A program made the position numbers and the translations under genes. Shown piece by piece: positions 1-64,000 of a DNA stretch of 64,000 bases. How positions within the stretch are numbered: the stretch's first letter is position 1; the number at the start of each line of letters is the position of its first letter. Source of the DNA: a bacterium. GTDB lineage: Bacteria; SAR324; NAC60-12. Under the pieces are notes generated by a model that searched no databases, was not told the DNA's origin, and worked only from the letters and a program-made list of their open reading frames with translations. The DNA lies in NCBI GenBank assembly GCA_965205865.1, contig CBDBHR010000023.1, positions 96,001-160,000 of the forward strand, read 5' to 3'.

Positions 1-123
1 TTTTGGGTGCCATAATTCTTAATATTGAAGTTATTCACAGTTATTTCAATGAATTATGGCACTTTTTAACCTCAAGTTTAAAGATATAATTCTAAAAAAT
101 ACCTTTTCGGCTAGGATCAAGCT

Positions 124-1986
124 ATGAAAAAAAATACTCCCCTTGCCGGAAAATTGCCTCACCTTCCTGATCTTCCCGGAGTGTATCGGTATCTGGATGA
201 AAGAGGTGAGATCCTCTACATTGGCAAAGCCAAATCCCTCAAAAACCGTGTACGTTCTTATTTCCGACCTTCTGCGCAGCATAATCTTCGAATCAGCTTG
301 ATGGTATCGCTGGTTCATGATGTCGATTCGACAGTCACCAATACGGAATCCGAAGCGCTGATTTTGGAAGCCCATGAGATCAAAAACCATCAACCCCGCT
401 ACAATGTTGAACTCAAAGACGACAAATCCTACCCTTTTTTTAAACTGACTACGCATGAAATGTATCCCCGCTTGCTCTTGGTTCGAGAATCATTTGTCAA
501 GCATGCGGAATATTATGGTCCTTATCCCTCGGTGCGAAATGCTCGACAGGTCCTGCGCTTGATCAATAAATATTTTTTGTTGCGTACGAGTCGTATGGAC
601 CTGGATGGCACGAAAACCTTCCGACCCTGTCTCAATTTTCAACTCAAACGCTGCTTGGCACCCTGCCGTGGAACGATCTCCGTAAAACAATATGCTGAGG
701 AAATGAGACAGGTCCGTTGGTTCCTGCAGGGCAAATACCGTCAATTGATTACTCTGCTTCAAACACGAATGCACGCGGCATCCGCAAATATGGATTTTGA
801 AAAAGCCGCAAAACTTCGAGACCAGATTCAAGCAATTCAACGGACTTTTGACAGACAGCAGTTTCTCACTCCTGCAAATGAAAATCTGGATGTACTGGCA
901 CTTTATCGCGAAGCGGATCTGGCAGGAGTCGAGGTCTTGTTCATACGCTATGGAAGATTGCTCTCCAGTGATTTTTTCTTTTTTGAAGAAGTTGAGAACG
1001 CATCAGACGACAACTTGCTCGGACAAGTCCTCAATCGCATATATATGGGGGATCGTTCTGTTATTCCACACAAGATCTTGCTACCTTTTCCCTATTCCGA
1101 CCAAAATGTGCTGGCCCAGGCATTGAGTGAGAAAATTCAGAGAAAAGTTCCCATCTCAATCCCTCAAAGAGGCAACAAAAAACATGCGCTCCTGTTGGCT
1201 TGGCGCAACGCAAAAGTTCACTTGCTCGAAAAGAAACAGCAACAGGTCGACCATGAAGCCCTTTTGCTGAAAATGCGGCAGCTGTTACACTTGAAAAAAT
1301 CTCCTCGAACCATTGAAGCTTTTGATATCTCCAATATTTCCGGAACACATACCGTAGCATCGATGGTATCCTGGAAAGATAACAAACCCGATAAGGAGAA
1401 TTATCGCAAATTCAAAATAAAAAACGTTGCAGGAGCGGATGATTTTATGAGCATGAAAGAGGTTTTAACCAGACGTTACCAACGAAGCGTCTCCGGCGAA
1501 AAACCTCTGCCGGATCTTATATTGATCGATGGAGGCAAAGGGCAACTGAGCATGGCATTGCTTGTTTTGAGCAAACTGGGAATTGATTTACAGCAAGTCG
1601 ATGTGATTGGTTTGGCAAAAGGACGTACGGAAAAAAGAAAAGGTCTGCCTCGTCCACGAGAAGAAGATTTTGAATACGTAGTAAAACCCTATCGGAAAAA
1701 CGAAATTCGGCTCAATCGCTATTCAGGGGTCCTGCATCTACTACAGAAAATCCGTGATGAATCCCACCGCTTCGCTATCACATATCACCGCAACCTACGC
1801 CGTAAAGCAACTCTGCATTCAGTGCTGGATGAGATCGAAGGCGTTGGTCTGACCCGAAAAAAAACGCTTCTGAAACACATCGGAAGTTTGAACAAAATCA
1901 AGGATGCGTCCGTGGAAACCTTAGAAGAAGTTCCAGGCATTTCACAACCCCTGGCTCGCACGATCTACCATTTCTTTCATCAATAG
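124..1986 (+). CDS. uvrC: Excinuclease ABC subunit C
   Basis: GIY-YIG N-terminus (PGVYRY...LYIGKAKSLKNRVRSYF), UVR domain, RNase H-like IEAFDISN / LILIDGGKGQL / IRDESHRFA, C-terminal HhH. Confidence 0.97.
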   Translation: MKKNTPLAGKLPHLPDLPGVYRYLDERGEILYIGKAKSLKNRVRSYFRPSAQHNLRISLMVSLVHDVDSTVTNTESEALILEAHEIKNHQPRYNVELKDDKSYPFFKLTTHEMYPRLLLVRESFVKHAEYYGPYPSVRNARQVLRLINKYFLLRTSRMDLDGTKTFRPCLNFQLKRCLAPCRGTISVKQYAEEMRQVRWFLQGKYRQLITLLQTRMHAASANMDFEKAAKLRDQIQAIQRTFDRQQFLTPANENLDVLALYREADLAGVEVLFIRYGRLLSSDFFFFEEVENASDDNLLGQVLNRIYMGDRSVIPHKILLPFPYSDQNVLAQALSEKIQRKVPISIPQRGNKKHALLLAWRNAKVHLLEKKQQQVDHEALLLKMRQLLHLKKSPRTIEAFDISNISGTHTVASMVSWKDNKPDKENYRKFKIKNVAGADDFMSMKEVLTRRYQRSVSGEKPLPDLILIDGGKGQLSMALLVLSKLGIDLQQVDVIGLAKGRTEKRKGLPRPREEDFEYVVKPYRKNEIRLNRYSGVLHLLQKIRDESHRFAITYHRNLRRKATLHSVLDEIEGVGLTRKKTLLKHIGSLNKIKDASVETLEEVPGISQPLARTIYHFFHQ

Positions 1987-2804
1987 CCGCTCCTACTCCA
2001 TTTTTTAGAATCAGTTGCGGGATTAGCGCGAGATTCAAGCAAGGCATGGGATTTTGGGATTTTTCCCAGGTGGTACTGAAAATATGCTACAAACGCCGCG
2101 TCCAACTCTTTTGCATTTTGAGCAGTTGGTCGAATATTTACATGAATGAGGGCATGCTGTTCTAAATGTCGCAAAAAAGTAAGCGTTCCCGGAGACAAAG
2201 GTACGCAAACGGAAAGACGAAGCGTACATTCGGGACAACGAAATCCTCCTTGCGCGCAATCCAACTGGTGAACAGCCTTTTTCCTCAACTGCGGAAGCGC
2301 TCCCGAAGAAAACTCCCACAATTGAACATTGCACTGGATACAGACGTCCGGATTCGGCCAAATTCCCAGCAGCTCGAGAAGGCTCTTTTCAAACTCGACT
2401 TTGATTTTTGTAAAAATTTGTAAAGGTTGCAAACTTTCCAATCCGGAAAGCAACAAATCAAAAAAATGGGGCGCTTCTTGCGAATCGATCGCGCAAAGGT
2501 GAATCCATTCGGTAAAATAGGTGGCATGGAGAATTTTTTCGTAGCTGAGTCGTATCGGATAGAAGCTATTCAAAAGGCCCAGTTTTCGGATCCGCACCAA
2601 TTCTGCATGAGGTTTCTCTACATATTGCACGTTTACATGGGTAAAGGGTTCTGAGAGACCGACATGAGGAGAGTTAATTTTTTTCGCTCCTCTGAGGACG
2701 CCCGTTATTTTGCCCTGATCCTTGGTCAGCAAGGTAATAATCTTATCGCTTTCATGAAAATCGATTTGCTTGATGATCAGCCCTTCCGAGGATTGTGGTT
2801 TCAT
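1980..2804 (-). CDS. recO: DNA repair protein RecO
   Basis: ESDKIITLLTKDQGKI..RGAKK N-terminus and C-terminal Zn finger CxxC...GGFRCPEC. Confidence 0.92.
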   Translation of the reverse strand: MKPQSSEGLIIKQIDFHESDKIITLLTKDQGKITGVLRGAKKINSPHVGLSEPFTHVNVQYVEKPHAELVRIRKLGLLNSFYPIRLSYEKILHATYFTEWIHLCAIDSQEAPHFFDLLLSGLESLQPLQIFTKIKVEFEKSLLELLGIWPNPDVCIQCNVQLWEFSSGALPQLRKKAVHQLDCAQGGFRCPECTLRLSVCVPLSPGTLTFLRHLEQHALIHVNIRPTAQNAKELDAAFVAYFQYHLGKIPKSHALLESRANPATDSKKWSRSGY

Positions 2805-2827
2805 TTTGGAGTGAGCAAATTGAGTTT

Positions 2828-3333
2828 TCAGGCACTTCCTTCGTTGAAAATTTCGCGCCCTATCAGCATCCGACGGATCTCATTCGTTCCTGCACCTATA
2901 TCATAGAGCTTGGCGTCGCGCAGTAAACGACCGGTCGGATACTCATTGACGTACCCGTTTCCACCAAGACTCCGGATTGCTTCCAAGGAGACTTTCACCG
3001 AATTTTCTGATGCAAAAAGAAGGCAGGCTGCCGTGTCTCGTCGAGAGACCTGGTTCAGGTCACAATTGTTGGCCACTCGGTACACAAACGCGCGGGATGC
3101 CTGCAAAGCGGTATACATATCTGCTATTTTTCCTTGCATCAATTCAAAGGTTCCGATGGGTTGGTTGAATTGGGTGCGTTCATGAAGATAAGGAAGGGTG
3201 ATATCCATGGCGGCTTGCATGATGCCAAGCGCTCCTCCTGCCAGCACGACTCGTTCCAAATTCAAGCCCCGCATCAGCACGCGCGTACCGCGATTTGTCT
3301 CCCCAATTCGATTCTTTTCCGGAATTCGTTTTT
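2828..3333 (-). pseudogene. C-terminal fragment of an isovaleryl-CoA-type acyl-CoA dehydrogenase
   Basis: LNLERVVLAGG...QFNQPIGTFELMQGKIADMY...LGGNGYVNEYPTGRLLRDAKLYDIGAGTNEIRR; similarity extends upstream (RIPEKNRIGETNRG) to about 3333, and the N-terminal half is absent. Confidence 0.85.
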
Positions 3334-3440
3334 TTGATCGATCTCATCTGCAATCGGCGCAATTTCAGTTGCGGCAAACTTACGGGTGGATTCGAGTAGC
3401 AGATCAATCTCTTTATTCAATTGCGTATCCCAGTTCATCG

Positions 3441-4166
3441 TCACTCATTGTTCGAGTTTTTTTTCTCCTCTTGCTCTTCCATTCTTACCTTTAAAAGAGC
3501 GGATGATAACAATCCGGCCGGCACGGCAACGATTCCTAAACCAATCATGAGAATCACAAAGGTGAATATTCGTCCCCCAAGCGTAATTGGGTACATATCG
3601 CCATATCCCACCGTACTCAATGTGGCAACCGCCCACCAAAGGCTATGAAAAACGCTATTAAATACTTCAGGCTGAGCTTCACTTTCAAAATAATAAATTC
3701 CCACTGCAGATATATACAAAAGCATGGCCGTGACCACGCTAAATAAGATGATTTCTTCTCTTGCAATGACAAATGCCCTGGAAAATCTGTGTATTGCCCT
3801 ATTGTATCGAAGTATCTTCAGCAATTGAAAAATTCGCAACATTCGAAATATTCTCAACGATCTCAAATCAATTCCGGATGCGAGATAAAAAGGAACGACG
3901 GCGATTAAATCAATTATTCCGTAAAAGCTCAGCACGTAGTGAATTTTCCTGTCCGCAACGTACAACCTGAGTATATATTCGATGGTGAATATGATGACTA
4001 TCACTATTTCTATGATTCGGAGCACTTCCCGTGTCTTGCTTGAAAGGTCTGGCAGGGTTTCTATGGAAAAGGTGACAATCGACAAAAGTATCAGTGCTTG
4101 TATAAACCAATCGAACGTTTGGCCTGCTCTCGTATCATTTCTCTCAACTATCGTCTTTATGTCCAT
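3441..4166 (-). CDS. Voltage-gated-type potassium channel (ion transport protein)
   Basis: Selectivity filter TVGYGD, Arg-rich S4 segment LRSLRIFRMLRIFQLLK, several TM helices. Confidence 0.93.
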   Translation of the reverse strand: MDIKTIVERNDTRAGQTFDWFIQALILLSIVTFSIETLPDLSSKTREVLRIIEIVIVIIFTIEYILRLYVADRKIHYVLSFYGIIDLIAVVPFYLASGIDLRSLRIFRMLRIFQLLKILRYNRAIHRFSRAFVIAREEIILFSVVTAMLLYISAVGIYYFESEAQPEVFNSVFHSLWWAVATLSTVGYGDMYPITLGGRIFTFVILMIGLGIVAVPAGLLSSALLKVRMEEQEEKKNSNNE

Positions 4167-4329
4167 CGATGGGTTTTACGCATTAAAGGGCAGAACTGAC
4201 ACAGAGCGTCCTGCAAAAGATCCGCACGGTGGTGATAATTGTAACCCCTGATTGCACCGGTTCAATAGCTTTTTACCCATTCAGAGATTTCTCATTCCGA
4301 ACGAATGTGAGGAATCCTGAAGATCTCTT

Positions 4330-4497
4330 CCTGCGGTCTATCCCAGCTATAGCAGCCGCTATTCCCGAAGAGATGCGCTTCATTTCAAACAGTTTCACAG
4401 CCACCGCCATTCACGCTTCCTGCTCAAACTGCGAACGAGTGGCTTGCAAAATATCAGGCAAATTTGCTGGATATTCAATCGTCATTTTTGATTCCAT
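4330..4497 (-). pseudogene. UPF0175-family (antitoxin-like) remnant
   Basis: Manual translation MESKMTIEYPANLPDILQATRSQFEQEA*MAVAVKLFEMKRISSGIAAAIAGIDR with an in-frame TGA at 4411-4413; 3' end lost. Confidence 0.65.
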
Positions 4498-4667
4498 CTT
4501 TCCTCTGAGGATGAGTCATTCCACCGAATAAAATTGTAGCAAAGATTTGACAGAGAGACAAGTAGCTCAACGAACTACAACTGCAAAGAGCTTGTTTAAC
4601 AGTGAAAGTATTCCTCCAGTCTGCAAACAATTTTGCTGGTGACCCCTCATTACATTCCCCGTCTTGA

Positions 4668-5296
4668 AAAAAAATTGATCGCGCATAAAAAAATGTTTGC
4701 ATTTTATAATTTTTTTCTATAATCTGTCTCAAAAAGATTATGATAAAAAATATATCGGTTGAAATTGACCGGTTAAAACTATGTCAATATCCATATAAAT
4801 CAATTATTTCTATGATTTATAAGATTATGTTGCTCGAACCGATAATCGGCATCAGATAAAATAAAATTTAATTATTATTTGATTCTTTGAAAATGATTAT
4901 TTATAATAATTGCAGATACAAACAAAAGAAACCTCTCCCCCATGAAGCGAACGACAGCGAAACATTGGCAGCTTCGCTTGGGACTATCGCACCTGAAGAA
5001 GAAATCATCAGGAGCTGAGCTATCAATTTTTGCTAATTTTAAAAAAATTGATCGCGCATAAAAAAAAGTTTGCATTTTACAATTTTTTTCTATAATCTGT
5101 CTCAAAAAGATTATGATAAAAAATATATCGGTTGAAATTGACCGGTTAAAACTATGTCAATATCCATATAAATCAATTATTTCTATGATTTATAAGATTA
5201 TGTTGCTCGAACCGATAATCGGCATCAGATAAAATAAAATTTAATTATTATTTGATTCTTTGAAAATGATTATCTATAATAATTGCAGATACAAAC
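4668..5296 (+). repeat. Direct duplication of an approximately 255-bp AT-rich upstream region (about 4668-4923 and 5041-5296)
   Basis: Near-identical copies starting aaaaaaattgatcgcgcataaaa and ending ataattgcagatacaaac. Confidence 0.95.
5252..5291 (+). promoter_or_regulatory. Sigma70-like promoter with an overlapping palindrome (candidate BlaI operator)
   Basis: TTGATT (5252-5257), 17 bp, TATAAT (5275-5280); imperfect inverted repeat TATCTATAAT-A-ATTGCAGATA (5271-5291) covers the -10, about 30 bp before the blaI-like start. Confidence 0.6.
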
Positions 5297-5322
5297 CAAA
5301 ATAAGAAAAGATAAGGAGATGA

Positions 5323-5691
5323 ATGGCAGAAAAGATCAGCAATGCGGAACGGGTCGTGATGGAGGTTTTATGGGAAAAATCACCGTTATCGGCCCAAGAG
5401 GTGGTTGAAGCCGTTGCCCTGCAAAAGGACATGCATGAGAAGACCGTGAAGACGCTGTTGAACCACTTGTTAAAGAAAAAGATTTTGGGGTTCGATAAGG
5501 AAAAGAGAAAATATCTGTATTATCCCCTGCTCAGCCGAAAAGCGTACGTGCAATTTGAAAATAAAAAATTTTTAGAGAATTGGTTTGGTGACAAAGTCTC
5601 GCATCAATTGCTGGTCAGTTTTGCTGCTAAAGAATTATTGAGCAAGCAAGAAATCGAGGAATTGAAAAAACTATTAGATGAAATGGATTGA
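5323..5691 (+). CDS. BlaI/MecI/CopY family transcriptional repressor
   Basis: ISNAERVVMEVLWEKSPLSAQEV...TVKTLLNHLLKK...KYLYYPLLSR...LSKQEIEELKKLL; followed by an M56 gene. Confidence 0.95.
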   Translation: MAEKISNAERVVMEVLWEKSPLSAQEVVEAVALQKDMHEKTVKTLLNHLLKKKILGFDKEKRKYLYYPLLSRKAYVQFENKKFLENWFGDKVSHQLLVSFAAKELLSKQEIEELKKLLDEMD

Positions 5692-5710
5692 TCCATTGAG
5701 GAGGTGTTGA

Positions 5711-8533
5711 ATGGCAACTCTATTGTACGGATTAGTGGAGGCCACCCTGTGGTCCAGTCTCTTAATCGTTTTCGTGTTCTTGATTCGCAAACCGGTGGTT
5801 CGTTATTTCGGAGCAAAATGGGGTTACGCGCTTTGGTTGCTCCCCGCGCTTAAAATGATGATCATCGTTACCCCCCAAACCCAACTCAGTCTCCTTCCTT
5901 CCTGGCAAACCATCCTTTATAACTTCAAGATGCAGCAAGGGGTGTATGCCCTGCTGCAAAACAAAAAGCCTCTCACGGCTTCCGAAGCATTATTCCAACA
6001 GATCAAAGCAGAGAATACGGCTCGCATAGAAGCCATGAAAACTGCCGTGATGCAGGAGGAGAGATCATCTTTCCCTGCGAATCGCATCAGTGAGCAAAGC
6101 CTCCTTGCCTCAGGTTCCCCATCATCCGACCCGGTTGGCGGGTGGCCTGTTTTTTCCAAAATAGACGGCATGACGATACTCTTCTTCGCGTGGCTTGGCG
6201 GTTTCATGGTGATGGGGCTGATCACCGTAGGCGGGCATGCGCGTTTGCAGAAGCAACTGCAGCGAGAAAAGCGCAAACCTTCCCCGGAAATGAGATGGCT
6301 GATCGAAAAACTGGCTCGCAAAATGGGCTTGAAGTTCCGGGGAGAGGTGCTCGTCTCTGCCCGCATTCAGGCACCGGCGGTGACTGGATGGCTGCATCCC
6401 AAATTGGTGCTGCCCCTCCGGTTTGCCGAATTCTATTCTAAACAAGAAATGGAATTCATGCTCAGCCATGAACTGGTCCATCTGCAACGCAGAGATTATC
6501 TCTTTATCACCTGGGCGTTGTTGCTCAAGTGTATTTATTGGTTCAACCCGTTGGTCTATCTGGCCTATCCCCTCTTCCGCTTGGATCAGGAACTGGCCTG
6601 CGATCAATTGGTTATAACCTCCGTTGCCCCCCAGGAACGGAAATCGTATGGATTGACCATACTCAAAACGTTATCCCAGCCGGAAATGATGTTTGAAAAT
6701 TTCCAGGCGGGGTGCTTTTGGTTTACTTTTTCTCAAATGAAAGAAAGGATTGCTATGATAAATCATCATCGAAACTCAAAAGGGCGTTCCATGCTGGCCC
6801 TCATCAGCATGATTGTACTTGGTTTCACGGCCTTGACCTTTGCCGCCTCCGACATGGTCAAAGACCCCACGACCGGTAAAATGGTCACTGCACCTGAATA
6901 TGGCGGGACAATAACCTATGCCTCAAGAGGCGAGCCGGCGGGTCCTGACGCCTTGGTCTCTGGTCCAAAGGTATTATCGTACGTCTCTGTCGTCAACGAG
7001 AAGCTAGCCATCGGGGACTGGGCAACGCCCAGGGACGAATGGGACTTTACAACCTCATACGTACCATTTTCTGTCCTTAAAGGACAGCTAGCTGAAAGCT
7101 GGGCAACGCCCGACACACTAACTATCGTCGTCCACATCCGCCAGGGCGTTCACTGGCATGATAAGCCGCCGATGAACGGTCGGGAGCTGACTGCCCAGGA
7201 TATCGAGTACAACTATCACCGTTTGTTGGGTATGGGTAGCGGTTTCACCGAACGTAGCGAATGGGCTGCTCAACGCTTCACCGGTGTGCAATTTGAATCG
7301 ATAGAAGCCACCGACAAATGGACGGTTGTTTTTAAGCTGAGGGAGCTAAGCGTCGGTGCGCTGGGGAATATCCTCGACGGCCTGAACACCTGGATATACC
7401 CCCCCGAGGTGATCAAGGAACACGGTGACGTTTCGGATTGGAGGAACCTGGTCGGCACCGGACCCATGATGCTGACTGACTGGGTCAAGGGAAGCAGCTG
7501 GACCTACACCAAGAATCCTGACTACTGGGGCTACGACGAAAAATACCCGGAGAACCGCTTGCCCTATATTGACCAGTTGAGGGCCCTGATTATGCCCGAA
7601 CCGGCAACATCTCTAGCGGCACTGCGCACGGGTAGGATTGATTACATGGGTCCGATCGGCCAAACTCAAATGAGGACTCTCGACCAGGTAGAGAGCCTCC
7701 AGCGGACCAACCCCGAACTCGTGATATTGCCGTTCGCCGAACGGTCGGATAATGGTTTGGGTATGAACGTTCAGTTGCCGATCTTTAGCGACATCAGGGT
7801 GCGCAAGGCAATGCAGATGGCAATAAACCTCGAGGAAATCAACAACGCCTACTTCAAGGGTTATGCAGATATAGTACCTCAGGGGCAGCTAAGCCGGTTT
7901 ATGACAGAGGTTGTCACCCCATTTGAAGAGTGGCCCGAAGATGTCAAGAAGGTCTTTACCTACGACCCGGAAGGTGCCGAAGCGTTGCTTGACGAGGCCG
8001 GATACAAGCGCGGCGCCGACGGCATTAGATTTAAGACCAAGTTGATGCACATCGAGCGGTACGATTTGAGCTATGTAGAATTAGTCGCTTCATACTGGAA
8101 TAAGATTGGCATTGATGTAGAGATTGGTGTAGAACCACTAGCTTCCTTTGTCGCTAGAAGAAATCAGAGGGATTTCGAAATGTCCAGTGCGGAAGCGGCC
8201 GGGCGTGGGGACCCATTGGGATGGCAATATCGCTATATGACGGCCGCAGGACACAACAGCTCCAATGTCAACGACCCGGTTTATGAAGCCATGTATGAAG
8301 CCGGCGCAGCCGCTACCACCCTCGAGGAGCAGAACAGGATAGCTGGAGAGCTGAATCAGTATGGGATAGAGAAGTTCTGGACGATATTTGGTCCTGTGGC
8401 CCCACAGTATCAGGCGATCCATCCGTGGATCAAAGGTTTTAACGGTGAATATCACTTGGGACGCGATCAACACAACACCCTCTTCACCCGCCTCTGGATT
8501 GATAGTGCGCTGAAGAAAGAAATGGGGCATTAG
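5711..8533 (+). CDS. Fusion of a BlaR1/M56 metallopeptidase and a family-5 ABC substrate-binding protein
   Basis: N-terminal M56 motifs (YALWLL, PAVTGWLHPKLVLP, HELVHLQRRD, YWFNPLVY, DQELACD, KERIAMI), a hydrophobic helix, then a full SBP_bac_5 domain (PEYGG, LAESW, IRQGVHWHD, GTGP, KNPDYWG, DIRVRKAMQMAIN) in one ORF. Confidence 0.92.
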   Translation: MATLLYGLVEATLWSSLLIVFVFLIRKPVVRYFGAKWGYALWLLPALKMMIIVTPQTQLSLLPSWQTILYNFKMQQGVYALLQNKKPLTASEALFQQIKAENTARIEAMKTAVMQEERSSFPANRISEQSLLASGSPSSDPVGGWPVFSKIDGMTILFFAWLGGFMVMGLITVGGHARLQKQLQREKRKPSPEMRWLIEKLARKMGLKFRGEVLVSARIQAPAVTGWLHPKLVLPLRFAEFYSKQEMEFMLSHELVHLQRRDYLFITWALLLKCIYWFNPLVYLAYPLFRLDQELACDQLVITSVAPQERKSYGLTILKTLSQPEMMFENFQAGCFWFTFSQMKERIAMINHHRNSKGRSMLALISMIVLGFTALTFAASDMVKDPTTGKMVTAPEYGGTITYASRGEPAGPDALVSGPKVLSYVSVVNEKLAIGDWATPRDEWDFTTSYVPFSVLKGQLAESWATPDTLTIVVHIRQGVHWHDKPPMNGRELTAQDIEYNYHRLLGMGSGFTERSEWAAQRFTGVQFESIEATDKWTVVFKLRELSVGALGNILDGLNTWIYPPEVIKEHGDVSDWRNLVGTGPMMLTDWVKGSSWTYTKNPDYWGYDEKYPENRLPYIDQLRALIMPEPATSLAALRTGRIDYMGPIGQTQMRTLDQVESLQRTNPELVILPFAERSDNGLGMNVQLPIFSDIRVRKAMQMAINLEEINNAYFKGYADIVPQGQLSRFMTEVVTPFEEWPEDVKKVFTYDPEGAEALLDEAGYKRGADGIRFKTKLMHIERYDLSYVELVASYWNKIGIDVEIGVEPLASFVARRNQRDFEMSSAEAAGRGDPLGWQYRYMTAAGHNSSNVNDPVYEAMYEAGAAATTLEEQNRIAGELNQYGIEKFWTIFGPVAPQYQAIHPWIKGFNGEYHLGRDQHNTLFTRLWIDSALKKEMGH

Positions 8534-8542
8534 AGGTTTCAG

Positions 8543-9502
8543 ATGAGAGCCTATCTCATCAGGCGGTTATTGCTGATCCTGCCCACCCTGTTTCTCTTGA
8601 GCATCCTGGTCTTTCTCTCGGTGCGCTTCATCCCTGGCGATGTGGTGGACGTAATGATAGGTAGGATGGAATACCAAACAACGGGGACGCTTGACCGTGC
8701 AGCCGTTGAGCGCCGGCTGGGATTAGATGTGCCTGTCCATGTGCAGTATGCGCGCTGGATAGGAGGCATTTTCCTGCACGGCAGCCTTGGCGAATCGCTG
8801 ATGGGCCATGGGGCGGTGGAGGAGAAGATCATAGATAGATTGCCGGTCACCCTTGAGCTTGGCCTCCTGGCCATCGTAATCGGGCTCTTGATCGCCCTAC
8901 CGGTCGGCATCTACTCGGCGATTCGCCAGGATACGCTCGCCGACTACCTGGGGCGCTCTCTGGCTGTCATCGGCTTGGCCACGCCGAACTTCTGGCTGGG
9001 AATTATGGTGATGATCTTCCCAGCCATCTGGTGGGGCTGGGCGCCGCCACTGGAACTGGTTGCTTTCACCGAGGATCCGCTGGGGAATCTGGCGGTGTTC
9101 CTCACTCCCAGTCTGATTCTGGGAACAGCTTCCTCTGCCGCCACCATGCGGATGATGCGCACCATGATGCTGGAGGTGCTAAGGCAGGACTATATCAGGA
9201 CCGCCTGGTCCAAGGGACTCAGGGAGCGGGTCGTGGTGATCCGGCACACCCTCAAAAATGCCCTCATCCCGGTTATCACCCTGATTGGTCTGCAGTTGCC
9301 GATCCTGGTCGGGGGCGCCGTGATCATGGAGAACATCTTCAACCTGCCGGGGATCGGTCGTCTCCTGGTGAATGCCCTCAATGAGCGAGACTACCCAATG
9401 GTCTCCGGAATCAACCTCTTTTTCGCCACCGGGGTGGTCCTACTCAATCTCCTCATCGACCTGATTTATCCCTATTTGGATACGAGGGTGCGGTATGAAT
9501 AA
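8543..9502 (+). CDS. Peptide/nickel ABC transporter permease (DppB/OppB-like)
   Basis: YLIRRLL...PGD, EAA-loop region EVLRQDYIRTAWSKGL, HTLKNALIP, IENIFNLPGIG. Confidence 0.93.
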   Translation: MRAYLIRRLLLILPTLFLLSILVFLSVRFIPGDVVDVMIGRMEYQTTGTLDRAAVERRLGLDVPVHVQYARWIGGIFLHGSLGESLMGHGAVEEKIIDRLPVTLELGLLAIVIGLLIALPVGIYSAIRQDTLADYLGRSLAVIGLATPNFWLGIMVMIFPAIWWGWAPPLELVAFTEDPLGNLAVFLTPSLILGTASSAATMRMMRTMMLEVLRQDYIRTAWSKGLRERVVVIRHTLKNALIPVITLIGLQLPILVGGAVIMENIFNLPGIGRLLVNALNERDYPMVSGINLFFATGVVLLNLLIDLIYPYLDTRVRYE

Positions 9503-9625
9503 GGCCAGCGGGTGGTCCTTCCAAACACCCGCCATTTTTTGTAACATAATATTCTCCTGGATGAGGGACTGCTTCGAGGTTCCCCTGTCTTCTGCCTTCT
9601 GTGTCACGAAACCACGTCTCATCTT
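9495..9625 (+). repeat. Post-permease repeat, second copy at about 15303-15445
   Basis: tatgaataaggccagcggg..ccttccaaacacccgccattttt...tctgccttc.gtgtcac shared by both loci. Confidence 0.8.
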
Positions 9626-9815
9626 TGCTTTTGTGTGATTTTCAATGGAGGTAAGCGCCATGAGAAATGTTTCCTCCTCAAAGATTTTGCGTTCGCCCTC
9701 TTACGGCCTCTAAAAGTGTCCTTTTGGTCTTCAAAAAGAAGAGACAGAAATGACCGAGTGGCGAGGGATCCTGTGGAGGAGAGGAAACCAGCAGAGGAGA
9801 AGGAACGAGGGGAAT

Positions 9816-10889
9816 TTAAGAAAGTTTTGAGGGAGAGCCCTCCCAGGGAATTCCTTGAAAAATGGCTTCGAGAGAAGATTCTGTCATCAGTCTCTCAATG
9901 AGGATTTCGAGGTCGTCGACCGACAGCGAAGCGAGACGATCTTGATAAGGTTTTGCCGTTTCACCAAATTTCTTTTGGAGTTGTTTATTGAGAATATGCT
10001 GTGCTTCTTCTTGACGACCTTTTTCGATTCCTTTCTCGATTCCTTTCTCGATTCCTTTCTCGATTCCTTTCTCGATTCCTTTTTGTTCTAATTGTTCAGC
10101 GACTGTCATAATGACCTCGTGAGCCTCTTCAAAGCTGAGCAGGGTTTGCACTTGTTGCACCACTTCCTCTTCTTTGAGATGGGAACTGGCTTTAAATAAA
10201 TAATAGAGTACCTCCTCAAGATACCGCAAACCACTGCCTTCTTCAAATAGTTTTTCAAACAAAGGCCAGATGACCGTGGCTAAAAGATCGGAAAGCTCTG
10301 GGGAATCGATATGTTTCATAATCATCAAAAACACTCTCAAAAACAAGGTTCCTTTGATTTGATCATCACTCATTCCTGATAAATCCACCAGGTGATACTC
10401 AAAGGAAGGCACATAGGGTTTGAGGGCCTCGGGAACCTTGAGAAAGTCATGAAAATGCAGGGCGGCGGTCCACTTTTTAGGACCTTGAAAAAGCGTAATG
10501 GGAAAAACAATGGGGAGCCCTTCTTGAGGAAATTGCTTCTGGTATTGCTCATAAATCCCCACTAAATAGCTCAAGTAGCGATAGCTCATCTTGGCTTCCG
10601 GCTCTTTTTGATGCTCGAAATGAATCAGGAAGAAGCCCTTGATTTCCTGGCCAGCGCTTCCTTTAAAACGAGTTTCATAAAGGAGATCACTTTTACGACT
10701 CTTCAACGCTTTTTGCACAAAGTCTCCTGGAGCTAGACGTAATTGGGACCAATCCATAATGGCTTGAATGGAATCAGGCAAATATTCTTTAAAAAAAGCC
10801 TCAGCCACCTTTAAATCGCTCCACTGCTGAATAAAAAAATCATTGTGAGGAGTACCTTTTCGTTTGGAGGGCTTTTTCGATTGGGCCAT
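9816..10889 (-). CDS. Rpn family recombination-promoting nuclease / putative transposase (YhgA-like)
   Basis: PHNDFF, SDLLY, FLIHFEHQ, and a C-terminal tandem (GIEK)n repeat encoded by a 12-bp repeat at about 10018-10085. Confidence 0.9.
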   Translation of the reverse strand: MAQSKKPSKRKGTPHNDFFIQQWSDLKVAEAFFKEYLPDSIQAIMDWSQLRLAPGDFVQKALKSRKSDLLYETRFKGSAGQEIKGFFLIHFEHQKEPEAKMSYRYLSYLVGIYEQYQKQFPQEGLPIVFPITLFQGPKKWTAALHFHDFLKVPEALKPYVPSFEYHLVDLSGMSDDQIKGTLFLRVFLMIMKHIDSPELSDLLATVIWPLFEKLFEEGSGLRYLEEVLYYLFKASSHLKEEEVVQQVQTLLSFEEAHEVIMTVAEQLEQKGIEKGIEKGIEKGIEKGIEKGRQEEAQHILNKQLQKKFGETAKPYQDRLASLSVDDLEILIERLMTESSLEAIFQGIPWEGSPSKLS

Positions 10890-11004
10890 GGTCCATGATC
10901 CTTTCTTGAGTGGGGAAGCCAGGTTTTATATAGGAAAATCGAAAAATTCGGTTTTTAGGCGCGGGCTCTGCCTTTTTTCTGCATTTCAGGGCTTGCAATC
11001 TAAT

Positions 11005-11127
11005 ATGGTGAGCCAGCCGTGGGTCAAAGGTTACAACGGGGAAGATGAGCTGGGAGCAATGAACCGTGTGCTCGTCTTAGCCTGCCTCTGGATTGACCAG
11101 GATCTGAAGCAAGAGATGGGCTTCTAA
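11005..11127 (+). pseudogene. Orphan 3' end of a family-5 SBP gene
   Basis: SQPWVKGYNGEDELGAMNRVLVLACLWIDQDLKQEMGF* matches the C-termini of the three full SBPs. Confidence 0.85.
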
Positions 11128-11155
11128 CCGAACCACCTACCCACTCACATTAGCT

Positions 11156-11195
11156 ACCCTCCCACCCACAGTGGGGATGGGAGGGTTTTTTATTT
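11156..11195 (+). terminator. Rho-independent terminator
   Basis: ccctcccacccac...gtggggatgggaggg stem followed by a T run, after the SBP remnant. Confidence 0.7.
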
Positions 11196-11204
11196 GCTTG
11201 GTGC

Positions 11205-11693
11205 TCATCTCTCTTGGTCATCGCTCGGCTCAGGCTCTTCTTTGATCGGTTCAAACTTGCCATTCATCGGATTCCAGACCTGTATCCCTTCCTTTTTTGC
11301 AGCTGCGTTTAAATCTCGATCACATGAAATCAGCAATTCCGTTCCGTCTATCAAAGCCGAAGCTAATTGAAAGGCATCACTCCCTTTAATTTTATGTTGC
11401 AACCCGATCTGATACGATTTTTCAATAACAGCAAGAGACGCATTGACAATGTTGAAGAGTTTTCATCTTTTCTGAAACCTGCTTACTGCTTCATCTAATT
11501 TTGGTTGGGTCAACTCTCGATTGCGGCGCATTGCTGACAACGCTGCGGCAATCTCGGCTTTTGTAATGACAGCCGTAGAAAATACGACGTCTTCTTGATG
11601 AACCTGCTCCACAACATATTGTTTGACTTCAGCGGAACCGGTTTCATTGACAAATTCTTTGACCAGGGCAGAGGTATCGAAATAGAGCTTCAT
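11205..11693 (-). pseudogene. PIN-domain (VapC-like) toxin with an in-frame TGA
   Basis: MKLYFDTSALVKEFVNETGS...RFQKR*KLFNIV...KGSDAFQLASAL...ISCDRDLNAAAKKEG; one frame, stop at 11463-11465. Confidence 0.85.
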
Positions 11694-11694
11694 C

Positions 11695-11919
11695 TTAGGG
11701 TTTACGATGTTCATAGATAATATTCGAAGCCAATCTTGCTCCCGGTTCAGGATCAATTGCCTTAAATTCTTCAAAGGCCGCTTTATCCCCAATTTGAATA
11801 TACGGACTCTTCTGCTCTGCTTGCTCTGCTTCGACAATCACTCGTATCTCAGCATCAGCGGGAAGGTGATGCCGTTGGACTTGTGTGGGAAACTCCTTAA
11901 CCGTTGTGGTAAATTCCAT
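11695..11919 (-). CDS. Putative antitoxin upstream of the PIN toxin
   Basis: 74-aa ORF (MEFTTTVKEF...) ending 1 bp before the toxin start; positional inference. Confidence 0.6.
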   Translation of the reverse strand: MEFTTTVKEFPTQVQRHHLPADAEIRVIVEAEQAEQKSPYIQIGDKAAFEEFKAIDPEPGARLASNIIYEHRKP

Positions 11920-12025
11920 GCTAACCTTTTTGAAAATCGTTCCTGTGACAAAGGGATTATACCCTACTTTTTCAAATTCTACATGAACCCCGGAATTAAG
12001 CAAATCTAAGCTTCAAAAAAGAAAA

Positions 12026-12550
12026 GATGGGCGGTGGAGGAGAAGATCATAGATGGTGATGATCTACCCGGCCATCTGGTGGGGCTGGACACCGCCGCTG
12101 ACCTACGTCGGCTTCACCGAAGACCCCTGGGCCAATCTGGGCATACTCATCATCCCCGCGCTGATTCTGGGGACCTATCTGGCAGCGAGCACCATGCGCA
12201 TGACGCGCACGATGATGCTGGAGGTGCTGCGCCAGGACTACGTGAGGACCGCGTGGGCCAAGGGCCTCAAGGAGCGCAGGGTGGTGCTGCGCCACGCGGT
12301 GAAGAACGCCCTCATCCCGGTGGTGTCGCTCATCGCCTTGCAGATCCCCATCATCGCCGGTGGCTCGGTCATCATCGAGAACATCTTCAACCTGCCGGGG
12401 CTCGGCCGCTTCATGTTGAGTGCCCTCAACGAGCGCGACTACCCTGTGGTTTCCGGCATCAACCTGCTCTTCGCCTCGGTCGTGGTGGTGATCAACCTGA
12501 TCACCGACCTGACGTACGCCTTCCTCGATCCGAGGATTCGCTATGAGTGA
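12026..12550 (+). pseudogene. DppB-like permease, 3' half
   Basis: Short gcggtggaggagaagatcatagat piece joined to MVMIYPAIWWGW...DPRIRYE; N-terminal half missing. Confidence 0.85.
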
Positions 12551-13526
12551 GCCACTTCCAGTCGATCCTGGCGGCACGGAGGGCGCTCCCGCAGCCGAGC
12601 GCTGCCGGCCCGTTGCAAGCTTCTTCCGCCGGCTCCTGAAGGAGCAACCGCTGGGAACCGTTGGCGGCCTGATCGTCCTGGCGTTGGTATTCATCACCAT
12701 CTTTGCCGACCAGCTGGCGCCCTACGAATTCGACCGAGGACGAGTGCAAGACCGGATGAAGGAACCGTCGGTCGAGCACCTGCTCGGCACCGACCACGTT
12801 GGACGCGATTTTTTGAGCCGTCTCATCATCGGTGCTCGCCTCTCGATTACGGTCGGGCTGGCGGCAACGGTGTTGAACGTCATCGTCGCCCTGCTCGTCG
12901 GTGGCACGACCGGCTTCATCGGCGGGCGGGTGGACATTTACGCGCAGCGGTTCGTCGATGCGTGGATGTCCTTTCCCGGATTACTCCTGCTGCTCACCAT
13001 CATGTCGATCACCGGCCGTGGTGTGTTGCAGATCATCCTGGTGCTTGGCATCACCGGTGGTATCCCCGCCTCGCGGGTGGTACGCGGCGCGGTGATCGGC
13101 ATCAAGGGAAACGACTACTTCCAGGCTGCCAAGGCGCTGGGAGCCCGCAAGAGCCGGATCTTCTTCCGCCATGTGCTGCCCAATATCGCTGCGCCGCTCA
13201 TTGTCATCTTCAGCATCAACGTCGGTGGCGTCATCATCGCGGAGGCTTCGCTGAGCTTCCTGGGCTTCGGCCTGCCGGCGAACATCCCGAGTTGGGGCGG
13301 CATGCTGAGTCGCGAGGGTCGGCAGTACATGGAGGTTGCGCCGCGACTGGCGCTCTGGCCTGGACTGTGCCTGACCGTGACCGTCTACAGCCTCAACCTG
13401 TTCGGCGATGCCATGCGGGATCTGCTCGACCCCAGGCTACGGGGTGCTCAGGGAAGTTACGGCGCCGCAAAGAAGAAACGCAAAAAAGGGTTCCTCACCC
13501 GGCTCCTCTCCTCTTTCAATTGGTAA
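12543..13526 (+). CDS. Peptide/nickel ABC transporter permease (DppC/OppC-like)
   Basis: HLLGTDHVGRDFLSRLIIGARLS, FRHVLPN, EASLSFLGFG, WGGML, GDAMRDLLDPR. Confidence 0.93.
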   Translation: MSEPLPVDPGGTEGAPAAERCRPVASFFRRLLKEQPLGTVGGLIVLALVFITIFADQLAPYEFDRGRVQDRMKEPSVEHLLGTDHVGRDFLSRLIIGARLSITVGLAATVLNVIVALLVGGTTGFIGGRVDIYAQRFVDAWMSFPGLLLLLTIMSITGRGVLQIILVLGITGGIPASRVVRGAVIGIKGNDYFQAAKALGARKSRIFFRHVLPNIAAPLIVIFSINVGGVIIAEASLSFLGFGLPANIPSWGGMLSREGRQYMEVAPRLALWPGLCLTVTVYSLNLFGDAMRDLLDPRLRGAQGSYGAAKKKRKKGFLTRLLSSFNW

Positions 13527-13711
13527 GCGCATAAAAGCAGCTTCCAGAATAGATCCGCATCATTGGAAGTGATTTTGGAATAGTTCCAAGTCTGCTCCCC
13601 CTGAAAAAACACATTGGAAAGATAGGCTTGAGCTTTTGTTGATCAGGATCGGAAAACGAGCACCACTTGGTGCTGTGAGTTACGAAAGTACTGCAGTTCT
13701 CTGCGTCTTGC

Positions 13712-13826
13712 CCGTGGCTCAAAGGCTATAAAAGGTGAAACCGACTTGTATGATATTTACCATGCTGTTATCGTTTTTTCCCGCCGCTGGATTGACCAGG
13801 AGCTGAAGAAAGAAATGGGGTTTTAG
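13712..13826 (+). pseudogene. Second orphan, frameshifted 3' end of a family-5 SBP gene
   Basis: PWLKGY.GETDLYDIYHAVIVFSRRWIDQELKKEMGF*. Confidence 0.8.
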
Positions 13827-13934
13827 TATTTTCCGGTTAAACGTATCGTCAAGACGGTGAAGTGCGGGATGGCGGCAGAAGCCCGCCATCCCACGATGGT
13901 GCTGTTCCCTGTAGAAAGGCGAAAACAGAATACG

Positions 13935-14704
13935 CTAATCCTTTTCATTTTTTTGTGGGGCATTGGCTCGACTTCGCTTTTGCCCCTTTTCCAGATACTT
14001 CTGAATCTCTTCCAGAGAAAACCGTTTAAGGATCTCATCGGTCGACAGCACACCTAAATGATCACGCACATAATCTTTTTGAAAATCTTCCATCGTATAG
14101 GCCATTTCTAATCCTTCCAAGTGATAGTTCTCAAAGAGTTGATTTAATATCGTGCTGATTTCCCGGGTATGCCCACGGTTTTGACGCGCGGCAAACTCCA
14201 CTTCTCCGGGAATCCCACTGAATAAATGCCAAATCGTATTATGCTCCGCATGCGCGATCTCACTCAGTACAATCATCCGAATGAGATCACTCCCCCGCTG
14301 AATCTCATAGACTCCCTCTTGTATCGCCTGGAACTCAACCTGTGAAGCGAGTTTCTGTGGATAGCGGGAACTCACGCCATAGAGTTGAAATTCCTCTTCA
14401 GCTAACAGATCCTGGAACGAGGGACTGATCTGCATGCGATAATTCACATAATGCCCGGTCAGTTCTTTCAAGGCCCAATCGTCAAAGGGTTCTCTCAACG
14501 ATTTGTAACTGAGCAGATTATATTGCCTCAGATTGTCCAAGCCATCCGGTAAGGGTTCGATCGGATTGCCTGTATCTTTCCTCAGAATAACGACATCCAG
14601 CAGCTGTCTTTTGAGAGATAGATCTTTTTCCAACTCTACAACCCAGGAGGAATCGGTAAAAAATCGGTGAGCGCCAAGCCAAAGAGGCGATGCCAGTTTA
14701 TCAT
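13935..14704 (-). pseudogene. Frameshifted copy of the hypothetical (Rpn-like) gene at 26697-27485
   Basis: Near-identical DNA; A6 at 14658-14663 against A7 in the intact copy breaks the N-terminus. Confidence 0.85.
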
Positions 14705-14874
14705 TTTCCTTTCATCGGCTGAATGACAAAATACACTTGATTATCATTTTATTGTGCCAATCTATAGAAAAACGCACAAGTGCAAATTGTCTTTGAAAAG
14801 GAAATTCTTTCTCTCTATTCCTCTTACTCTACGACCATTGGCCTTTTCTTCCTGCTCTTTCTCTGCTCAAAGTT

Positions 14875-15310
14875 CAACGAGGACCCGCTGGGGAACCTCG
14901 GAGTGTTCCTCATTCCCAGCCTGATTCTGGGGACGGCCTCTTCTGCCGCCACCATGCGGATGATGCGCACCATGATGCTGGAAGTGCTCCGCCAAGACTA
15001 TATCCGCGCCGCCTGGTCCAAGGGACTCCGGGAGCGGGTCGTGATTATCCGGCACACCATCAAAAATGCCCTCATCCCGGTGGTGACCCTGATCGGCCTG
15101 CAGTTGCCGATCCTGGTGGGGGGTGCGGTGATCATGGAGAACATCTTCAACCTGCCGGGACTCGGTCGTCTCCTGGTAAATGCCCTCAATGACCGAGACT
15201 ACCCAATGGTCTCCGGAGTCAACCTCTTTTTTGCTACCGGCGTGGTGCTGCTCAACCTTCTCATCGACCTGATTTATCCCTATTTGGACCCGAGAGTGAG
15301 GTATGAATAA
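14875..15310 (+). pseudogene. DppB-like permease, 3' fragment
   Basis: EDPLGNLGVFLIP...DPRVRYE fused to an unrelated upstream sequence that recurs at about 29230-29360. Confidence 0.85.
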
Positions 15311-15622
15311 GGCCAGCGGGCGGTGCCTTCCAAACACCCGCCATTTTTCGTGGCATACTTCCCTCCAGGATAAGGGATTGCTGTGGGGGTCCCCGTCTTC
15401 TGCCTTCCGTGTCACAAAACCATGTCCCATTGAAAAACGCCATCTCTTGTTTATTGTTCTTTATTTCCGTTTTTGCTATAGTGCTGACACGATACAATGT
15501 GAGAAAAAGCAAGAAATTCGATGAACATGATCTGATCAGAGAGGAATTCGAAAAGGTGCGGAAGGAAATTTATCCTCACAAACCTATCACACTATAAACC
15601 AAATCATTCCAGTACGGGAACC

Positions 15623-15886
15623 ATGAAAGTATTATTAGAACTACCGGATGATGTTCGATCTCTGCCTTTGGAAAAGCAGAAAGAAGAGGTTCTAAGAGCC
15701 TATCAAGCACTCCAACCGGAAAAAGAGTCAAAAAATAGACCTATGGAACCTAAAAAATCAAAATGGTCAAGGATTGTGGAAGAAATTGAAAATGATCGTA
15801 CACTGGATTTAAAGGGATACTCTGTATACCTACAAAAAGATATGCAAGAATTTCGCGAAAATTTTACATTCAGTCATGATCAATAA
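15623..15886 (+). CDS. Putative antitoxin
   Basis: Small ORF directly upstream of a PIN toxin. Confidence 0.6.
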   Translation: MKVLLELPDDVRSLPLEKQKEEVLRAYQALQPEKESKNRPMEPKKSKWSRIVEEIENDRTLDLKGYSVYLQKDMQEFRENFTFSHDQ

Positions 15887-15891
15887 TTTCA

Positions 15892-16341
15892 ATGAAGTAT
15901 TTACTGGATTCCAATACTATCTCCATGCTTTACGATTCTCGAGCAGTAGAACATAGCTCTATTAAATCCAGACTGGAAAGTCTAGATGATGAAGCGGATC
16001 AAGTTTTCGTTTCGGTTTTGACCATTTATGAAATGGAATTTGGGAAGGCCAATGCCCCGGATGATAAAGTAAAGATCATTCAAAAAGACATCCAGCATAC
16101 CTTAAAAAACTTTTCTCTGCTGATCCTCTCTATTCAAGGGGCCTCCCGCTTCGGTGATTTGAAAAAGCGACTAAAGGATTCTAGAAAAATATCTCCTGGT
16201 AATATGAGAAAACACAATGTTGATCTGATGCTCGCTAGTACGGCCATTGTAGAATCTAGTAGTCTTGTTAGTGCAGATAGTATTTATATCGAACTTCAAC
16301 AGCTGGAATCCCAGTTAATAATTGAAAATTGGACGACTTAA
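15892..16341 (+). CDS. PIN-domain (VapC-like) toxin
   Basis: MKYLLDSNTIS...VSVLTIYEMEFG...DLMLASTA...LVSAD...IENW. Confidence 0.88.
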   Translation: MKYLLDSNTISMLYDSRAVEHSSIKSRLESLDDEADQVFVSVLTIYEMEFGKANAPDDKVKIIQKDIQHTLKNFSLLILSIQGASRFGDLKKRLKDSRKISPGNMRKHNVDLMLASTAIVESSSLVSADSIYIELQQLESQLIIENWTT

Positions 16342-16389
16342 GGGAGAGTCGGAGGGTGTTCCAAGGAATCCTTTGAAAAATAACTTCTG

Positions 16390-17120
16390 GAGTGGAGGAA
16401 AAGATTATAAAAAGACAGCTGGTCACCCTTGAGTTGGGGATAATGGCCATACTCATTGGGCTGGTTATCGTGCTACCGGTGGGCATCTACTCGGCGATTC
16501 ACCAGGATAAGGTCGCCGACTACTTGTAGAGCTCCATTGCCATCATCGACCTGGCAACGCCGAACTTCTGGCTGTGCGTGATGGTGATGATCTACCCGGC
16601 CATCTGGTGGGGCTGGGCGCCGCCGCTGGAACTGGTTTCCTTCACCGAAGACCCGCTGGGAAATCTGGCGGTGTTCCTCATTCCCAGCCTGATTCCGGGA
16701 ACGGCCTCGGCGGTTGCCACCATACGGATGATGCGTACTATGATGCTGGAGGTGCTCCGGCAGGACTATATCCGCACTGCTTTGTCCAAGGGGCTCCGGG
16801 AGCGGGTCGTGATTATCCGGCACACCATCTAGTATGCTTTCATCCCGGTGGTCACGCGTTCAGCCGGGCTTATTTGCCGCGCTGCGGACGCCCAACCTCT
16901 CTGCGCTTTGAAATTGACGATCCTGGTAGGCGGCGCCGTGATCATGGAAAACATCTTCAATCTGCCGGGGTTCGGGTGTCTCATGTTAGTGGCCCTCAAC
17001 GAGCGCGACTACCCCGTGGTTTCCGGCATCAACCTGCTGTTCGCCTCGGTCGTGGTGGTGATCAACCTCCTCACCGACATGACGTACGCCTTCCTGGATC
17101 CGGGGATCTGCTATGAGTGA
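16390..17120 (+). pseudogene. Degraded DppB-like permease
   Basis: Permease motifs with in-frame stops (for example tag near 16527 and 16830) and a short foreign insert near 16855-16915. Confidence 0.85.
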
Positions 17121-18102
17121 GACGCTCCCGGTCGACGATGGCGGCGGGACCGGCGCATCGGGCGCTCTCGCTGCCGGGCGCCGCCGACTCGTTGCGAGCT
17201 TCTTGCGCCGGCTGCTGAGGGAGCAACCGCTGGGAGCCGTTGGTGACCTGATCGTCCTGGCGCTGGTGTTCATCACCATCTTTGCGCAGCAGCTGGCGCC
17301 CTACGAATTCGACCGTGGACGGGTGCAAGAGCGCATGCAGGGGCCGTCGGCCGAGCACCTGCTCGGCACCGACCACGTTGGCCGCGACTTTTTGAGCCGA
17401 CTCATCATTGGCGCGCGCCTCTCGATCACGGTCGGGCTGACGGCGACGGTGATGAACGTCATCGTCGCCTTGCTCATCGGTGGCACGACCGGCTTCATCG
17501 GCGGGCGGGTGGACATCTACGCGCAGCGGTTCGTCGATGCGTGGACATCCTTTCCCGGATTACACCTGCTGCTCACCATTATGTCGATCACCGGTCGTGG
17601 CGTATTGCAGATCATCCTGGTGCCCGGCATCACCGGTGGCATTCCCGCCTCGCGGGTGGTACGCGGCGCGGTGATCAGCATCAAGGAAAACGACTACTTC
17701 CAGGCCGCCAAGGCGCTGAGAGCCAGCAAGAGCCGTATCTTCTTCCGCAATGTGCTGCCCAATATCGCCGCATCGCTCATTGTCATCTTCAGCATCAACG
17801 TCGGCGGCGTCATCATCGCTGAGGCTTCGCTGAGCTTCCTGGGCTTCGGCCTGCCGGCGAACGTGCCGAACTGGGGCGGCATGCTGAGTCGCGAGGGTCG
17901 CCAGTACATGGAGATTGCGCCGCGGCTGGCGCTCTGGCCGGGGCTGTGCCTGACCGTGACTGTCTATAGTCTCAACCTGTTCGGCGATGCCATGCGGGAT
18001 CTGCTCGACCCCAGGCTGCGGGGTGCTCAGGGAAGTTACTGCGCCACAAAGAGGAAACGCAAACGAGGATTCCTCACCCGGCTCCTCTCCCCTTTCAATT
18101 AG
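17113..18102 (+). CDS. DppC-like permease, close paralog of 12543-13526
   Basis: Same motifs and near-identical protein. Confidence 0.9.
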   Translation: MSETLPVDDGGGTGASGALAAGRRRLVASFLRRLLREQPLGAVGDLIVLALVFITIFAQQLAPYEFDRGRVQERMQGPSAEHLLGTDHVGRDFLSRLIIGARLSITVGLTATVMNVIVALLIGGTTGFIGGRVDIYAQRFVDAWTSFPGLHLLLTIMSITGRGVLQIILVPGITGGIPASRVVRGAVISIKENDYFQAAKALRASKSRIFFRNVLPNIAASLIVIFSINVGGVIIAEASLSFLGFGLPANVPNWGGMLSREGRQYMEIAPRLALWPGLCLTVTVYSLNLFGDAMRDLLDPRLRGAQGSYCATKRKRKRGFLTRLLSPFN

Positions 18103-18344
18103 TGAGCGCACAGAACGCCCCACCCATCCACTGTAGCGCCTTAAAACTGGATGTAGTGTTTCTTCAAAATATTTTATAAAATAGTCTATATTGCTTTTTT
18201 GTTTAAAATGCCGGCAAAGATAGCGGACGAATATCGAGCGACTAGCATCATGACGCTTAAAACCAGCATTTAACTTTCATCCCTTGCATGATTCTATCAA
18301 CGAATCCGAAGGTGGCCCCACTGAGAGGTTGTCCTGTAGGACTC

Positions 18345-18692
18345 CTATAAGGCATCTTGATATATGCATGCATCCAAGATACTCAAAACTTCTTCTAAGA
18401 TTTGAGTTGAAGCTTTTTCAACAAACTTGAGTTTACGACTGTGATAATCAATGGATTTAACTTGTTCTACCATAATGTAACCCGTTAATGATGAGTCATT
18501 TGGTACTGGAACATGGAAAGGAATATTGCGATGAGATTTCGTGATTGGACAGACGATAGTAAGACCTGTTGCCTTGTTAAACACTTCATTGCTAACAACT
18601 ATCGCAGGACACCGTCCCTTTTGTTCATGCCCTGATTGTGAATCGAACGTTATTATTACAAAGTCTCCCTTTTGTGGAATATATCGAGGCAT
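18345..18692 (-). CDS. mazF: MazF/PemK toxin
   Basis: YIPQKGDFVIITFDSQSGHEQKGRCPAIVVSN...CPIT...EQVKSIDY. Confidence 0.9.
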   Translation of the reverse strand: MPRYIPQKGDFVIITFDSQSGHEQKGRCPAIVVSNEVFNKATGLTIVCPITKSHRNIPFHVPVPNDSSLTGYIMVEQVKSIDYHSRKLKFVEKASTQILEEVLSILDACIYQDAL

Positions 18693-18941
18693 TTACCATT
18701 CCTCCTGCCCAATGGGCTCTCCCCAGTCTTCTTCTTGTGGTTTGTAATCCTTTGGCATCTTTGCAACCAACTCTTTGATATCATACCTTCCATGTACTTT
18801 ATTGATAGATTCAATGATTATTTTCCCTTCTTGAACAGATATATCCACTTCTTCTCCAACTTTGATTTGAGAATCATGAAGAAGGCTTTTAGGAATTCTA
18901 ATCCCCTGACTATTTCCCCATTGCTGAACTTTAGATAACAT
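18693..18941 (-). CDS. mazE: MazE/AbrB antitoxin
   Basis: MLSKVQQWGNSQGIRIPK...DWGEPIGQEEW. Confidence 0.9.
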   Translation of the reverse strand: MLSKVQQWGNSQGIRIPKSLLHDSQIKVGEEVDISVQEGKIIIESINKVHGRYDIKELVAKMPKDYKPQEEDWGEPIGQEEW

Positions 18942-19042
18942 TGTCCATTCTCCTTTCTGCTCTACAAATATTATGTATATCCTTAGTATATACAAGCAAC
19001 TCAAGGTTGCAAGCACTTTTAATCAAGTGAATTTCTCTTGTT

Positions 19043-19072
19043 AGCTAATGCCGAAGTGAGCGGCGTCCACCA
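19043..19072 (-). other. Right half of an attC-like site upstream of mazEF
   Basis: Minus strand GGTGGACGCCGCTCACTTCGGCATTAGCT resembles the 3' arm of the attC-like site at 33552-33676 (GTT mutated to ATT). Confidence 0.45.
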
Positions 19073-19087
19073 TCAGCATTGCTATTG

Positions 19088-20078
19088 AGATTATTTCATT
19101 TGACGTTTCATTCTTCAAATAAACTATCCCGGAGCAAGCTCTCTCGTTGAGGCTCGATTTTCGCTTCGCACGAGCGGAGAATTTTGTCGGATTATCTTTT
19201 TTTCAATGCAGCAATGGTACGCCGAGCGGCTGCGGCGAGTCAGACCCGAATGAGATTAATAGTTTTTCCTCAATTTCTTTCATCCTGTTTACCAAATCTT
19301 TGTCTGTTTTGACGCGTTTTAGTAAAATTCGAATGGCATTGCTTAAGGTGACGCCATCTCGACCACAACGCTCTCCCCAGACTTCCAATGTTAGATTTTC
19401 TGATTCTCGCACTATCCAGGCAATAACCGACCTTGCTTCAGAGGTTTTCCTTTCTTTCCCCTTGGCAATGAGTTGTTTTTCATTGATGCGACACAATTGA
19501 CAAACCGCCTGAATAATTTCTTCCAACTCCAATGTTTGGTGAATGGGCTCTCCCGCTTGTTGTAATGCACTTTCCGCAAAGTGATCATCTCTCAAAATCC
19601 TTCCTTCTTTATTCCCTATTTCGAACTCAGAGGGTAGGGTGTCCTCCAGGGCTTCCTCAACATAGCGACGATACATCCGGCGAGCATGACCTAGTTTTCT
19701 TGCTATTTTTCCTTCCGGTTGCTCTCAAGTCTGGAACTATGCTAACCACAATGGTTCTGACTTTTTTTTTAATTCTTAATAAATTGAAAATAAATCATTT
19801 CAAATACTTAGAAAAAGTATCTGAATTATTTACAACTCCGAGTCAGTTTCTCAGTTTGAAATAATTCAAGCAATTCCGAAGACTGTGTCATTCCTGGCTT
19901 GCCCAGGAATCCAGAATATTTACTGATGAACTTCTGGATTCCTGGGCAAGCCAGGAATGACATTGATTCTGTGTACAGAACAAAGAATACTTCATAGGTA
20001 TTTCAAAACTGTTAGAAGTATTGCTAACCATAGAATTTAACAAAATACAATTTAATCATTTAATCAAAGGCCTGACCC
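19088..20078 (-). mobile_element. Copy 1 of a non-autonomous element derived from a RAYT/Y1-type transposase 3' end, with a nested MITE
   Basis: About 700 bp shared with 30009-30730 and 32211-32930; encodes YRRYVEE...ILGDDHF...RSVIAW-type C-terminal HTH region; right end taatcaaaggcctgaccc. Confidence 0.75.
19749..20023. mobile_element. MITE-like insertion of about 275 bp
   Basis: Absent from the other two copies; ends CAATGGTTCTGAC / GTTAGAAGTATTG (imperfect IR); flanked by duplicated ctaacca; contains a gtcattcctgg...ccaggaatgac palindrome. Confidence 0.7.
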
Positions 20079-20090
20079 ATTTTTTGGATC

Positions 20091-20390
20091 TTAGGCCACT
20101 TCTAAAGGTTGGATTCTTTCAAGAACTCCTATCAGCTCTCGTTCTTTTTTTCGAATTTCCAATTCGGTTTGAATGTTTAACAGGTATTTGGGATCCATTC
20201 CGAAGTATATTCCCAATTTTAAAGCAACTTCCGAAGATAAGGCTCGTTTTCCATGAAGGACATTGCGCAAAGTCATCTGAGGAATTCCCGCCTCTTTACA
20301 AACTCGGTAGGCCGTCACTTCATAAGCTTCGAGCAATTCTTCCTGAATGATCGTTCCAATATGGCCCAGTTCTATCCATTCGTTACTCAT
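20091..20390 (-). CDS. higA: HigA family antitoxin (HTH)
   Basis: HIGTIIQEELL...LHGKRALSSEVALKLGIYFGMDPKYLLNIQ. Confidence 0.9.
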   Translation of the reverse strand: MSNEWIELGHIGTIIQEELLEAYEVTAYRVCKEAGIPQMTLRNVLHGKRALSSEVALKLGIYFGMDPKYLLNIQTELEIRKKERELIGVLERIQPLEVA

Positions 20391-20399
20391 GCGATTCTC

Positions 20400-20681
20400 C
20401 TAATGATAATCCGTAATTTTCACTTCATGCGCATGGCCTGTTTCCCACTTAAAACAGAGACGCCATTGTTGATTGATTCGTATGCTGTATTGCCCTTGGC
20501 GATCACCCATGAGAGGTTCCAGGTGATTAGCTGGAAAATTTTTAAGGTGCTCCAAGGTGGTTGCTTGATTCAACAAAATCAACTTTCTTAAAGCCCTCTT
20601 GTGAATTTCTCCTGGAAGCCGTTTCGAATGTTGACCCTCGAAGATTTTTTCCGTTTCCTAGTCTTTAAAAGATTGGATCAT
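20400..20681 (-). pseudogene. higB: HigB (RelE/ParE-type) toxin with an in-frame TAG at codon 8
   Basis: MIQSFKD*ETEKIFEG...PANHLEPLMGDRQGQYSIRINQQWRLCFKW...ITDYH. Confidence 0.88.
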
Positions 20682-21399
20682 GATGACTCATATTTGGTAT
20701 CTCCTAAGAAATTATTACCCAAATTGAGTTGTATATCAAGAGAAAATACTGGTGGGACTAAATTGGGAGGCTAACGAAACACTACCCGGGCGTAGAAGGC
20801 GTAGCGAAATTTATCTTTTTTTCCTTCTGCATGTCATCCATCCTCACCCCCCTGACGTCCCCTCCAGGCCCCGTAAATCCTGCCCAAAACCAGAGAGTGT
20901 CGCAGCGCTATTTCAGGCATCACCCTACATTTTATCATCGGCCAGGGTCACTTCATGGTGGGCAAATCGCGACCGATCAGGTGACCGATTGCCATCAAGA
21001 AGTGGGATGCCGACGAGGTTATCCTCTCCGACCATAGGGGGAACTAGGCCATGGTTTCCAGGTCAAGGCATGAAAACGGAATGGAAACAGGGCAAAAAAA
21101 AAAGAACGGATAGGAACGCCTACCGGGAATTCCACAAATACTCAATTATATAAGTTGCTTGATGGCAAATCGCACCCGGCAATCCAACGCTTTTTGAAAA
21201 AAATGAGCCAAAAAAAAGTTTGACATCCTCCTCCTACTGTTTACTGGAGTCCTGCAGGATGGTTTGGAAAGGCGATAACATGAAAAAAATCACCTTCCTG
21301 AGCAATCTGGTGCTCATCCCCTCTGAATGACTCGTCAGTGGAAAGTTCTCGAGGGTCCTCCGAGAAGGCTTCCCGCTCGAGTGAGTGAAGAAGTTGGGG

Positions 21400-21795
21400 A
21401 GGGAGTCATGTTATGAAACCGCAAAAAATGAAACTTGTTGCCTCAGTCGTGAGGCTGATCCCGGCAGGCGCCTTGTCTGCCGCAAAAAACAGATTCGCTC
21501 CATGGTGGGGTGAATTATTTTCAGTTTCTTGTAAAGGAGTTCATATGTATTTGAAGAAACTTTAAGCCCCCGTCGTGGGGCTTATCGTGGCAGGCGTCGT
21601 GTCTGCTGTACAAAAACTTGTCCTCGCAAACTTGTCCCCGCGAAAGCGGGGAGCGGAGATCCGATTCGCCCCAGGGCGGGTGAATCATTCTCTTCACCCT
21701 CATTTGAAAGAGGTTACTATGGGTATTCTAAAGAAACTTGTCGCTTCCATCGCGGGGCTGAACCTGGCAGGCGCCTGGTCTGCTGCAAAACTGCA
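21400..21795 (+). repeat. Three imperfect tandem leader units (RBS-ATG-signal-like peptide, hairpin)
   Basis: KLVASVVRLIPAGALSAAK / KL*APVVGLIVAGVVSAVQK / KKLVASIAGLNLAGAWSAAK in one frame; gattcgc..ggtgaat hairpins near 21491 and 21662. Confidence 0.7.
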
Positions 21796-23554
21796 ATCAT
21801 TATTGCTCACCCTCACCCTGATGGTGACCACTTTCTGGGTCAGCCCGGCCGCAGCCCAGAAGTATGTAACCGACCCCACCACCGGCAAGGTAGTAACCGC
21901 ACTCGAGTATGGCGGGACATTAACCTATGCCTGGAATGGAAGAGTAAGCGAAAATGTAGACCCCTTTGCTGTTGGCTACGAAGCGGGCTGGCTCATAGCC
22001 GGTGTTAATGAGCAACTCGCCATCGGGGACTGGGCACTAGATAGGGAAGAATTTGAGTTTAAATCGGGTTACGTCCCTTTGTTTGCCTTTATAGGGTTTC
22101 TGGCGGAAAGCTGGGAAACGCCCGATCCACTGACTTACATCTTCCACATCCGTCAGGGCGTTCACTACGCCCTTAATCCGGAAAGTGAGGCCAGCCGCTT
22201 AGTAAACGGTCGTGAGCTAACTGCCGATGATGTCGAATACAACTTTCACCGTATGTTGGGTCTGGGCGAGTTCACCGAACGTCCCCTTAAGCCTTCTGCC
22301 ACTTTCAACCTGCCATGGGAATCGATAGACGCCACCGACAAATATACGGTTGTTATGAAGATGACGGAGCCATCCCTCGGTGCGCTAAGGACTATCATCA
22401 ACGAAGCTATGCACTTGATATTACCCCCCGAGGTCATCGAGCAATACGGAGACTATGCGGATTGGAGGAACGTGATCGGCACCGGACCCATGATGCTGAC
22501 TGACTACGTCGAAGGCGTCTCTAAGACCTGGACCAAGATTCCTGACTACTGGGGCTACGACACAAAATACCCGCAGAACCGCCTGCCCTATGTTGACGAG
22601 ATAAGGGCCCTCCTTATGGCAGAAGAAGCAACACGTATATCGGCAATGCGTACGGGTAAGGTTGATATACTACACCAGGCCGGCCTCTCTTCCATAGGAA
22701 CCGTCGACGTGGTAAGGAGCCTGCAGCGGACCAACCCCGAAATCGAGGTGGACAGTTTTTACATCCGGGCGTTTCAGGTCTTTGGTCTGAACATTCGCAA
22801 CGCGCCCTTTGACGACGTCAGGGTGCGCCACGCACTGCAGATGGCACTGGACCTCGAGACGATTAACGATACCTACTATGCCGGTTATGCAAGGTGGGAA
22901 GACCCCAGGTGGAGTGGCGGCAAGGGGTATTACACCCCATTTGAAGAGTGGCCTGAAGAGTTCAAGCAATACTACAGGTATGACCCGGAAGGTGCTGAGA
23001 AGCTTCTTGATGAGGCTGGACTTCCGCGCGGCGCGGACGGCGTTCGATTCAAGGTCGACTATCAGCACCGCGACGTCATAGATTTAGGCTATGCAGAAAT
23101 AGCTGTCGGCTACTTTGCTGCGATTGGCGTTGATGTAGAGATTAATATTCTTGACGGGGCGACTTGGTGGAGTAATAGAGGAGAACATAATTATGAGATG
23201 ACCACTGGCGACATGGCCTTTCCTGGGGATTCCTGGAGCATGAACGTTCATCGCGATGACAACCTAAATCTCCGCGAATACTTGGGCGGAGTCGAGACCT
23301 CTGTGCTGAACGCCGCCTCTGATGCCTTTTTCGCTGCTACCACCCTTGAGGAGCAGATGAATGCATCTAGAGAGTTTAATATGGACGTGATAAAGCAGCA
23401 CAATCAGATATGGGGCCCTCTGGCTCCACAGTTTCAGGTGAACCAGCCGTGGGTCATAGGTTTTAACGGTGAATACTCGATAGGAGTTATGCAGTATAAT
23501 ACCATCCTCGCCCGCCTCTGGATTGACCAGGAGTTGAAGGACAGGACCCAGTAA
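21719..23554 (+). CDS. Family-5 ABC substrate-binding protein
   Basis: Signal-like N-terminus, DPTTGKVVTALEYGG, LAESW, GTGP, PDYWGYD, ARLWIDQEL. Confidence 0.92.
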   Translation: MGILKKLVASIAGLNLAGAWSAAKLQSLLLTLTLMVTTFWVSPAAAQKYVTDPTTGKVVTALEYGGTLTYAWNGRVSENVDPFAVGYEAGWLIAGVNEQLAIGDWALDREEFEFKSGYVPLFAFIGFLAESWETPDPLTYIFHIRQGVHYALNPESEASRLVNGRELTADDVEYNFHRMLGLGEFTERPLKPSATFNLPWESIDATDKYTVVMKMTEPSLGALRTIINEAMHLILPPEVIEQYGDYADWRNVIGTGPMMLTDYVEGVSKTWTKIPDYWGYDTKYPQNRLPYVDEIRALLMAEEATRISAMRTGKVDILHQAGLSSIGTVDVVRSLQRTNPEIEVDSFYIRAFQVFGLNIRNAPFDDVRVRHALQMALDLETINDTYYAGYARWEDPRWSGGKGYYTPFEEWPEEFKQYYRYDPEGAEKLLDEAGLPRGADGVRFKVDYQHRDVIDLGYAEIAVGYFAAIGVDVEINILDGATWWSNRGEHNYEMTTGDMAFPGDSWSMNVHRDDNLNLREYLGGVETSVLNAASDAFFAATTLEEQMNASREFNMDVIKQHNQIWGPLAPQFQVNQPWVIGFNGEYSIGVMQYNTILARLWIDQELKDRTQ

Positions 23555-23655
23555 CAGGTCGGCTGGAAGCATTTGTGGACCGGGCAGGACTGCCTGGTCC
23601 ACTCCAGGATATCCCGCGTTTCCCTGCCAATTTCAAAAATGATGAGGTCCGTCCC

Positions 23656-24612
23656 ATGAGTGCCTATCTCACCAGGCGGCTCTTGCTGCTCATCCCCACC
23701 CTGTTTCACTTGTCTGTCCTGGTCTTTCTCTCGGTGCGTTACCTGCCGGGCGACGTCATAGACGTCATAGCGGGTCGGTCGGAATTTACGGGGGGCAGGG
23801 TTGATCGTGAAGCTGTCGAGCGAAGGCTGGGACTGGACTTGCCGGTCTGGGTCCAGTATGGACGCTGGATAGGCGGGATCTTCCTGCGCGGCAGCCTGGG
23901 CGAATCCCTGATGGGGGGTTGGCCGGTAGAGGAGCGGCTCTTCGATCTTTTGCGCATCACCCTGGAACTGGGTGTCCTGGCCATCCTCATGGGGCTGGTT
24001 ATCGCGCTGCCCGTCGGCATTTACTCGGCAATTCGCCAGGATACGGTCGCGGACTACACGGGCCGCATCCTCGCGATTCTCGGCCTGGCCACACCGAACT
24101 TCTGGCTGGGCATTATGGTGATGATCTACCCGGCCATCTGGTGGGGCTGGTCGCCCCCGATGGAATTGGTGCCTTTTGCCGAAGACCCGTGGGGCCACCT
24201 GGGGATCCTGGTCATTCCCAGTCTGATTCTAGGGACGGCCCTCTCGGCCGGCACCATGCGCCTGACGCGCACCATGATGCTGGAGGTACTGCGGCAGGAC
24301 TATATCCGCACCGCCTGGGCCAAGGGGCTCCAGCAACAAACTGTCGTGCTGAGACACGCCATCAAAAATGCCCTCATCCCGGTCGTCACCCTGGTCGGCT
24401 TGCAGTTGCCTCTCGTGGTCGGGGACGCCATCATCATGGAGAATCTCTTCAATCTACTGGGCTTGGACCGTCTCCTGGTGGATGCCCTCCCGAACCGGGA
24501 TTACCCGGTGGTCTCCGGAGTCAACCTGTTTTTCGCCTGCATCGTTTTGTTGAACAACCTCTTCATCGACCTCCTTTATGCCTATTTGGACCCGAGGGTG
24601 AGGTATGTGTGA
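23656..24612 (+). CDS. DppB-like permease
   Basis: MSAYLTRRLLLLIP...EVLRQDYIRTAWAKGL...DPRVRYV. Confidence 0.9.
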   Translation: MSAYLTRRLLLLIPTLFHLSVLVFLSVRYLPGDVIDVIAGRSEFTGGRVDREAVERRLGLDLPVWVQYGRWIGGIFLRGSLGESLMGGWPVEERLFDLLRITLELGVLAILMGLVIALPVGIYSAIRQDTVADYTGRILAILGLATPNFWLGIMVMIYPAIWWGWSPPMELVPFAEDPWGHLGILVIPSLILGTALSAGTMRLTRTMMLEVLRQDYIRTAWAKGLQQQTVVLRHAIKNALIPVVTLVGLQLPLVVGDAIIMENLFNLLGLDRLLVDALPNRDYPVVSGVNLFFACIVLLNNLFIDLLYAYLDPRVRYV

Positions 24613-25819
24613 AGGGGTTTAGGCTGAAGGGGGAAGGCTGTTAGGGCATCAGTCTAAACTTCAGTCCTCAGTCTAGTAGTACAGGTGTTACGGAGTAATT
24701 AACCCTTTCTGTGTCATCCCGGACTTGATCCGGGATCTGGGGAAAGTCGGTAAGCCCCCTGGATTCCTGGGCAAGCCAGGAATGACAATATTTATGCCTA
24801 TTTGGACCCGAGGGTGAGGTATGTGTGAAGGGGTTAGGCTGAAGGGGGAAGGCTGTTAGGGCATCAGTCTAAACTTCAGTCCTCATTCTAGTAGTACAGG
24901 TGTTACGGAGTAATTAACCCTTTCTGTGATAGGGGTCAGGAAGGCATTTGCCTCCCTGCCGTCCGAACCGTGCGTGCGGTTCTCCCGCACACGGCTCTCC
25001 AGTCGTTGGTTTCCTCATCGGGATTGGCTCGCTACCCATCGGGCTTCTTTCATGCTGAAAAGTCCGAGTTGCGCGAAGAACACCTTGACTCCGTTACCCA
25101 GAGCCGCCAACATACGTTTGATCCATATCGTTGTTTCCACCCAACTCCAATGAGGAGAGGCTTCTGTTTCCAGGTTAGTCATCTCCGACACTTTGGAAAC
25201 TCTTTTTTCTTGAGGATCAACTTGATGAACTGCTCGTATCCAACTTCCTACCCCGCTTCCCTCTTCGGGATTTTGCTTCTCCCGCCTTTCATGAAGCCTG
25301 CCTGTCAATTCAGGTTCGTGTTTGTTTTCCCTGTTGGCCATCTGCTTTCCCGATGGTGTCACAATATCCTCACCTTGTTGACAGACACAACTCCATTACG
25401 GTACTATCAGGGTTCTGACTCCTCTACCTCTCACCAAAGGCAGAGGTCTCCCTGCTTCTCTCGCTTAACCTTCCTGATGTTCCGTCCCCAACCACGTTAT
25501 GCGCCTGACCCTCGTTTTATCCACCACCACAACGGGATCAGTGAGTTTCAGACTTCGCCACGAATGAGCAAGCTCGTCGCAAACATGCCGCCGAATCGGG
25601 TTCGTTCTCCTACGGACCACCATTTCGCCTCCGGTTGCTCCCCACCCCGCCTCATGGCGACGCAGTTACCTTCGACTACATGGCTGTGGTTTACCATGAC
25701 ACGGACTTTCACCGTGCTGATTAAGCGCCTTCCCAGGCGCACTCATCCCGGACTTGATCCGGGATCTGGGGAAAGTCTGTAAGCCCCCTGGATTCCTGGG
25801 CAAGCCAGGAATGACAATA
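24576..25819 (+). repeat. Tandem duplication of about 215 bp (permease 3' end + REP-like palindrome); copy 2 is interrupted by the intron
   Basis: 24576-24789 matches 24791-24928 joined to 25743-25819. Confidence 0.9.
24929..25742 (-). mobile_element. Group II intron (814 nt) with most of the RT ORF deleted
   Basis: Minus-strand 5' end GTGCGCCTGGGAAGGCGC; domain V GAGCCGTGTGCGGGAGAACCGCACGCACGGTTC; 3' end CCCCTAT; precise insertion against the empty copy (ttctgtg|tcatcccgg); residual ORF 25015-25362 joins IEP N-terminal (WSWVE..RMLAALGNGVK) and C-terminal (FFAQLGLF..ASQSR) ends. Confidence 0.9.
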
Positions 25820-25924
25820 ACGGGAATTGAGTTCTGAATTTAAGAGAATAGTGTGAGATTTGTCGGTCAACCAGCCTAAATACCTAATCTTCGGTCTTCA
25901 GCCTTCAGCCTAAATACCTAAACT

Positions 25925-26670
25925 ATGAACAACACCCAAGAGACACCATCCCCCATCAGTGAGCCCAAGCGACGGGGCCAGTTTGCAGATTTCTTCATCA
26001 GGCTTCTCAAGGAGAAACCCCTAGGGATGCTCGGCGGGGTGATCATCCTGCTCTTGATCGGGATCAGCCTCTTTGCCGATGCGCTGGCGCCTTATCCTTA
26101 TAATAAAATCCACTTGAGAGACCGGATGCAAGAGGCCTCGGCCCAGTATCTCCTCGGAACCGACCACGTCGGGCGGGACTTATTGAGCCGCCTGATCCAC
26201 GGGGCGCGAATTTCCTTAGGGGTCGGTCTGGCGGCAACCACGCTCAATGCGCTCGTCGCGCTGTTAGTTGGCGGCGTTTCCGGATTCCTGGGAAGAAAAC
26301 TGGACCTGGCCATGCAGCGCCTGGTCGATGGTCTCCGGAATCAACCTCTTTTTCGCCACCGGGGTAGTCCTGCTCAATCTCCTCATCGACCTGATTTATC
26401 CTTATCTGGACCCCAGGGTGCGGTATGAATAGTCGCTGGCACTCTGGCCGGAGCTTTGCCTGACGATGGTCGTTTTCAGCCTCAACATGTTCAGCGATGC
26501 CCTGCGAGATCTGCTCGATCCCCGGCTGCGGGGAGGTGAGGGTAGTTATGGCGCCAGGAAACGCAAACGAGGATTTCTGCACCGGGCTTTCCCTGTGCAT
26601 CGTCGTCTGGGGTACCAACATGTTCGGCGACTCGCTGAGAGACCTGCTCGACCCCAGCCTGAGAGGCGGT
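25925..26670 (+). pseudogene. Mosaic of permease fragments (DppC 5' part, DppB 3' end, two DppC 3' ends)
   Basis: EPKRR..LGTDHVGRD..QRLVD, then atggtctccggaatcaacc..gtgcggtatgaatag, then LALWP..DLLDPR twice. Confidence 0.85.
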
Positions 26671-26696
26671 GTGGGTCGGTTTTGTTGTGGTTGGTT

Positions 26697-27485
26697 TCAG
26701 TCTTTTTTTTGTTTTTCAAGATAGCTCTGAATCTCTTCCTGAGAAATCCGTTTGAGGATCTCATCGGTCGAAAGCCCTTTCAGGCGATCATCGGTCGAAA
26801 GCCCTTTCAGGCGATCATCGATTGGAAGCACACCTAAATGATCACGCACATAATCTTTTTGAAAATCTTCCATCGTATAGGCCATTTCTAATCCTTCCAA
26901 GTGATAGTTCTCAAAGAGTTGATTTAATATCGTGCTGATTTTCCGGGTATGCCCACGGTATTGACGCGCGGCAAACTCCACTTCTCCGGGAATCCCACTG
27001 AATAAATGCCAAATCGTATTATGCTCCGCATGCGCGATCTCACTCAGTACAATCATCCGAATGAGATCACTCCCCCGCTGAATCTCATAGACTCCCTCTT
27101 GTATCGCCTGGAACTCAACCTGTGAAGCGAGTTTCTGTGGATAGCGGGAACTCACGCCATAAAGTTGAAATTCCTCTTCAGCTAACAGATCCTGGAACGA
27201 GGGACTGATCTGTTTGCGATAATTCACATAATGCCCGGTCAATTCTTTCAGGGCCCAATCGTCAAAGGGTTCTCTCAGGGATTTGTAACTGAGCAGATTA
27301 TATTTCCCTAGATTGTCCAAGCCATCCGGTAAGGTTTCGATCGGATTGCCTGTATCTTTCCTCAAAATGACGACATCTAGCAGCTGTTTTTTGAGAGATA
27401 GATCCTTTTCCAACTCTACAACCCAGGTGGAATCGGTAAAAAAATCGGTAAGCGCCAAGCCAAAGAGGCGATGCCAGTTTATCAT
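26697..27485 (-). CDS. Hypothetical protein, Rpn/PD-(D/E)XK-like architecture with C-terminal 9-aa repeats
   Basis: Intact ORF with LDVVILRK and LSYKS motifs; 27-bp tandem repeat at 26761-26814 encodes DDRLKGLST. Confidence 0.6.
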   Translation of the reverse strand: MINWHRLFGLALTDFFTDSTWVVELEKDLSLKKQLLDVVILRKDTGNPIETLPDGLDNLGKYNLLSYKSLREPFDDWALKELTGHYVNYRKQISPSFQDLLAEEEFQLYGVSSRYPQKLASQVEFQAIQEGVYEIQRGSDLIRMIVLSEIAHAEHNTIWHLFSGIPGEVEFAARQYRGHTRKISTILNQLFENYHLEGLEMAYTMEDFQKDYVRDHLGVLPIDDRLKGLSTDDRLKGLSTDEILKRISQEEIQSYLEKQKKD

Positions 27486-27527
27486 TTTCCTTTCATCGGT
27501 TGCATGACAAAATATATTAGATTGTCA

Positions 27528-29223
27528 CCTAAATCCTGCAATTAGATGACAATCAAACATGGAAATGGTAATATACTCAAATAGTTAACACCAGAATCAA
27601 CATTTTAAGAGATCACCATTTCCATGAAAAACAAACGTAGCGCAAGATCGGCAAGAACGACAGCAAAAAACATCCATATCAGCCAGGGAGGCAGAGACCT
27701 GACCGCGCAAGCAGGCTTGATTCCGGTTGTCAAATTTTTTCACAAAGAAGGGATTGTTTCAAAGACAGAGCAGACCGTAGATCATCGGCGTGGCGCCACG
27801 GGTCTTTATGACGCAGTGGACATGGTCATTTTGTCGGTGGTCGGCATTGTTGGCGGCGCCCGTTCGATTCGTTCGATTGTGACAGTTTGGAACGACCGTG
27901 TTTTGAGTCGTGTGGCCGGTTGGCTGAGGATTCCGGATGAAACCACATTCGGCCGGATACTGCGTACTTTCACACAGAAAAACATCAATGAGATGGAGAG
28001 CTTGAACCATCGGATTCGAGCCGGTATCTGGCGTAAGGTGCTTCGAAGTGGGACAAGCATCGTTGGGGTGTTACACTGTCTTGTGATTGACGTGGACTCC
28101 ACTGTGAAAACGGCCTACGGCAAGCAGCAAGGAGTGTCTGTCGGATATAATCCACACAAACGCGGTGCAGCTTCGTATCATCCTCTGCTGGCATTTTGCG
28201 CAGAGACAAAGGAGATTCTTCAGGGTTGGCTTCGTGATGGGAGTGCCTATACCAGCAATGGAGTCGTTGAATTCATGCGGCAACTTCTTGCTCACCTTCC
28301 AAATCGGACTCGCATTCTGTTTCGTGGAGACAGTGGTTTTTTTGTGGGGGATTTGCTGGATTTCCTCGAAGAACGAGGCCATGGCTATCTGATCAAGGTC
28401 AAACTCAAGGGGCTTGTCTCGTTGTTGGAAACCCAAAAATGGCAAAAAGTGAAGGGGCAGCCCGCTTGGGAAGGGTGTGAGTTTTCCCACCAATGTAAAA
28501 CTTGGAGGAGGTCAAGAAAATTCATGGCCGTACGCAGGGAGAAAGAGGAGGAACTCAAAGGGATGGCCACCCTCTTTGAGATGAAGGAGTACGATTATTT
28601 TTGTTATGTTCTCACCGATGCGCTCACTCCCTGGCAGGCTCACAAAGAGTATGGCCAGAGGGCGGTCGCTGAGACATGGATTGAGGAAGCAAAAAATCAA
28701 ACTGCGCTGGCTCAGATTAAAACCGACGATTTTTGGGCCAACAGTGCCTTGTTCCAATGCGCGATACTCGCTTACAACACGCTGCGCTGGATGGCCCTTT
28801 GTAGTGGTAACGCAATACTGCGCCGTTGGGAACCGGCCACCATGCGCACCTATCTTGTCCGAATGGCAGGAAAATGGACGAGTGGCGCTCGTCAACAAAA
28901 ACTGAGAGTTCCGGAAAGAACACTTTACAATGCTCAATGGGATGCATGGGTCGCTGTTGGAGAGACCTAGATCCTTTGTTTCACTCCAGTGGAAACGTTT
29001 TGCTGAGATGTCGATCTCCAAATCGAGGGAGAAGTACGTCTTGAATCTTGTGCCCGCGAAAGCGGGTATCAGATCATCACAAAATATGACGATCAAATGG
29101 AGGGCGGAAAAACCTTTATGAGCAAGGACTGATGGAAATTCAACTCTCAAATCCTTTTTTTTAAAAAAACCTCTCAAAGAGTGAGGGGAAACTCAATCAA
29201 AATATTCAATTGCAGGATTTAGG
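27528..29223 (+). mobile_element. IS1380-family insertion sequence
   Basis: 16-bp TIRs CCTAAATCCTGCAATT / AATTGCAGGATTTAGG; 5-bp target duplication TGTCA (27523-27527, 29224-29228); empty paralogous site near 14740. Confidence 0.93.
27624..28970 (+). CDS. IS1380 family DDE transposase
   Basis: IDVDST..YGKQQG..GYNP..YHPLLAF, FRGDSGF, YGQRAVAETWIEEAK, AILAYN. Confidence 0.93.
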   Translation: MKNKRSARSARTTAKNIHISQGGRDLTAQAGLIPVVKFFHKEGIVSKTEQTVDHRRGATGLYDAVDMVILSVVGIVGGARSIRSIVTVWNDRVLSRVAGWLRIPDETTFGRILRTFTQKNINEMESLNHRIRAGIWRKVLRSGTSIVGVLHCLVIDVDSTVKTAYGKQQGVSVGYNPHKRGAASYHPLLAFCAETKEILQGWLRDGSAYTSNGVVEFMRQLLAHLPNRTRILFRGDSGFFVGDLLDFLEERGHGYLIKVKLKGLVSLLETQKWQKVKGQPAWEGCEFSHQCKTWRRSRKFMAVRREKEEELKGMATLFEMKEYDYFCYVLTDALTPWQAHKEYGQRAVAETWIEEAKNQTALAQIKTDDFWANSALFQCAILAYNTLRWMALCSGNAILRRWEPATMRTYLVRMAGKWTSGARQQKLRVPERTLYNAQWDAWVAVGET

Positions 29224-29354
29224 TGTCATTCAATTATGCCAACCTATAGAAAAACGCACAAGTGCGAATTGTCTTTGAAAAGGAAATTCTTTTTCTCTAT
29301 TCCTCTTACTCTACGACCATTGACCTTTCCTTCCTACTCTTTCTCTACCCAAAG

Positions 29355-29992
29355 TTCAACGAGGACCAGCTGGGGAACCTCGGAGTGTTCCTCATTCCCA
29401 GCCTGATTCTGAGAACGGCCTCGGCGACTGCAACCATGCGGATGGGGGAAAGTGGACCTGGCCATGCAGCGCCTGGTCGATGCCTGGATCGCCTTTCCGG
29501 GACTGCTGTTGTTGTTGACCATCATGTCCATCGTGGGACAGGAGTTGCTCCAGATCATCATGGTGCTGGGGATCGCCGGTGGCGTCGAAGGCTCCCGAGT
29601 CGTGCGGGGCGCGGTGATCGCCATTAAAGAGAATGATTACTTTCTGGTGGCGAAAGCCCTGGGCAGTCCCCTGCCCACCACTCTGAGGCGGCATGTGCTG
29701 CCCAATATCATGCCGCCCCTCATCATCATCTTCTCCATCAACATTGGTGCCGTCATCATATCAGAGGCGGCGCTGAGTTTCCTCGGCTTCGGTCTGCCCC
29801 CGAACATTTCCAGTTGGGGAGGCATGCTCAGCCGCAAAGGACGTCTCTACATGGAGATAGCCCCCTGGCTGGCGCTCTGGCCCAGGCTATGCCTGACGAT
29901 GGTCGTTTTCAGCCTCAACATGTTCGGAGACGCCATGCGTGATCTGCTCGACCCCCGGCTGCGGGGCGGTGAGGGTAGCTACGGCGCCGTAA
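29355..29992 (+). pseudogene. DppB fragment fused to a DppC 3' two-thirds
   Basis: EDQLGNLGVFLIP..ATMRM joined to DLAMQRLVDAWIAFP..DLLDPRLRGGEGSYG; ends at the next element. Confidence 0.85.
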
Positions 29993-30008
29993 AAATGGGG
30001 TCAGAAAT

Positions 30009-30730
30009 GGGGTCAGGCCTTTTATTATTTCATTTGACGTTTCATTCTTCAAATAAACTATCCCGGAGCAAGCTCTCTCGTTGAGGCTCGACTTTCGTTT
30101 CGCTCGAGCGGAGTATTTTGTCGGATTATCTTTTTTTCAACGCAGCAACGGTACGTCGAGCGGCTTCGGCGAGTCAGACCCGAAAGAGATTAATAGTTTT
30201 TCCTCAATTTCTTTCATCCTGTTTACCAAATCTTTGTCTGTTTTGGCGCGTTTTAGCAAAATTCGAATGGCATTGCTTAAGGTGACGCCATCTCGACCAC
30301 AACGCTCTCCCCAGACTTCCAATGTTAGATTTTCTGATTTTCGCACTATCCAGGCAACAACCAACCTTGCTTCAAAGGGTTTTCTTTCTTTCCTTTGGCA
30401 AAGAGTTGTTTTTCAGTGATGCGATACAATTGACAAACCGCCTGAATAATTTCTTCCAACTCCAATGTTTTGTGAATGGGCTCTCCCGCTTGTTGTAAGG
30501 CACTTTCCGCAAAGTGATCATCTCCCAAAATCCTTGCTTCTTTATTCCCTTTTTCGAACTCGGGGCGTAGGGTGTCCTCCAGGGCTTCCTCAACATAGCG
30601 ACGATACATCCGGCGAGCTTGACCTAGTTTTCTTGCCATTTTTCCTCCCGGTTGCTCTCAAGTCTGGAACTATGCTAACCAGAGAATTTAACAAAATACA
30701 ATTTAATCATTTAATCAAAGGCCTGACCCC
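30009..30730 (-). mobile_element. Copy 2 of the RAYT/Y1-derived element
   Basis: Terminal inverted repeats ggggtcaggccttttatta / taatcaaaggcctgacccc (18 of 19 match); frameshifted transposase C-terminus. Confidence 0.8.
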
Positions 30731-31197
30731 TATCAGCGGAGGCCCGGCGGTTGATAGAGTTTGCCAAATTCCACCCCGAAGGAAAGCGTGCGTTTGGCAT
30801 GTACGGGCCCCCTGATATACCGGCAGCGTGCGTTCACGCTAACGCCAACACGTTGCTCGGCCTTATTCTCGAGACTCCGGAGGCACTCAAGCACTTGGAC
30901 GAGATTCTCATCCCCGGGATAGACGTGGTCTGGGTAGGCCATGCCGATCTCTCACAACTGCTGGGTAGAGCCGGCCAGTTTGACTATCTCCGGATAATTG
31001 AAGCCAGAGACCACGTCCGTGCCATGTGCCAGAGGAAAGGGATAGCGTTCTGTCAGTGGGCTATACCGCCCACTGCAAGCAAGGTGAAATCATTGTTGGA
31101 GAGTGGCATTCGTTGGATAGCGTACGGATCGGATTTATTTTTTCTGGAGCGTGAAGCGCGAAATGCGGTCGATGAGATCGCAGCTTGGCGCGGTTGA
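30731..31197 (+). pseudogene. HpcH/HpaI aldolase family, C-terminal fragment
   Basis: KFHPEGKR..ILETPEALKHLDEIL.PGIDVVWVGHADLS; the 5' end is replaced by the element. Confidence 0.8.
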
Positions 31198-31455
31198 TGA
31201 GGTGAGTGAGCAGGGTTATCTCACCCCGGTAATAGCGGAAAAAAGGGGACTGATTTATTTAAAAATGTGAGATCATTTTCTATCATCAATGATGAATCCT
31301 TTAGAAAAGGGGTCAAGTCTTTTTTAGCTTTAAAGAAAAACCTTACCGAATTAGGGAACGGATTTCCAAGTAGAGGGGTATCGCTTTCCGCTTAAAAACG
31401 ACTGTCTGTTTGTCGGGAGCCGTTATCGCTTCAGAGAACCGATCTTTCAAAAACC

Positions 31456-31540
31456 AGGCAACGCTGAGTTCACCGGTGTCTTTTTGCAGAGCGAGGAACG
31501 AGCAGCGCAGAAAGGCATCCGGCGCAACGTTTTGTTCGGC
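31456..31540 (-). other. attC-like recombination site
   Basis: Minus strand GCCGAAC-AAAACGTTGCGCCGGA...CCGGTGAACTCAGC-GTTGCCT imperfect palindrome, 17 bp after the stop of 31558-32100. Confidence 0.65.
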
Positions 31541-31557
31541 ATTTTGTTCCAAGAAGT

Positions 31558-32100
31558 TTATTGAAACGATTTAGGATGAAAATTTTCGGGTACTCGAAGT
31601 GCAAAAGTCTCATCATGGATCTTAGCTAAGTAAATCCCTGACTGGATCACTCGTTTTTCTAATTCTTCGAGACTATCTACGCAGGCTAAGATCCCATAGA
31701 GTTCTTTGTCTTGATGTTCAGGAAAGAAGGTAGGAAAGGTTTCTAAGTGTTTTAATATTTGTTGCAGCCCCTCTTCACGTAAGTGGCTTTTTATCTCAAC
31801 TATATAGGCTTGATGAATATCAGAATTGGCATAAGCCAAGACATCTAATTCCATCGTATGACCATTTTTTTTAGATTTGACTCGTAGACCAACCACATCC
31901 ATTTTAAATTGTTCACGCAACAATTTTTCCATCGAAGGGACAGCGATCCCTTCTGTGAAGCTTCCAAATTTTTCTCCAAGTCCTCCAATTTGTTTGCCAA
32001 GTTCTTTCAACTGTTTATCGGTTTGTTCTTGCGATTGTGTCAAACGTTCCTGAACTGTCGCGATCTTGCTCAATAACTCATTTAGTTCTTGATCTCTCAT
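31558..32100 (-). CDS. Coiled-coil + PD-(D/E)XK-like protein (DUF3782-like)
   Basis: TDKQLKELGKQIGGLGEKFGSFTEG...ELDVLA...IVEIKS. Confidence 0.75.
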   Translation of the reverse strand: MRDQELNELLSKIATVQERLTQSQEQTDKQLKELGKQIGGLGEKFGSFTEGIAVPSMEKLLREQFKMDVVGLRVKSKKNGHTMELDVLAYANSDIHQAYIVEIKSHLREEGLQQILKHLETFPTFFPEHQDKELYGILACVDSLEELEKRVIQSGIYLAKIHDETFALRVPENFHPKSFQ

Positions 32101-32210
32101 TATTCCTCTTTAGTATATGATCCAAAAAATATTCTCATAGTATCATATTCTCAGTTGACTACAATTTAATTTCAGAAAGTTTGCAAAATTTCGATTAAGA
32201 ATCATGAAAT

Positions 32211-32930
32211 GGTGTTAGGCCTTTGATTATTTCATTTGACGTTTCATTCTTCAAATAAACTATCCCGGAGCAAGCTCTCTCGTTGAGGCTCGACTTTCGT
32301 TTCGCTCGAGCGGAGTATTTTGTCGGATTATCTTTTTTTCAAAGCAGCAACGGTACGTCGAGCGGCTGCGGCGAGTCAGACCCGAAAGAGATTAATAGTT
32401 TTTCCTCAATTTCTTTCATCCTGTTTACCAAATCTTTGTCTGTTTTGGCGCGTTTTAGCAAAATTCGAATGGCATTGCTTAAGGTGACGCCATCTCGACC
32501 ACAACGCTCTCCCCAGACTTCCAATGTTAGATTTTCTGATTTTCGCACTATCCAGGCAACAACCAACCTTGCTTCAGAGGGTTTCCTTTCTTTCCTTTGG
32601 CAAAGAGTTGTTTTTCAGTGATGCGATACAATTGACAAACCGCCTGAATAATTTCTTCCAACTCCAATGTTTTGTGAATGGGCTCTCCCGCTTGTTGTAA
32701 GGCACTTTCCGCAAAGTGATCATCTCCCAAAATCCTTGCTTCTTTATTCCTTTTTTCGAACTCGGGGCGTAGGGTGTCCTCCAGAGCTTCCTCAACATAG
32801 CGACGATACATCCGGCGAGCTTGACCTAGTTTTCTTGCCATTTTTCCTCTCGGTTGCTCTCAAGTCTGGAACTATGCTAACCATAGAATTTAACAAAATA
32901 CAATTTAATCATTTAATCAAAGGCCTGACC
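32211..32930 (-). mobile_element. Copy 3 of the RAYT/Y1-derived element
   Basis: Near-identical to copy 2; ends ggtgttaggcctttgatta / taatcaaaggcctgacc. Confidence 0.8.
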
Positions 32931-32932
32931 AC

Positions 32933-33508
32933 TTATAAAGCAGCCTGGGTGTCTCCTGCTTCGTAAAGGGCTAATCCTTGTTGAAAATGTTCCAAGGCTG
33001 CGGGGCTTTCAAAGCCGCTGGCGGCTTCGGCCTGCTGCCTGAGATCGTTTGGCTTTGGCGTGGCCGCAAACTGTTCGGCTAGTTGGCGCTGCTCCGGCCG
33101 GCGGATGTCAAAACCACCAAATTTTGTGTAGAAAATCGTTCCCGTCTCATCGAGGAAGACCACGTTGAGCACGGCTTTGAAGCCGAACAGGATGCTGAGC
33201 CGGTTATCTGAATCGATGAGGTTATGATAGGTTGCTTGGGCCCGCTCGACAAAGGGTCGAGCCTTAGCCGCTCCCTGCACGTCGATGGCGACGGCGACGA
33301 GCTCAATGTTCTGAGCCCGATGCGCTTCGTAGAATTCCTGCCTGACCGGCAGCTGCTCGCGACAGGCTCACCACGAGGCCCACATAAAGAGGATAACTTT
33401 CCGCCCCTTTAAATCCGATAGATTGATCTCATCGCCGTTTAGTGTAGGCAGAGATATGTCTGGAATTAATTGACCTACCGTAAGAATGTTCTGGCTTACT
33501 TTGTTCAT
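32933..33508 (-). CDS. Selenocysteine-containing peroxiredoxin/TlpA-like protein (UxC motif), possibly C-terminally truncated
   Basis: ATG 33508 after GAGGAGG; VGQLIPDISLPTLNGDEINLSDLKGRKVILFMWASW-TGA(33368-33370)-ACREQLP continues in frame into the 32933-33280 ORF; downstream hairpin CTGCC-GGTCA-GGCAG. Confidence 0.8.
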
Positions 33509-33551
33509 AATTGACCTCCTCTGAAAATAGAAATTTGGTCGAATGGACTCC

Positions 33552-33676
33552 CGCTAACGCCGAGGTCACTTGTGCCCACCCGATAATGACCAATGTAACA
33601 GAGATGAACTGACAGTCTACCACAAAATTTGGTGAAAAACGCAGGGGTGGGCGTCCAGTGAACCGCCTGGTTGACA
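33552..33676 (-). other. attC-like recombination site
   Basis: Minus strand TGTCAAC-CAGGCGGTTCACTGGACGCCCACCC...GGGTGGGCACAAGTGACCTCGGC-GTTAGCG; 43 bp upstream of the selenoprotein start. Confidence 0.7.
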
Positions 33677-33835
33677 CTTTTTTCTTGAGGGGTTATCAGT
33701 CGAATCACAATAAACGATAACACCTTGACATCAAAGGAAGCAACATAAAATGATTCTCAACTGGGAAAAAGAGGAGGGAGGACCCATGCAGGTTGAGGAA
33801 GAGGCAAGAGAGATGAAATTCTTCACAAAGCGCTG

Positions 33836-34138
33836 ATGGTTTTGGAACCTTTGGTCTTGGAGAGCCGGGAAGAATTGGCAGAAAAAATACCTCAATGGAA
33901 AGCCACTCTGGAGAGGTTGGATTGCCCGGAGTCCGAAAAGAGGCATTTGATAGAATTGTTAACCTATGCTCTTGTAGAGAAGTTTTCTAAACTGACGAGA
34001 GAGGAGATAGAGAAGATGCTCAAACTGACCCCATTGGACGAAACCGTCGCCGGAAAAGAACTGATCCAAAGATGCGCTCTGAATCCCATGCTTTTCGTGA
34101 TGAGAAGGGCAGGATTGCCCCATATTTTCAAGGACTGA
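33836..34138 (+). pseudogene. C-terminal fragment of an Rpn/DUF2887-like protein
   Basis: LIELLTYALVEKFSKLTREEIEKMLKLTPLDETVAGKELI. Confidence 0.55.
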
Positions 34139-34802
34139 CACAGAGAACAGCGAGGATCAAGTCCAGGATGAGACAAGCACTCGCCACTGAGGAGTTAAGA
34201 GGAGCAAAAAAAATCGATTGACCTCCTCTGAATATTGTTATATAGAGAGGATACTGAAGGGGATAATGAAATCTACCAGAATATTGCCATCATCGTTCTT
34301 TTGTGATAGTTTTCAAGAAATCGCCTTTGGCTGAAGGTTTTTAAGAATTTCGGCTTGTTTTTTTGTTTCTTTTTTGATAATTTTCAACGTAAATGCCTTG
34401 GGTTTAAGGTTTTATTTCAATTTCGCTCATATTTCAGCCGAAAGTCATCTAAAACCTCATATCATCCCCAGAGGATTTTTAGAAACGGTCAACGGGGAAT
34501 TGAACAGTGCCAAACAAAAATGTTGACTTCCGTATCCCAATATGAAAAACTATTTTAGTTGATCATAAGAATACACTCATGAATGAATGAGTCGCCCTAT
34601 TTAAAAAAATCTTGATACATTTGCAGAGCGATTATAATATTTTATTCCAAGAACGGAAAAGCAATAATGAGATCCTTCGCATTGCCGCTTTCGGTACACC
34701 TGTTTGGGCAAATCTTCAGGATGACATGAAAGTCTGAAAATAACTTGTTTCAAGTAAAAAAACATCTGGACAATGAGGTGGTTATGAGAGTAAACTTAAA
34801 AG

Positions 34803-34871
34803 CCCAGTTCCCAGTTCCCAGTTCCCAGTTCCCAGTTCCCAGTTCCCAGTTCCCAGTTCCCAGTTCCCAGT
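34803..34871 (+). repeat. Heptanucleotide tandem repeat (CCCAGTT) x9 plus a partial unit
   Basis: Direct reading. Confidence 0.97.
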
Positions 34872-35309
34872 AATAAGTTCCAAGCAACAAGTCACAAGTC
34901 CCCAATCCCAAGTTCTACCCCCTTATATTATCTCGACATCAGGGAGAGATCCTTAAGATCCCTCGTTCCCCGTTCCGAGGACGGAACGGCAATGGGGAAT
35001 TTGGAAAATCATCGGCGCCTGAGTGCGTCGGTTTATGGTTCATTGCCCAATCCTGGAGCCAATGAATCGGTTTTTTGATCACTTGAAAATGAAGGAGACC
35101 CAATGTGTAGAGAAATCGTCGAGAACGTGCTTTCGGGGACGAAAGTAGTTTTGAAAGCAACCCGCAATCTTGTTTTTAATCAAAAAGCAGAAAGGAGCAC
35201 CATGAATCGTCAAAAAAGTAGAGAAATCTTCGACAACATGCCTTCGGCAACGAAAGCAGTTTTTAAATCAATCTTTAATTTTGAACATGCAATCGAAAGG
35301 GAAAAAAAG

Positions 35310-37124
35310 ATGGAAAATCAAAAAAGCAATTCAACCTTCAGTGTAATCCTGCTTACCCTCATCCTGATGGTGGCCGCCATCTGGGTCAGCCCGGCAGCCA
35401 TTGCTGCTGAAAAAGAAATGGTCAGAGACCCGGCCACCGGCGAGATGGTAACCGCGCCGGAATATGGTGGGACACTCACGTGGGCCGCTGCGAGTCATGC
35501 TCCGAATACTGACCCGTGGCACGTTGGTGGCTGGGCGCCTCACTTCATCAGTGGCGTTAACGAGGTGCTAGCCTTCACCGACTGGGCAACATCTAGGGAT
35601 ATATTTAACTTCGCATTCTGGGACCGACCGCACGAGACCACTAGAGGGAATCTGGCTGAAAGCTGGTCAATGCCCGACGATACAACGATGATCTTGAACA
35701 TCCGCCAGGGCGTTCACTTCGCTCTTGATCCAGACAGTGAGGCCAGCCGCCTGGTAGGTGGTCGGGAGCTCGATGCTTCTGACGTCGAATGGAACTATCA
35801 CCGTATGTTGGGTCTGGGCGATTTCACCGCAGACGAACCTCCCGCCCAAAGTGGTGGTGCCAGTGGGGGGATAGAGATCGAATCGGTAACGGCCACCGAC
35901 AAATGGACGGTTGCGATCAAGCTGACGAAGCCTCAACTCAGTGCGGAGTATAAAACATTGAACAACTGGGCCATGTTAGTGTTGCCTCGCGAGGTAGTCG
36001 AGAAATACGGAGACTATAGGGACTGGAGGAACGTGGTCGGCACCGGGCCCCTTATGCTGACTGAATATGTCGAAGGCGTCTCTATTACCTGGGAGAAGAA
36101 TCCTGACTACTGGGGCTACGACGAAAAATTCCCGCAGAACCGCCTGCCCTATATTGACGAGTACAGGTCCCTGCTGATGAAAGAACCAGCAGCACGCGTG
36201 GCGGCACTGCGCACGGGCAAGATTGATATGATGGGTAACGCCGGAGACGCTAATATAGCCTCTATCGACAATCTGCTGACCATCCAGCGGACCAACCCTG
36301 AAATCGATGTGTGGCCCGTTTATGGTATGGGAACTGCGCAGTTCGTTTTTAACTTGGCTTTGCCGCCCACTTCCGACCTCAATGTGCGCAAGGCACTGAA
36401 TATGGCAGTGGACCGCGAGACAGTTTCCGCTACCTTCCATAAGGGTTGGGGAGATCCAGAACCTATTGGGTTAATGCTGCCCGTGGAAGGGTGGAGCTGG
36501 CCCTATGATGAGTGGCCCGAAGACGTCAAGCAAGAATATACCTATAACCCGGAAAGGGCCGAGGAGCTCCTTGATGCGGCTGGATACAAGCGCGGCGCAG
36601 ACGGCTATCGATTCAAGATCATGTTAGCCCATTACGACAGGTGGGATACGTCCTATTCAGAACTCGTCGGGGGGTACTTGGATGCCATTGGCGTTGACAG
36701 CGAGCTTGTTGTGCAGACTTACCCTGAGCATGCGGCGGAGCAATCTCTGGTCACGTCCCGGTTTGCGGCAATCACTACTAATCATGGGTACGCCAGCGGT
36801 ACGCTTCTCCCACTAAGAAGGCAAATCCAAAAGGTTGAGGGCTGGAGCTACACCAAAGTGAATGACCCCCGTCTTCTCGCCCTGTATGAAGGCGGCAAAG
36901 ATTCTCTCGACATAGAGGAGATAAAGAGTATTTCTCGACAGACCGATGAGATCTTTGTAAAGGAGCACTTCGCCCTAGCCAAAGCCCGAATCCCGCAGTT
37001 TAGCTTGAGCCAACCGTGGGTCATAGGTTATAGCGGTGAATGGAATATGGGGAGAAATCAACGTAATACCTTGTTTGCCCGCCTGTGGATTGATAGTGAG
37101 CTGAAGGCAGCAATGGGTCATTAG
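35310..37124 (+). CDS. Family-5 ABC substrate-binding protein
   Basis: Signal peptide (VILLTLILMVAAIWVSPAAIA), DPATGEMVTAPEYGG, LAESW, GTGP, KNPDYWGYD, ARLWIDSEL; ORF is open from 35103. Confidence 0.92.
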   Translation: MENQKSNSTFSVILLTLILMVAAIWVSPAAIAAEKEMVRDPATGEMVTAPEYGGTLTWAAASHAPNTDPWHVGGWAPHFISGVNEVLAFTDWATSRDIFNFAFWDRPHETTRGNLAESWSMPDDTTMILNIRQGVHFALDPDSEASRLVGGRELDASDVEWNYHRMLGLGDFTADEPPAQSGGASGGIEIESVTATDKWTVAIKLTKPQLSAEYKTLNNWAMLVLPREVVEKYGDYRDWRNVVGTGPLMLTEYVEGVSITWEKNPDYWGYDEKFPQNRLPYIDEYRSLLMKEPAARVAALRTGKIDMMGNAGDANIASIDNLLTIQRTNPEIDVWPVYGMGTAQFVFNLALPPTSDLNVRKALNMAVDRETVSATFHKGWGDPEPIGLMLPVEGWSWPYDEWPEDVKQEYTYNPERAEELLDAAGYKRGADGYRFKIMLAHYDRWDTSYSELVGGYLDAIGVDSELVVQTYPEHAAEQSLVTSRFAAITTNHGYASGTLLPLRRQIQKVEGWSYTKVNDPRLLALYEGGKDSLDIEEIKSISRQTDEIFVKEHFALAKARIPQFSLSQPWVIGYSGEWNMGRNQRNTLFARLWIDSELKAAMGH

Positions 37125-37238
37125 GGGTTTCACCCCTTGTGGCTGACGAAGCCCCGATAGAATCGGGGCTCGCAATGACAAAAGAGGAGTGGCAATGACG
37201 AAAGAAATGACGAGGGAAATCGTAATGAGGTGTAGCAC

Positions 37239-38243
37239 ATGAGAACCTATCTCATCAGGCGGCTATTGTTGCTCATCCCCACCTTGTGGATATTGACCAT
37301 CATAGTCTTTCTCTCGGTCCGCTTCATCCCTGGCGATATGGTAGACACACTGGCGGCTCAGATTATGGCGCAAGGTACGGGTGACTATATAGACCGTGAA
37401 GCTATGGAGCGTATGCTGGGATTAGACGTGCCTGTCTACGTGCAGTATGGACGCTGGATAGGAGTGTTGCCGACCCCTGACTGGGTTACCGGTGAGTCCC
37501 ACTTTAGAGGTCTCCTCCAGGGCACCCTTGGCGAATCACTGTGGGGCGGTTGGCCGGCAGAGAGGAGTCTAATAAGTAGATTGCCAGTAACCATTGAGCT
37601 TGGTGTTCTGTCAATCGTAATCGGGCTCGTCATCGCCCTGCCCGTCGGCATCTACTCGGCGGTTCGCCAGGATACCGCCGCCGACTACCTGGGGCGCACC
37701 ATCGCCATCATCGGCCTGGCCACGCCCAACTTCTGGCTGGCCTTGATGGTCCTGCTCTACCCGGTATTGTGGTGGGGCTGGGCACCGCCGCTGGAATGGG
37801 TTCCTTTCACCGAGGACCCGCTGGGGAATCTCGAGATGTTCCTCATTCCCAGCTTGATTCTGGGAACGGCCATGGCCGCTGCCACCATGCGGATGTCACG
37901 CACCATGATGCTGGAGGTGCTCCGGCAGGACTATATCCGAACGGCCTGGTCCAAGGGACTCAAGGAGCGGGTCGTGGTGATCCGGCACGCCATCAAGAAT
38001 GCCCTCATCCCGGTAGTTACGCTCGTAGGCCTGCAGCTCCCCCTACTGGTAGGTGGCTCCGTTATCATGGAGGAAATATTTAACCTGCCGGGGATAGGTC
38101 GTATGTTTCTGGATGCCCTCGATCGAAGAGACTACCCGGTGGTCCAAGGTGTAAACCTGTTTTTATCCGCGTTCGTTATGCTTAACATTCTACTTATCGA
38201 CATGATTTATCCTTATTTAGACCCCAGGGTCCGCTACAGCTAA
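37239..38243 (+). CDS. DppB-like permease
   Basis: MRTYLIRRLL...EVLRQDYIRTAWSKGL...DPRVRYS. Confidence 0.93.
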   Translation: MRTYLIRRLLLLIPTLWILTIIVFLSVRFIPGDMVDTLAAQIMAQGTGDYIDREAMERMLGLDVPVYVQYGRWIGVLPTPDWVTGESHFRGLLQGTLGESLWGGWPAERSLISRLPVTIELGVLSIVIGLVIALPVGIYSAVRQDTAADYLGRTIAIIGLATPNFWLALMVLLYPVLWWGWAPPLEWVPFTEDPLGNLEMFLIPSLILGTAMAAATMRMSRTMMLEVLRQDYIRTAWSKGLKERVVVIRHAIKNALIPVVTLVGLQLPLLVGGSVIMEEIFNLPGIGRMFLDALDRRDYPVVQGVNLFLSAFVMLNILLIDMIYPYLDPRVRYS

Positions 38244-38252
38244 AGGGGGAAC

Positions 38253-39221
38253 ATGAGTGACGTAGGGGTACCATCAGTAGAAAGCGAGCCCAAGAGACGT
38301 TCCCGGCTGGCTGATTTCTTTACCAGGCTGGTGAAGGAGAAGCCACTGGGTATTGCCTGCGGGATTATCATATTGATATTGATTTTTGTCGGTATCTTTG
38401 GCGGTGTTTTGGCCCCTTATCCACATAGGGAAATACACATGGTAGACAGGCTGCAGGGCGCATCAGCCAAGTATCTGCTGGGTACCGACCAGTTGGGGCG
38501 AGATTTATTCAGCCGCCTTATCTTCGGGGCTCGTATTTCGTTACTTGTCGGTCTGGCAGTGACCGTGCTCAATGTGCTCATCGCTGTCCTGATCGGCGGC
38601 ACTTCCGGATTCCTTGGGGGTAAATTGGACTTGGCGGTGCAGCGCTTTGTTGATGCCTGGATCGCCTTTCCGGGACTGCTGTTGTTGTTGACCATCATGT
38701 CCATTGTGGGAAAGGGGCTCCCCCAGATCATCGTGGTGCTGGGGGTTGCCGGAGGCATCGGCGGCTCAAGAGTCATCAGAAGCGCCGTGATCGCTATCAA
38801 AGAGAATGACTATTTTCTGGCAGCCCGGGCCGTGGGCACCCCCACGAGCCAAATCCTGATCCACCATGTCCTGCCCAATATTATGGCACCCGTCATTATT
38901 ATCTTCTCCATTAACATCGGGGGGGTGATTATGTCTTTGGCTTCTCTGGGCTTCCTCGGATACGGTCTACCACCCAACATTCCTGACTGGGGCGGCATGC
39001 TCAGCCGGGAAGGGCGCAAGTACATGGAGCAGGCCCCCTGGCTGGCGCTCTGGCCGGGGCTCTGCCTGACGATTGTCGTCTACGCCTTCAACATGTTCGG
39101 CGACGCGGTGAGAGACCTGCTCGATCCGCGGCTGCGGGGTGGAGAGGGCAGTTACGGCACTGCGGTGGTGAAACGCAAACGAGGTCTCCTGGCCCGACTG
39201 GTCAACCCCTTCCATCAGTAG
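38253..39221 (+). CDS. DppC-like permease
   Basis: LLGTDQLGRDLFSRLIFGARIS...HVLPN...GDAVRDLLDPR. Confidence 0.93.
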   Translation: MSDVGVPSVESEPKRRSRLADFFTRLVKEKPLGIACGIIILILIFVGIFGGVLAPYPHREIHMVDRLQGASAKYLLGTDQLGRDLFSRLIFGARISLLVGLAVTVLNVLIAVLIGGTSGFLGGKLDLAVQRFVDAWIAFPGLLLLLTIMSIVGKGLPQIIVVLGVAGGIGGSRVIRSAVIAIKENDYFLAARAVGTPTSQILIHHVLPNIMAPVIIIFSINIGGVIMSLASLGFLGYGLPPNIPDWGGMLSREGRKYMEQAPWLALWPGLCLTIVVYAFNMFGDAVRDLLDPRLRGGEGSYGTAVVKRKRGLLARLVNPFHQ

Positions 39222-39344
39222 GAATCTCTTCCTTTGTGGGAGGCCGCGCTGAGCATCCTTGGACTGGGCTTACCACCCGATGTTCCCAACTGGGGGGATG
39301 CTCAGTAAAGGGGTTAAGTCTTGACTTTTGCTTACTTTACTCAT

Positions 39345-39560
39345 ATGAGCGCATGCCCTGCTCTTCGAGCCTGCGGGGTCGAGCTTTCGGTGGTGTCCTT
39401 GTGCTAGCCCTTTGATGCGCACTCGGACTGCTGCCTTCCGACACTTGAACGCTGTCGGCTTTCCTCCAACATGATCCTTCGCTTTCGGGGCTCAATGACG
39501 AGGTCTACACTCTTGGTTCATCCGGCTTTATACCCCACATTACTGTGAGGCGCGGGGACG
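39345..39560 (-). mobile_element. Degenerate group II intron RNA fragment
   Basis: ctgctgccttcc..gtcggcttt..tttcggggctcaat..ccggcttt resembles reverse-complemented intron domain I sequence; no termini seen. Confidence 0.4.
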
Positions 39561-39569
39561 CCTGGTCGC

Positions 39570-39815
39570 GGACTTCTCTACTGTGAAAGCCAAACTGTTA
39601 AGTCGCCCGCATGACCGGCGAGGTGTTGGCAAAGGGTCCATGCATCACCTGGCGGTTCATGATCACCACATCGCCCGGTTGACACAGCATCGGGACGGCC
39701 CCAGGGAGACGATCCGCCCCCCATTGGCGGATCCGTACGACGATATCGAGCTCGTCCTGCTGGTGGGTCCCGGGAACCACCCATAGCGCATTCACCGGAT
39801 TGCTGGGGTAAAGCT
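39570..39815 (-). pseudogene. Phytanoyl-CoA dioxygenase family fragment
   Basis: NALWVVPGTH...PGDVVIMNRQVMHGPFANTSP..R. Confidence 0.7.
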
Positions 39816-39852
39816 GATGGTTAGCTCTTTTTAGGAAAGAAGTAAGAGGATC

Positions 39853-40719
39853 TTATAATTTTTCAATCTCCTCCGGAGAAAATCCGGAAATTTCACTGAT
39901 CATTTTTAAATCAATCCCTTTTTGTTTTATTTCTCTTGCCATGTCAGCGATTCCTTTTTCGATTCCTTCTTCTCTTCCCTCTGCTTTTGCTGTCTCGATG
40001 ATTCCTCGTTCCGAAACCAAATGCATAAGATACCTTTCATAACGTTTGCGTTCTTCAGAACCCATTTTTAAAAGGTCTAATTTTTTCCCGGCTTCACGAA
40101 TGTGCTTCGATTTAAATTCCGACTTGATGGATTCGTGTTTTAACATATAGATCCATTCATCTAAGTCCGCTTCGATCATATCCTGGAAGCTCTCCACACG
40201 GATCAAGTAGTATTCAGGAAAGAGGTTCTTTTTTGCTTGAAGATGAGTGAGATGATCAGGGCCTTTGACTTTCTCACGGATTTTTAAGAGATCATTGCTA
40301 TGGATGCCACGAAATTCCGTCTTTCCATAATAAACATAATCCTTTCCCAAACCCAGGTTGAAGTAAAGAATACTGATGGAAATGACTTTTTTGATCTGAT
40401 CGTAGGTCTCTCCGAGTGGCAGGTTTTCGACAATCACCTTCGAGGTTCCGAAGAGCAGTCTTTCCAAATAATCCGCTTCCTGCTGATTTTGAATTTCAAT
40501 AATTAAATGACGGTCTTGAGAATCCTTCACCAGTAGGTCCACCCGATTGAACTTTTGTTGTTCCTCCGCGCTATTGCTCTCACTCTCTAAAAGGGAAACC
40601 ACGCGGATCTCTTCCTGGAGGAGAGCCGTCAGAAACCCTTCCAAAATATCAAAATTGGCTTTATCGCGTAGGACCGTTTTGATAGCCCAGTCAAAACGGA
40701 TGATTCGTTTCTCTGTCAT
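39853..40719 (-). CDS. Rpn family / PD-(D/E)XK nuclease family transposase
   Basis: RFDWAIK..LLESES..KFNRVDLLV..IIEIQ; C-terminal EGREEGIEKG. Confidence 0.9.
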   Translation of the reverse strand: MTEKRIIRFDWAIKTVLRDKANFDILEGFLTALLQEEIRVVSLLESESNSAEEQQKFNRVDLLVKDSQDRHLIIEIQNQQEADYLERLLFGTSKVIVENLPLGETYDQIKKVISISILYFNLGLGKDYVYYGKTEFRGIHSNDLLKIREKVKGPDHLTHLQAKKNLFPEYYLIRVESFQDMIEADLDEWIYMLKHESIKSEFKSKHIREAGKKLDLLKMGSEERKRYERYLMHLVSERGIIETAKAEGREEGIEKGIADMAREIKQKGIDLKMISEISGFSPEEIEKL

Positions 40720-40885
40720 AGTTTTCGCTCCGATTGGTTGGACATTGGCATTTGAGTATAATCACCTCCTCTCGTTTTTACCAGTTCTTCATGTGATTTC
40801 TCATTTTTTGAAAGGAAACCAATGAGGAAGCTGACCTCATTTTCTTCAGAAGAGGATAAAAAGAGAACCCTCTTTCATGAACTCA

Positions 40886-41043
40886 GGAACAAACCTTAAA
40901 TAACCTGTAATTCTTCCAATGGTGTGAGCAAAATTGGGGGACATGTACACCGCTGCGCATCCCAACTCTACTGTTTTATGCCTGCTGTTACGTGCACCCT
41001 AATTTTGCGTATCCATACTTCTAACTTATTTAAATTTCATTCC
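40886..41043 (+). mobile_element. MITE of about 158 bp, copy A
   Basis: Shared with 43402-43559 (inverted) and 60289-60442; imperfect terminal IRs ggaacaaaccttaaataa / ttatttaaatttcattcc. Confidence 0.85.
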
Positions 41044-41192
41044 TAAGTGCTTGGTTTGGGGAGAGAAGGCAGGGAATTTTCTTGAGGTGAGCGTCTTGCC
41101 AAGGATCTCCGGAGTGCGTTCCGTTTGTCGCCTCGCTCTTAAAAATCGAAAATTTTCAAAACAGGGCTGATTGAAAGTGAATTGGCAACAGT

Positions 41193-41432
41193 TCAGGACA
41201 GGCTGTTGTGGGTACCGTCACAAAAAGGTTGGTTGCCAGTATGTTTGCAACCACAAAGCCAGTATTTGTTGGCTTCAGTAATAGTGACTTTCACTGGTTC
41301 GAATTCCGAATCTTTGTGCGAACCGTCGCAATACGGTTGATTTGCAGACTTGCCGCATCTGCACCACCAGTAGTCTCCAGGCTCCAAATCAATGCCATAC
41401 GGTTCTTTTTGCGCAATTTGTGGTTCCGCCAT
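41193..41432 (-). CDS. CDGSH iron-sulfur domain protein (two CDGSH motifs)
   Basis: WCRCGKSANQPYCDGSH and LCGCKHTGNQPFCDGTH. Confidence 0.95.
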   Translation of the reverse strand: MAEPQIAQKEPYGIDLEPGDYWWCRCGKSANQPYCDGSHKDSEFEPVKVTITEANKYWLCGCKHTGNQPFCDGTHNSLS

Positions 41433-41775
41433 TTTTCTTTCTCCTTGATTGGTAAGTTATATTCCTGAGGAATGGTTCGTCATTTTACAATTTGCAGTGC
41501 AAACGAAATGTATAGGATGCAATTGAAATGCATTCTTACAGAGCATTTGGCCTATATTCAAGTTTGAAACGACTTTGTTGCCAATATTCTTTCGGCATCG
41601 CATAAAATCCGAATTATCAATCTGATACAAATTTCTCGAACTCCAAGGGTTTCGTGCGCGCAATTGTCATGTTGCGCAACTTTGGAAGGGGTTGATAAAA
41701 ATATGAATGTTTATGATAATGGACAATGCTTCAATTAACAATTAAATTTCAGACATTCTCATAGAGGGACCCCTG

Positions 41776-42774
41776 ATGAAAGATCACTATCGCATTTTTG
41801 GATCCGAACTCTCACCTTATTCGGTCAAAGTTCGTTCTTATTGCCGTTATAAAGACATCCCTCACAATTGGATTATTCGCAACGCAGCCGTGAAGGACGA
41901 ATACGATAAATACGCCAGGATCCCACTCATTCCACTGGTCGTCACGCCCCGAGATAAGGGTATTCAGGACTCGACTCCGATAATCGAGCATCTCGAAACC
42001 GAGTATCCCGAGCCTTCCATCCACCCTTCTGATCCGGTCACCGGATTTGTTTCAGCCCTACTCGAAGAATTTGGTGACGAATGGGGCAATAAATGGATGT
42101 TTCATTACCGCTGGGCGCGTGAAATTGATCAGCTCTGCTCGGCAGGCCGTATCGCCCGCATGTTGATACCTGCGGCAGAGGATAAGGAACACGCGGAACT
42201 GGCGGTCCGGGTTCGAGAACGCATGATCAACCGAGTGTGGTTTGTTGGCTCCAATGAGCAGACTGCCCCTCAGATTGAAAAATCCTTTTGTGAGGCGATC
42301 GATCAACTCGAGACACATCTGAGCGGCCGAGCTTATCTCTTTGGGGGCAGACCGTCTTTCGGAGATTTCGGCCTCTGGGGACAAATCTATTGCGCTTGGA
42401 CCGATCCGACTCCAGGTGCGTTAGTGGAGAGTCGCGCCCCCCATGTATTGGCTTGGGTTCATCGCATGCTTTGGGCGCGGGCCGAAAGCGACTTCGAACC
42501 TTGGTCGAGTTTGGAATCAACACTCTTGCCATTTCTTGAAAAGCAGGTCGGCGCCCGCTTTTTCCCCTGGTCGCTGGCCAATGCAAAAGCGATCGCTGAC
42601 GGTAAGGAAGAGTTCAGCGTCGAGTTGAATGGCCAAACCTGGACTCAGAAAGCTCAGAAATACCATGCGAAAACCCTGCGAACTCTGCGAGGCAAATACG
42701 CGTCAGTGGCTGAGAAAAGCAAACTGGATCCTATTTTGGAGCAAGCCAACTGCCTGCTCGGCCTGCAAGCTTAA
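41776..42774 (+). CDS. Glutathione S-transferase family protein
   Basis: SPYSVKVRSY..IP..QDSTPII..YLFGGRPSFGDFG. Confidence 0.88.
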   Translation: MKDHYRIFGSELSPYSVKVRSYCRYKDIPHNWIIRNAAVKDEYDKYARIPLIPLVVTPRDKGIQDSTPIIEHLETEYPEPSIHPSDPVTGFVSALLEEFGDEWGNKWMFHYRWAREIDQLCSAGRIARMLIPAAEDKEHAELAVRVRERMINRVWFVGSNEQTAPQIEKSFCEAIDQLETHLSGRAYLFGGRPSFGDFGLWGQIYCAWTDPTPGALVESRAPHVLAWVHRMLWARAESDFEPWSSLESTLLPFLEKQVGARFFPWSLANAKAIADGKEEFSVELNGQTWTQKAQKYHAKTLRTLRGKYASVAEKSKLDPILEQANCLLGLQA

Positions 42775-42842
42775 TAAAAAAAAACGCATGATGAATAAAC
42801 TCGTTTCCTTCTACAGATAAACTGGGGTGAGGTTGGCATTGA

Positions 42843-43265
42843 TCATTCCTGCGGCTGATCGTAATTGATCAACCAGTTGATAGCGAACTTGTCAGTGAAC
42901 GATCCGAAATATGATCCCCAGAACATATCCCGCATGGGCATAGAGACGGATCCTCCAGCAGACAACTCGGCAAAGATCCGATCAGCTTCGGCCTTACTTT
43001 CGGGGCTGACGGAAATCGAAAAGTTATTGCCGACAACAGGTGGTGGGCCGAACTGAGATGGCATATCGCTGCCCATCAATGTGCTGGAACCGATTGGTAA
43101 TGACACGTGCATGATGTTGTCCAAGTCATCTTCAGCGACTCCCATATCGGGGGGGCCGTTCCTGAAGGTTTGCAAATTCGCGAATTCTCCACCGAACACA
43201 GAGCGATAGAACTCGAACACTTCACGGCAATTTCCATTGAAATTCAGATAGGTGTCAAGGGTCAT
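42843..43265 (-). CDS. VOC/PhnB family protein
   Basis: YLNFNGNCREVFEFYRSVFGG..IMHVSL..MGSD..MFWGSYFGSFTDKFAINW. Confidence 0.92.
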   Translation of the reverse strand: MTLDTYLNFNGNCREVFEFYRSVFGGEFANLQTFRNGPPDMGVAEDDLDNIMHVSLPIGSSTLMGSDMPSQFGPPPVVGNNFSISVSPESKAEADRIFAELSAGGSVSMPMRDMFWGSYFGSFTDKFAINWLINYDQPQE

Positions 43266-43401
43266 TGTAGTCTCCTGAGATTTGATGATTTGAAAAAATG
43301 TCTTTTGGGAATTTGTTGAAAAAGCGTATCGAATCTATCTCATTGGTGGTCAAATATCAATTGGAATAAACTATGCTGTGTCCTTATGGTTAAAATGATT
43401 A

Positions 43402-43559
43402 GGAATGAAATTTAAATAAGTTAGAAGTATGGATACGCAAAATTAGGGTACACGTAACAGCAGGCATAAAACAGTAGAGTTGGGATGCGCAGTGGTGTAC
43501 ATGTCCCCCAATTTTGCTCACACAATTGGAAGAATTACAGGTTATTAAAGGTTTGTTCC
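43402..43559 (-). mobile_element. MITE of about 158 bp, copy B
   Basis: Reverse complement of copy A; flanked by TTA/TTA. Confidence 0.85.
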
Positions 43560-43742
43560 TTAAATCGGGCTTTGCCGTTCATACGAAGACTTTTGGAATA
43601 CTCCCTCAGGAAAGCCCGAGAGTATATCCGTCAAGGCGTATTCTATGCGAGAACACCAAATGTTCCCACCGAACCAATCGCCCCTTCTTGATCAATTTAT
43701 CCAATCATTGTCAGGAAAAGGGAATAACTGAGGCTACAAACA

Positions 43743-44903
43743 TCAAGGGGATTTGGTGCGGGATCCAGAGCAAAGAGAATGACAAAAGCCCTGAATATGT
43801 TGGGCCGTACGCTGATAGGCGCCTGGTTTTCCGAGTTGAGCGCGGAGTGACTCGAATTCCTGCTGCATATGCCGGGTGAAGGACCGATCTTTCAACAAGC
43901 GTATTGTCTCTCGCGCCAGGTTGGAAGCGGTTAGATCGTTTTGCAAGAGTTCAGGAACAATCAGACGCTGGGCTAAAATATTGACCAAACCTATATAGGG
44001 AACCCGAGACATCTGTTTGGCAAGCCAAAAGGTGAGGGGAGCGAGTTTGTAAATGATTACGAAGGGGGTGAGCGCCAAGCTGGTTTGCAAGGTGGCGGTT
44101 CCTGAAGCCACAATGGCGGCATTCACGGCATGAATGCATTCCAAAAAAGATCCATGAAATGCTGTCACGGCAATAGGACTTTGCTCCAACTGTTTCCGGA
44201 TCCAGCCCAACTCGATACTTTCTGACACCGGCATGAGATGTTGAATCCGAATGCCCTCTTTCCGGATCAATAAAAGGGCTTCCAGCACAATGGGCAGATG
44301 ATTCTTGACTTCACTGGGACGACTGCCTATTGCCAGGGCGAGAGATGGAATTGTCTCATCAGGGATGTATTGTTGTTTGAACTCGGAAAGCCGAACGGCA
44401 GAAACCGTATCCCCCACGCGAGGATGACCAACTAAGTTCACAGCAATCCCTGCCTTGCGATAAATTGCTTCCTCAAAGGGAAACAAAACAAACATTTTGT
44501 CCACTACTTTTTTAATCAATCGAATACGCTTTCCACGCCAGGCCCAGACCTGTGGACTGCTGAACCAGAGTACCGGAATGTTTTGTCGTTTGACATGTGC
44601 GGCCAGCTTGAGATTGAATCCCGGGTAATCAATGAGTAAGGCCAGGTCGGGTTGTTCCTCAGATAGCGTGTCACGCATATGCCAGAGGATTTTATAAAGG
44701 CGGGGCAGATGTGGCAAGACCTCCAGCAAACCATGGACTTCGAGTGAATCTAAAGTGTAAACGGCCTGCAATCCTTGCTGCAGCATAAGAGGACCACCGA
44801 TACCATATACCGTCAATTGGGGCATTATTTTTTGCAGTTCACCCATCAGAGCGGCGCCGTGAGCATCGCCAGATGGTTCTCCGGCGACCATTAGAATTTT
44901 CAT
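43743..44903 (-). CDS. lpxB: Lipid-A-disaccharide synthase
   Basis: AGEPSGD, IDYPGFN, SPQVWAWR, VGHP, GSR, ASGTATL. Confidence 0.95.
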   Translation of the reverse strand: MKILMVAGEPSGDAHGAALMGELQKIMPQLTVYGIGGPLMLQQGLQAVYTLDSLEVHGLLEVLPHLPRLYKILWHMRDTLSEEQPDLALLIDYPGFNLKLAAHVKRQNIPVLWFSSPQVWAWRGKRIRLIKKVVDKMFVLFPFEEAIYRKAGIAVNLVGHPRVGDTVSAVRLSEFKQQYIPDETIPSLALAIGSRPSEVKNHLPIVLEALLLIRKEGIRIQHLMPVSESIELGWIRKQLEQSPIAVTAFHGSFLECIHAVNAAIVASGTATLQTSLALTPFVIIYKLAPLTFWLAKQMSRVPYIGLVNILAQRLIVPELLQNDLTASNLARETIRLLKDRSFTRHMQQEFESLRAQLGKPGAYQRTAQHIQGFCHSLCSGSRTKSP

Positions 44904-44990
44904 TGATCCTGTCTTTGACTCTATTACTCGGAATGATTGGATTTCTTGGGCGCAAACCATCTTAAAAATCTGCTTCTTTTCCAGAATCGC

Positions 44991-45782
44991 TCAATCCGGG
45001 TGCCAATATTTTAAAGCGCATTGGGTATCACGTTGGACAAGCTCGTAGAAGCGATCATTGTGCGCAAGCCCGGGACTGGCGCGGTGTCGAAATTCATGGA
45101 TCAGGGTTTCAATCAACCGGGATTTTTTGGGTTGTCCATAAAACCAGAAGTTGGAACGGTGGATCTTGATCTGAAATTTCCCCCAATAAAAGCCTGTTTC
45201 TCCATACTGGATTTTATTGTGATGAAATACGCTTTCCGGCGTATAAAGAACTGGTACTGTTTGTATTTTTTCCAGCATCCGCTCGGAAAAGCAAGGCAAC
45301 TGAGCCAGTTTTTGCGCATACTTCTCAATCATTTGCTGTCGAGCAGTGATGTTCTCCAAGCCGACACCCAATAAGTAATAACGGTCCATCAGAAAGAAGA
45401 GCGTTGCTAAGACCAAGGCCACGATCAAAAAGACAGCCAGCCGTTTTCCCCGTTGCGGAGAAACAGATCTTTGCGGGTAGAGGTGTCGTTTTTTAAGATA
45501 AACCCAATCCTGCCATTCTTTTTGCAATTCGAGCAGTAAAGATTCTTCCAGGTTAGCCCAGTCATGTTCATCAAATTTCAGAGAATTTGGCAGATCCAAT
45601 TGTAAAAATGCTTGTTCTTTACATCGGTGGCAAACGATTTTGGCAAACCAGGCCCCATCTTTTCCTTGCAAAGGTGTCAGAAAGACCATAGCGCTCTGAC
45701 AATGGGGACAGATCAATCTATGGGCGGGACACCAACTGTTTTCTCTCAAATTGAAAAACCTGCTCAGAGGGAAGGAGTCCAT
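44991..45782 (-). CDS. Hypothetical membrane protein with Cys pairs and an HExxH motif
   Basis: CPHC and CHRC, one TM segment, TLIHEFRH...H..RF. Confidence 0.65.
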   Translation of the reverse strand: MDSFPLSRFFNLRENSWCPAHRLICPHCQSAMVFLTPLQGKDGAWFAKIVCHRCKEQAFLQLDLPNSLKFDEHDWANLEESLLLELQKEWQDWVYLKKRHLYPQRSVSPQRGKRLAVFLIVALVLATLFFLMDRYYLLGVGLENITARQQMIEKYAQKLAQLPCFSERMLEKIQTVPVLYTPESVFHHNKIQYGETGFYWGKFQIKIHRSNFWFYGQPKKSRLIETLIHEFRHRASPGLAHNDRFYELVQRDTQCALKYWHPD

Positions 45783-45951
45783 TCCGGGAAAATAAATCCA
45801 AACTCGAGGAATCCCTGGATTTTAGAAACCCGTCGAAATGAAGCAAGGGATGTTCAGTACGCAAGCCGGTTGCGCAACTGTCGGATTGCTTTATAAATGA
45901 TGAGTGTTTGATTGAATTCCCGCAAATTTGTGGTAACCTTTCCGGCATGCC

Positions 45952-46782
45952 TTACCACATTACCCAACCGCTTGTATTGATGTCTTGTCCAGTCATGCTG
46001 GCAGAATCCTCCGAAGCGAGAAACAGCGCTAAGGACGCCGTATCTTCTGGCCCTGAATTCTTGTCGATATAGCCTTCATCCGCGCACCATCGACCTGCGA
46101 TTACCTCTTTCGTTTTGGACTTTTCAAACTTTTCGCGAAAGACTGTTTCGTCGAAAGGCTGGTTATTGTATAAAGCCCGGTCTCGCGTCAATTCCAGTTT
46201 TCTTTCTTCATGCTCACCGGGGCAGATAGCATTCACATTGATGTTATAACGCCCCACATCGGCAGCCAGTGTTCTGGTGAAACCGATCACCCCCATCTTC
46301 GAGGTCGCGTAAGGCGTCCGGTGAGAAAGGGGTTGCTTTCCCGTACCGGAGCTGAAGTTGATGATTTTTCCATAATGCTTGCGGATCATTTCGGGTAGTA
46401 CCGCTTTGCAACAGATAAAAATCGAATCAAGGTTGACCGCGAGGGTTTGTTTCCATTCGACCAAGCTCATCTTCCAAACGTCTTTGGTGGGTCCCGCAAT
46501 ACCAACTACATTGGCAAGGATATCGATCGTGCCAAATTGTTTTATAGTTTCCCGGACCATCTGCTTCACAGATTCCTCATTTGAAACATCGGTCCGGAAG
46601 CAGAGCGCCTTTCCACCTTCCTTACGAATTATTGACCCCACTGTCTCTTCCAACCGGGTCAACGGAATAAGATCACAAATAGCAACCGCGGCTCCTTCTT
46701 TGGCGAATCGCCTGGTTACGGCTTCAGCATGACCTCTGCCTGCACCGGTGATCATGGCGACTTTACCCTGTAATTTTCTCAT
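45952..46782 (-). CDS. SDR family oxidoreductase
   Basis: ITGAGRG, YATSK, NAICPG. Confidence 0.93.
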   Translation of the reverse strand: MRKLQGKVAMITGAGRGHAEAVTRRFAKEGAAVAICDLIPLTRLEETVGSIIRKEGGKALCFRTDVSNEESVKQMVRETIKQFGTIDILANVVGIAGPTKDVWKMSLVEWKQTLAVNLDSIFICCKAVLPEMIRKHYGKIINFSSGTGKQPLSHRTPYATSKMGVIGFTRTLAADVGRYNINVNAICPGEHEERKLELTRDRALYNNQPFDETVFREKFEKSKTKEVIAGRWCADEGYIDKNSGPEDTASLALFLASEDSASMTGQDINTSGWVMW

Positions 46783-46938
46783 AAACTCATTCTTTCTTTA
46801 TGTGTCGATTTTAATTTGCTTGATTGCGTTATAAAGAAAGATCATCTTTAACATAGGCAATCAATTGAAACAAGGACCTCTTGTACGCGTCCAACTCGGA
46901 TTACCAATACCAGAACAATGTTTATTGCAGACCCTCCT

Positions 46939-48120
<1,182 letters not shown>

Positions 48121-50274
48121 TTAGGCGTAGAACCCTTTGGAATCTCTGGCCAAAGCCCGGATTTGCTCGGTTGGGGCATACAGTGGGTTATCGGTCATAA
48201 AGCGTTGCGCTTTTTCGCACAAGGACTGCAGTCCAAAGGAATCGGCATATTTGAGCAAGCCTCCACGGAAAGGAGGAAATCCAATCCCATAAATGCAGCC
48301 CATATCCACTTCCTGGGGAGTGAGGACGATTTGGTCTTCCAGGCAGCGGGAACTTTCGATGATCATGGGAATCATCATGCGCTCCACAATTTCATCATCC
48401 GAGACCTCCATTTTGTTGATAACCAGGGATTGAAGCAAGGCTTCGACTAGAGGGTCCGGCTTTTTATCCGGTCCCGCTTTCCCATTCAGATCTGCTGAAT
48501 AGAGATAAAATCCTTTCCGGTTTTTTTGCCCATAACGCTTGTTTTCATTGAGAACGACAACTGCGGATTTTGCTCTATTTTTCATGCGCTCAGGAAACCC
48601 TCCGGCCATCACTTCTTCAACATGAGCCGCCGTGTCCAGTCCGATGACGTCCAGCAAATGGGCAGGTCCCATTGGCCATCCGAATTTTTCCATTACCTTG
48701 TCGATTCTTTTGAAATCCACCCCCTGTGCCAACAAACCCATGAACCCGGCAAAGTAGGCGGCCAGGATTCGGTTGATTAGAAATCCGGGACAATCATTGA
48801 CCACCAGAGGACTTTTACCCAAGGAGATTGCATATCCGACGGCCTTAGTGATGGCATGCTTGCCAGTTTTCTTTCCGCGAATGACTTCGACTAAGGGCAT
48901 ACGGTGAACAGGATTGAAAAAATGCATCCCGCAGAAGGATTCCGGTCGCTTCAATCCTTCTGCAAGCATGGTGATAGAAAGGGTTGAGGTATTAGTAGTG
49001 AGGATCGCGCCGTTTTTCATCCTGCTTTCCACCTCCGTGAGCACCTTTTTTTTCAGCTCGAGATTTTCAACAACCGCTTCCACGATTATGTCGGCAAATT
49101 TGATATCCTCATAGGAGAGCGTGGTCCGGATCCTGTTTAAAATGTTCGTCATTTTCCAGGTATCGATTCTCCCACGGGAAATTTGATTGTTGAGTAAAGA
49201 GGCTGCTTCGGACAATCCAACTTTGGCTGCCTCGGCATCGACGTCTTTCATCACCACCGGAATCCCTCGGTATGCGGATTGATACGCAATACCGGCACCC
49301 ATGATACCAGCTCCCAAGACAGCTGCCGATTGGATTGGTACGGTAGATTTTTGATAGTTATTTGCACTTTTCTTCAAATATTGATCATTGAGAAACAGGG
49401 ATACAAGGTTGGCGGCAACGGTAGTTTTTGCCAGTTTCGAGAAACTCTGATGTTCGAGCTTCAACGCTTTATCCCGGCTATGTGGGGCGGCTGCCTGCAT
49501 GACTTCTACCGCTTTGAGAGGAGCGGGATAGTGGGGACCTGCTTCTCCGGAAACAAAAATTTTTCCTCCTTCGAAAACCATCAATCCCTCCATCGGATCG
49601 AGGGTCAAGGGCACAAGTTTTTCTTGACGTTTTGCTTTCCAATCTAAATTTCCGGATATGGCCTGCCGCAACAGATGCAAGGCAGCCTCCCTCAGCTTTT
49701 CCGGTTCAACGACAGCTTCCACTACCCCATTTCGAAAAGCGTCAACCGCATTGTATTCTTTGCCTCCGGCAATCCATTCGATGGCGTTGTCGGCTCCAAT
49801 CACTCGAGGCAGACGCACTGTTCCCCCAAACCCCGGGATGACGCCGAGCTTCACTTCAGGTTGCCCCACCTTTGCTTTGGTGGACATAATCCGGTATGTC
49901 GTGGCCAATCCCATTTCCAGGCCACCTCCCAAAGCATAGCCGTTGAACGCGCTCACACTGGGAAAATCAAGGTCCTCCAAGTCGCAAAAAATCGCGTTGG
50001 CAGTTTTGAGCCAAGCAACGATTTCATCTTCGGAACTGCTGAAATAGTCTGAAAACTCGCTGATATCTGCTCCAACGATAAAAACGCTTTTCGCACTGCT
50101 CACCAAAAGTCCTTTGATAGACATATCCCCTTTGAGTTGATTTGCAACTTCACGTAATTCTGAAAGTGTCTTCCTGTCAAACTTATTGACTGGTCCCTCT
50201 CTTGCATCAAAAATCAACTCCACCACCCCATCTTCAAGGGATTGACAGCGGATGGTTTCGCCTTCATAATTCAT
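48121..50274 (-). CDS. fadB: Fatty acid oxidation complex alpha subunit
   Basis: Enoyl-CoA hydratase (GADI, LGGGLE, PEVKLG) + 3-hydroxyacyl-CoA dehydrogenase (GAGIMG, NTSTLS, GMHFFNP). Confidence 0.95.
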   Translation of the reverse strand: MNYEGETIRCQSLEDGVVELIFDAREGPVNKFDRKTLSELREVANQLKGDMSIKGLLVSSAKSVFIVGADISEFSDYFSSSEDEIVAWLKTANAIFCDLEDLDFPSVSAFNGYALGGGLEMGLATTYRIMSTKAKVGQPEVKLGVIPGFGGTVRLPRVIGADNAIEWIAGGKEYNAVDAFRNGVVEAVVEPEKLREAALHLLRQAISGNLDWKAKRQEKLVPLTLDPMEGLMVFEGGKIFVSGEAGPHYPAPLKAVEVMQAAAPHSRDKALKLEHQSFSKLAKTTVAANLVSLFLNDQYLKKSANNYQKSTVPIQSAAVLGAGIMGAGIAYQSAYRGIPVVMKDVDAEAAKVGLSEAASLLNNQISRGRIDTWKMTNILNRIRTTLSYEDIKFADIIVEAVVENLELKKKVLTEVESRMKNGAILTTNTSTLSITMLAEGLKRPESFCGMHFFNPVHRMPLVEVIRGKKTGKHAITKAVGYAISLGKSPLVVNDCPGFLINRILAAYFAGFMGLLAQGVDFKRIDKVMEKFGWPMGPAHLLDVIGLDTAAHVEEVMAGGFPERMKNRAKSAVVVLNENKRYGQKNRKGFYLYSADLNGKAGPDKKPDPLVEALLQSLVINKMEVSDDEIVERMMIPMIIESSRCLEDQIVLTPQEVDMGCIYGIGFPPFRGGLLKYADSFGLQSLCEKAQRFMTDNPLYAPTEQIRALARDSKGFYA

Positions 50275-50579
50275 CTCGTCACCTCTTTTAGCCTGGAAAC
50301 ATGCCATTCAATGAAAAATGGAAAGTTGTATAGACTATTTATGGAATTTTTACAATTTCAGTTGCTCCCAAATAAGTTTCAAATTAGCCTTTCCCCCGGA
50401 ATCGTCAAGTTGAACTTCTTTAACAGCAAGCAACAGATCTTTTGATTTTTTTATTGAGAAAGTATTGGGGCCATTCGTTTCCGAATGGGAAGATGGCTGA
50501 ACGCGAATCTTTATGCTTTTTCTCAGACAAGGAGAAGGCAGTGGGAATTCGCAAGCGAACGTGAATCATTGCGAGAAAT

Positions 50580-50840
50580 ATGTCTAGAGGGGGTTTTCGC
50601 AAAGGAGCAGGTAGAAAAAGGGAATACCAGGAGCCGGTGCAAAAGATTCTTTTAGGCCTGCCGCGATCGGTCCTGCAAAAACTCGATGACTATGCCCAAA
50701 ATCATGGACTCTCCCGGCCAAAAGCCATTGCGCGCCTATTAGAACAACTCCGGGAACAACCTGCAACGGGTATGAAGGAAAATCAAAAACAAACGTTTTT
50801 GGATGAACTCAAAGCATTGAAAGAGAGTTTGCATTCATGA
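50580..50840 (+). CDS. Small ribbon-helix-helix-like DNA-binding protein
   Basis: RGGFRKGAGRK; LPRSVLQKLDDYAQNHGLSRPKAIARLL. Confidence 0.6.
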   Translation: MSRGGFRKGAGRKREYQEPVQKILLGLPRSVLQKLDDYAQNHGLSRPKAIARLLEQLREQPATGMKENQKQTFLDELKALKESLHS

Positions 50841-50861
50841 CAAAGATGGGATTGCGCTCTT

Positions 50862-51920
50862 TTAGATGAAAAGGAGTTGCGATTGTTCGGGCGGGTGAAC
50901 GGTTCCGATAATTCGGGCATAAGAAACACCCATGTCATGTAATTGTTGCAAGGCAGCCCTTCCCTGTTTTTCAGGAATGGCAACCAACAGGCCACCACTG
51001 GTTTGGGGATCTACTAAGATTTCTTCGTACCATTGGGGTAATTCGCGCACAAATTGCGTATCGGGGTTGATCAACTCATGGTTGGAAAGATTGACTCCGG
51101 TCGTTATACCGCGTTTGTACATGTCCAAGGCTTCTTTCATCAGCGGCACCGCATCCACTTCAATTTCAAGAGTCACCCGAGAGCCTTTTGCCATCTCCAG
51201 GGAATGTCCTGCCAGACCGAATCCCGTGATGTCTTTAACGGCATGCACTTCAAAGCTGGTAAGCAATTCACACGCTGTCCTGTTCAACATGATGAGAATT
51301 TGAAGACATTCTTCCAAGGCTTGTGGAGAAACAAGTTTCTTCAGGTTTGCATTGAAGAGCACGCCACTGCCGATGGGTTTAGTCAAGATCAACACATCTC
51401 CCGGTTGTGCTCCGGTGTTACTCCAATAACGCTGCGGATGCACGATCCCCGTGACTGACAAACCAAATTTGGGTTCTGCATCTTCAGTGGTGTGACCTCC
51501 CGCCAACACTGCGCCTGCCTCGGTGATTTTATTCAATGCTCCGTCAATGATGCCGTGCAAGATATCCGGTTTCAACTGATCGGACGGGAATCCTACCAGA
51601 TTCAAACAGGTAATGGGCTTTCCTCCCATCGCGTACACGTCACTGAGCGCATTCGCCGCGGCAATCTGCCCAAACAGAAACGGATCGTCCACGGGAGGTG
51701 TGATAAAATCTGCCGTGGTCACCAATGCTGTTTCATCGTTTATGCGATAGACAGCAGCATCGTCGCTGGTTTCAAACCCAATCAATAGGTTTGGATCCTG
51801 GTTTTTAGGTAAACGTGCCAGAAGCTCTTTGAGCCCGACCGGACTCAATTTTGCAGCTCAACCACAAGTTTTGGAGAGGCTGGTCAGCGTAGGCTGTCTA
51901 AATAAATGTTTCAATGCCAT
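50862..51920 (-). CDS. selD: Selenide, water dikinase (selenocysteine-containing)
   Basis: True start 51920: ..LSKTCG-TGA(51858-51860)-AAKLSP; DDAAVY, DFITP, AANALSDVYAMGG, GGHT, DPQTSGGLL. Confidence 0.95.
51825..51857 (-). promoter_or_regulatory. Bacterial SECIS-like hairpin of selD
   Basis: TTGAGTCC-GGTC-GGGCTCAA stem-loop 9 nt downstream of the TGA. Confidence 0.7.
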
Positions 51921-52059
51921 AATAAATTGATTTTCGACTGTCAATACGAGACAGTCAGTCCAACAATGTGTCTGGAATAAAGATTGAATGAAAGAGGTGA
52001 TTTAACACCACTGCCGCTTAAAACACAAGTCAAGAGGAATTGGATTGACAAACGGATTG

Positions 52060-53022
52060 CTACAAGCGGAAACGCACAAAGGCCAAGGGGAGCAGGATTA
52101 AGATGAGGAACAAACCGATACCAATCACGCCGTAAACAATTTGTCTGACAGGAACGGCATCAATCTGAATGACCAAATGAGGCTGCTCGAGAGTGGTCAT
52201 TTCCCATGAGTCCATTTGCAGTTCTCCCAGGTTTTCCACTTGCAAGTATGCAAGCTGAGGAGATGCCAGCTGAAGCAGGCGTACCGGAGTGAGAACCCTT
52301 CCCGCTTTCAAGACATGACGGTATTGTCTGCTCAGTTCATAGCTTCCAAAAAGGACTGTGAGGGTGTAGCGGAAAATAAGTGTGGTCTCCCCCGGAGGAA
52401 ATTGGTGATGGAATTGGAGTTGCCGGCCAATGATTTCATACGTGGTTTCGGATGCGGCACTATGATGAAGCAGATCGAAGTGCGTGAAGGAATCCGGCAA
52501 ATCAAAAATCAAAGGATGCTTGCTCGCGTCAATAATATCTTTTGAGAAATTGGTCACACTCAAGACTTCGGTGATTTGCAAAAAACCCGATCCCGGATCG
52601 ATGAACAACGCTGCATTGGTCACTTCCAGCGCGTCCGTCTTTTCAGAGATACCGGGAATGGAAAGCCTGACAAGAGCTTCAGTTTGTCCTGGTTTGAGGA
52701 AAAAGAAATCCGAGGAAACAAGACTTCCTTCATAACGGCTGCCGATGCGATATGCGGCGTTGATTGCAAGAGGCATCGGCTTGAATTTGAATTTTCCGGA
52801 AACTGCAGTTTGGATCCGCGCTACAGGACCATCGATCTGCAGTTCTCCCTGCTCATCGAGGACATATTTCAGCAAGACTACAGGTAGGCCATCATGTGGA
52901 ATGTCTTCGTCTCCGGGAGGAACAACCTGACCCCGGACTTCCACCATTTCCTGGGCAGAGATGTTTCCGCCATCTAAGGCTCCCAGAAGCAGGAGGAAAC
53001 AGAAAATAAAAATATTCCGCAT
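52060..53022 (-). CDS. Hypothetical exported, C-terminally anchored protein
   Basis: Signal peptide and C-terminal TM helix; no family recognised. Confidence 0.65.
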   Translation of the reverse strand: MRNIFIFCFLLLLGALDGGNISAQEMVEVRGQVVPPGDEDIPHDGLPVVLLKYVLDEQGELQIDGPVARIQTAVSGKFKFKPMPLAINAAYRIGSRYEGSLVSSDFFFLKPGQTEALVRLSIPGISEKTDALEVTNAALFIDPGSGFLQITEVLSVTNFSKDIIDASKHPLIFDLPDSFTHFDLLHHSAASETTYEIIGRQLQFHHQFPPGETTLIFRYTLTVLFGSYELSRQYRHVLKAGRVLTPVRLLQLASPQLAYLQVENLGELQMDSWEMTTLEQPHLVIQIDAVPVRQIVYGVIGIGLFLILILLPLAFVRFRL

Positions 53023-53048
53023 ACGGGAAATTCAGGAGGGAAGGAGAA

Positions 53049-53519
53049 TCAAGCGGATTTCAGAGTCACAGAGGAATCGTGATGGTTCAGTTCATGGATG
53101 CCGCATGCTTCACATCCTTTGCTCCATTGAGAGGAGCCATCGATGAAATGTTCTTTTTTCCAAATTGGGACACTGTGTTTGATAGTATCTATGATAAAGC
53201 GGCTGGCGCTATAACAATCTTTACGATGCGAGGTTGCCACAGTAATGGCAATGCTGGATTCTGAAACTCGCATGTAACCCAAACGGTGAATCACTTCCAC
53301 ATAATGCGCCTCCCAGCGTCGGCAGGCTTCTGCCACGATTTCGTCGATTTGTTTGAGCGCCATGCTTTCTTGTGCTTCATATTCCAAGGCAACCACTGCT
53401 TTGCCTTCATTATGGTTACGAATGTCGCCACAAAATAAAAGCATCGCGCCTGCCTGAGGATGATGCGCTCGGGCTTGCAAAGCATCAAGGTCAATCGTAT
53501 CACGAGTGATTGTATTCAT
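53049..53519 (-). CDS. moaE: Molybdopterin synthase catalytic subunit
   Basis: GAMLLFCGDIRNHN..LEYEA..HRLG..SHR..IDTIKHSVPIWKKE. Confidence 0.93.
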   Translation of the reverse strand: MNTITRDTIDLDALQARAHHPQAGAMLLFCGDIRNHNEGKAVVALEYEAQESMALKQIDEIVAEACRRWEAHYVEVIHRLGYMRVSESSIAITVATSHRKDCYSASRFIIDTIKHSVPIWKKEHFIDGSSQWSKGCEACGIHELNHHDSSVTLKSA

Positions 53520-53644
53520 TTGGTCTCGCATTAACGCGAATCATTGTGAAAACACATGTGAATTTTTTCTCAAACTCAGATGACATTGACACTAATCTAC
53601 CTTATTATCGCAGGAAATAAAAACTATTTTTTAAGGAAACACGC

Positions 53645-55447
53645 ATGATTCGGGATACTATTGCAGTTCTGGATTTTGGCAGTCAATATGCCCACCTCAT
53701 CGCAAAACGTATCCGGCATTTAGGGGTTTATACGGTAATTTGCTCCCCCATGACGGCTACATGCCAACTGCAATCAATGAAAGGTATTGTCCTTTCCGGG
53801 GGACCGGCTTCAGTTTTCGCCCATGATGCGCCTGCTTTCAATGAGAAAATTTTATCTCTCGATCTACCCATCCTGGGTCTCTGTTATGGTCATCAGCTGA
53901 TTGCGCAATACTATGGAGGCACAATCCGGAATACGGGACTGGGAGAATTCGGAAAAACCTTTGTTGACGCGAATAGTTCTTCTCCTCTTTGGGCAGATAT
54001 TACTTTTCCATCCCGGGTATGGATGAGCCATCAGGACAGTGTCACGGTCCCTCCTCCGAATTTCGAAGTCATCGGCCATACTGCCGAATGCCCGGTAGTG
54101 GCCCTCCAGCACAATAAACGACGGATATATACCCTGCAATTTCATCCGGAAGTGAATGATTCGGAACAGGGGGAACAGATGTTGGCCAATTTTATCAAAC
54201 AATGTGGGGCCCAAGCCAGTTGGTCCATGGAAAACTTTATTCGAGATATTATTTTCGAGATTCAAGAAACCGTCGGAGGCCGAAAAATATTGATGTTCCT
54301 CAGCGGAGGAGTTGACTCGTCCGTGACTTTTGCCTTGCTGAACAAAGCTTTGGGAAAACAACGGGTTTGGGGGTTATTCATCGACAATGGCTTTCTGCGT
54401 AAAAACGAAGCCGGGGATATCAAGGAGCGCTACCAGCAACTTGGATTCGACAACGTGAGTTTCCGGGATGCGAGTGAAGATTTCCTCGATGCTTTGAAAG
54501 GTCGGGTGGACCCGCAGGAAAAACGAAAACTTGTGGGAGCCATGTTTATTCAAATCCGAAACCATTTTCTCCGGCAAGCAAAGCTGGATCCGGCCCAATG
54601 GATGCTGGGACAAGGAACACTTTATCCTGACATCATCGAATCAGGGGGAACAGAACACGCGCAGGTCATCAAATCTCATCACAACCGTGTTCAGGAAGTC
54701 GAGGATTTACTGGCAGAGGGACATGTCGTGGAGCCTTTGAAAGACTTATACAAAGATGAAGCGCGAAAAACCGCAAAGCTTCTCGGTCTGCCCGATTCTA
54801 TCGTCTGGCGGCATCCTTTTCCGGGACCGGGTCTTTCAATCAGCGTACTCTGCGCCCATGGAGACGAAGTTTTTGAGAACATGGCATTCCTCTGCGATAA
54901 GCTCAGCAAGGTCATTGCTTCCTCCCCTTATGAAGCAGATCTCCTGCCTGTGCGCTCAGTAGGCGTGCAAGGAGATCAACGCACGTATACCCAACCTGCC
55001 GTTTTGAGTGGCCCCTTGGACTGGAACTTGCTGGAGCAAACGTCTATTCGAATTACTAATGAACTGAGGGCCATCAACAGGGTCGTCCTTCTTCTCTCTC
55101 CTGCCCGCCTGCCTCCATTGACAATCAGAAAAGCTTATTGCACCAGGGAACGTCTCGACCTCTTGCGCAGTGCAGATGCAATTGCCACTCAAACGTTCAC
55201 CGCGCATGATCTCATGCGGCAAATCTTCCAACTGCTGGTGATCATTTTACCCCTTTCGGTGAAAGGGACAGGCAACTGTATCGTCCTACGCCCTGTTTGT
55301 TCTGAAGACGTGATGACGGCTCAATTTGCCAAAGTGGACTGGAACATCCTCAAACCCCTGGCAGAACAAATTTTTGAACTCCCCGGGATTGAAGCGGTTT
55401 TTTATGATGTGACCCACAAGCCTCCCGCTACATTTGGATGGGAATGA
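53645..55447 (+). CDS. guaA: GMP synthase (glutamine-hydrolysing)
   Basis: LDFGSQY, GLCYGHQ, QFHPEV, SGGVDS, IKSHHN, RHPFPGPGL, KPPATFGWE. Confidence 0.96.
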   Translation: MIRDTIAVLDFGSQYAHLIAKRIRHLGVYTVICSPMTATCQLQSMKGIVLSGGPASVFAHDAPAFNEKILSLDLPILGLCYGHQLIAQYYGGTIRNTGLGEFGKTFVDANSSSPLWADITFPSRVWMSHQDSVTVPPPNFEVIGHTAECPVVALQHNKRRIYTLQFHPEVNDSEQGEQMLANFIKQCGAQASWSMENFIRDIIFEIQETVGGRKILMFLSGGVDSSVTFALLNKALGKQRVWGLFIDNGFLRKNEAGDIKERYQQLGFDNVSFRDASEDFLDALKGRVDPQEKRKLVGAMFIQIRNHFLRQAKLDPAQWMLGQGTLYPDIIESGGTEHAQVIKSHHNRVQEVEDLLAEGHVVEPLKDLYKDEARKTAKLLGLPDSIVWRHPFPGPGLSISVLCAHGDEVFENMAFLCDKLSKVIASSPYEADLLPVRSVGVQGDQRTYTQPAVLSGPLDWNLLEQTSIRITNELRAINRVVLLLSPARLPPLTIRKAYCTRERLDLLRSADAIATQTFTAHDLMRQIFQLLVIILPLSVKGTGNCIVLRPVCSEDVMTAQFAKVDWNILKPLAEQIFELPGIEAVFYDVTHKPPATFGWE

Positions 55448-55692
55448 TCAACATGGACCGTTTATTGCTTTTAGATCAGGTCGAAGAGACGGTAAAACCG
55501 GAAAAATGAGGGACATGGGCTTGTGCCGAATCTCTCAATTATCAGTGAATGGATTTCTCATTTGAAGGTGGAAAAACGAACCACGTGATCTTGTTGATAC
55601 AATTTGATTTTGATAGGCTGAGATATTATCGCATAGCGACCTGAAACCCGGAGCAATTTTTATAAACCCAAAGAACTTTGAGAATGAAGACA

Positions 55693-55905
55693 ATGGACAT
55701 AATGGATATCAATAAAGAAGAACTCATCAAAAAATACAAAACGAATCCCGTCATCAAGAGTGGCACAATCATAATTTTCTTGCTGTTAGCCTATATGCTG
55801 CCAGGAGGATTCCTCAATTTACTGTTTGCCCTTGCCGGATTGGGATTGGGATATTTGGCTTACAATGACCATGTCGAAAATATCGACCATGTCGATTCCC
55901 AATAA
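55693..55905 (+). CDS. Small hypothetical membrane protein
   Basis: Two hydrophobic segments; start uncertain. Confidence 0.5.
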   Translation: MDIMDINKEELIKKYKTNPVIKSGTIIIFLLLAYMLPGGFLNLLFALAGLGLGYLAYNDHVENIDHVDSQ

Positions 55906-56484
55906 CTGCCAAAGCTGATAAATTACGTCTCCTTGCCTTCCATATAAAACAAATGTGGGCCTTGCCCCAGTTTTCTGGTGTTTTCGGCTTTCATTAGTTT
56001 TGGTTTTACTCTACTGGACTTTGGACATTCGATTTATTCTTTTAATTTTCATTATTCAATAATATCAATTGGTGGAAATTCTGTAAAAAATTAATACAGG
56101 TTACTGTTTTCCATTTTTGATGATACGACCTGTATTAATTCCAATACAGATTCGTAAGACATTGATTTTATTAAACCCAAAAGTTGAATAAAATGTTCAA
56201 AGTCGAGACTCTAATGATCGTTTTTAATATGCGGGACTTTTTCAAAATTGAAAAGGAATAAAGAACAATCTATGTTTCACTCTCAGTGCTGAGACTCGAA
56301 GGTTAACTGGAAAATCCCGAAGATAGAGGTTTCAGTCCTTGTAAATTCGTTCATCAAAGAGTTGAAAATATTATTTAAAATTAAGAAGATATCTCAAATG
56401 GATATCATTTGAACATCTGCAATCGCAAATGGAACCGGCAGCCTGCATTCAGAGGAATGCGCCTGATCTGGCGAAGGAGAAGAA

Positions 56485-56883
56485 ATGAGGGAAATCGCCC
56501 CCAATTTGTTGTATACGAAAGAACACGAGTGGGTCCGTATTGATGGAACGGCTTGTACCGTGGGTATCACCGACCACGCCCAGCATCTGCTGGGGGACGT
56601 GGTCTATGTGGAATTGCCTTTGGTTGACGATGAAATAGATGCCGGCGACGAATTTGGCACCATCGAATCCGTAAAAGCGGTCTCTTCTTTGTTTATACCC
56701 ATGTCCGGAAAAATTACGGAGGTCAACACTAACTTGGAAGATGAGCCGGAAATCATCAATGATGACTGCTATGGAGACGGTTGGTTGATTCGTTTGAATG
56801 CATTCAACTTAGAGGAACAAGAATCTTTACTCACGGCAGAAGAGTATGAAACATTTTTATTGGAAGAAGAACCCAACGCCTGA
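56485..56883 (+). CDS. gcvH: Glycine cleavage system H protein
   Basis: YTKEHEW..VGITDHAQ..LGDVVYVELP..IESVKA. Confidence 0.95.
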   Translation: MREIAPNLLYTKEHEWVRIDGTACTVGITDHAQHLLGDVVYVELPLVDDEIDAGDEFGTIESVKAVSSLFIPMSGKITEVNTNLEDEPEIINDDCYGDGWLIRLNAFNLEEQESLLTAEEYETFLLEEEPNA

Positions 56884-56906
56884 GAGCTGGGGTCGGGTTC
56901 TTTTTT
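56869..56906 (+). terminator. Rho-independent terminator after gcvH
   Basis: gaaccc...gggttc stem followed by a T run. Confidence 0.6.
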
Positions 56907-56933
56907 CCCCTTAATTTTATATCCCACATTTCC

Positions 56934-58082
56934 TCAGTCAGATCTGGGAAAACAGAGCATCAAGCGGGCCACGCGTTCCCCGGTCTGCCGCATCAAGCGA
57001 CCCCCTTGCCGTATTGAATCCTTTAATGCCAGCGGAGTGGAAACTAAAGGCATAGTGGCGGTAATATGAGCGTCATGCAAGAGATGGAGGTCTTCCTGCA
57101 CGATAGACCCTCCAATTGCCAGGAGCGGAACGTGGTGTCGTGCGGCCACCTTGGCAACACCCGCGATTGTTTTTCCTCGAACAGTCTGTGAGTCAATACG
57201 GCCTTCACCGGTGACAATCAAATCTGCTTGTTGGGCAAAGTGCTCAAACCCAACCTGTTCCATCACGATGCCGATGCCACTTTTTAGCTCCGCCTTCAAA
57301 AGAGCGGAAAACATCCCTCCCAAACCACCCGCGGCGCCTGCTCCGGGAAGGGTCGAAATGTCTTGTCCCAAATCACGGCGGATTACCTGCGCCAAATTCA
57401 ACATTCCAACTTCCAGTTGTTCAATCATTTCCGCGTTGGCTCCTTTTTGAGGGCCAAAAATCCGCGCGGCTCCTTGAGATCCCACCCAGGGATTGTCGAC
57501 ATCACAGGCAATAGTAAATTGGATTTCCTGCAAACCCGATAAAAGGAACTCGGTGGAGATGCGCGCAATTCGACAAAGGTCTCTTCCCACCAGTTTATCT
57601 TTCAAGAGAGTTCCTTTTTTGTCCAAAAAACGTACTCCCAACGCCTGAGCCATCCCCATCCCACCATCCACAGTGGCACTCCCTCCGATTCCCATATAAA
57701 CCCGGTGAACTCCTTGCTCCAATGCCGATTGAATCAATTCACCCGTCCCATAAGAAGTGGTGAGCAAAGGGTTTCTCTGCCGGGGAGGGACCAGTTCCAA
57801 CCCCGAGGCAGCCGCCATTTCAACAACTGCTTCTTTTTTTTCAGGTATCAATCCGTAGGAAGCTTCTACCAAAGAATCCAAGGGACCGGTCACTTGGCGA
57901 TACTGCAAGCTACCCTGTTGAAAAATCAATGCCTCCACGAACCCTTCACCTCCATCGGACAGCGGAACTGTATCAATCTGCGCATCAGGGCGTATCGATG
58001 CGAATCCTTCCTGAAAGAATTGGGCGGCTACGATACTACTCATGGATTCCTTGAAGGAGTCAAAGGCCAGTAAAATTCGCAT
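56934..58082 (-). CDS. Glycerate kinase (GlxK/GarK family)
   Basis: DSFKES, DGGEG, GGSATVDGG, GAGAAGGLG, TGEG. Confidence 0.93.
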   Translation of the reverse strand: MRILLAFDSFKESMSSIVAAQFFQEGFASIRPDAQIDTVPLSDGGEGFVEALIFQQGSLQYRQVTGPLDSLVEASYGLIPEKKEAVVEMAAASGLELVPPRQRNPLLTTSYGTGELIQSALEQGVHRVYMGIGGSATVDGGMGMAQALGVRFLDKKGTLLKDKLVGRDLCRIARISTEFLLSGLQEIQFTIACDVDNPWVGSQGAARIFGPQKGANAEMIEQLEVGMLNLAQVIRRDLGQDISTLPGAGAAGGLGGMFSALLKAELKSGIGIVMEQVGFEHFAQQADLIVTGEGRIDSQTVRGKTIAGVAKVAARHHVPLLAIGGSIVQEDLHLLHDAHITATMPLVSTPLALKDSIRQGGRLMRQTGERVARLMLCFPRSD

Positions 58083-58323
58083 ATAAACACCAGTTGTGGA
58101 TAATTTCGGCTATTTTTTTTTCGCAGTCGCGCATGAACAATTAGCACATCCGCACCCGTCGCTTCAACTCCCGGGTGTGTCCGGTCGCATCGTAGTAATT
58201 GAGCTCCCGTCCATTTCAGGCCATCCACCCCAGGCTGTTTTCCTCAAGGCGTGGAAGCGATATTCCTTAAAATAACGTTCTTCTCTTTGTGGAATAACAG
58301 GGATTCTTTATCGATTGTAGAAA

Positions 58324-58713
58324 TTAAAGAGAAGCGGTGAGTTCCGGACACAGTTCCAGGACTGCGTTTTTCATGAATTTCCGTGTGTGGACATCTGAAT
58401 CTACAATGGTTCCGTTCCAAACCGCAATGTCCAAGTCAATAGTGCGTGGACCGGATTTATTGACCGTACCCACTCGACCAAGAGAATGCTCCAGTTCACG
58501 CAACCATTGTTTGAGTTCTGCAGGACCAAGGGACGTCTGAATTAAAAAAGCTCCATTGACAAAATCCGCTTGTTCAGCGTATCCGATTGGTTTTGTCCGC
58601 ACAAACTGCGAGACATCGAGCAACATATGCGCATCTGACAACTTCTGCCGAGTTTGTTCGATATGGTGATGGGGATTGATATTGGATCCCACGGCAATCA
58701 CGACTCGATTCAT
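58324..58713 (-). CDS. folK: 6-hydroxymethyl-7,8-dihydropterin pyrophosphokinase
   Basis: AVGSNI..QADFVNG..LEHSLGR..GPRTIDLDI. Confidence 0.92.
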   Translation of the reverse strand: MNRVVIAVGSNINPHHHIEQTRQKLSDAHMLLDVSQFVRTKPIGYAEQADFVNGAFLIQTSLGPAELKQWLRELEHSLGRVGTVNKSGPRTIDLDIAVWNGTIVDSDVHTRKFMKNAVLELCPELTASL

Positions 58714-59063
58714 CCCCGTCTCTCCGAAGTGACGACACTCACTGAATCGGCGAATCTCAAAGAGCGGGGTTTGTCCACTTCCACACGCGCAAAAGTCACC
58801 TTGGAATCTGCCGCCACAAGGCTCAGCACATGGGCTGCCAGTTTTTCCAGCATTTGAAAATTCGTTTGCTCCACTTCGGCAATGATTCGTTTGCTCACGG
58901 AACGATAATTGACGGTATCTTCAATGTTGTCGGATTGAGAGACTTGACTGCCGTCGAATTCGATCTCTACGTTGATCACGACTTCCTGCTTGTTGGTCCG
59001 CTCCCAATCATTCAATCCAATGATGGCGCGTAAACGTAAATTTTTAATGTGAATCCACATCAT
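58710..59063 (-). CDS. Dihydroneopterin aldolase / triphosphate epimerase (FolB/FolX)
   Basis: IKNLRLRAIIG..WER..Q..NYR..LEKLA..VDKP..LRFADSVSV. Confidence 0.9.
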   Translation of the reverse strand: MMWIHIKNLRLRAIIGLNDWERTNKQEVVINVEIEFDGSQVSQSDNIEDTVNYRSVSKRIIAEVEQTNFQMLEKLAAHVLSLVAADSKVTFARVEVDKPRSLRFADSVSVVTSERRG

Positions 59064-59799
59064 CTTTTTTATATTGATGGACTTTGCCCAGATGTTCACC
59101 ACCATCAAGGAACAAACAGTCTCCGGTGACGAAGTTGGTATCCCGAAAAAAACGAATGGCGCGCACGACGTCTTCCACATTTCCGTAACGTTGGAGCGGG
59201 AGCTCTTTGCATTTCGTTTCAAGAAAACGAGAACCTTCTCCTTCGGGAGGAAGGATCAATCCTGGACAGAGACCATTCACCCGAATGCGCGGCGCCAATT
59301 CCAGGGCTGCCATTTTGGTCGATTCAAAAAGTATCTTCTTGCTCATAGAATAAGCAAAATGGGTGGAGGAGTTTTGAGTAATCCGAGTGTCGAGTAAGTT
59401 GACAATGGATCCTTCCGTTCGGCAAAGGCGGGAAAATCCTTGCATGAGCAATAACGGCGCTTTCAGATTGACCTGCCAGGAACGCTCCAGCAAAGCTCCC
59501 GTGGTTTCCATCAACGAACCTGCTTCAAACGCGGCCGCATTGTTGACCAGCAGATTACATTGCGGCTCGATTTGAAACGCCTGTTCAATCAATGTTTTCA
59601 CCTGGCTGGCATTGGAAAGACTCGCCTTTAGCATATGACAGACGACTCCGCTGGCCTCCATTTGCTTTGCCGTTTCTCTGGCTGCCTCCTCCGAATGATG
59701 GTAATGCAACAGCACGGTATACCCGTCTTGGGCCATCCCCCGGGCAATCGCTTTTCCAATTCTTCGAGACCCTCCCGTGATCAATACGGCCGCAGGCAT
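59044..59799 (-). CDS. Pteridine reductase (FolM-like SDR)
   Basis: ITGGSRRIG, HYHHS, YSMSK, LAPRIRVNGLCPG; in an operon with folB/folK. Confidence 0.85.
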   Translation of the reverse strand: MPAAVLITGGSRRIGKAIARGMAQDGYTVLLHYHHSEEAARETAKQMEASGVVCHMLKASLSNASQVKTLIEQAFQIEPQCNLLVNNAAAFEAGSLMETTGALLERSWQVNLKAPLLLMQGFSRLCRTEGSIVNLLDTRITQNSSTHFAYSMSKKILFESTKMAALELAPRIRVNGLCPGLILPPEGEGSRFLETKCKELPLQRYGNVEDVVRAIRFFRDTNFVTGDCLFLDGGEHLGKVHQYKKDDVDSH

Positions 59800-59946
59800 A
59801 AACGATTTCTCTGTGGTCTGAAATTTGTAAGAAGCCAGAGTGTATCACTCTCTTTTGGCATGTCAAATGGTTTTCCGACCTCCCACAGTATTGTTCAATC
59901 GATTGTGCGGGAACCCTCAGGAAAAGGAAAAAGTCGTCCAATAGGC

Positions 59947-60130
59947 TCATACCTTGCGGGCAAGGATCACACTGCGGATGATGATGGAAAGCAAGACGGT
60001 CAATCCTCCAATAAACGCCCAGAACCCCGGAATTTCTCCAATGAGGAACAAGACCCAAACAGGATTGAGAATTGGTTCAAGAGTCAATATCAAACTGGTT
60101 TCCAAAGCGCTCACATATTTGACTTTACCG
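59947..60130 (-). pseudogene. DMT/EamA transporter C-terminal fragment
   Basis: VSALETSLILTLEPILNPVWVLFLIGEIPG. Confidence 0.7.
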
Positions 60131-60288
60131 CAATGGAGGTCATGTTTCAAATTTCAACTAAGCATAGGACATTTTCTCCGGACAATCTGATGTTTCGTTA
60201 ATATTGGCATGGATAGCTCCTGGGAATTCAGTTTAGCGGTATCACCACAAAAAAAGGAAAAATAGTCAGCTTCATCAGCTAATGTTTA

Positions 60289-60442
60289 GGAATAAACCTT
60301 AAATAACCTGTAATTATTCCAATGGTGTGAGCAAAATTGGGGGACATGTACAGCGGCATCCCAACTCTACTGTTTTATGCCTGCTGTTACGTGTCCCCTA
60401 ATTTTGCGTATCCATACTTCTAACTTATTTAAATTTCATTCC
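60289..60442 (+). mobile_element. MITE, copy C
   Basis: Same family as 40886-41043; TTA/TTA flanks. Confidence 0.85.
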
Positions 60443-60563
60443 TTAAGATGGCTATGCAGGGTAGAAATGAATAGGTGACACTGGATTGGAAAAAAGGTAA
60501 TTTATCCTGAAATTTGAGTCCAAAGGAAGATTTTTAAGACAAACCTCGTCACAAGGATCATTC

Positions 60564-60869
60564 ATGATTACCGTTCGCAAGCAAGAAGTCGCCAATTGGC
60601 TTCTGTTGGACTATCAAGCAAAATTGTTCACTCTCCATGAGAAATTACGTTTTTTTGAGCAAAAGTATCAACAATCCTGGAACACCTTTGAACAACAAAT
60701 AAAAACCGCTTCCAAAGAAAATTTTTCTCAGTGGGATGATTACATGGAATGGAAAGCCTATATAAAAATGGTTGAAGAGATTGTCACCAAAATTGAGGAT
60801 CAAAATGAGTACACAAAAGATAGCCATTACAATCCCGATAGGCTTGATTCCGATTATAGATCAAATTAG
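60564..60869 (+). CDS. Hypothetical antitoxin-like protein, native 3' end probably lost
   Basis: LRFFEQKYQQSWNTFEQ..WDDYMEWKAY; overlaps the next gene. Confidence 0.5.
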   Translation: MITVRKQEVANWLLLDYQAKLFTLHEKLRFFEQKYQQSWNTFEQQIKTASKENFSQWDDYMEWKAYIKMVEEIVTKIEDQNEYTKDSHYNPDRLDSDYRSN

Positions 60870-61059
60870 TCGGCAAAAAGGGATATCCAGAAGTAAATTT
60901 GTCACAAATGTCCTCAAGGAAAAAGTTCAGGAAGAACAGGGACGCTACCTGCAAGATGCGTATAATCGCGTTTTCTCTAAAGAAGAGGTCAGAAAAGAAC
61001 AATTAGCGACAGCCATGTGGTTTGAAGGTGCAGAAAGCAAAGAAGGGCAGGAGTGGTGA
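60805..61059 (+). CDS. Ribbon-helix-helix antitoxin
   Basis: KIAITIP..IDQISRQKGISRSKFV; overlaps the toxin start. Confidence 0.8.
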   Translation: MSTQKIAITIPIGLIPIIDQISRQKGISRSKFVTNVLKEKVQEEQGRYLQDAYNRVFSKEEVRKEQLATAMWFEGAESKEGQEW

Positions 61060-61400
61060 TACGAAAAGGATCTATATATTGGGTCGATTTTTCTCCCGGC
61101 AAAGGATCGGAGCCTATGGGAAGAAGCCCCGGACTGGTTGTACAAAATAATTATTTGAACGATAGCCAGTTAAATACAGTGATTGTCGTCGCAATTACGT
61201 CGACTTTAACATTTGGAGAGCTTCCTGGAAATGTTGTATTGAGAAAAGGGGAGGCCAATATACCTAAAAAATCGGTGGTCAATGTGAGTCAAATCAAGAC
61301 AGTGGATAAGAATAGCCTCAAAGAAAAAATTGGCGCAATACCGTCAAATAAATTGACACAGGTGTACGAGGGTATCAAACTGATGTTTGGTGAGTCTTAA
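61053..61400 (+). CDS. MazF/PemK family toxin
   Basis: IRKGSIYWVDFSPGKGSEP..PGLVVQN..VVAITS..SVVNVSQIKTVDK. Confidence 0.9.
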   Translation: MVIRKGSIYWVDFSPGKGSEPMGRSPGLVVQNNYLNDSQLNTVIVVAITSTLTFGELPGNVVLRKGEANIPKKSVVNVSQIKTVDKNSLKEKIGAIPSNKLTQVYEGIKLMFGES

Positions 61401-61587
61401 AGCATTTCTCCCGTTATTGGTCGCGCAACGGTCAATGCTTTAGATATGAACCGGCCTTTGATTCTGGCCATCCAAGAGGAAGAAGTGCTGTCAGGACGTC
61501 ATGGATCACCATGAAATGATCGTCAAACACTTCGTCAGGCAGGGACGATAAACAAATTGGCTCGCGTGTTCAAACTCAAGGTAGCGT

Positions 61588-62415
61588 ATGTTCCCGTCGA
61601 TACTAGAGCTAGAGAGAGTTGATGACAATCGATTCGTGGCCCCCTCCTCACCTGACAAAGGCGAACGGGTGTTTGGCGGGCAATTTATGGCGCAGTGCCT
61701 TTATGCAGCGCAATGCACGATAGAAGACGGGCGACCTGCGAATTCATTTCACTCTTACTTTTTGCGTCCGGGTAATGTTGAACAGAGGATCGACATTATT
61801 GTTGACGTTGTTCGAGATGGTCGCACGTTCTCGAGCAGGCAAGCAATCGCCTATCAGAACAGAAAAGAGCTCTATCGAATGATCGCGTCGTTTCAAGTCA
61901 GCGACCAGTCGCCCGAGTACACCGCCGTCCCGATGCCGGACGTCCCTCCGCCCGAATCGATTGTGATGACCTACGACGATTTTCACCTGCAACAAACCGG
62001 GGAAACTGCGTGGGCTGGTTCTAATCGACCCATGGATATTCGCTATATCAACCCGCCGGGACAGCGTGGTGAAGCGGTTACGGAAGCGCAGTTAATGTGG
62101 ATGAAGATCCGCGACCCCATTGCCAGCACAGCTACTGCGCACCAGGCAGGTCTCGCCTATCTTTCCGACAGTTCCTTGGTTGACCATGTGATGTTACCGC
62201 ACGGACTACGTTGGCAAGACGAGGACTTTGCAGGCGCAAGCTTGGACCATTCGATGTGGTTTCATCGCCACGGACGCGCCGACGAGTGGGTACTTTTTAC
62301 ACAGTCGGTTGAAACAACTGGTAGCGGTCGCGGGTTAGCAATAGGAAGATTTTTCGACCAGCAAGGAACGTTACTGGCGACTTGCACCCAAGAGGGCCTG
62401 ATGCGGTGGTCCTGA
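61588..62415 (+). CDS. tesB: Acyl-CoA thioesterase II
   Basis: VFGGQ, SFHSYFLRPG, RDGRTFSSR, LAYLSD, ASLDHSMWFH, QEGL. Confidence 0.9.
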   Translation: MFPSILELERVDDNRFVAPSSPDKGERVFGGQFMAQCLYAAQCTIEDGRPANSFHSYFLRPGNVEQRIDIIVDVVRDGRTFSSRQAIAYQNRKELYRMIASFQVSDQSPEYTAVPMPDVPPPESIVMTYDDFHLQQTGETAWAGSNRPMDIRYINPPGQRGEAVTEAQLMWMKIRDPIASTATAHQAGLAYLSDSSLVDHVMLPHGLRWQDEDFAGASLDHSMWFHRHGRADEWVLFTQSVETTGSGRGLAIGRFFDQQGTLLATCTQEGLMRWS

Positions 62416-62539
62416 TGTCAAAATTATCGAGATTTGTGGGCTGCAAGTTTCGTAAAAATATTTTTCAATGGCAAAATTGGCGCTTTGGATCAGCAGCTTC
62501 ATTAATTTTCTGTTTCTGCGGAAAAAACGTCAAAAAAGT

Positions 62540-63478
62540 CTACCGCTTTATCTGATCGTTGATCACCGCCCGTTTTTCGCTGTCGGACAAGGATTCCCAG
62601 TTTTTTCGTAACTGGTAGCGGACAGGACCGAACTTCTCTTGCCATCCGTGAGTATCGTCATAATTCATCAGTTGGCGAAACCGGTCATCGTGGCGTGCCA
62701 GCATTTCTTCGCTGAGGCGGCCCTGAAAGTTTTCCTGGATGCGGTAATGCCTGCCGCAGTAATCCGCATTGACCGATAAGCGCAGGCCGGGATTGTTCCG
62801 GGGAAAGGCGCCGTGCCAGACATTGCCGTGAAAGATCAAAACGGAACCGGCAGGAGCTTCCACCGGTACCACGTCTTCAACGCCTTCCATCGGTTTGGGA
62901 TGCCGGCAAAGCTTATGGGAGCCTGGTATGATGCAAAAGGCCCCGTTGTCTTTGGTGTAGTCGGTGAGAATCCAATTGGTGTTGCACTTGTGCACTCCAA
63001 CGGCAGGCAACACCGGGCCTCGATACAATGCTGTATCGTCGTGCATACCCAGGGTGGGACCATAGCCAACGGGATCCTGCCATTTGATGAAACTGGTCAA
63101 CGAAGACAACTGACAATCCTCCCCCAGATAGTATTCGATCAACGGTAAGGTCATCTTGTGTTGCACGATCTCCTCAAAGACCGGGTCTTCTTCGAAAAAT
63201 GTAAAGAGGAGGTACTGACTGTTATTGGTGCCTTCCCCAATGAGAGTGCCGTGCTCGCCGGTTTCGATATCGTGTTTGATGCCGGTTCGTTCTTCCGCAA
63301 TTCTCAGGATGGCAGCCCGCATGCGCTCCATTAGGCGGTCCCCTCTTATTTTTTCCGGTGGAATCACCGTCAAGCCATAGGCTTCCAACTCTTCCAGGTG
63401 CTTCATGAGACCTTGCTCCTTAATCCGTTGGTAGGCTGGGGAGACGGTTTTCAGTTGAGACCAGTGTTTAGTGCTCAT
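62540..63478 (-). CDS. Phytanoyl-CoA dioxygenase family protein
   Basis: HDD, LTDYTKDNGA..IPGSH, PAGSVLIFHGNVWHG. Confidence 0.88.
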   Translation of the reverse strand: MSTKHWSQLKTVSPAYQRIKEQGLMKHLEELEAYGLTVIPPEKIRGDRLMERMRAAILRIAEERTGIKHDIETGEHGTLIGEGTNNSQYLLFTFFEEDPVFEEIVQHKMTLPLIEYYLGEDCQLSSLTSFIKWQDPVGYGPTLGMHDDTALYRGPVLPAVGVHKCNTNWILTDYTKDNGAFCIIPGSHKLCRHPKPMEGVEDVVPVEAPAGSVLIFHGNVWHGAFPRNNPGLRLSVNADYCGRHYRIQENFQGRLSEEMLARHDDRFRQLMNYDDTHGWQEKFGPVRYQLRKNWESLSDSEKRAVINDQIKR

Positions 63479-63692
63479 GAGTTTCTCCTTTTCGAACAAA
63501 TTGTACTAAAAAAATCCTTGGCGATTGAGACATATCAAACTCTCTGGAAAACCATAGCATCTGTAAACAGGCGCGTAAAGAATAAGATTGAACTGTTCAC
63601 TCAGTTGCCTTTTTTTAATTTCTGAAACTGTGTCAAGCGTTTTAGTCCCATACGTGATGTTGACCATCACGCTGGCCTGGAGCGCCCCCTAG

Positions 63693-64000
63693 TCAACGTA
63701 ATGCGCCCCCGCCTGGTGGAAGCCCTGAGGCCGCATCCTTGAGCATAATGGGCAGGGTATAATTTTTATTATTGGACATGAGAATCAAGGCAGCCAGGAA
63801 TTCATTCCACGAATTGATAAAGGCAAAGATGGCCACAGTGATGATCCCTGGGCGCACCGGGATCACCATCACCCGCCAAAACATTTCGAAGGAATTGCAA
63901 CCATCCATCAAGGCCGCATCCTCGATCTCGCGGGAAATGGCGTCAAACGTATTGCGCATCACGAAGACCCCAAAGGGCAGTTGCCAGGTGATGTAGACCA
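63693..64000 (-). CDS. Carbohydrate ABC permease (partial; runs off the window, 3' end looks truncated)
   Basis: EIEDAALMDG..PGIITVAIFAFINSWNEF. Confidence 0.85.
   Translation of the reverse strand, partial: VYITWQLPFGVFVMRNTFDAISREIEDAALMDGCNSFEMFWRVMVIPVRPGIITVAIFAFINSWNEFLAALILMSNNKNYTLPIMLKDAASGLPPGGGALR

Follow-up and report, generated by a model that had tools for sequence, protein, structure and literature searches.

Within the window, the 64,000-nt stretch of bacterial DNA that was analysed, a gene for a BlaI-type repressor is followed after 19 nt by a gene in which an M56 metalloprotease and an ABC substrate-binding protein (SBP) share one reading frame, and this gene is followed, 9 nt after its stop codon, by a gene for a DppB-type permease (Table 1). 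The ORF coordinates agree with those of the initial annotation, which had described blaI, one unbroken 940-aa ORF and a permease start 9 nt on. Its reading of that ORF as an intact M56 domain, one helix and a full family-5 SBP is matched by Pfam, AF2 and Foldseek, and the motifs it named are found as H253ELVH257, E294LACD298 and K344ERI347. Upstream of blaI, a repeat search found two segments (4668-4927 and 5041-5300) that are 98% identical across 260 nt. Because lpxB is present in the window, the bacterium is taken to be a diderm with a periplasm.

Table 1. Features of the blaI-M56-SBP-dppB region (positions are those of the window)
Feature	Position	Strand	Basis
Copy 1 of the 373-nt-spaced direct repeat; upstream tandem blaI promoter region	4668..4927	+	repeat search
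Promoter-proximal repeat copy, holding the promoter-like site and degenerate operator positions	5041..5300	+	
Sigma-70-like promoter, TTGATT (5252-5257)-17-TATAAT (5275-5280)	5252..5280	+	consensus match only
ATTAT-N5-ATAAT palindrome	5269..5283	no strand	promoter alignment, inverted-repeat listing; chance-level in AT-rich stretch
blaI, BlaI/MecI/CopY-family winged-helix repressor, 122 aa	5323..5691	+	Pfam, PDB alignments
Fused M56-SBP gene, single uninterrupted ORF, 940 aa	5711..8533	+	ORF list
Protease part of the fused gene (M56, BlaR1-type gluzincin)	5711..6778	+	Pfam, 8exp alignment
Order in the M56 module: TM1 and TM2, then an outer loop (about residues 55-150), TM3 and the cytoplasmic protease			
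HELVH (6467-6481), ELACD (6590-6604), C335/F336 (6713-6718)	in M56 module	+	
Met349 ATG inside the fused ORF, with AAGGA 5 nt upstream	6755..6757	+	candidate start
TM4, residues 357-379, joining protease and sensor; ends TFAA (AxA-like)	6779..6847	+	AF2, BlaR1 alignment
Complete family-5 (cluster C, Dpp/Opp/Nik-type) SBP domain, residues 381-940	6851..8533	+	Pfam, AF2, Foldseek
DppB/OppB-type ABC permease subunit, intact, 319 aa	8543..9502	+	Pfam, NCBIfam, tblastn
YhgA/Transposase_31-like gene, at the position expected for DppC	9816..10889	-	Pfam PF04754, 5e-41

Peptidase_M56 (PF05569) matches residues 8-350 over positions 3-296 of the 296-position profile (6.2e-57; 193.5 bits against a gathering cut-off of 31). 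H253/E254/H257, D262, E294/D298, Y313 and R346 align with H201/E202/H205, D210, E242/D246, Y261 and R294 of BlaR1 (8exp), for which catalytic and autocleavage roles are given in the accessible part of the structural study (PMC9834060). F336 aligns with BlaR1 F284, the P1' residue of autocleavage; judged from this alignment, P1 would here be Cys instead of Ser. The catalytic residues and F336 are invariant across 15 aligned fused sequences, and the ω values of the M56 part (0.26-0.39), which are only moderately low, indicate purifying selection. AF2 places helices at residues 2-33, 35-53, 153-185 and 357-379. Loops rich in K/R lie ahead of TM2 and TM4 and behind TM3, and the charges in the sequence fit the positive-inside rule. 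TM4 is near-invariant in all the fused proteins, and its BlaR1 counterpart in the alignment is the last membrane helix. In the AF2 model, two residues only lie between the TM4 helix and the first SBP strand, a predicted spacing that would fit mechanical coupling; since the pLDDT of the M56 part is low (31-87), the model itself supports no structural statement on such coupling.

The penicillin-binding sensor domain (PF00905) has no match in the fused protein, whose C-terminal 560 residues are SBP_bac_5, and the NCBIfam model blaR1_generic, whose cut-off is 400 bits, reaches 141.8 and matches residues 155-375 only. SBP_bac_5 (PF00496) is matched at residues 457-838 (4.7e-64, 217.2 bits), and the pLDDT is about 89-99 over residues 381-940. 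Foldseek gave 172 matches at E ≤ 0.001, with target-normalised TM-scores of 0.75-0.82 against DppA, NikA and OppA chains over about 540-580 columns (6ofq_A: E 6e-36, TMt 0.80). The best solved relative shares about 21% identity (E 2.4e-22). Every NCBIfam SBP equivalog falls far under its cut-off (the best, nickel_nikA, scores 91 against 393), and thus none assigns a ligand class. The domain start has no lipobox Cys; its N-terminus runs on from TM4, where the AxA-like TFAA leaves cleavage possible. The SBP sits behind the final membrane helix, which is the position of the sensor in BlaR1. The earlier proposal is supported in this part: the pair is of the BlaI/BlaR1 type, with a complete family-5 SBP in place of the penicillin-binding sensor.

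The blaI product covers the whole Penicillinase_R profile (PF03965, positions 1-115 of 115; 1.3e-29, 103.3 bits against a cut-off of 22.6) and matches the structures of MecI (1okr/1sd6, 7.6e-16) and BlaI (1sd4, 3.9e-14). Its S99-F100 (nt 5617-5622) aligns with N101-F102, given in the accessible part of PMC9834060 as the protease cleavage site of S. aureus BlaI/MecI. The Ser-Phe pair is unchanged in all six BlaI paralogues and orthologues, with Phe kept and Asn replaced by Ser. The ω of blaI is very low (0.02-0.08), again indicating purifying selection.

The promoter-like site ahead of blaI matches the consensus at 10 of 12 positions; a scan of the whole region returned 7 such sites, compared with 5.1 ± 2.4 in shuffled sequences. 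Two internal matches (6730-6759 and 6855-6882) were set aside, since the chance expectation covers both. The palindrome that the initial annotation had placed over the -10 element, TATCT (5271-5275) with AGATA (5287-5291), exists and does overlap it, but it is not above chance, and the orthologous promoter of locus L010 in the sister genome does not keep the palindrome. Of 1000 mononucleotide shuffles of 5230-5322, 94% contained inverted repeats with 5-nt arms, and 29% reached the count of 6 observed there. In an alignment of six promoters, the ATTAT-N5-ATAAT palindrome coincides with a canonical BlaI/MecI-type operator, ATTAC-N4-GTAAT, of the paralogous C30 promoter, and a second degenerate operator-like site is located at 5244-5257. 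These sites of the window, with ATTAT for ATTAC, are indistinguishable from chance. The canonical form occurs seven times in the 4.74-Mb genome, and six of the seven are found ahead of the C30 blaI, arranged as three tandem pairs; presumably it is comparable to the TACA/TGTA dyads of staphylococci. A scan of the genome for further BlaI targets (pairs of ATTAC-N4-GTAAT with ≤2 mismatches each, 23-29 nt apart) returned 11 pairs and no remote target among them: three are perfect, all at C30, and the others, a repeat family among them, carry at least 3 mismatches in total. No Rfam family came near its gathering score in 4200-9900 or in the conserved leader of the free cassettes.

The fusion does not stem from misassembly. 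A domain-architecture search, as had been proposed, found both Pfam domains in 10 of 120 homologues among the matches listed, and these ten, together with three intact fused genes in a sister genome, corroborate the junction beyond this assembly. At the junction itself (about 6780-6900), the sequence support looked for was obtained from a contig of a DNA run, which spans 6790-7159 with 0 differences. The RNA-library contigs that span it (6523-6883, 6693-6911 and 6773-6917) are 93-94% alike and so come from relatives; they are short and possibly represent DNA carry-over. Joints seen in the contig mapping were discarded as cross-paralogue artefacts, and the contig depth over 7100-9500 is no readout of expression, as paralogues make up most of it at the 90% threshold.

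Three loci with blaI and an M56-SBP gene are present in the genome of the window, one of them frameshifted in an A-run, and three, all intact, in the sister genome; blaI adjoins the fused gene at all six. In the database search the clade was found in one genus only, of uncultured bacteria. Shorter or truncated forms occur in other assemblies. The representative library yielded no two-domain alignment among the best 150, and gave no architecture count because clustering at 50% leaves SBP-only or M56-only representatives. The Protein Atlas returned SBP_bac_5 clusters only (score 0.85) and no large M56+SBP cluster, and is uninformative on rarity. Some relatives of the free SBPs are labelled Spirochaetaceae by their source. 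The architecture is an uncharacterised, real member of the BlaIR family: the literature search found no paper naming both M56 and SBP_bac_5, consistent with the statement in the initial annotation that it was not recognised as a characterised one.

The two halves of the fused proteins differ widely in their divergence. Among these proteins the M56 part is 74-100% identical (aa), while the SBP part is 43-77% identical even inside orthologue groups; for example, the window protein and the homologue P0005 share 95% in the M56 part and 46% in the SBP. Along the orthologous genes, the nucleotide identity falls from 93% to 55% across 6772-7071. The genome contains about 99 free SBP paralogues. In a tree of 42 rows, the 12 fused SBP domains require 10 label changes, and monophyly of the fused domains is rejected (ΔlnL 2711, p-AU 8.8e-9). 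The fused SBP domains are polyphyletic.

The cleanest exchange is seen at L012, a locus of the sister genome. There, nt 7200-9160 match the blaI-M56 of C26 at 94-98%, while nt 9164-10843 are 98.75% identical in nucleotides to a free SBP gene (G000 C30:885615-887294), so that the swapped tract runs from just past TM4 to the stop codon. The dS of the swapped SBP is 0.021, compared with 0.83 (uvrC) and 0.57 (PEPCK) for the same pair of genomes. A free copy of this SBP was sought in the sister genome and none was found. The crossovers lie at a conserved DPxTGK..EYGGT motif right behind TM4 and at the gene end. For the SBP of the window, a donor was not found among the free paralogues, the best being 72% identical in its own genome and likewise 72% in the sister genome. 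Overall, blaI, M56 and TM4 form a constant chassis, and homologous recombination with free paralogues has replaced the SBP on it many times. The initial annotation missed the three paralogous loci per genome and the range of one genus, as well as the repeated exchange of the SBP on a constant blaI-M56, which is new.

The reading that we favour, with a probability of roughly 0.55, is that the locus encodes a proteolytic switch of the BlaI/BlaR1 family in which the beta-lactam head is replaced by a periplasmic family-5 SBP carried on TM4, and which is triggered by a solute. BlaI would repress its own operon, comprising blaI, M56-SBP and dppB, at the promoter. Binding of the solute would close the SBP domain, and TM4 together with the outer loop would relay the closure to the cytoplasmic zinc protease, which would then cut BlaI at the conserved Ser-Phe and so derepress the operon. 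Activation by a ligand, the cutting of BlaI and the set of regulated genes are inferences.

A different fate of the SBP may be considered at the junction. The domain might be released to the periplasm, through signal peptidase cleavage after TM4 or through a start at Met349 or Met361, and act as an ordinary transport receptor, leaving the M56 part sensor-less or sensing a docked, liganded SBP via the outer loop. The ATG at 6755 is preceded by AAGGA at 5 nt, and the N-terminus from it, MINHHRNSKGRS, followed by a hydrophobic stretch of 17 residues and TFAA, resembles a signal peptide. The Met349 product would have 592 aa, close to the 594-597 aa of the free paralogues, whose signal peptides end in AAA/AxA directly before QKYVTDP/DPxTGK; some fused proteins read ...TFAA-QKYVTDP. 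Sensor-less BlaR homologues, such as the mycobacterial BlaR, are described in the accessible parts of the literature, and a 394-aa M56-only variant (P0122) exists in the present family. However, the near-invariance of TM4 through every SBP swap does not fit a signal peptide, as those of the free SBPs vary freely. The context of Met349 is kept at all six loci, yet this is no evidence of its use because the whole segment is conserved, and the conservation of the AGG codon is likewise inseparable from that of the segment. Phe at -3 is unfavourable for signal peptidase I, so the FAA site disfavours cleavage. Moreover, the fusion is retained in frame in 10 database clusters and at five of the six genomic loci despite frequent recombination at the junction; with an irrelevant frame, such retention would hardly be expected. 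Release of the SBP is thus considered unlikely.

The permease gene bears on another alternative, in which the SBP is mainly a membrane-tethered receptor for a DppBC-type permease, comparable to the binding domains fused to some transporters, M56/BlaI senses something else, such as the activity of the transporter or the state of the envelope, and the fusion is mainly for co-localisation. DppB carries Pfam BPD_transp_1_N and BPD_transp_1. The fused gene occupies the slot of the SBP gene in the free SBP-DppB-DppC cassettes, and DppB lies 9-16 nt downstream of it at four of the six loci. The genome has 135 SBP_bac_5 matches against 18 oligo_HPY matches, cassettes without ATPase genes being the rule; presumably these cassettes share ATPases. 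These features would suit a tethered receptor. On the other side, the tether of about two residues in the AF2 model would leave the SBP with little room to reach a separate permease, and the cleanest swap exchanged the SBP coding part alone and not the permeases. Fused genes also stay intact where the permease is incomplete or absent: a tblastn map of the window shows no DppC in its operon, and L012 has no permease. Altogether, DppB with DppC is found at one of the six loci, DppB directly downstream at three, DppB after a gap of 567 nt at one and no permease at one. A receptor role as the main function of the fusion therefore appears quite improbable. In the 64-kb window no ABC ATPase was found, and the output of the window operon is thin, consisting of DppB alone. 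The transposase-like gene at the position expected for DppC has a counterpart (5.7e-41) in the same arrangement at L010.

The neighbourhood contains cassette fragments, transposase-like genes and toxin-antitoxin modules, and the flanking sequences of the two genomes are not the same. Such surroundings, together with the frameshifted copy and the truncated forms elsewhere, are what would be expected if the loci were non-functional or decaying products of recombination or mobile elements among some 100 paralogous cassettes. Against decay stand the retention of three paralogues in both genomes, the invariance of catalytic and cleavage-site residues in 15 sequences, ω values well under 1 for blaI, M56 and dppB (0.22 for dppB against L010), and a frame held through many independent swaps. 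This explanation is given little credence, and the solute-triggered switch remains the preferred one.

If the switch operates in this way, the fact that SBPs were exchanged repeatedly and within precise bounds while the protease chassis stayed unchanged suggests that the coupling is generic. A point against the switch is that a freely exchangeable SBP would have to signal via features common to very different paralogues. It is tentatively proposed, with somewhat less than even confidence, that the constant blaI-M56-TM4 is a generic transducer for essentially any family-5 head, for which Venus-flytrap closure near the membrane may be enough, and that the symbionts retune the inducing solute by drawing SBP heads from a stock of about 100 cassettes and recombining them onto the three copies of the chassis. 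If true, sensor specificity would evolve through cassette exchange and not point mutation, and the system would be a natural modular design for protease-based biosensors. A genome with a large SBP repertoire could thereby wire single cassettes to substrate induction.

BlaIR systems are textbook antibiotic sensors. Most members have recently been argued to sense other things, with no ligand assigned. An SBP head makes the signal discoverable, in principle, by ordinary ligand screening, and would permit a first test of the activation of an M56 protease by a reversible ligand, which is relevant to transmembrane signalling in the BlaIR family and to engineered solute-responsive proteolytic switches.

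SBP or Venus-flytrap folds serve as sensors or are fused to translocators in BvgS, GlnPQ and OpuA, and sensor kinases activated by SBPs are reportedly on record. The present proteins share with these a tethered periplasmic binding fold and closure as the presumed signal, but the output here would be a site-specific protease acting on a repressor, and not a kinase, chemoreceptor or translocator.

Compared with BlaR1-BlaI and MecR1-MecI of S. aureus and B. licheniformis (8exp-8ext), as covered by the accessible part of PMC9834060, the locus has in common an adjacent BlaI-family repressor gene, a gluzincin HExxH...ExxxD with the equivalents of Asp210, Tyr261 and Arg294, a sensor position after the last helix, Phe at the positions that align with P1' of the autocleavage and the repressor cleavage sites, and, at a paralogous locus, ATTAC-N4-GTAAT operators. 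It differs in its sensor, an SBP in place of the PF00905 penicillin-binding domain, and binding would therefore be reversible and not a covalent acylation. It differs also in an outer loop of about 95 residues against about 40, in P1 residues that are Ser/Cys here against Asn/Ser, and in an output that is a transporter subunit in place of a beta-lactamase or PBP2a.

BlaIR pairs that, like the present one, combine BlaI and M56 without a beta-lactam sensor include CenIR (C. difficile), PvmSR (P. aeruginosa) and the mycobacterial BlaIR, and the diversity of BlaR C-termini, with 254 InterPro architectures, is already published (10.64898/2026.04.08.717257, 10.64898/2026.08.03.742534). In the portions of these accounts that were accessible, the heads are disordered, absent, TonB_C, M23 or other, in contrast to the SBP here, and neither an ABC SBP nor an exchange of sensors from strain to strain is mentioned. 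Likewise, the accessible part of a 2026 preprint on about 15,000 M56 proteins with 254 architectures gives no SBP among the nine common ones.

A single metagenomic sequence, P0332 (834 aa), also combines M56, a transmembrane segment and an ABC-type binding protein (PF05569 with PF13416/PF01547; HELTH and ExxxD). Its SBP is of family 1/8, however, and its M56 part is unrelated, with 33% identity over 37% of the query M56 part. Judged by its domains, P0332 appears to be an independent example of the joining of M56 to an ABC-type binding protein.

The sensor of the fused protein, i.e., its family-5 substrate-binding protein (SBP) part, is exchangeable on a constant chassis consisting of blaI, M56, and the TM4 helix; this is the main new finding. 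The blaI-like gene, the uninterrupted 940-aa ORF, and the DppB gene 9 bp later are all present as described in the initial annotation (ORFs and Pfam). The intact M56 domain and complete family-5 SBP proposed there are borne out by the full M56 profile (Pfam) and by the whole SBP fold (AlphaFold2 and Foldseek). The AlphaFold2 model, built from a 120-row alignment, places helices at residues 2–33, 35–53, 153–185, and 357–379. The SBP domain (381–940) is very confident (pLDDT about 89–99), and the M56 part is poorly resolved (31–87). The SBP part resembles DppA, NikA, OppA, and their relatives with target-normalised TM-scores of 0.75–0.82 (Foldseek), and the binding protein is therefore complete. 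Its best solved relative has an E value of 2.4e-22; as to ligand class, every NCBIfam equivalog scored far under its cut-off. The presence of lpxB in the window indicates a diderm host, in which the SBP domain would be periplasmic.

Features of the window locus, its surroundings, and related loci in the same genome (G000)
Feature	Position	Strand	Remarks
ORF, 150 aa	2828–3280	-	acyl-CoA dehydrogenase C-terminal domain only; adjoins recO; probably a truncated gene
Tandem duplicate of blaI promoter region	4668–4927 and 5041–5300		two copies, 98% identical
blaI (BlaI/MecI family), 122 aa	5323–5691	+	Pfam Penicillinase_R, 1.3e-29
Fused M56-SBP gene, single 940-aa ORF	5711–8533	+	starts 19 nt past blaI
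Peptidase_M56	residues 8–350 of fused ORF		full profile; Pfam, 6.2e-57
SBP_bac_5	residues 457–838 of fused ORF		Pfam, 4.7e-64
DppB-type permease gene, 319 aa	8543–9502	+	9 nt past fused gene; both permease domains (Pfam)
YhgA/Transposase_31-like gene	9816–10889	-	in the place of dppC; likewise in sister locus L010
SBP C-terminal remnant	11014–11121		downstream of operon
Half dppB and intact dppC	12053–13523
ORF, 232 aa	13935–14633	-	no assignment
dppB fragment	14870–15307		protein 92% identical to operon's dppB
PIN-domain toxin module	15623–16341
Free SBPs, 659 and 673 aa	21575–23554 and 35103–37124		SBP_bac_5 match begins only at residue 173–181; part of the extensions is probably in-frame leader, not real protein
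C26 copy	contig C26		949 aa, intact; DppB then DppC downstream
C30 copy (L009)	contig C30		split, 519 + 414 aa; extra A at about 11485–11502 relative to sister locus L011
Operator pair, three tandem copies	G000 C30:351481–351815
Duplicated stretch	G000 C26:28292–28863		stray 46-position blaI 5' fragment at 28456–28593
Leader of free SBP cassettes, example	G000 C30:887390–887695 (L024 4391–4696)	-	~300 nt

Of the top 120 listed database homologues, ten (P0001–P0009 and P0016) have the combination of M56 and SBP_bac_5 that the initial annotation led one to expect, and seven of these ten are 926–945 aa long; the other 110 are free SBPs. The junction at about 6780–6900, the other point to be checked, is bridged by DNA-run contigs (6790–7159, 0 differences) and by RNA-library contigs from two studies (6523–6883, 6693–6911, and 6773–6917, at 93–94% likeness). 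The latter come from relatives, however, and are no proof of transcription.

The window lies on contig C23 of G000 (96001–160000). This genome has three M56 genes with blaI directly before each, and the complete sister MAG chromosome (OZ242383.1, 4.26 Mb) carries three intact orthologues (939, 936, and 946 aa). Compared with its orthologue L011, the C30 copy has one additional A in an A-run inside its SBP part, beyond about residue 515, which may be a homopolymer sequencing error or the mark of a pseudogene. Between the two genomes, omega is 0.02–0.08 for blaI, 0.26–0.39 for M56, and 0.22 for dppB; that these loci are simply decaying is very unlikely. The database protein P0122 (394 aa) has a C30-type M56 whose similarity is lost halfway along TM4, 25 residues before the end of the protein; either a rearrangement has broken the gene, or it would be a variant lacking the sensor.

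The M56 parts of the 15 fused proteins, which form three orthologue groups, are 74–100% identical, and the SBP parts only 43–77%, even inside an orthologue group. For example, the M56 and SBP identities are 95% and 46% between the window protein and P0005, 92% and 54% between the window protein and P0004, and 95% and 54% between the C26 copy and its sister-genome counterpart L012. In nucleotides, identity between the window locus and L010, its orthologue, is 95–97% over blaI and the first part of M56 and 81–93% over the remaining M56; it drops to 55–81% from about 6772–6921 and returns to 78–92% in dppB.

The window's genome (4.74 Mb) has 135 SBP_bac_5 matches versus 18 oligo_HPY ATPase matches; family-5 cassettes lacking an ATPase have expanded to an extreme degree, and internal stop codons occur in several of them. 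A search of this genome with the window's SBP domain (E ≤ 1e-60, minimum length 450 aa) yields 101 ORFs, of which two are fused and 99 are intact free paralogues. On a FastTree phylogeny of 216 SBP domains (226 assembled, 10 removed for incomplete coverage), the nearest neighbours of most fused domains are free SBPs. An IQ-TREE analysis was made of 42 rows, comprising 12 fused domains, for each of them the two nearest free neighbours, and one in eight of the paralogues left over. On this tree the label 'fused' changes 10 times, not fewer than shuffled labels (mean 10.6), and a single fused clade is rejected by the AU test (delta lnL 2711, p 8.8e-9); the free rows, being chosen as nearest neighbours, suit a demonstration of polyphyly and are not a random sample.

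L012 is the clearest case of a sensor swap. Its nucleotides 7200–9160 match the C26 blaI-M56 at 94–98%, and nucleotides 9164–10843 match a free SBP gene at G000 C30:885615–887294 at 98.75%. The latter tract extends from the DPSTGK motif, eight codons past TM4, up to the stop codon, where homology ends. This SBP has no free copy in the sister genome. The dS of the swapped SBP is 0.021, versus 0.83 for uvrC and 0.57 for PEPCK in the same two genomes. The dS of blaI and M56 (0.09–0.24) is also well under this housekeeping baseline, so that the chassis, too, must have been transferred or homogenised recently between the two species. The fused P0004 and P0402 each cluster, at 90% identity, with free SBPs bearing signal peptides of their own.

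The junction is conserved as ...GRSMLAL[IL]SMIVLGFT[AT]LTFAA[SDMVK|QKYVT]DP[ST]TGK.V.APEYGGT, and divergence begins beyond it. Free SBPs carry the QKYVTDP variant as their mature N-terminus, which marks alternative crossover points. It is unlikely that the SBP is released, whether by an internal start or by a signal-peptidase cut.

Residues 217–377 of the fused protein align with S. aureus BlaR1 (8exp; phmmer, 6.7e-09), for which residue roles are taken from Alexander et al. 2023 (PMC9834060). In this alignment, H253/E254/H257 correspond to BlaR1 H201/E202/H205, D262 to D210, E294/D298 to E242/D246, Y313 to Y261, R346 to R294, and C335-F336 to the autocleavage bond S283-F284. These catalytic-position and autocleavage-bond residues are invariant in 15 of 15 aligned fused sequences. 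The window's BlaI aligns along its whole length with MecI and BlaI structures, its S99-F100 coinciding with the N101-F102 cleavage site (structure-chain alignment), and the Ser-Phe is invariant in all six copies of the two genomes.

The window system shares M56, the active site, and the adjacent repressor with the BlaR1/MecR1 family, but not the penicillin-binding sensor that defines it, so that it would work like BlaIR without being a beta-lactam sensor. Diversity of BlaR heads is already in print, with 254 architectures, and sensor-less forms are under study (2026 preprints, 10.64898/2026.04.08.717257 and 10.64898/2026.08.03.742534); neither preprint is known to describe an SBP head. By title, start of abstract, and term counts, no paper was found on BlaR1/M56 with a substrate-binding protein as sensor domain, and by full text none joining 'M56' with 'SBP_bac_5'. 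The combination may well be among the architectures tabulated by InterPro. The documented sensor exchange adds to the interest beyond the known head diversity.

When the M56 part is scored alone, the same ten fused proteins rank first (80–97% identity), followed at a distance by an M56 protein with only 36%. Among 61 same-class genomes (E ≤ 1e-40), the module is present in its own genome and in the one other that belongs to the genus; it was not found in the 35 other family, 19 order, and 5 class genomes searched, many of which are incomplete. M56 is joined to a family-1/8 SBP in one unrelated protein of metagenomic origin, P0332, so that the idea arose at least twice.

Six aligned promoters have a common layout. 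The C30-type promoter contains two palindromes ATTAC-N4-GTAAT, which we take to match the staphylococcal bla/mec dyads. This motif occurs seven times in the genome; six of these copies lie in front of the C30 blaI, arranged as three tandem pairs. At the corresponding positions, the window has ATTAT-type sequences (5244–5257 and 5269–5283). The latter site overlaps a promoter-like -10 TATAAT (5275–5280), paired with TTGATT (5252–5257). Chance alone is expected to produce palindromes of this kind in so AT-rich a stretch. The palindrome of the initial annotation, TATCT...AGATA, is not kept in L010.

From the parts, their conservation, and their modular exchange, all of which are observed, we infer a working in which BlaI would repress its own operon, solute binding would close the SBP, closure would be passed on to the protease, and the protease would cut BlaI at Ser99-Phe100, thereby inducing the operon. 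In the AlphaFold2 model, only about two residues separate TM4 from the first strand of the SBP, a short link across which closure would be transmitted. In BlaR1, the antibiotic displaces the outer loop EL1 from the active site of the sensor, which the loop otherwise fills (PMC9834060). The equivalent loop here (about residues 55–150) exceeds it in length and has a first half that is conserved in all paralogues; speculatively, the loop may be a candidate contact to a surface common to all SBP heads.

No dppC follows the operon's dppB, and no ABC ATPase genes were found within the 64-kb window. It is quite unlikely that the SBP is a tethered transport receptor and the regulation unrelated to it. 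Between 9816 and 18100, decayed SBP-DppB-DppC cassettes are mixed with the Transposase_31-like gene, the 232-aa ORF, and the PIN module, past which more cassettes, decayed and intact, are found.

The free SBP cassettes have a common 5' leader, with 70 blastn matches in all, seven of them near full length (236–311 nt; 86–98% nucleotide identity). No Rfam match to it was found (best, gyrA RNA, 20.8 bits versus a cut-off of 45). The leader has an SD and an in-frame ATG that would give MSIIKKLVASFVGLNPAGPRSA before the signal peptide. It could be a common promoter/leader or a leader peptide, and it is likely a recombination substrate.
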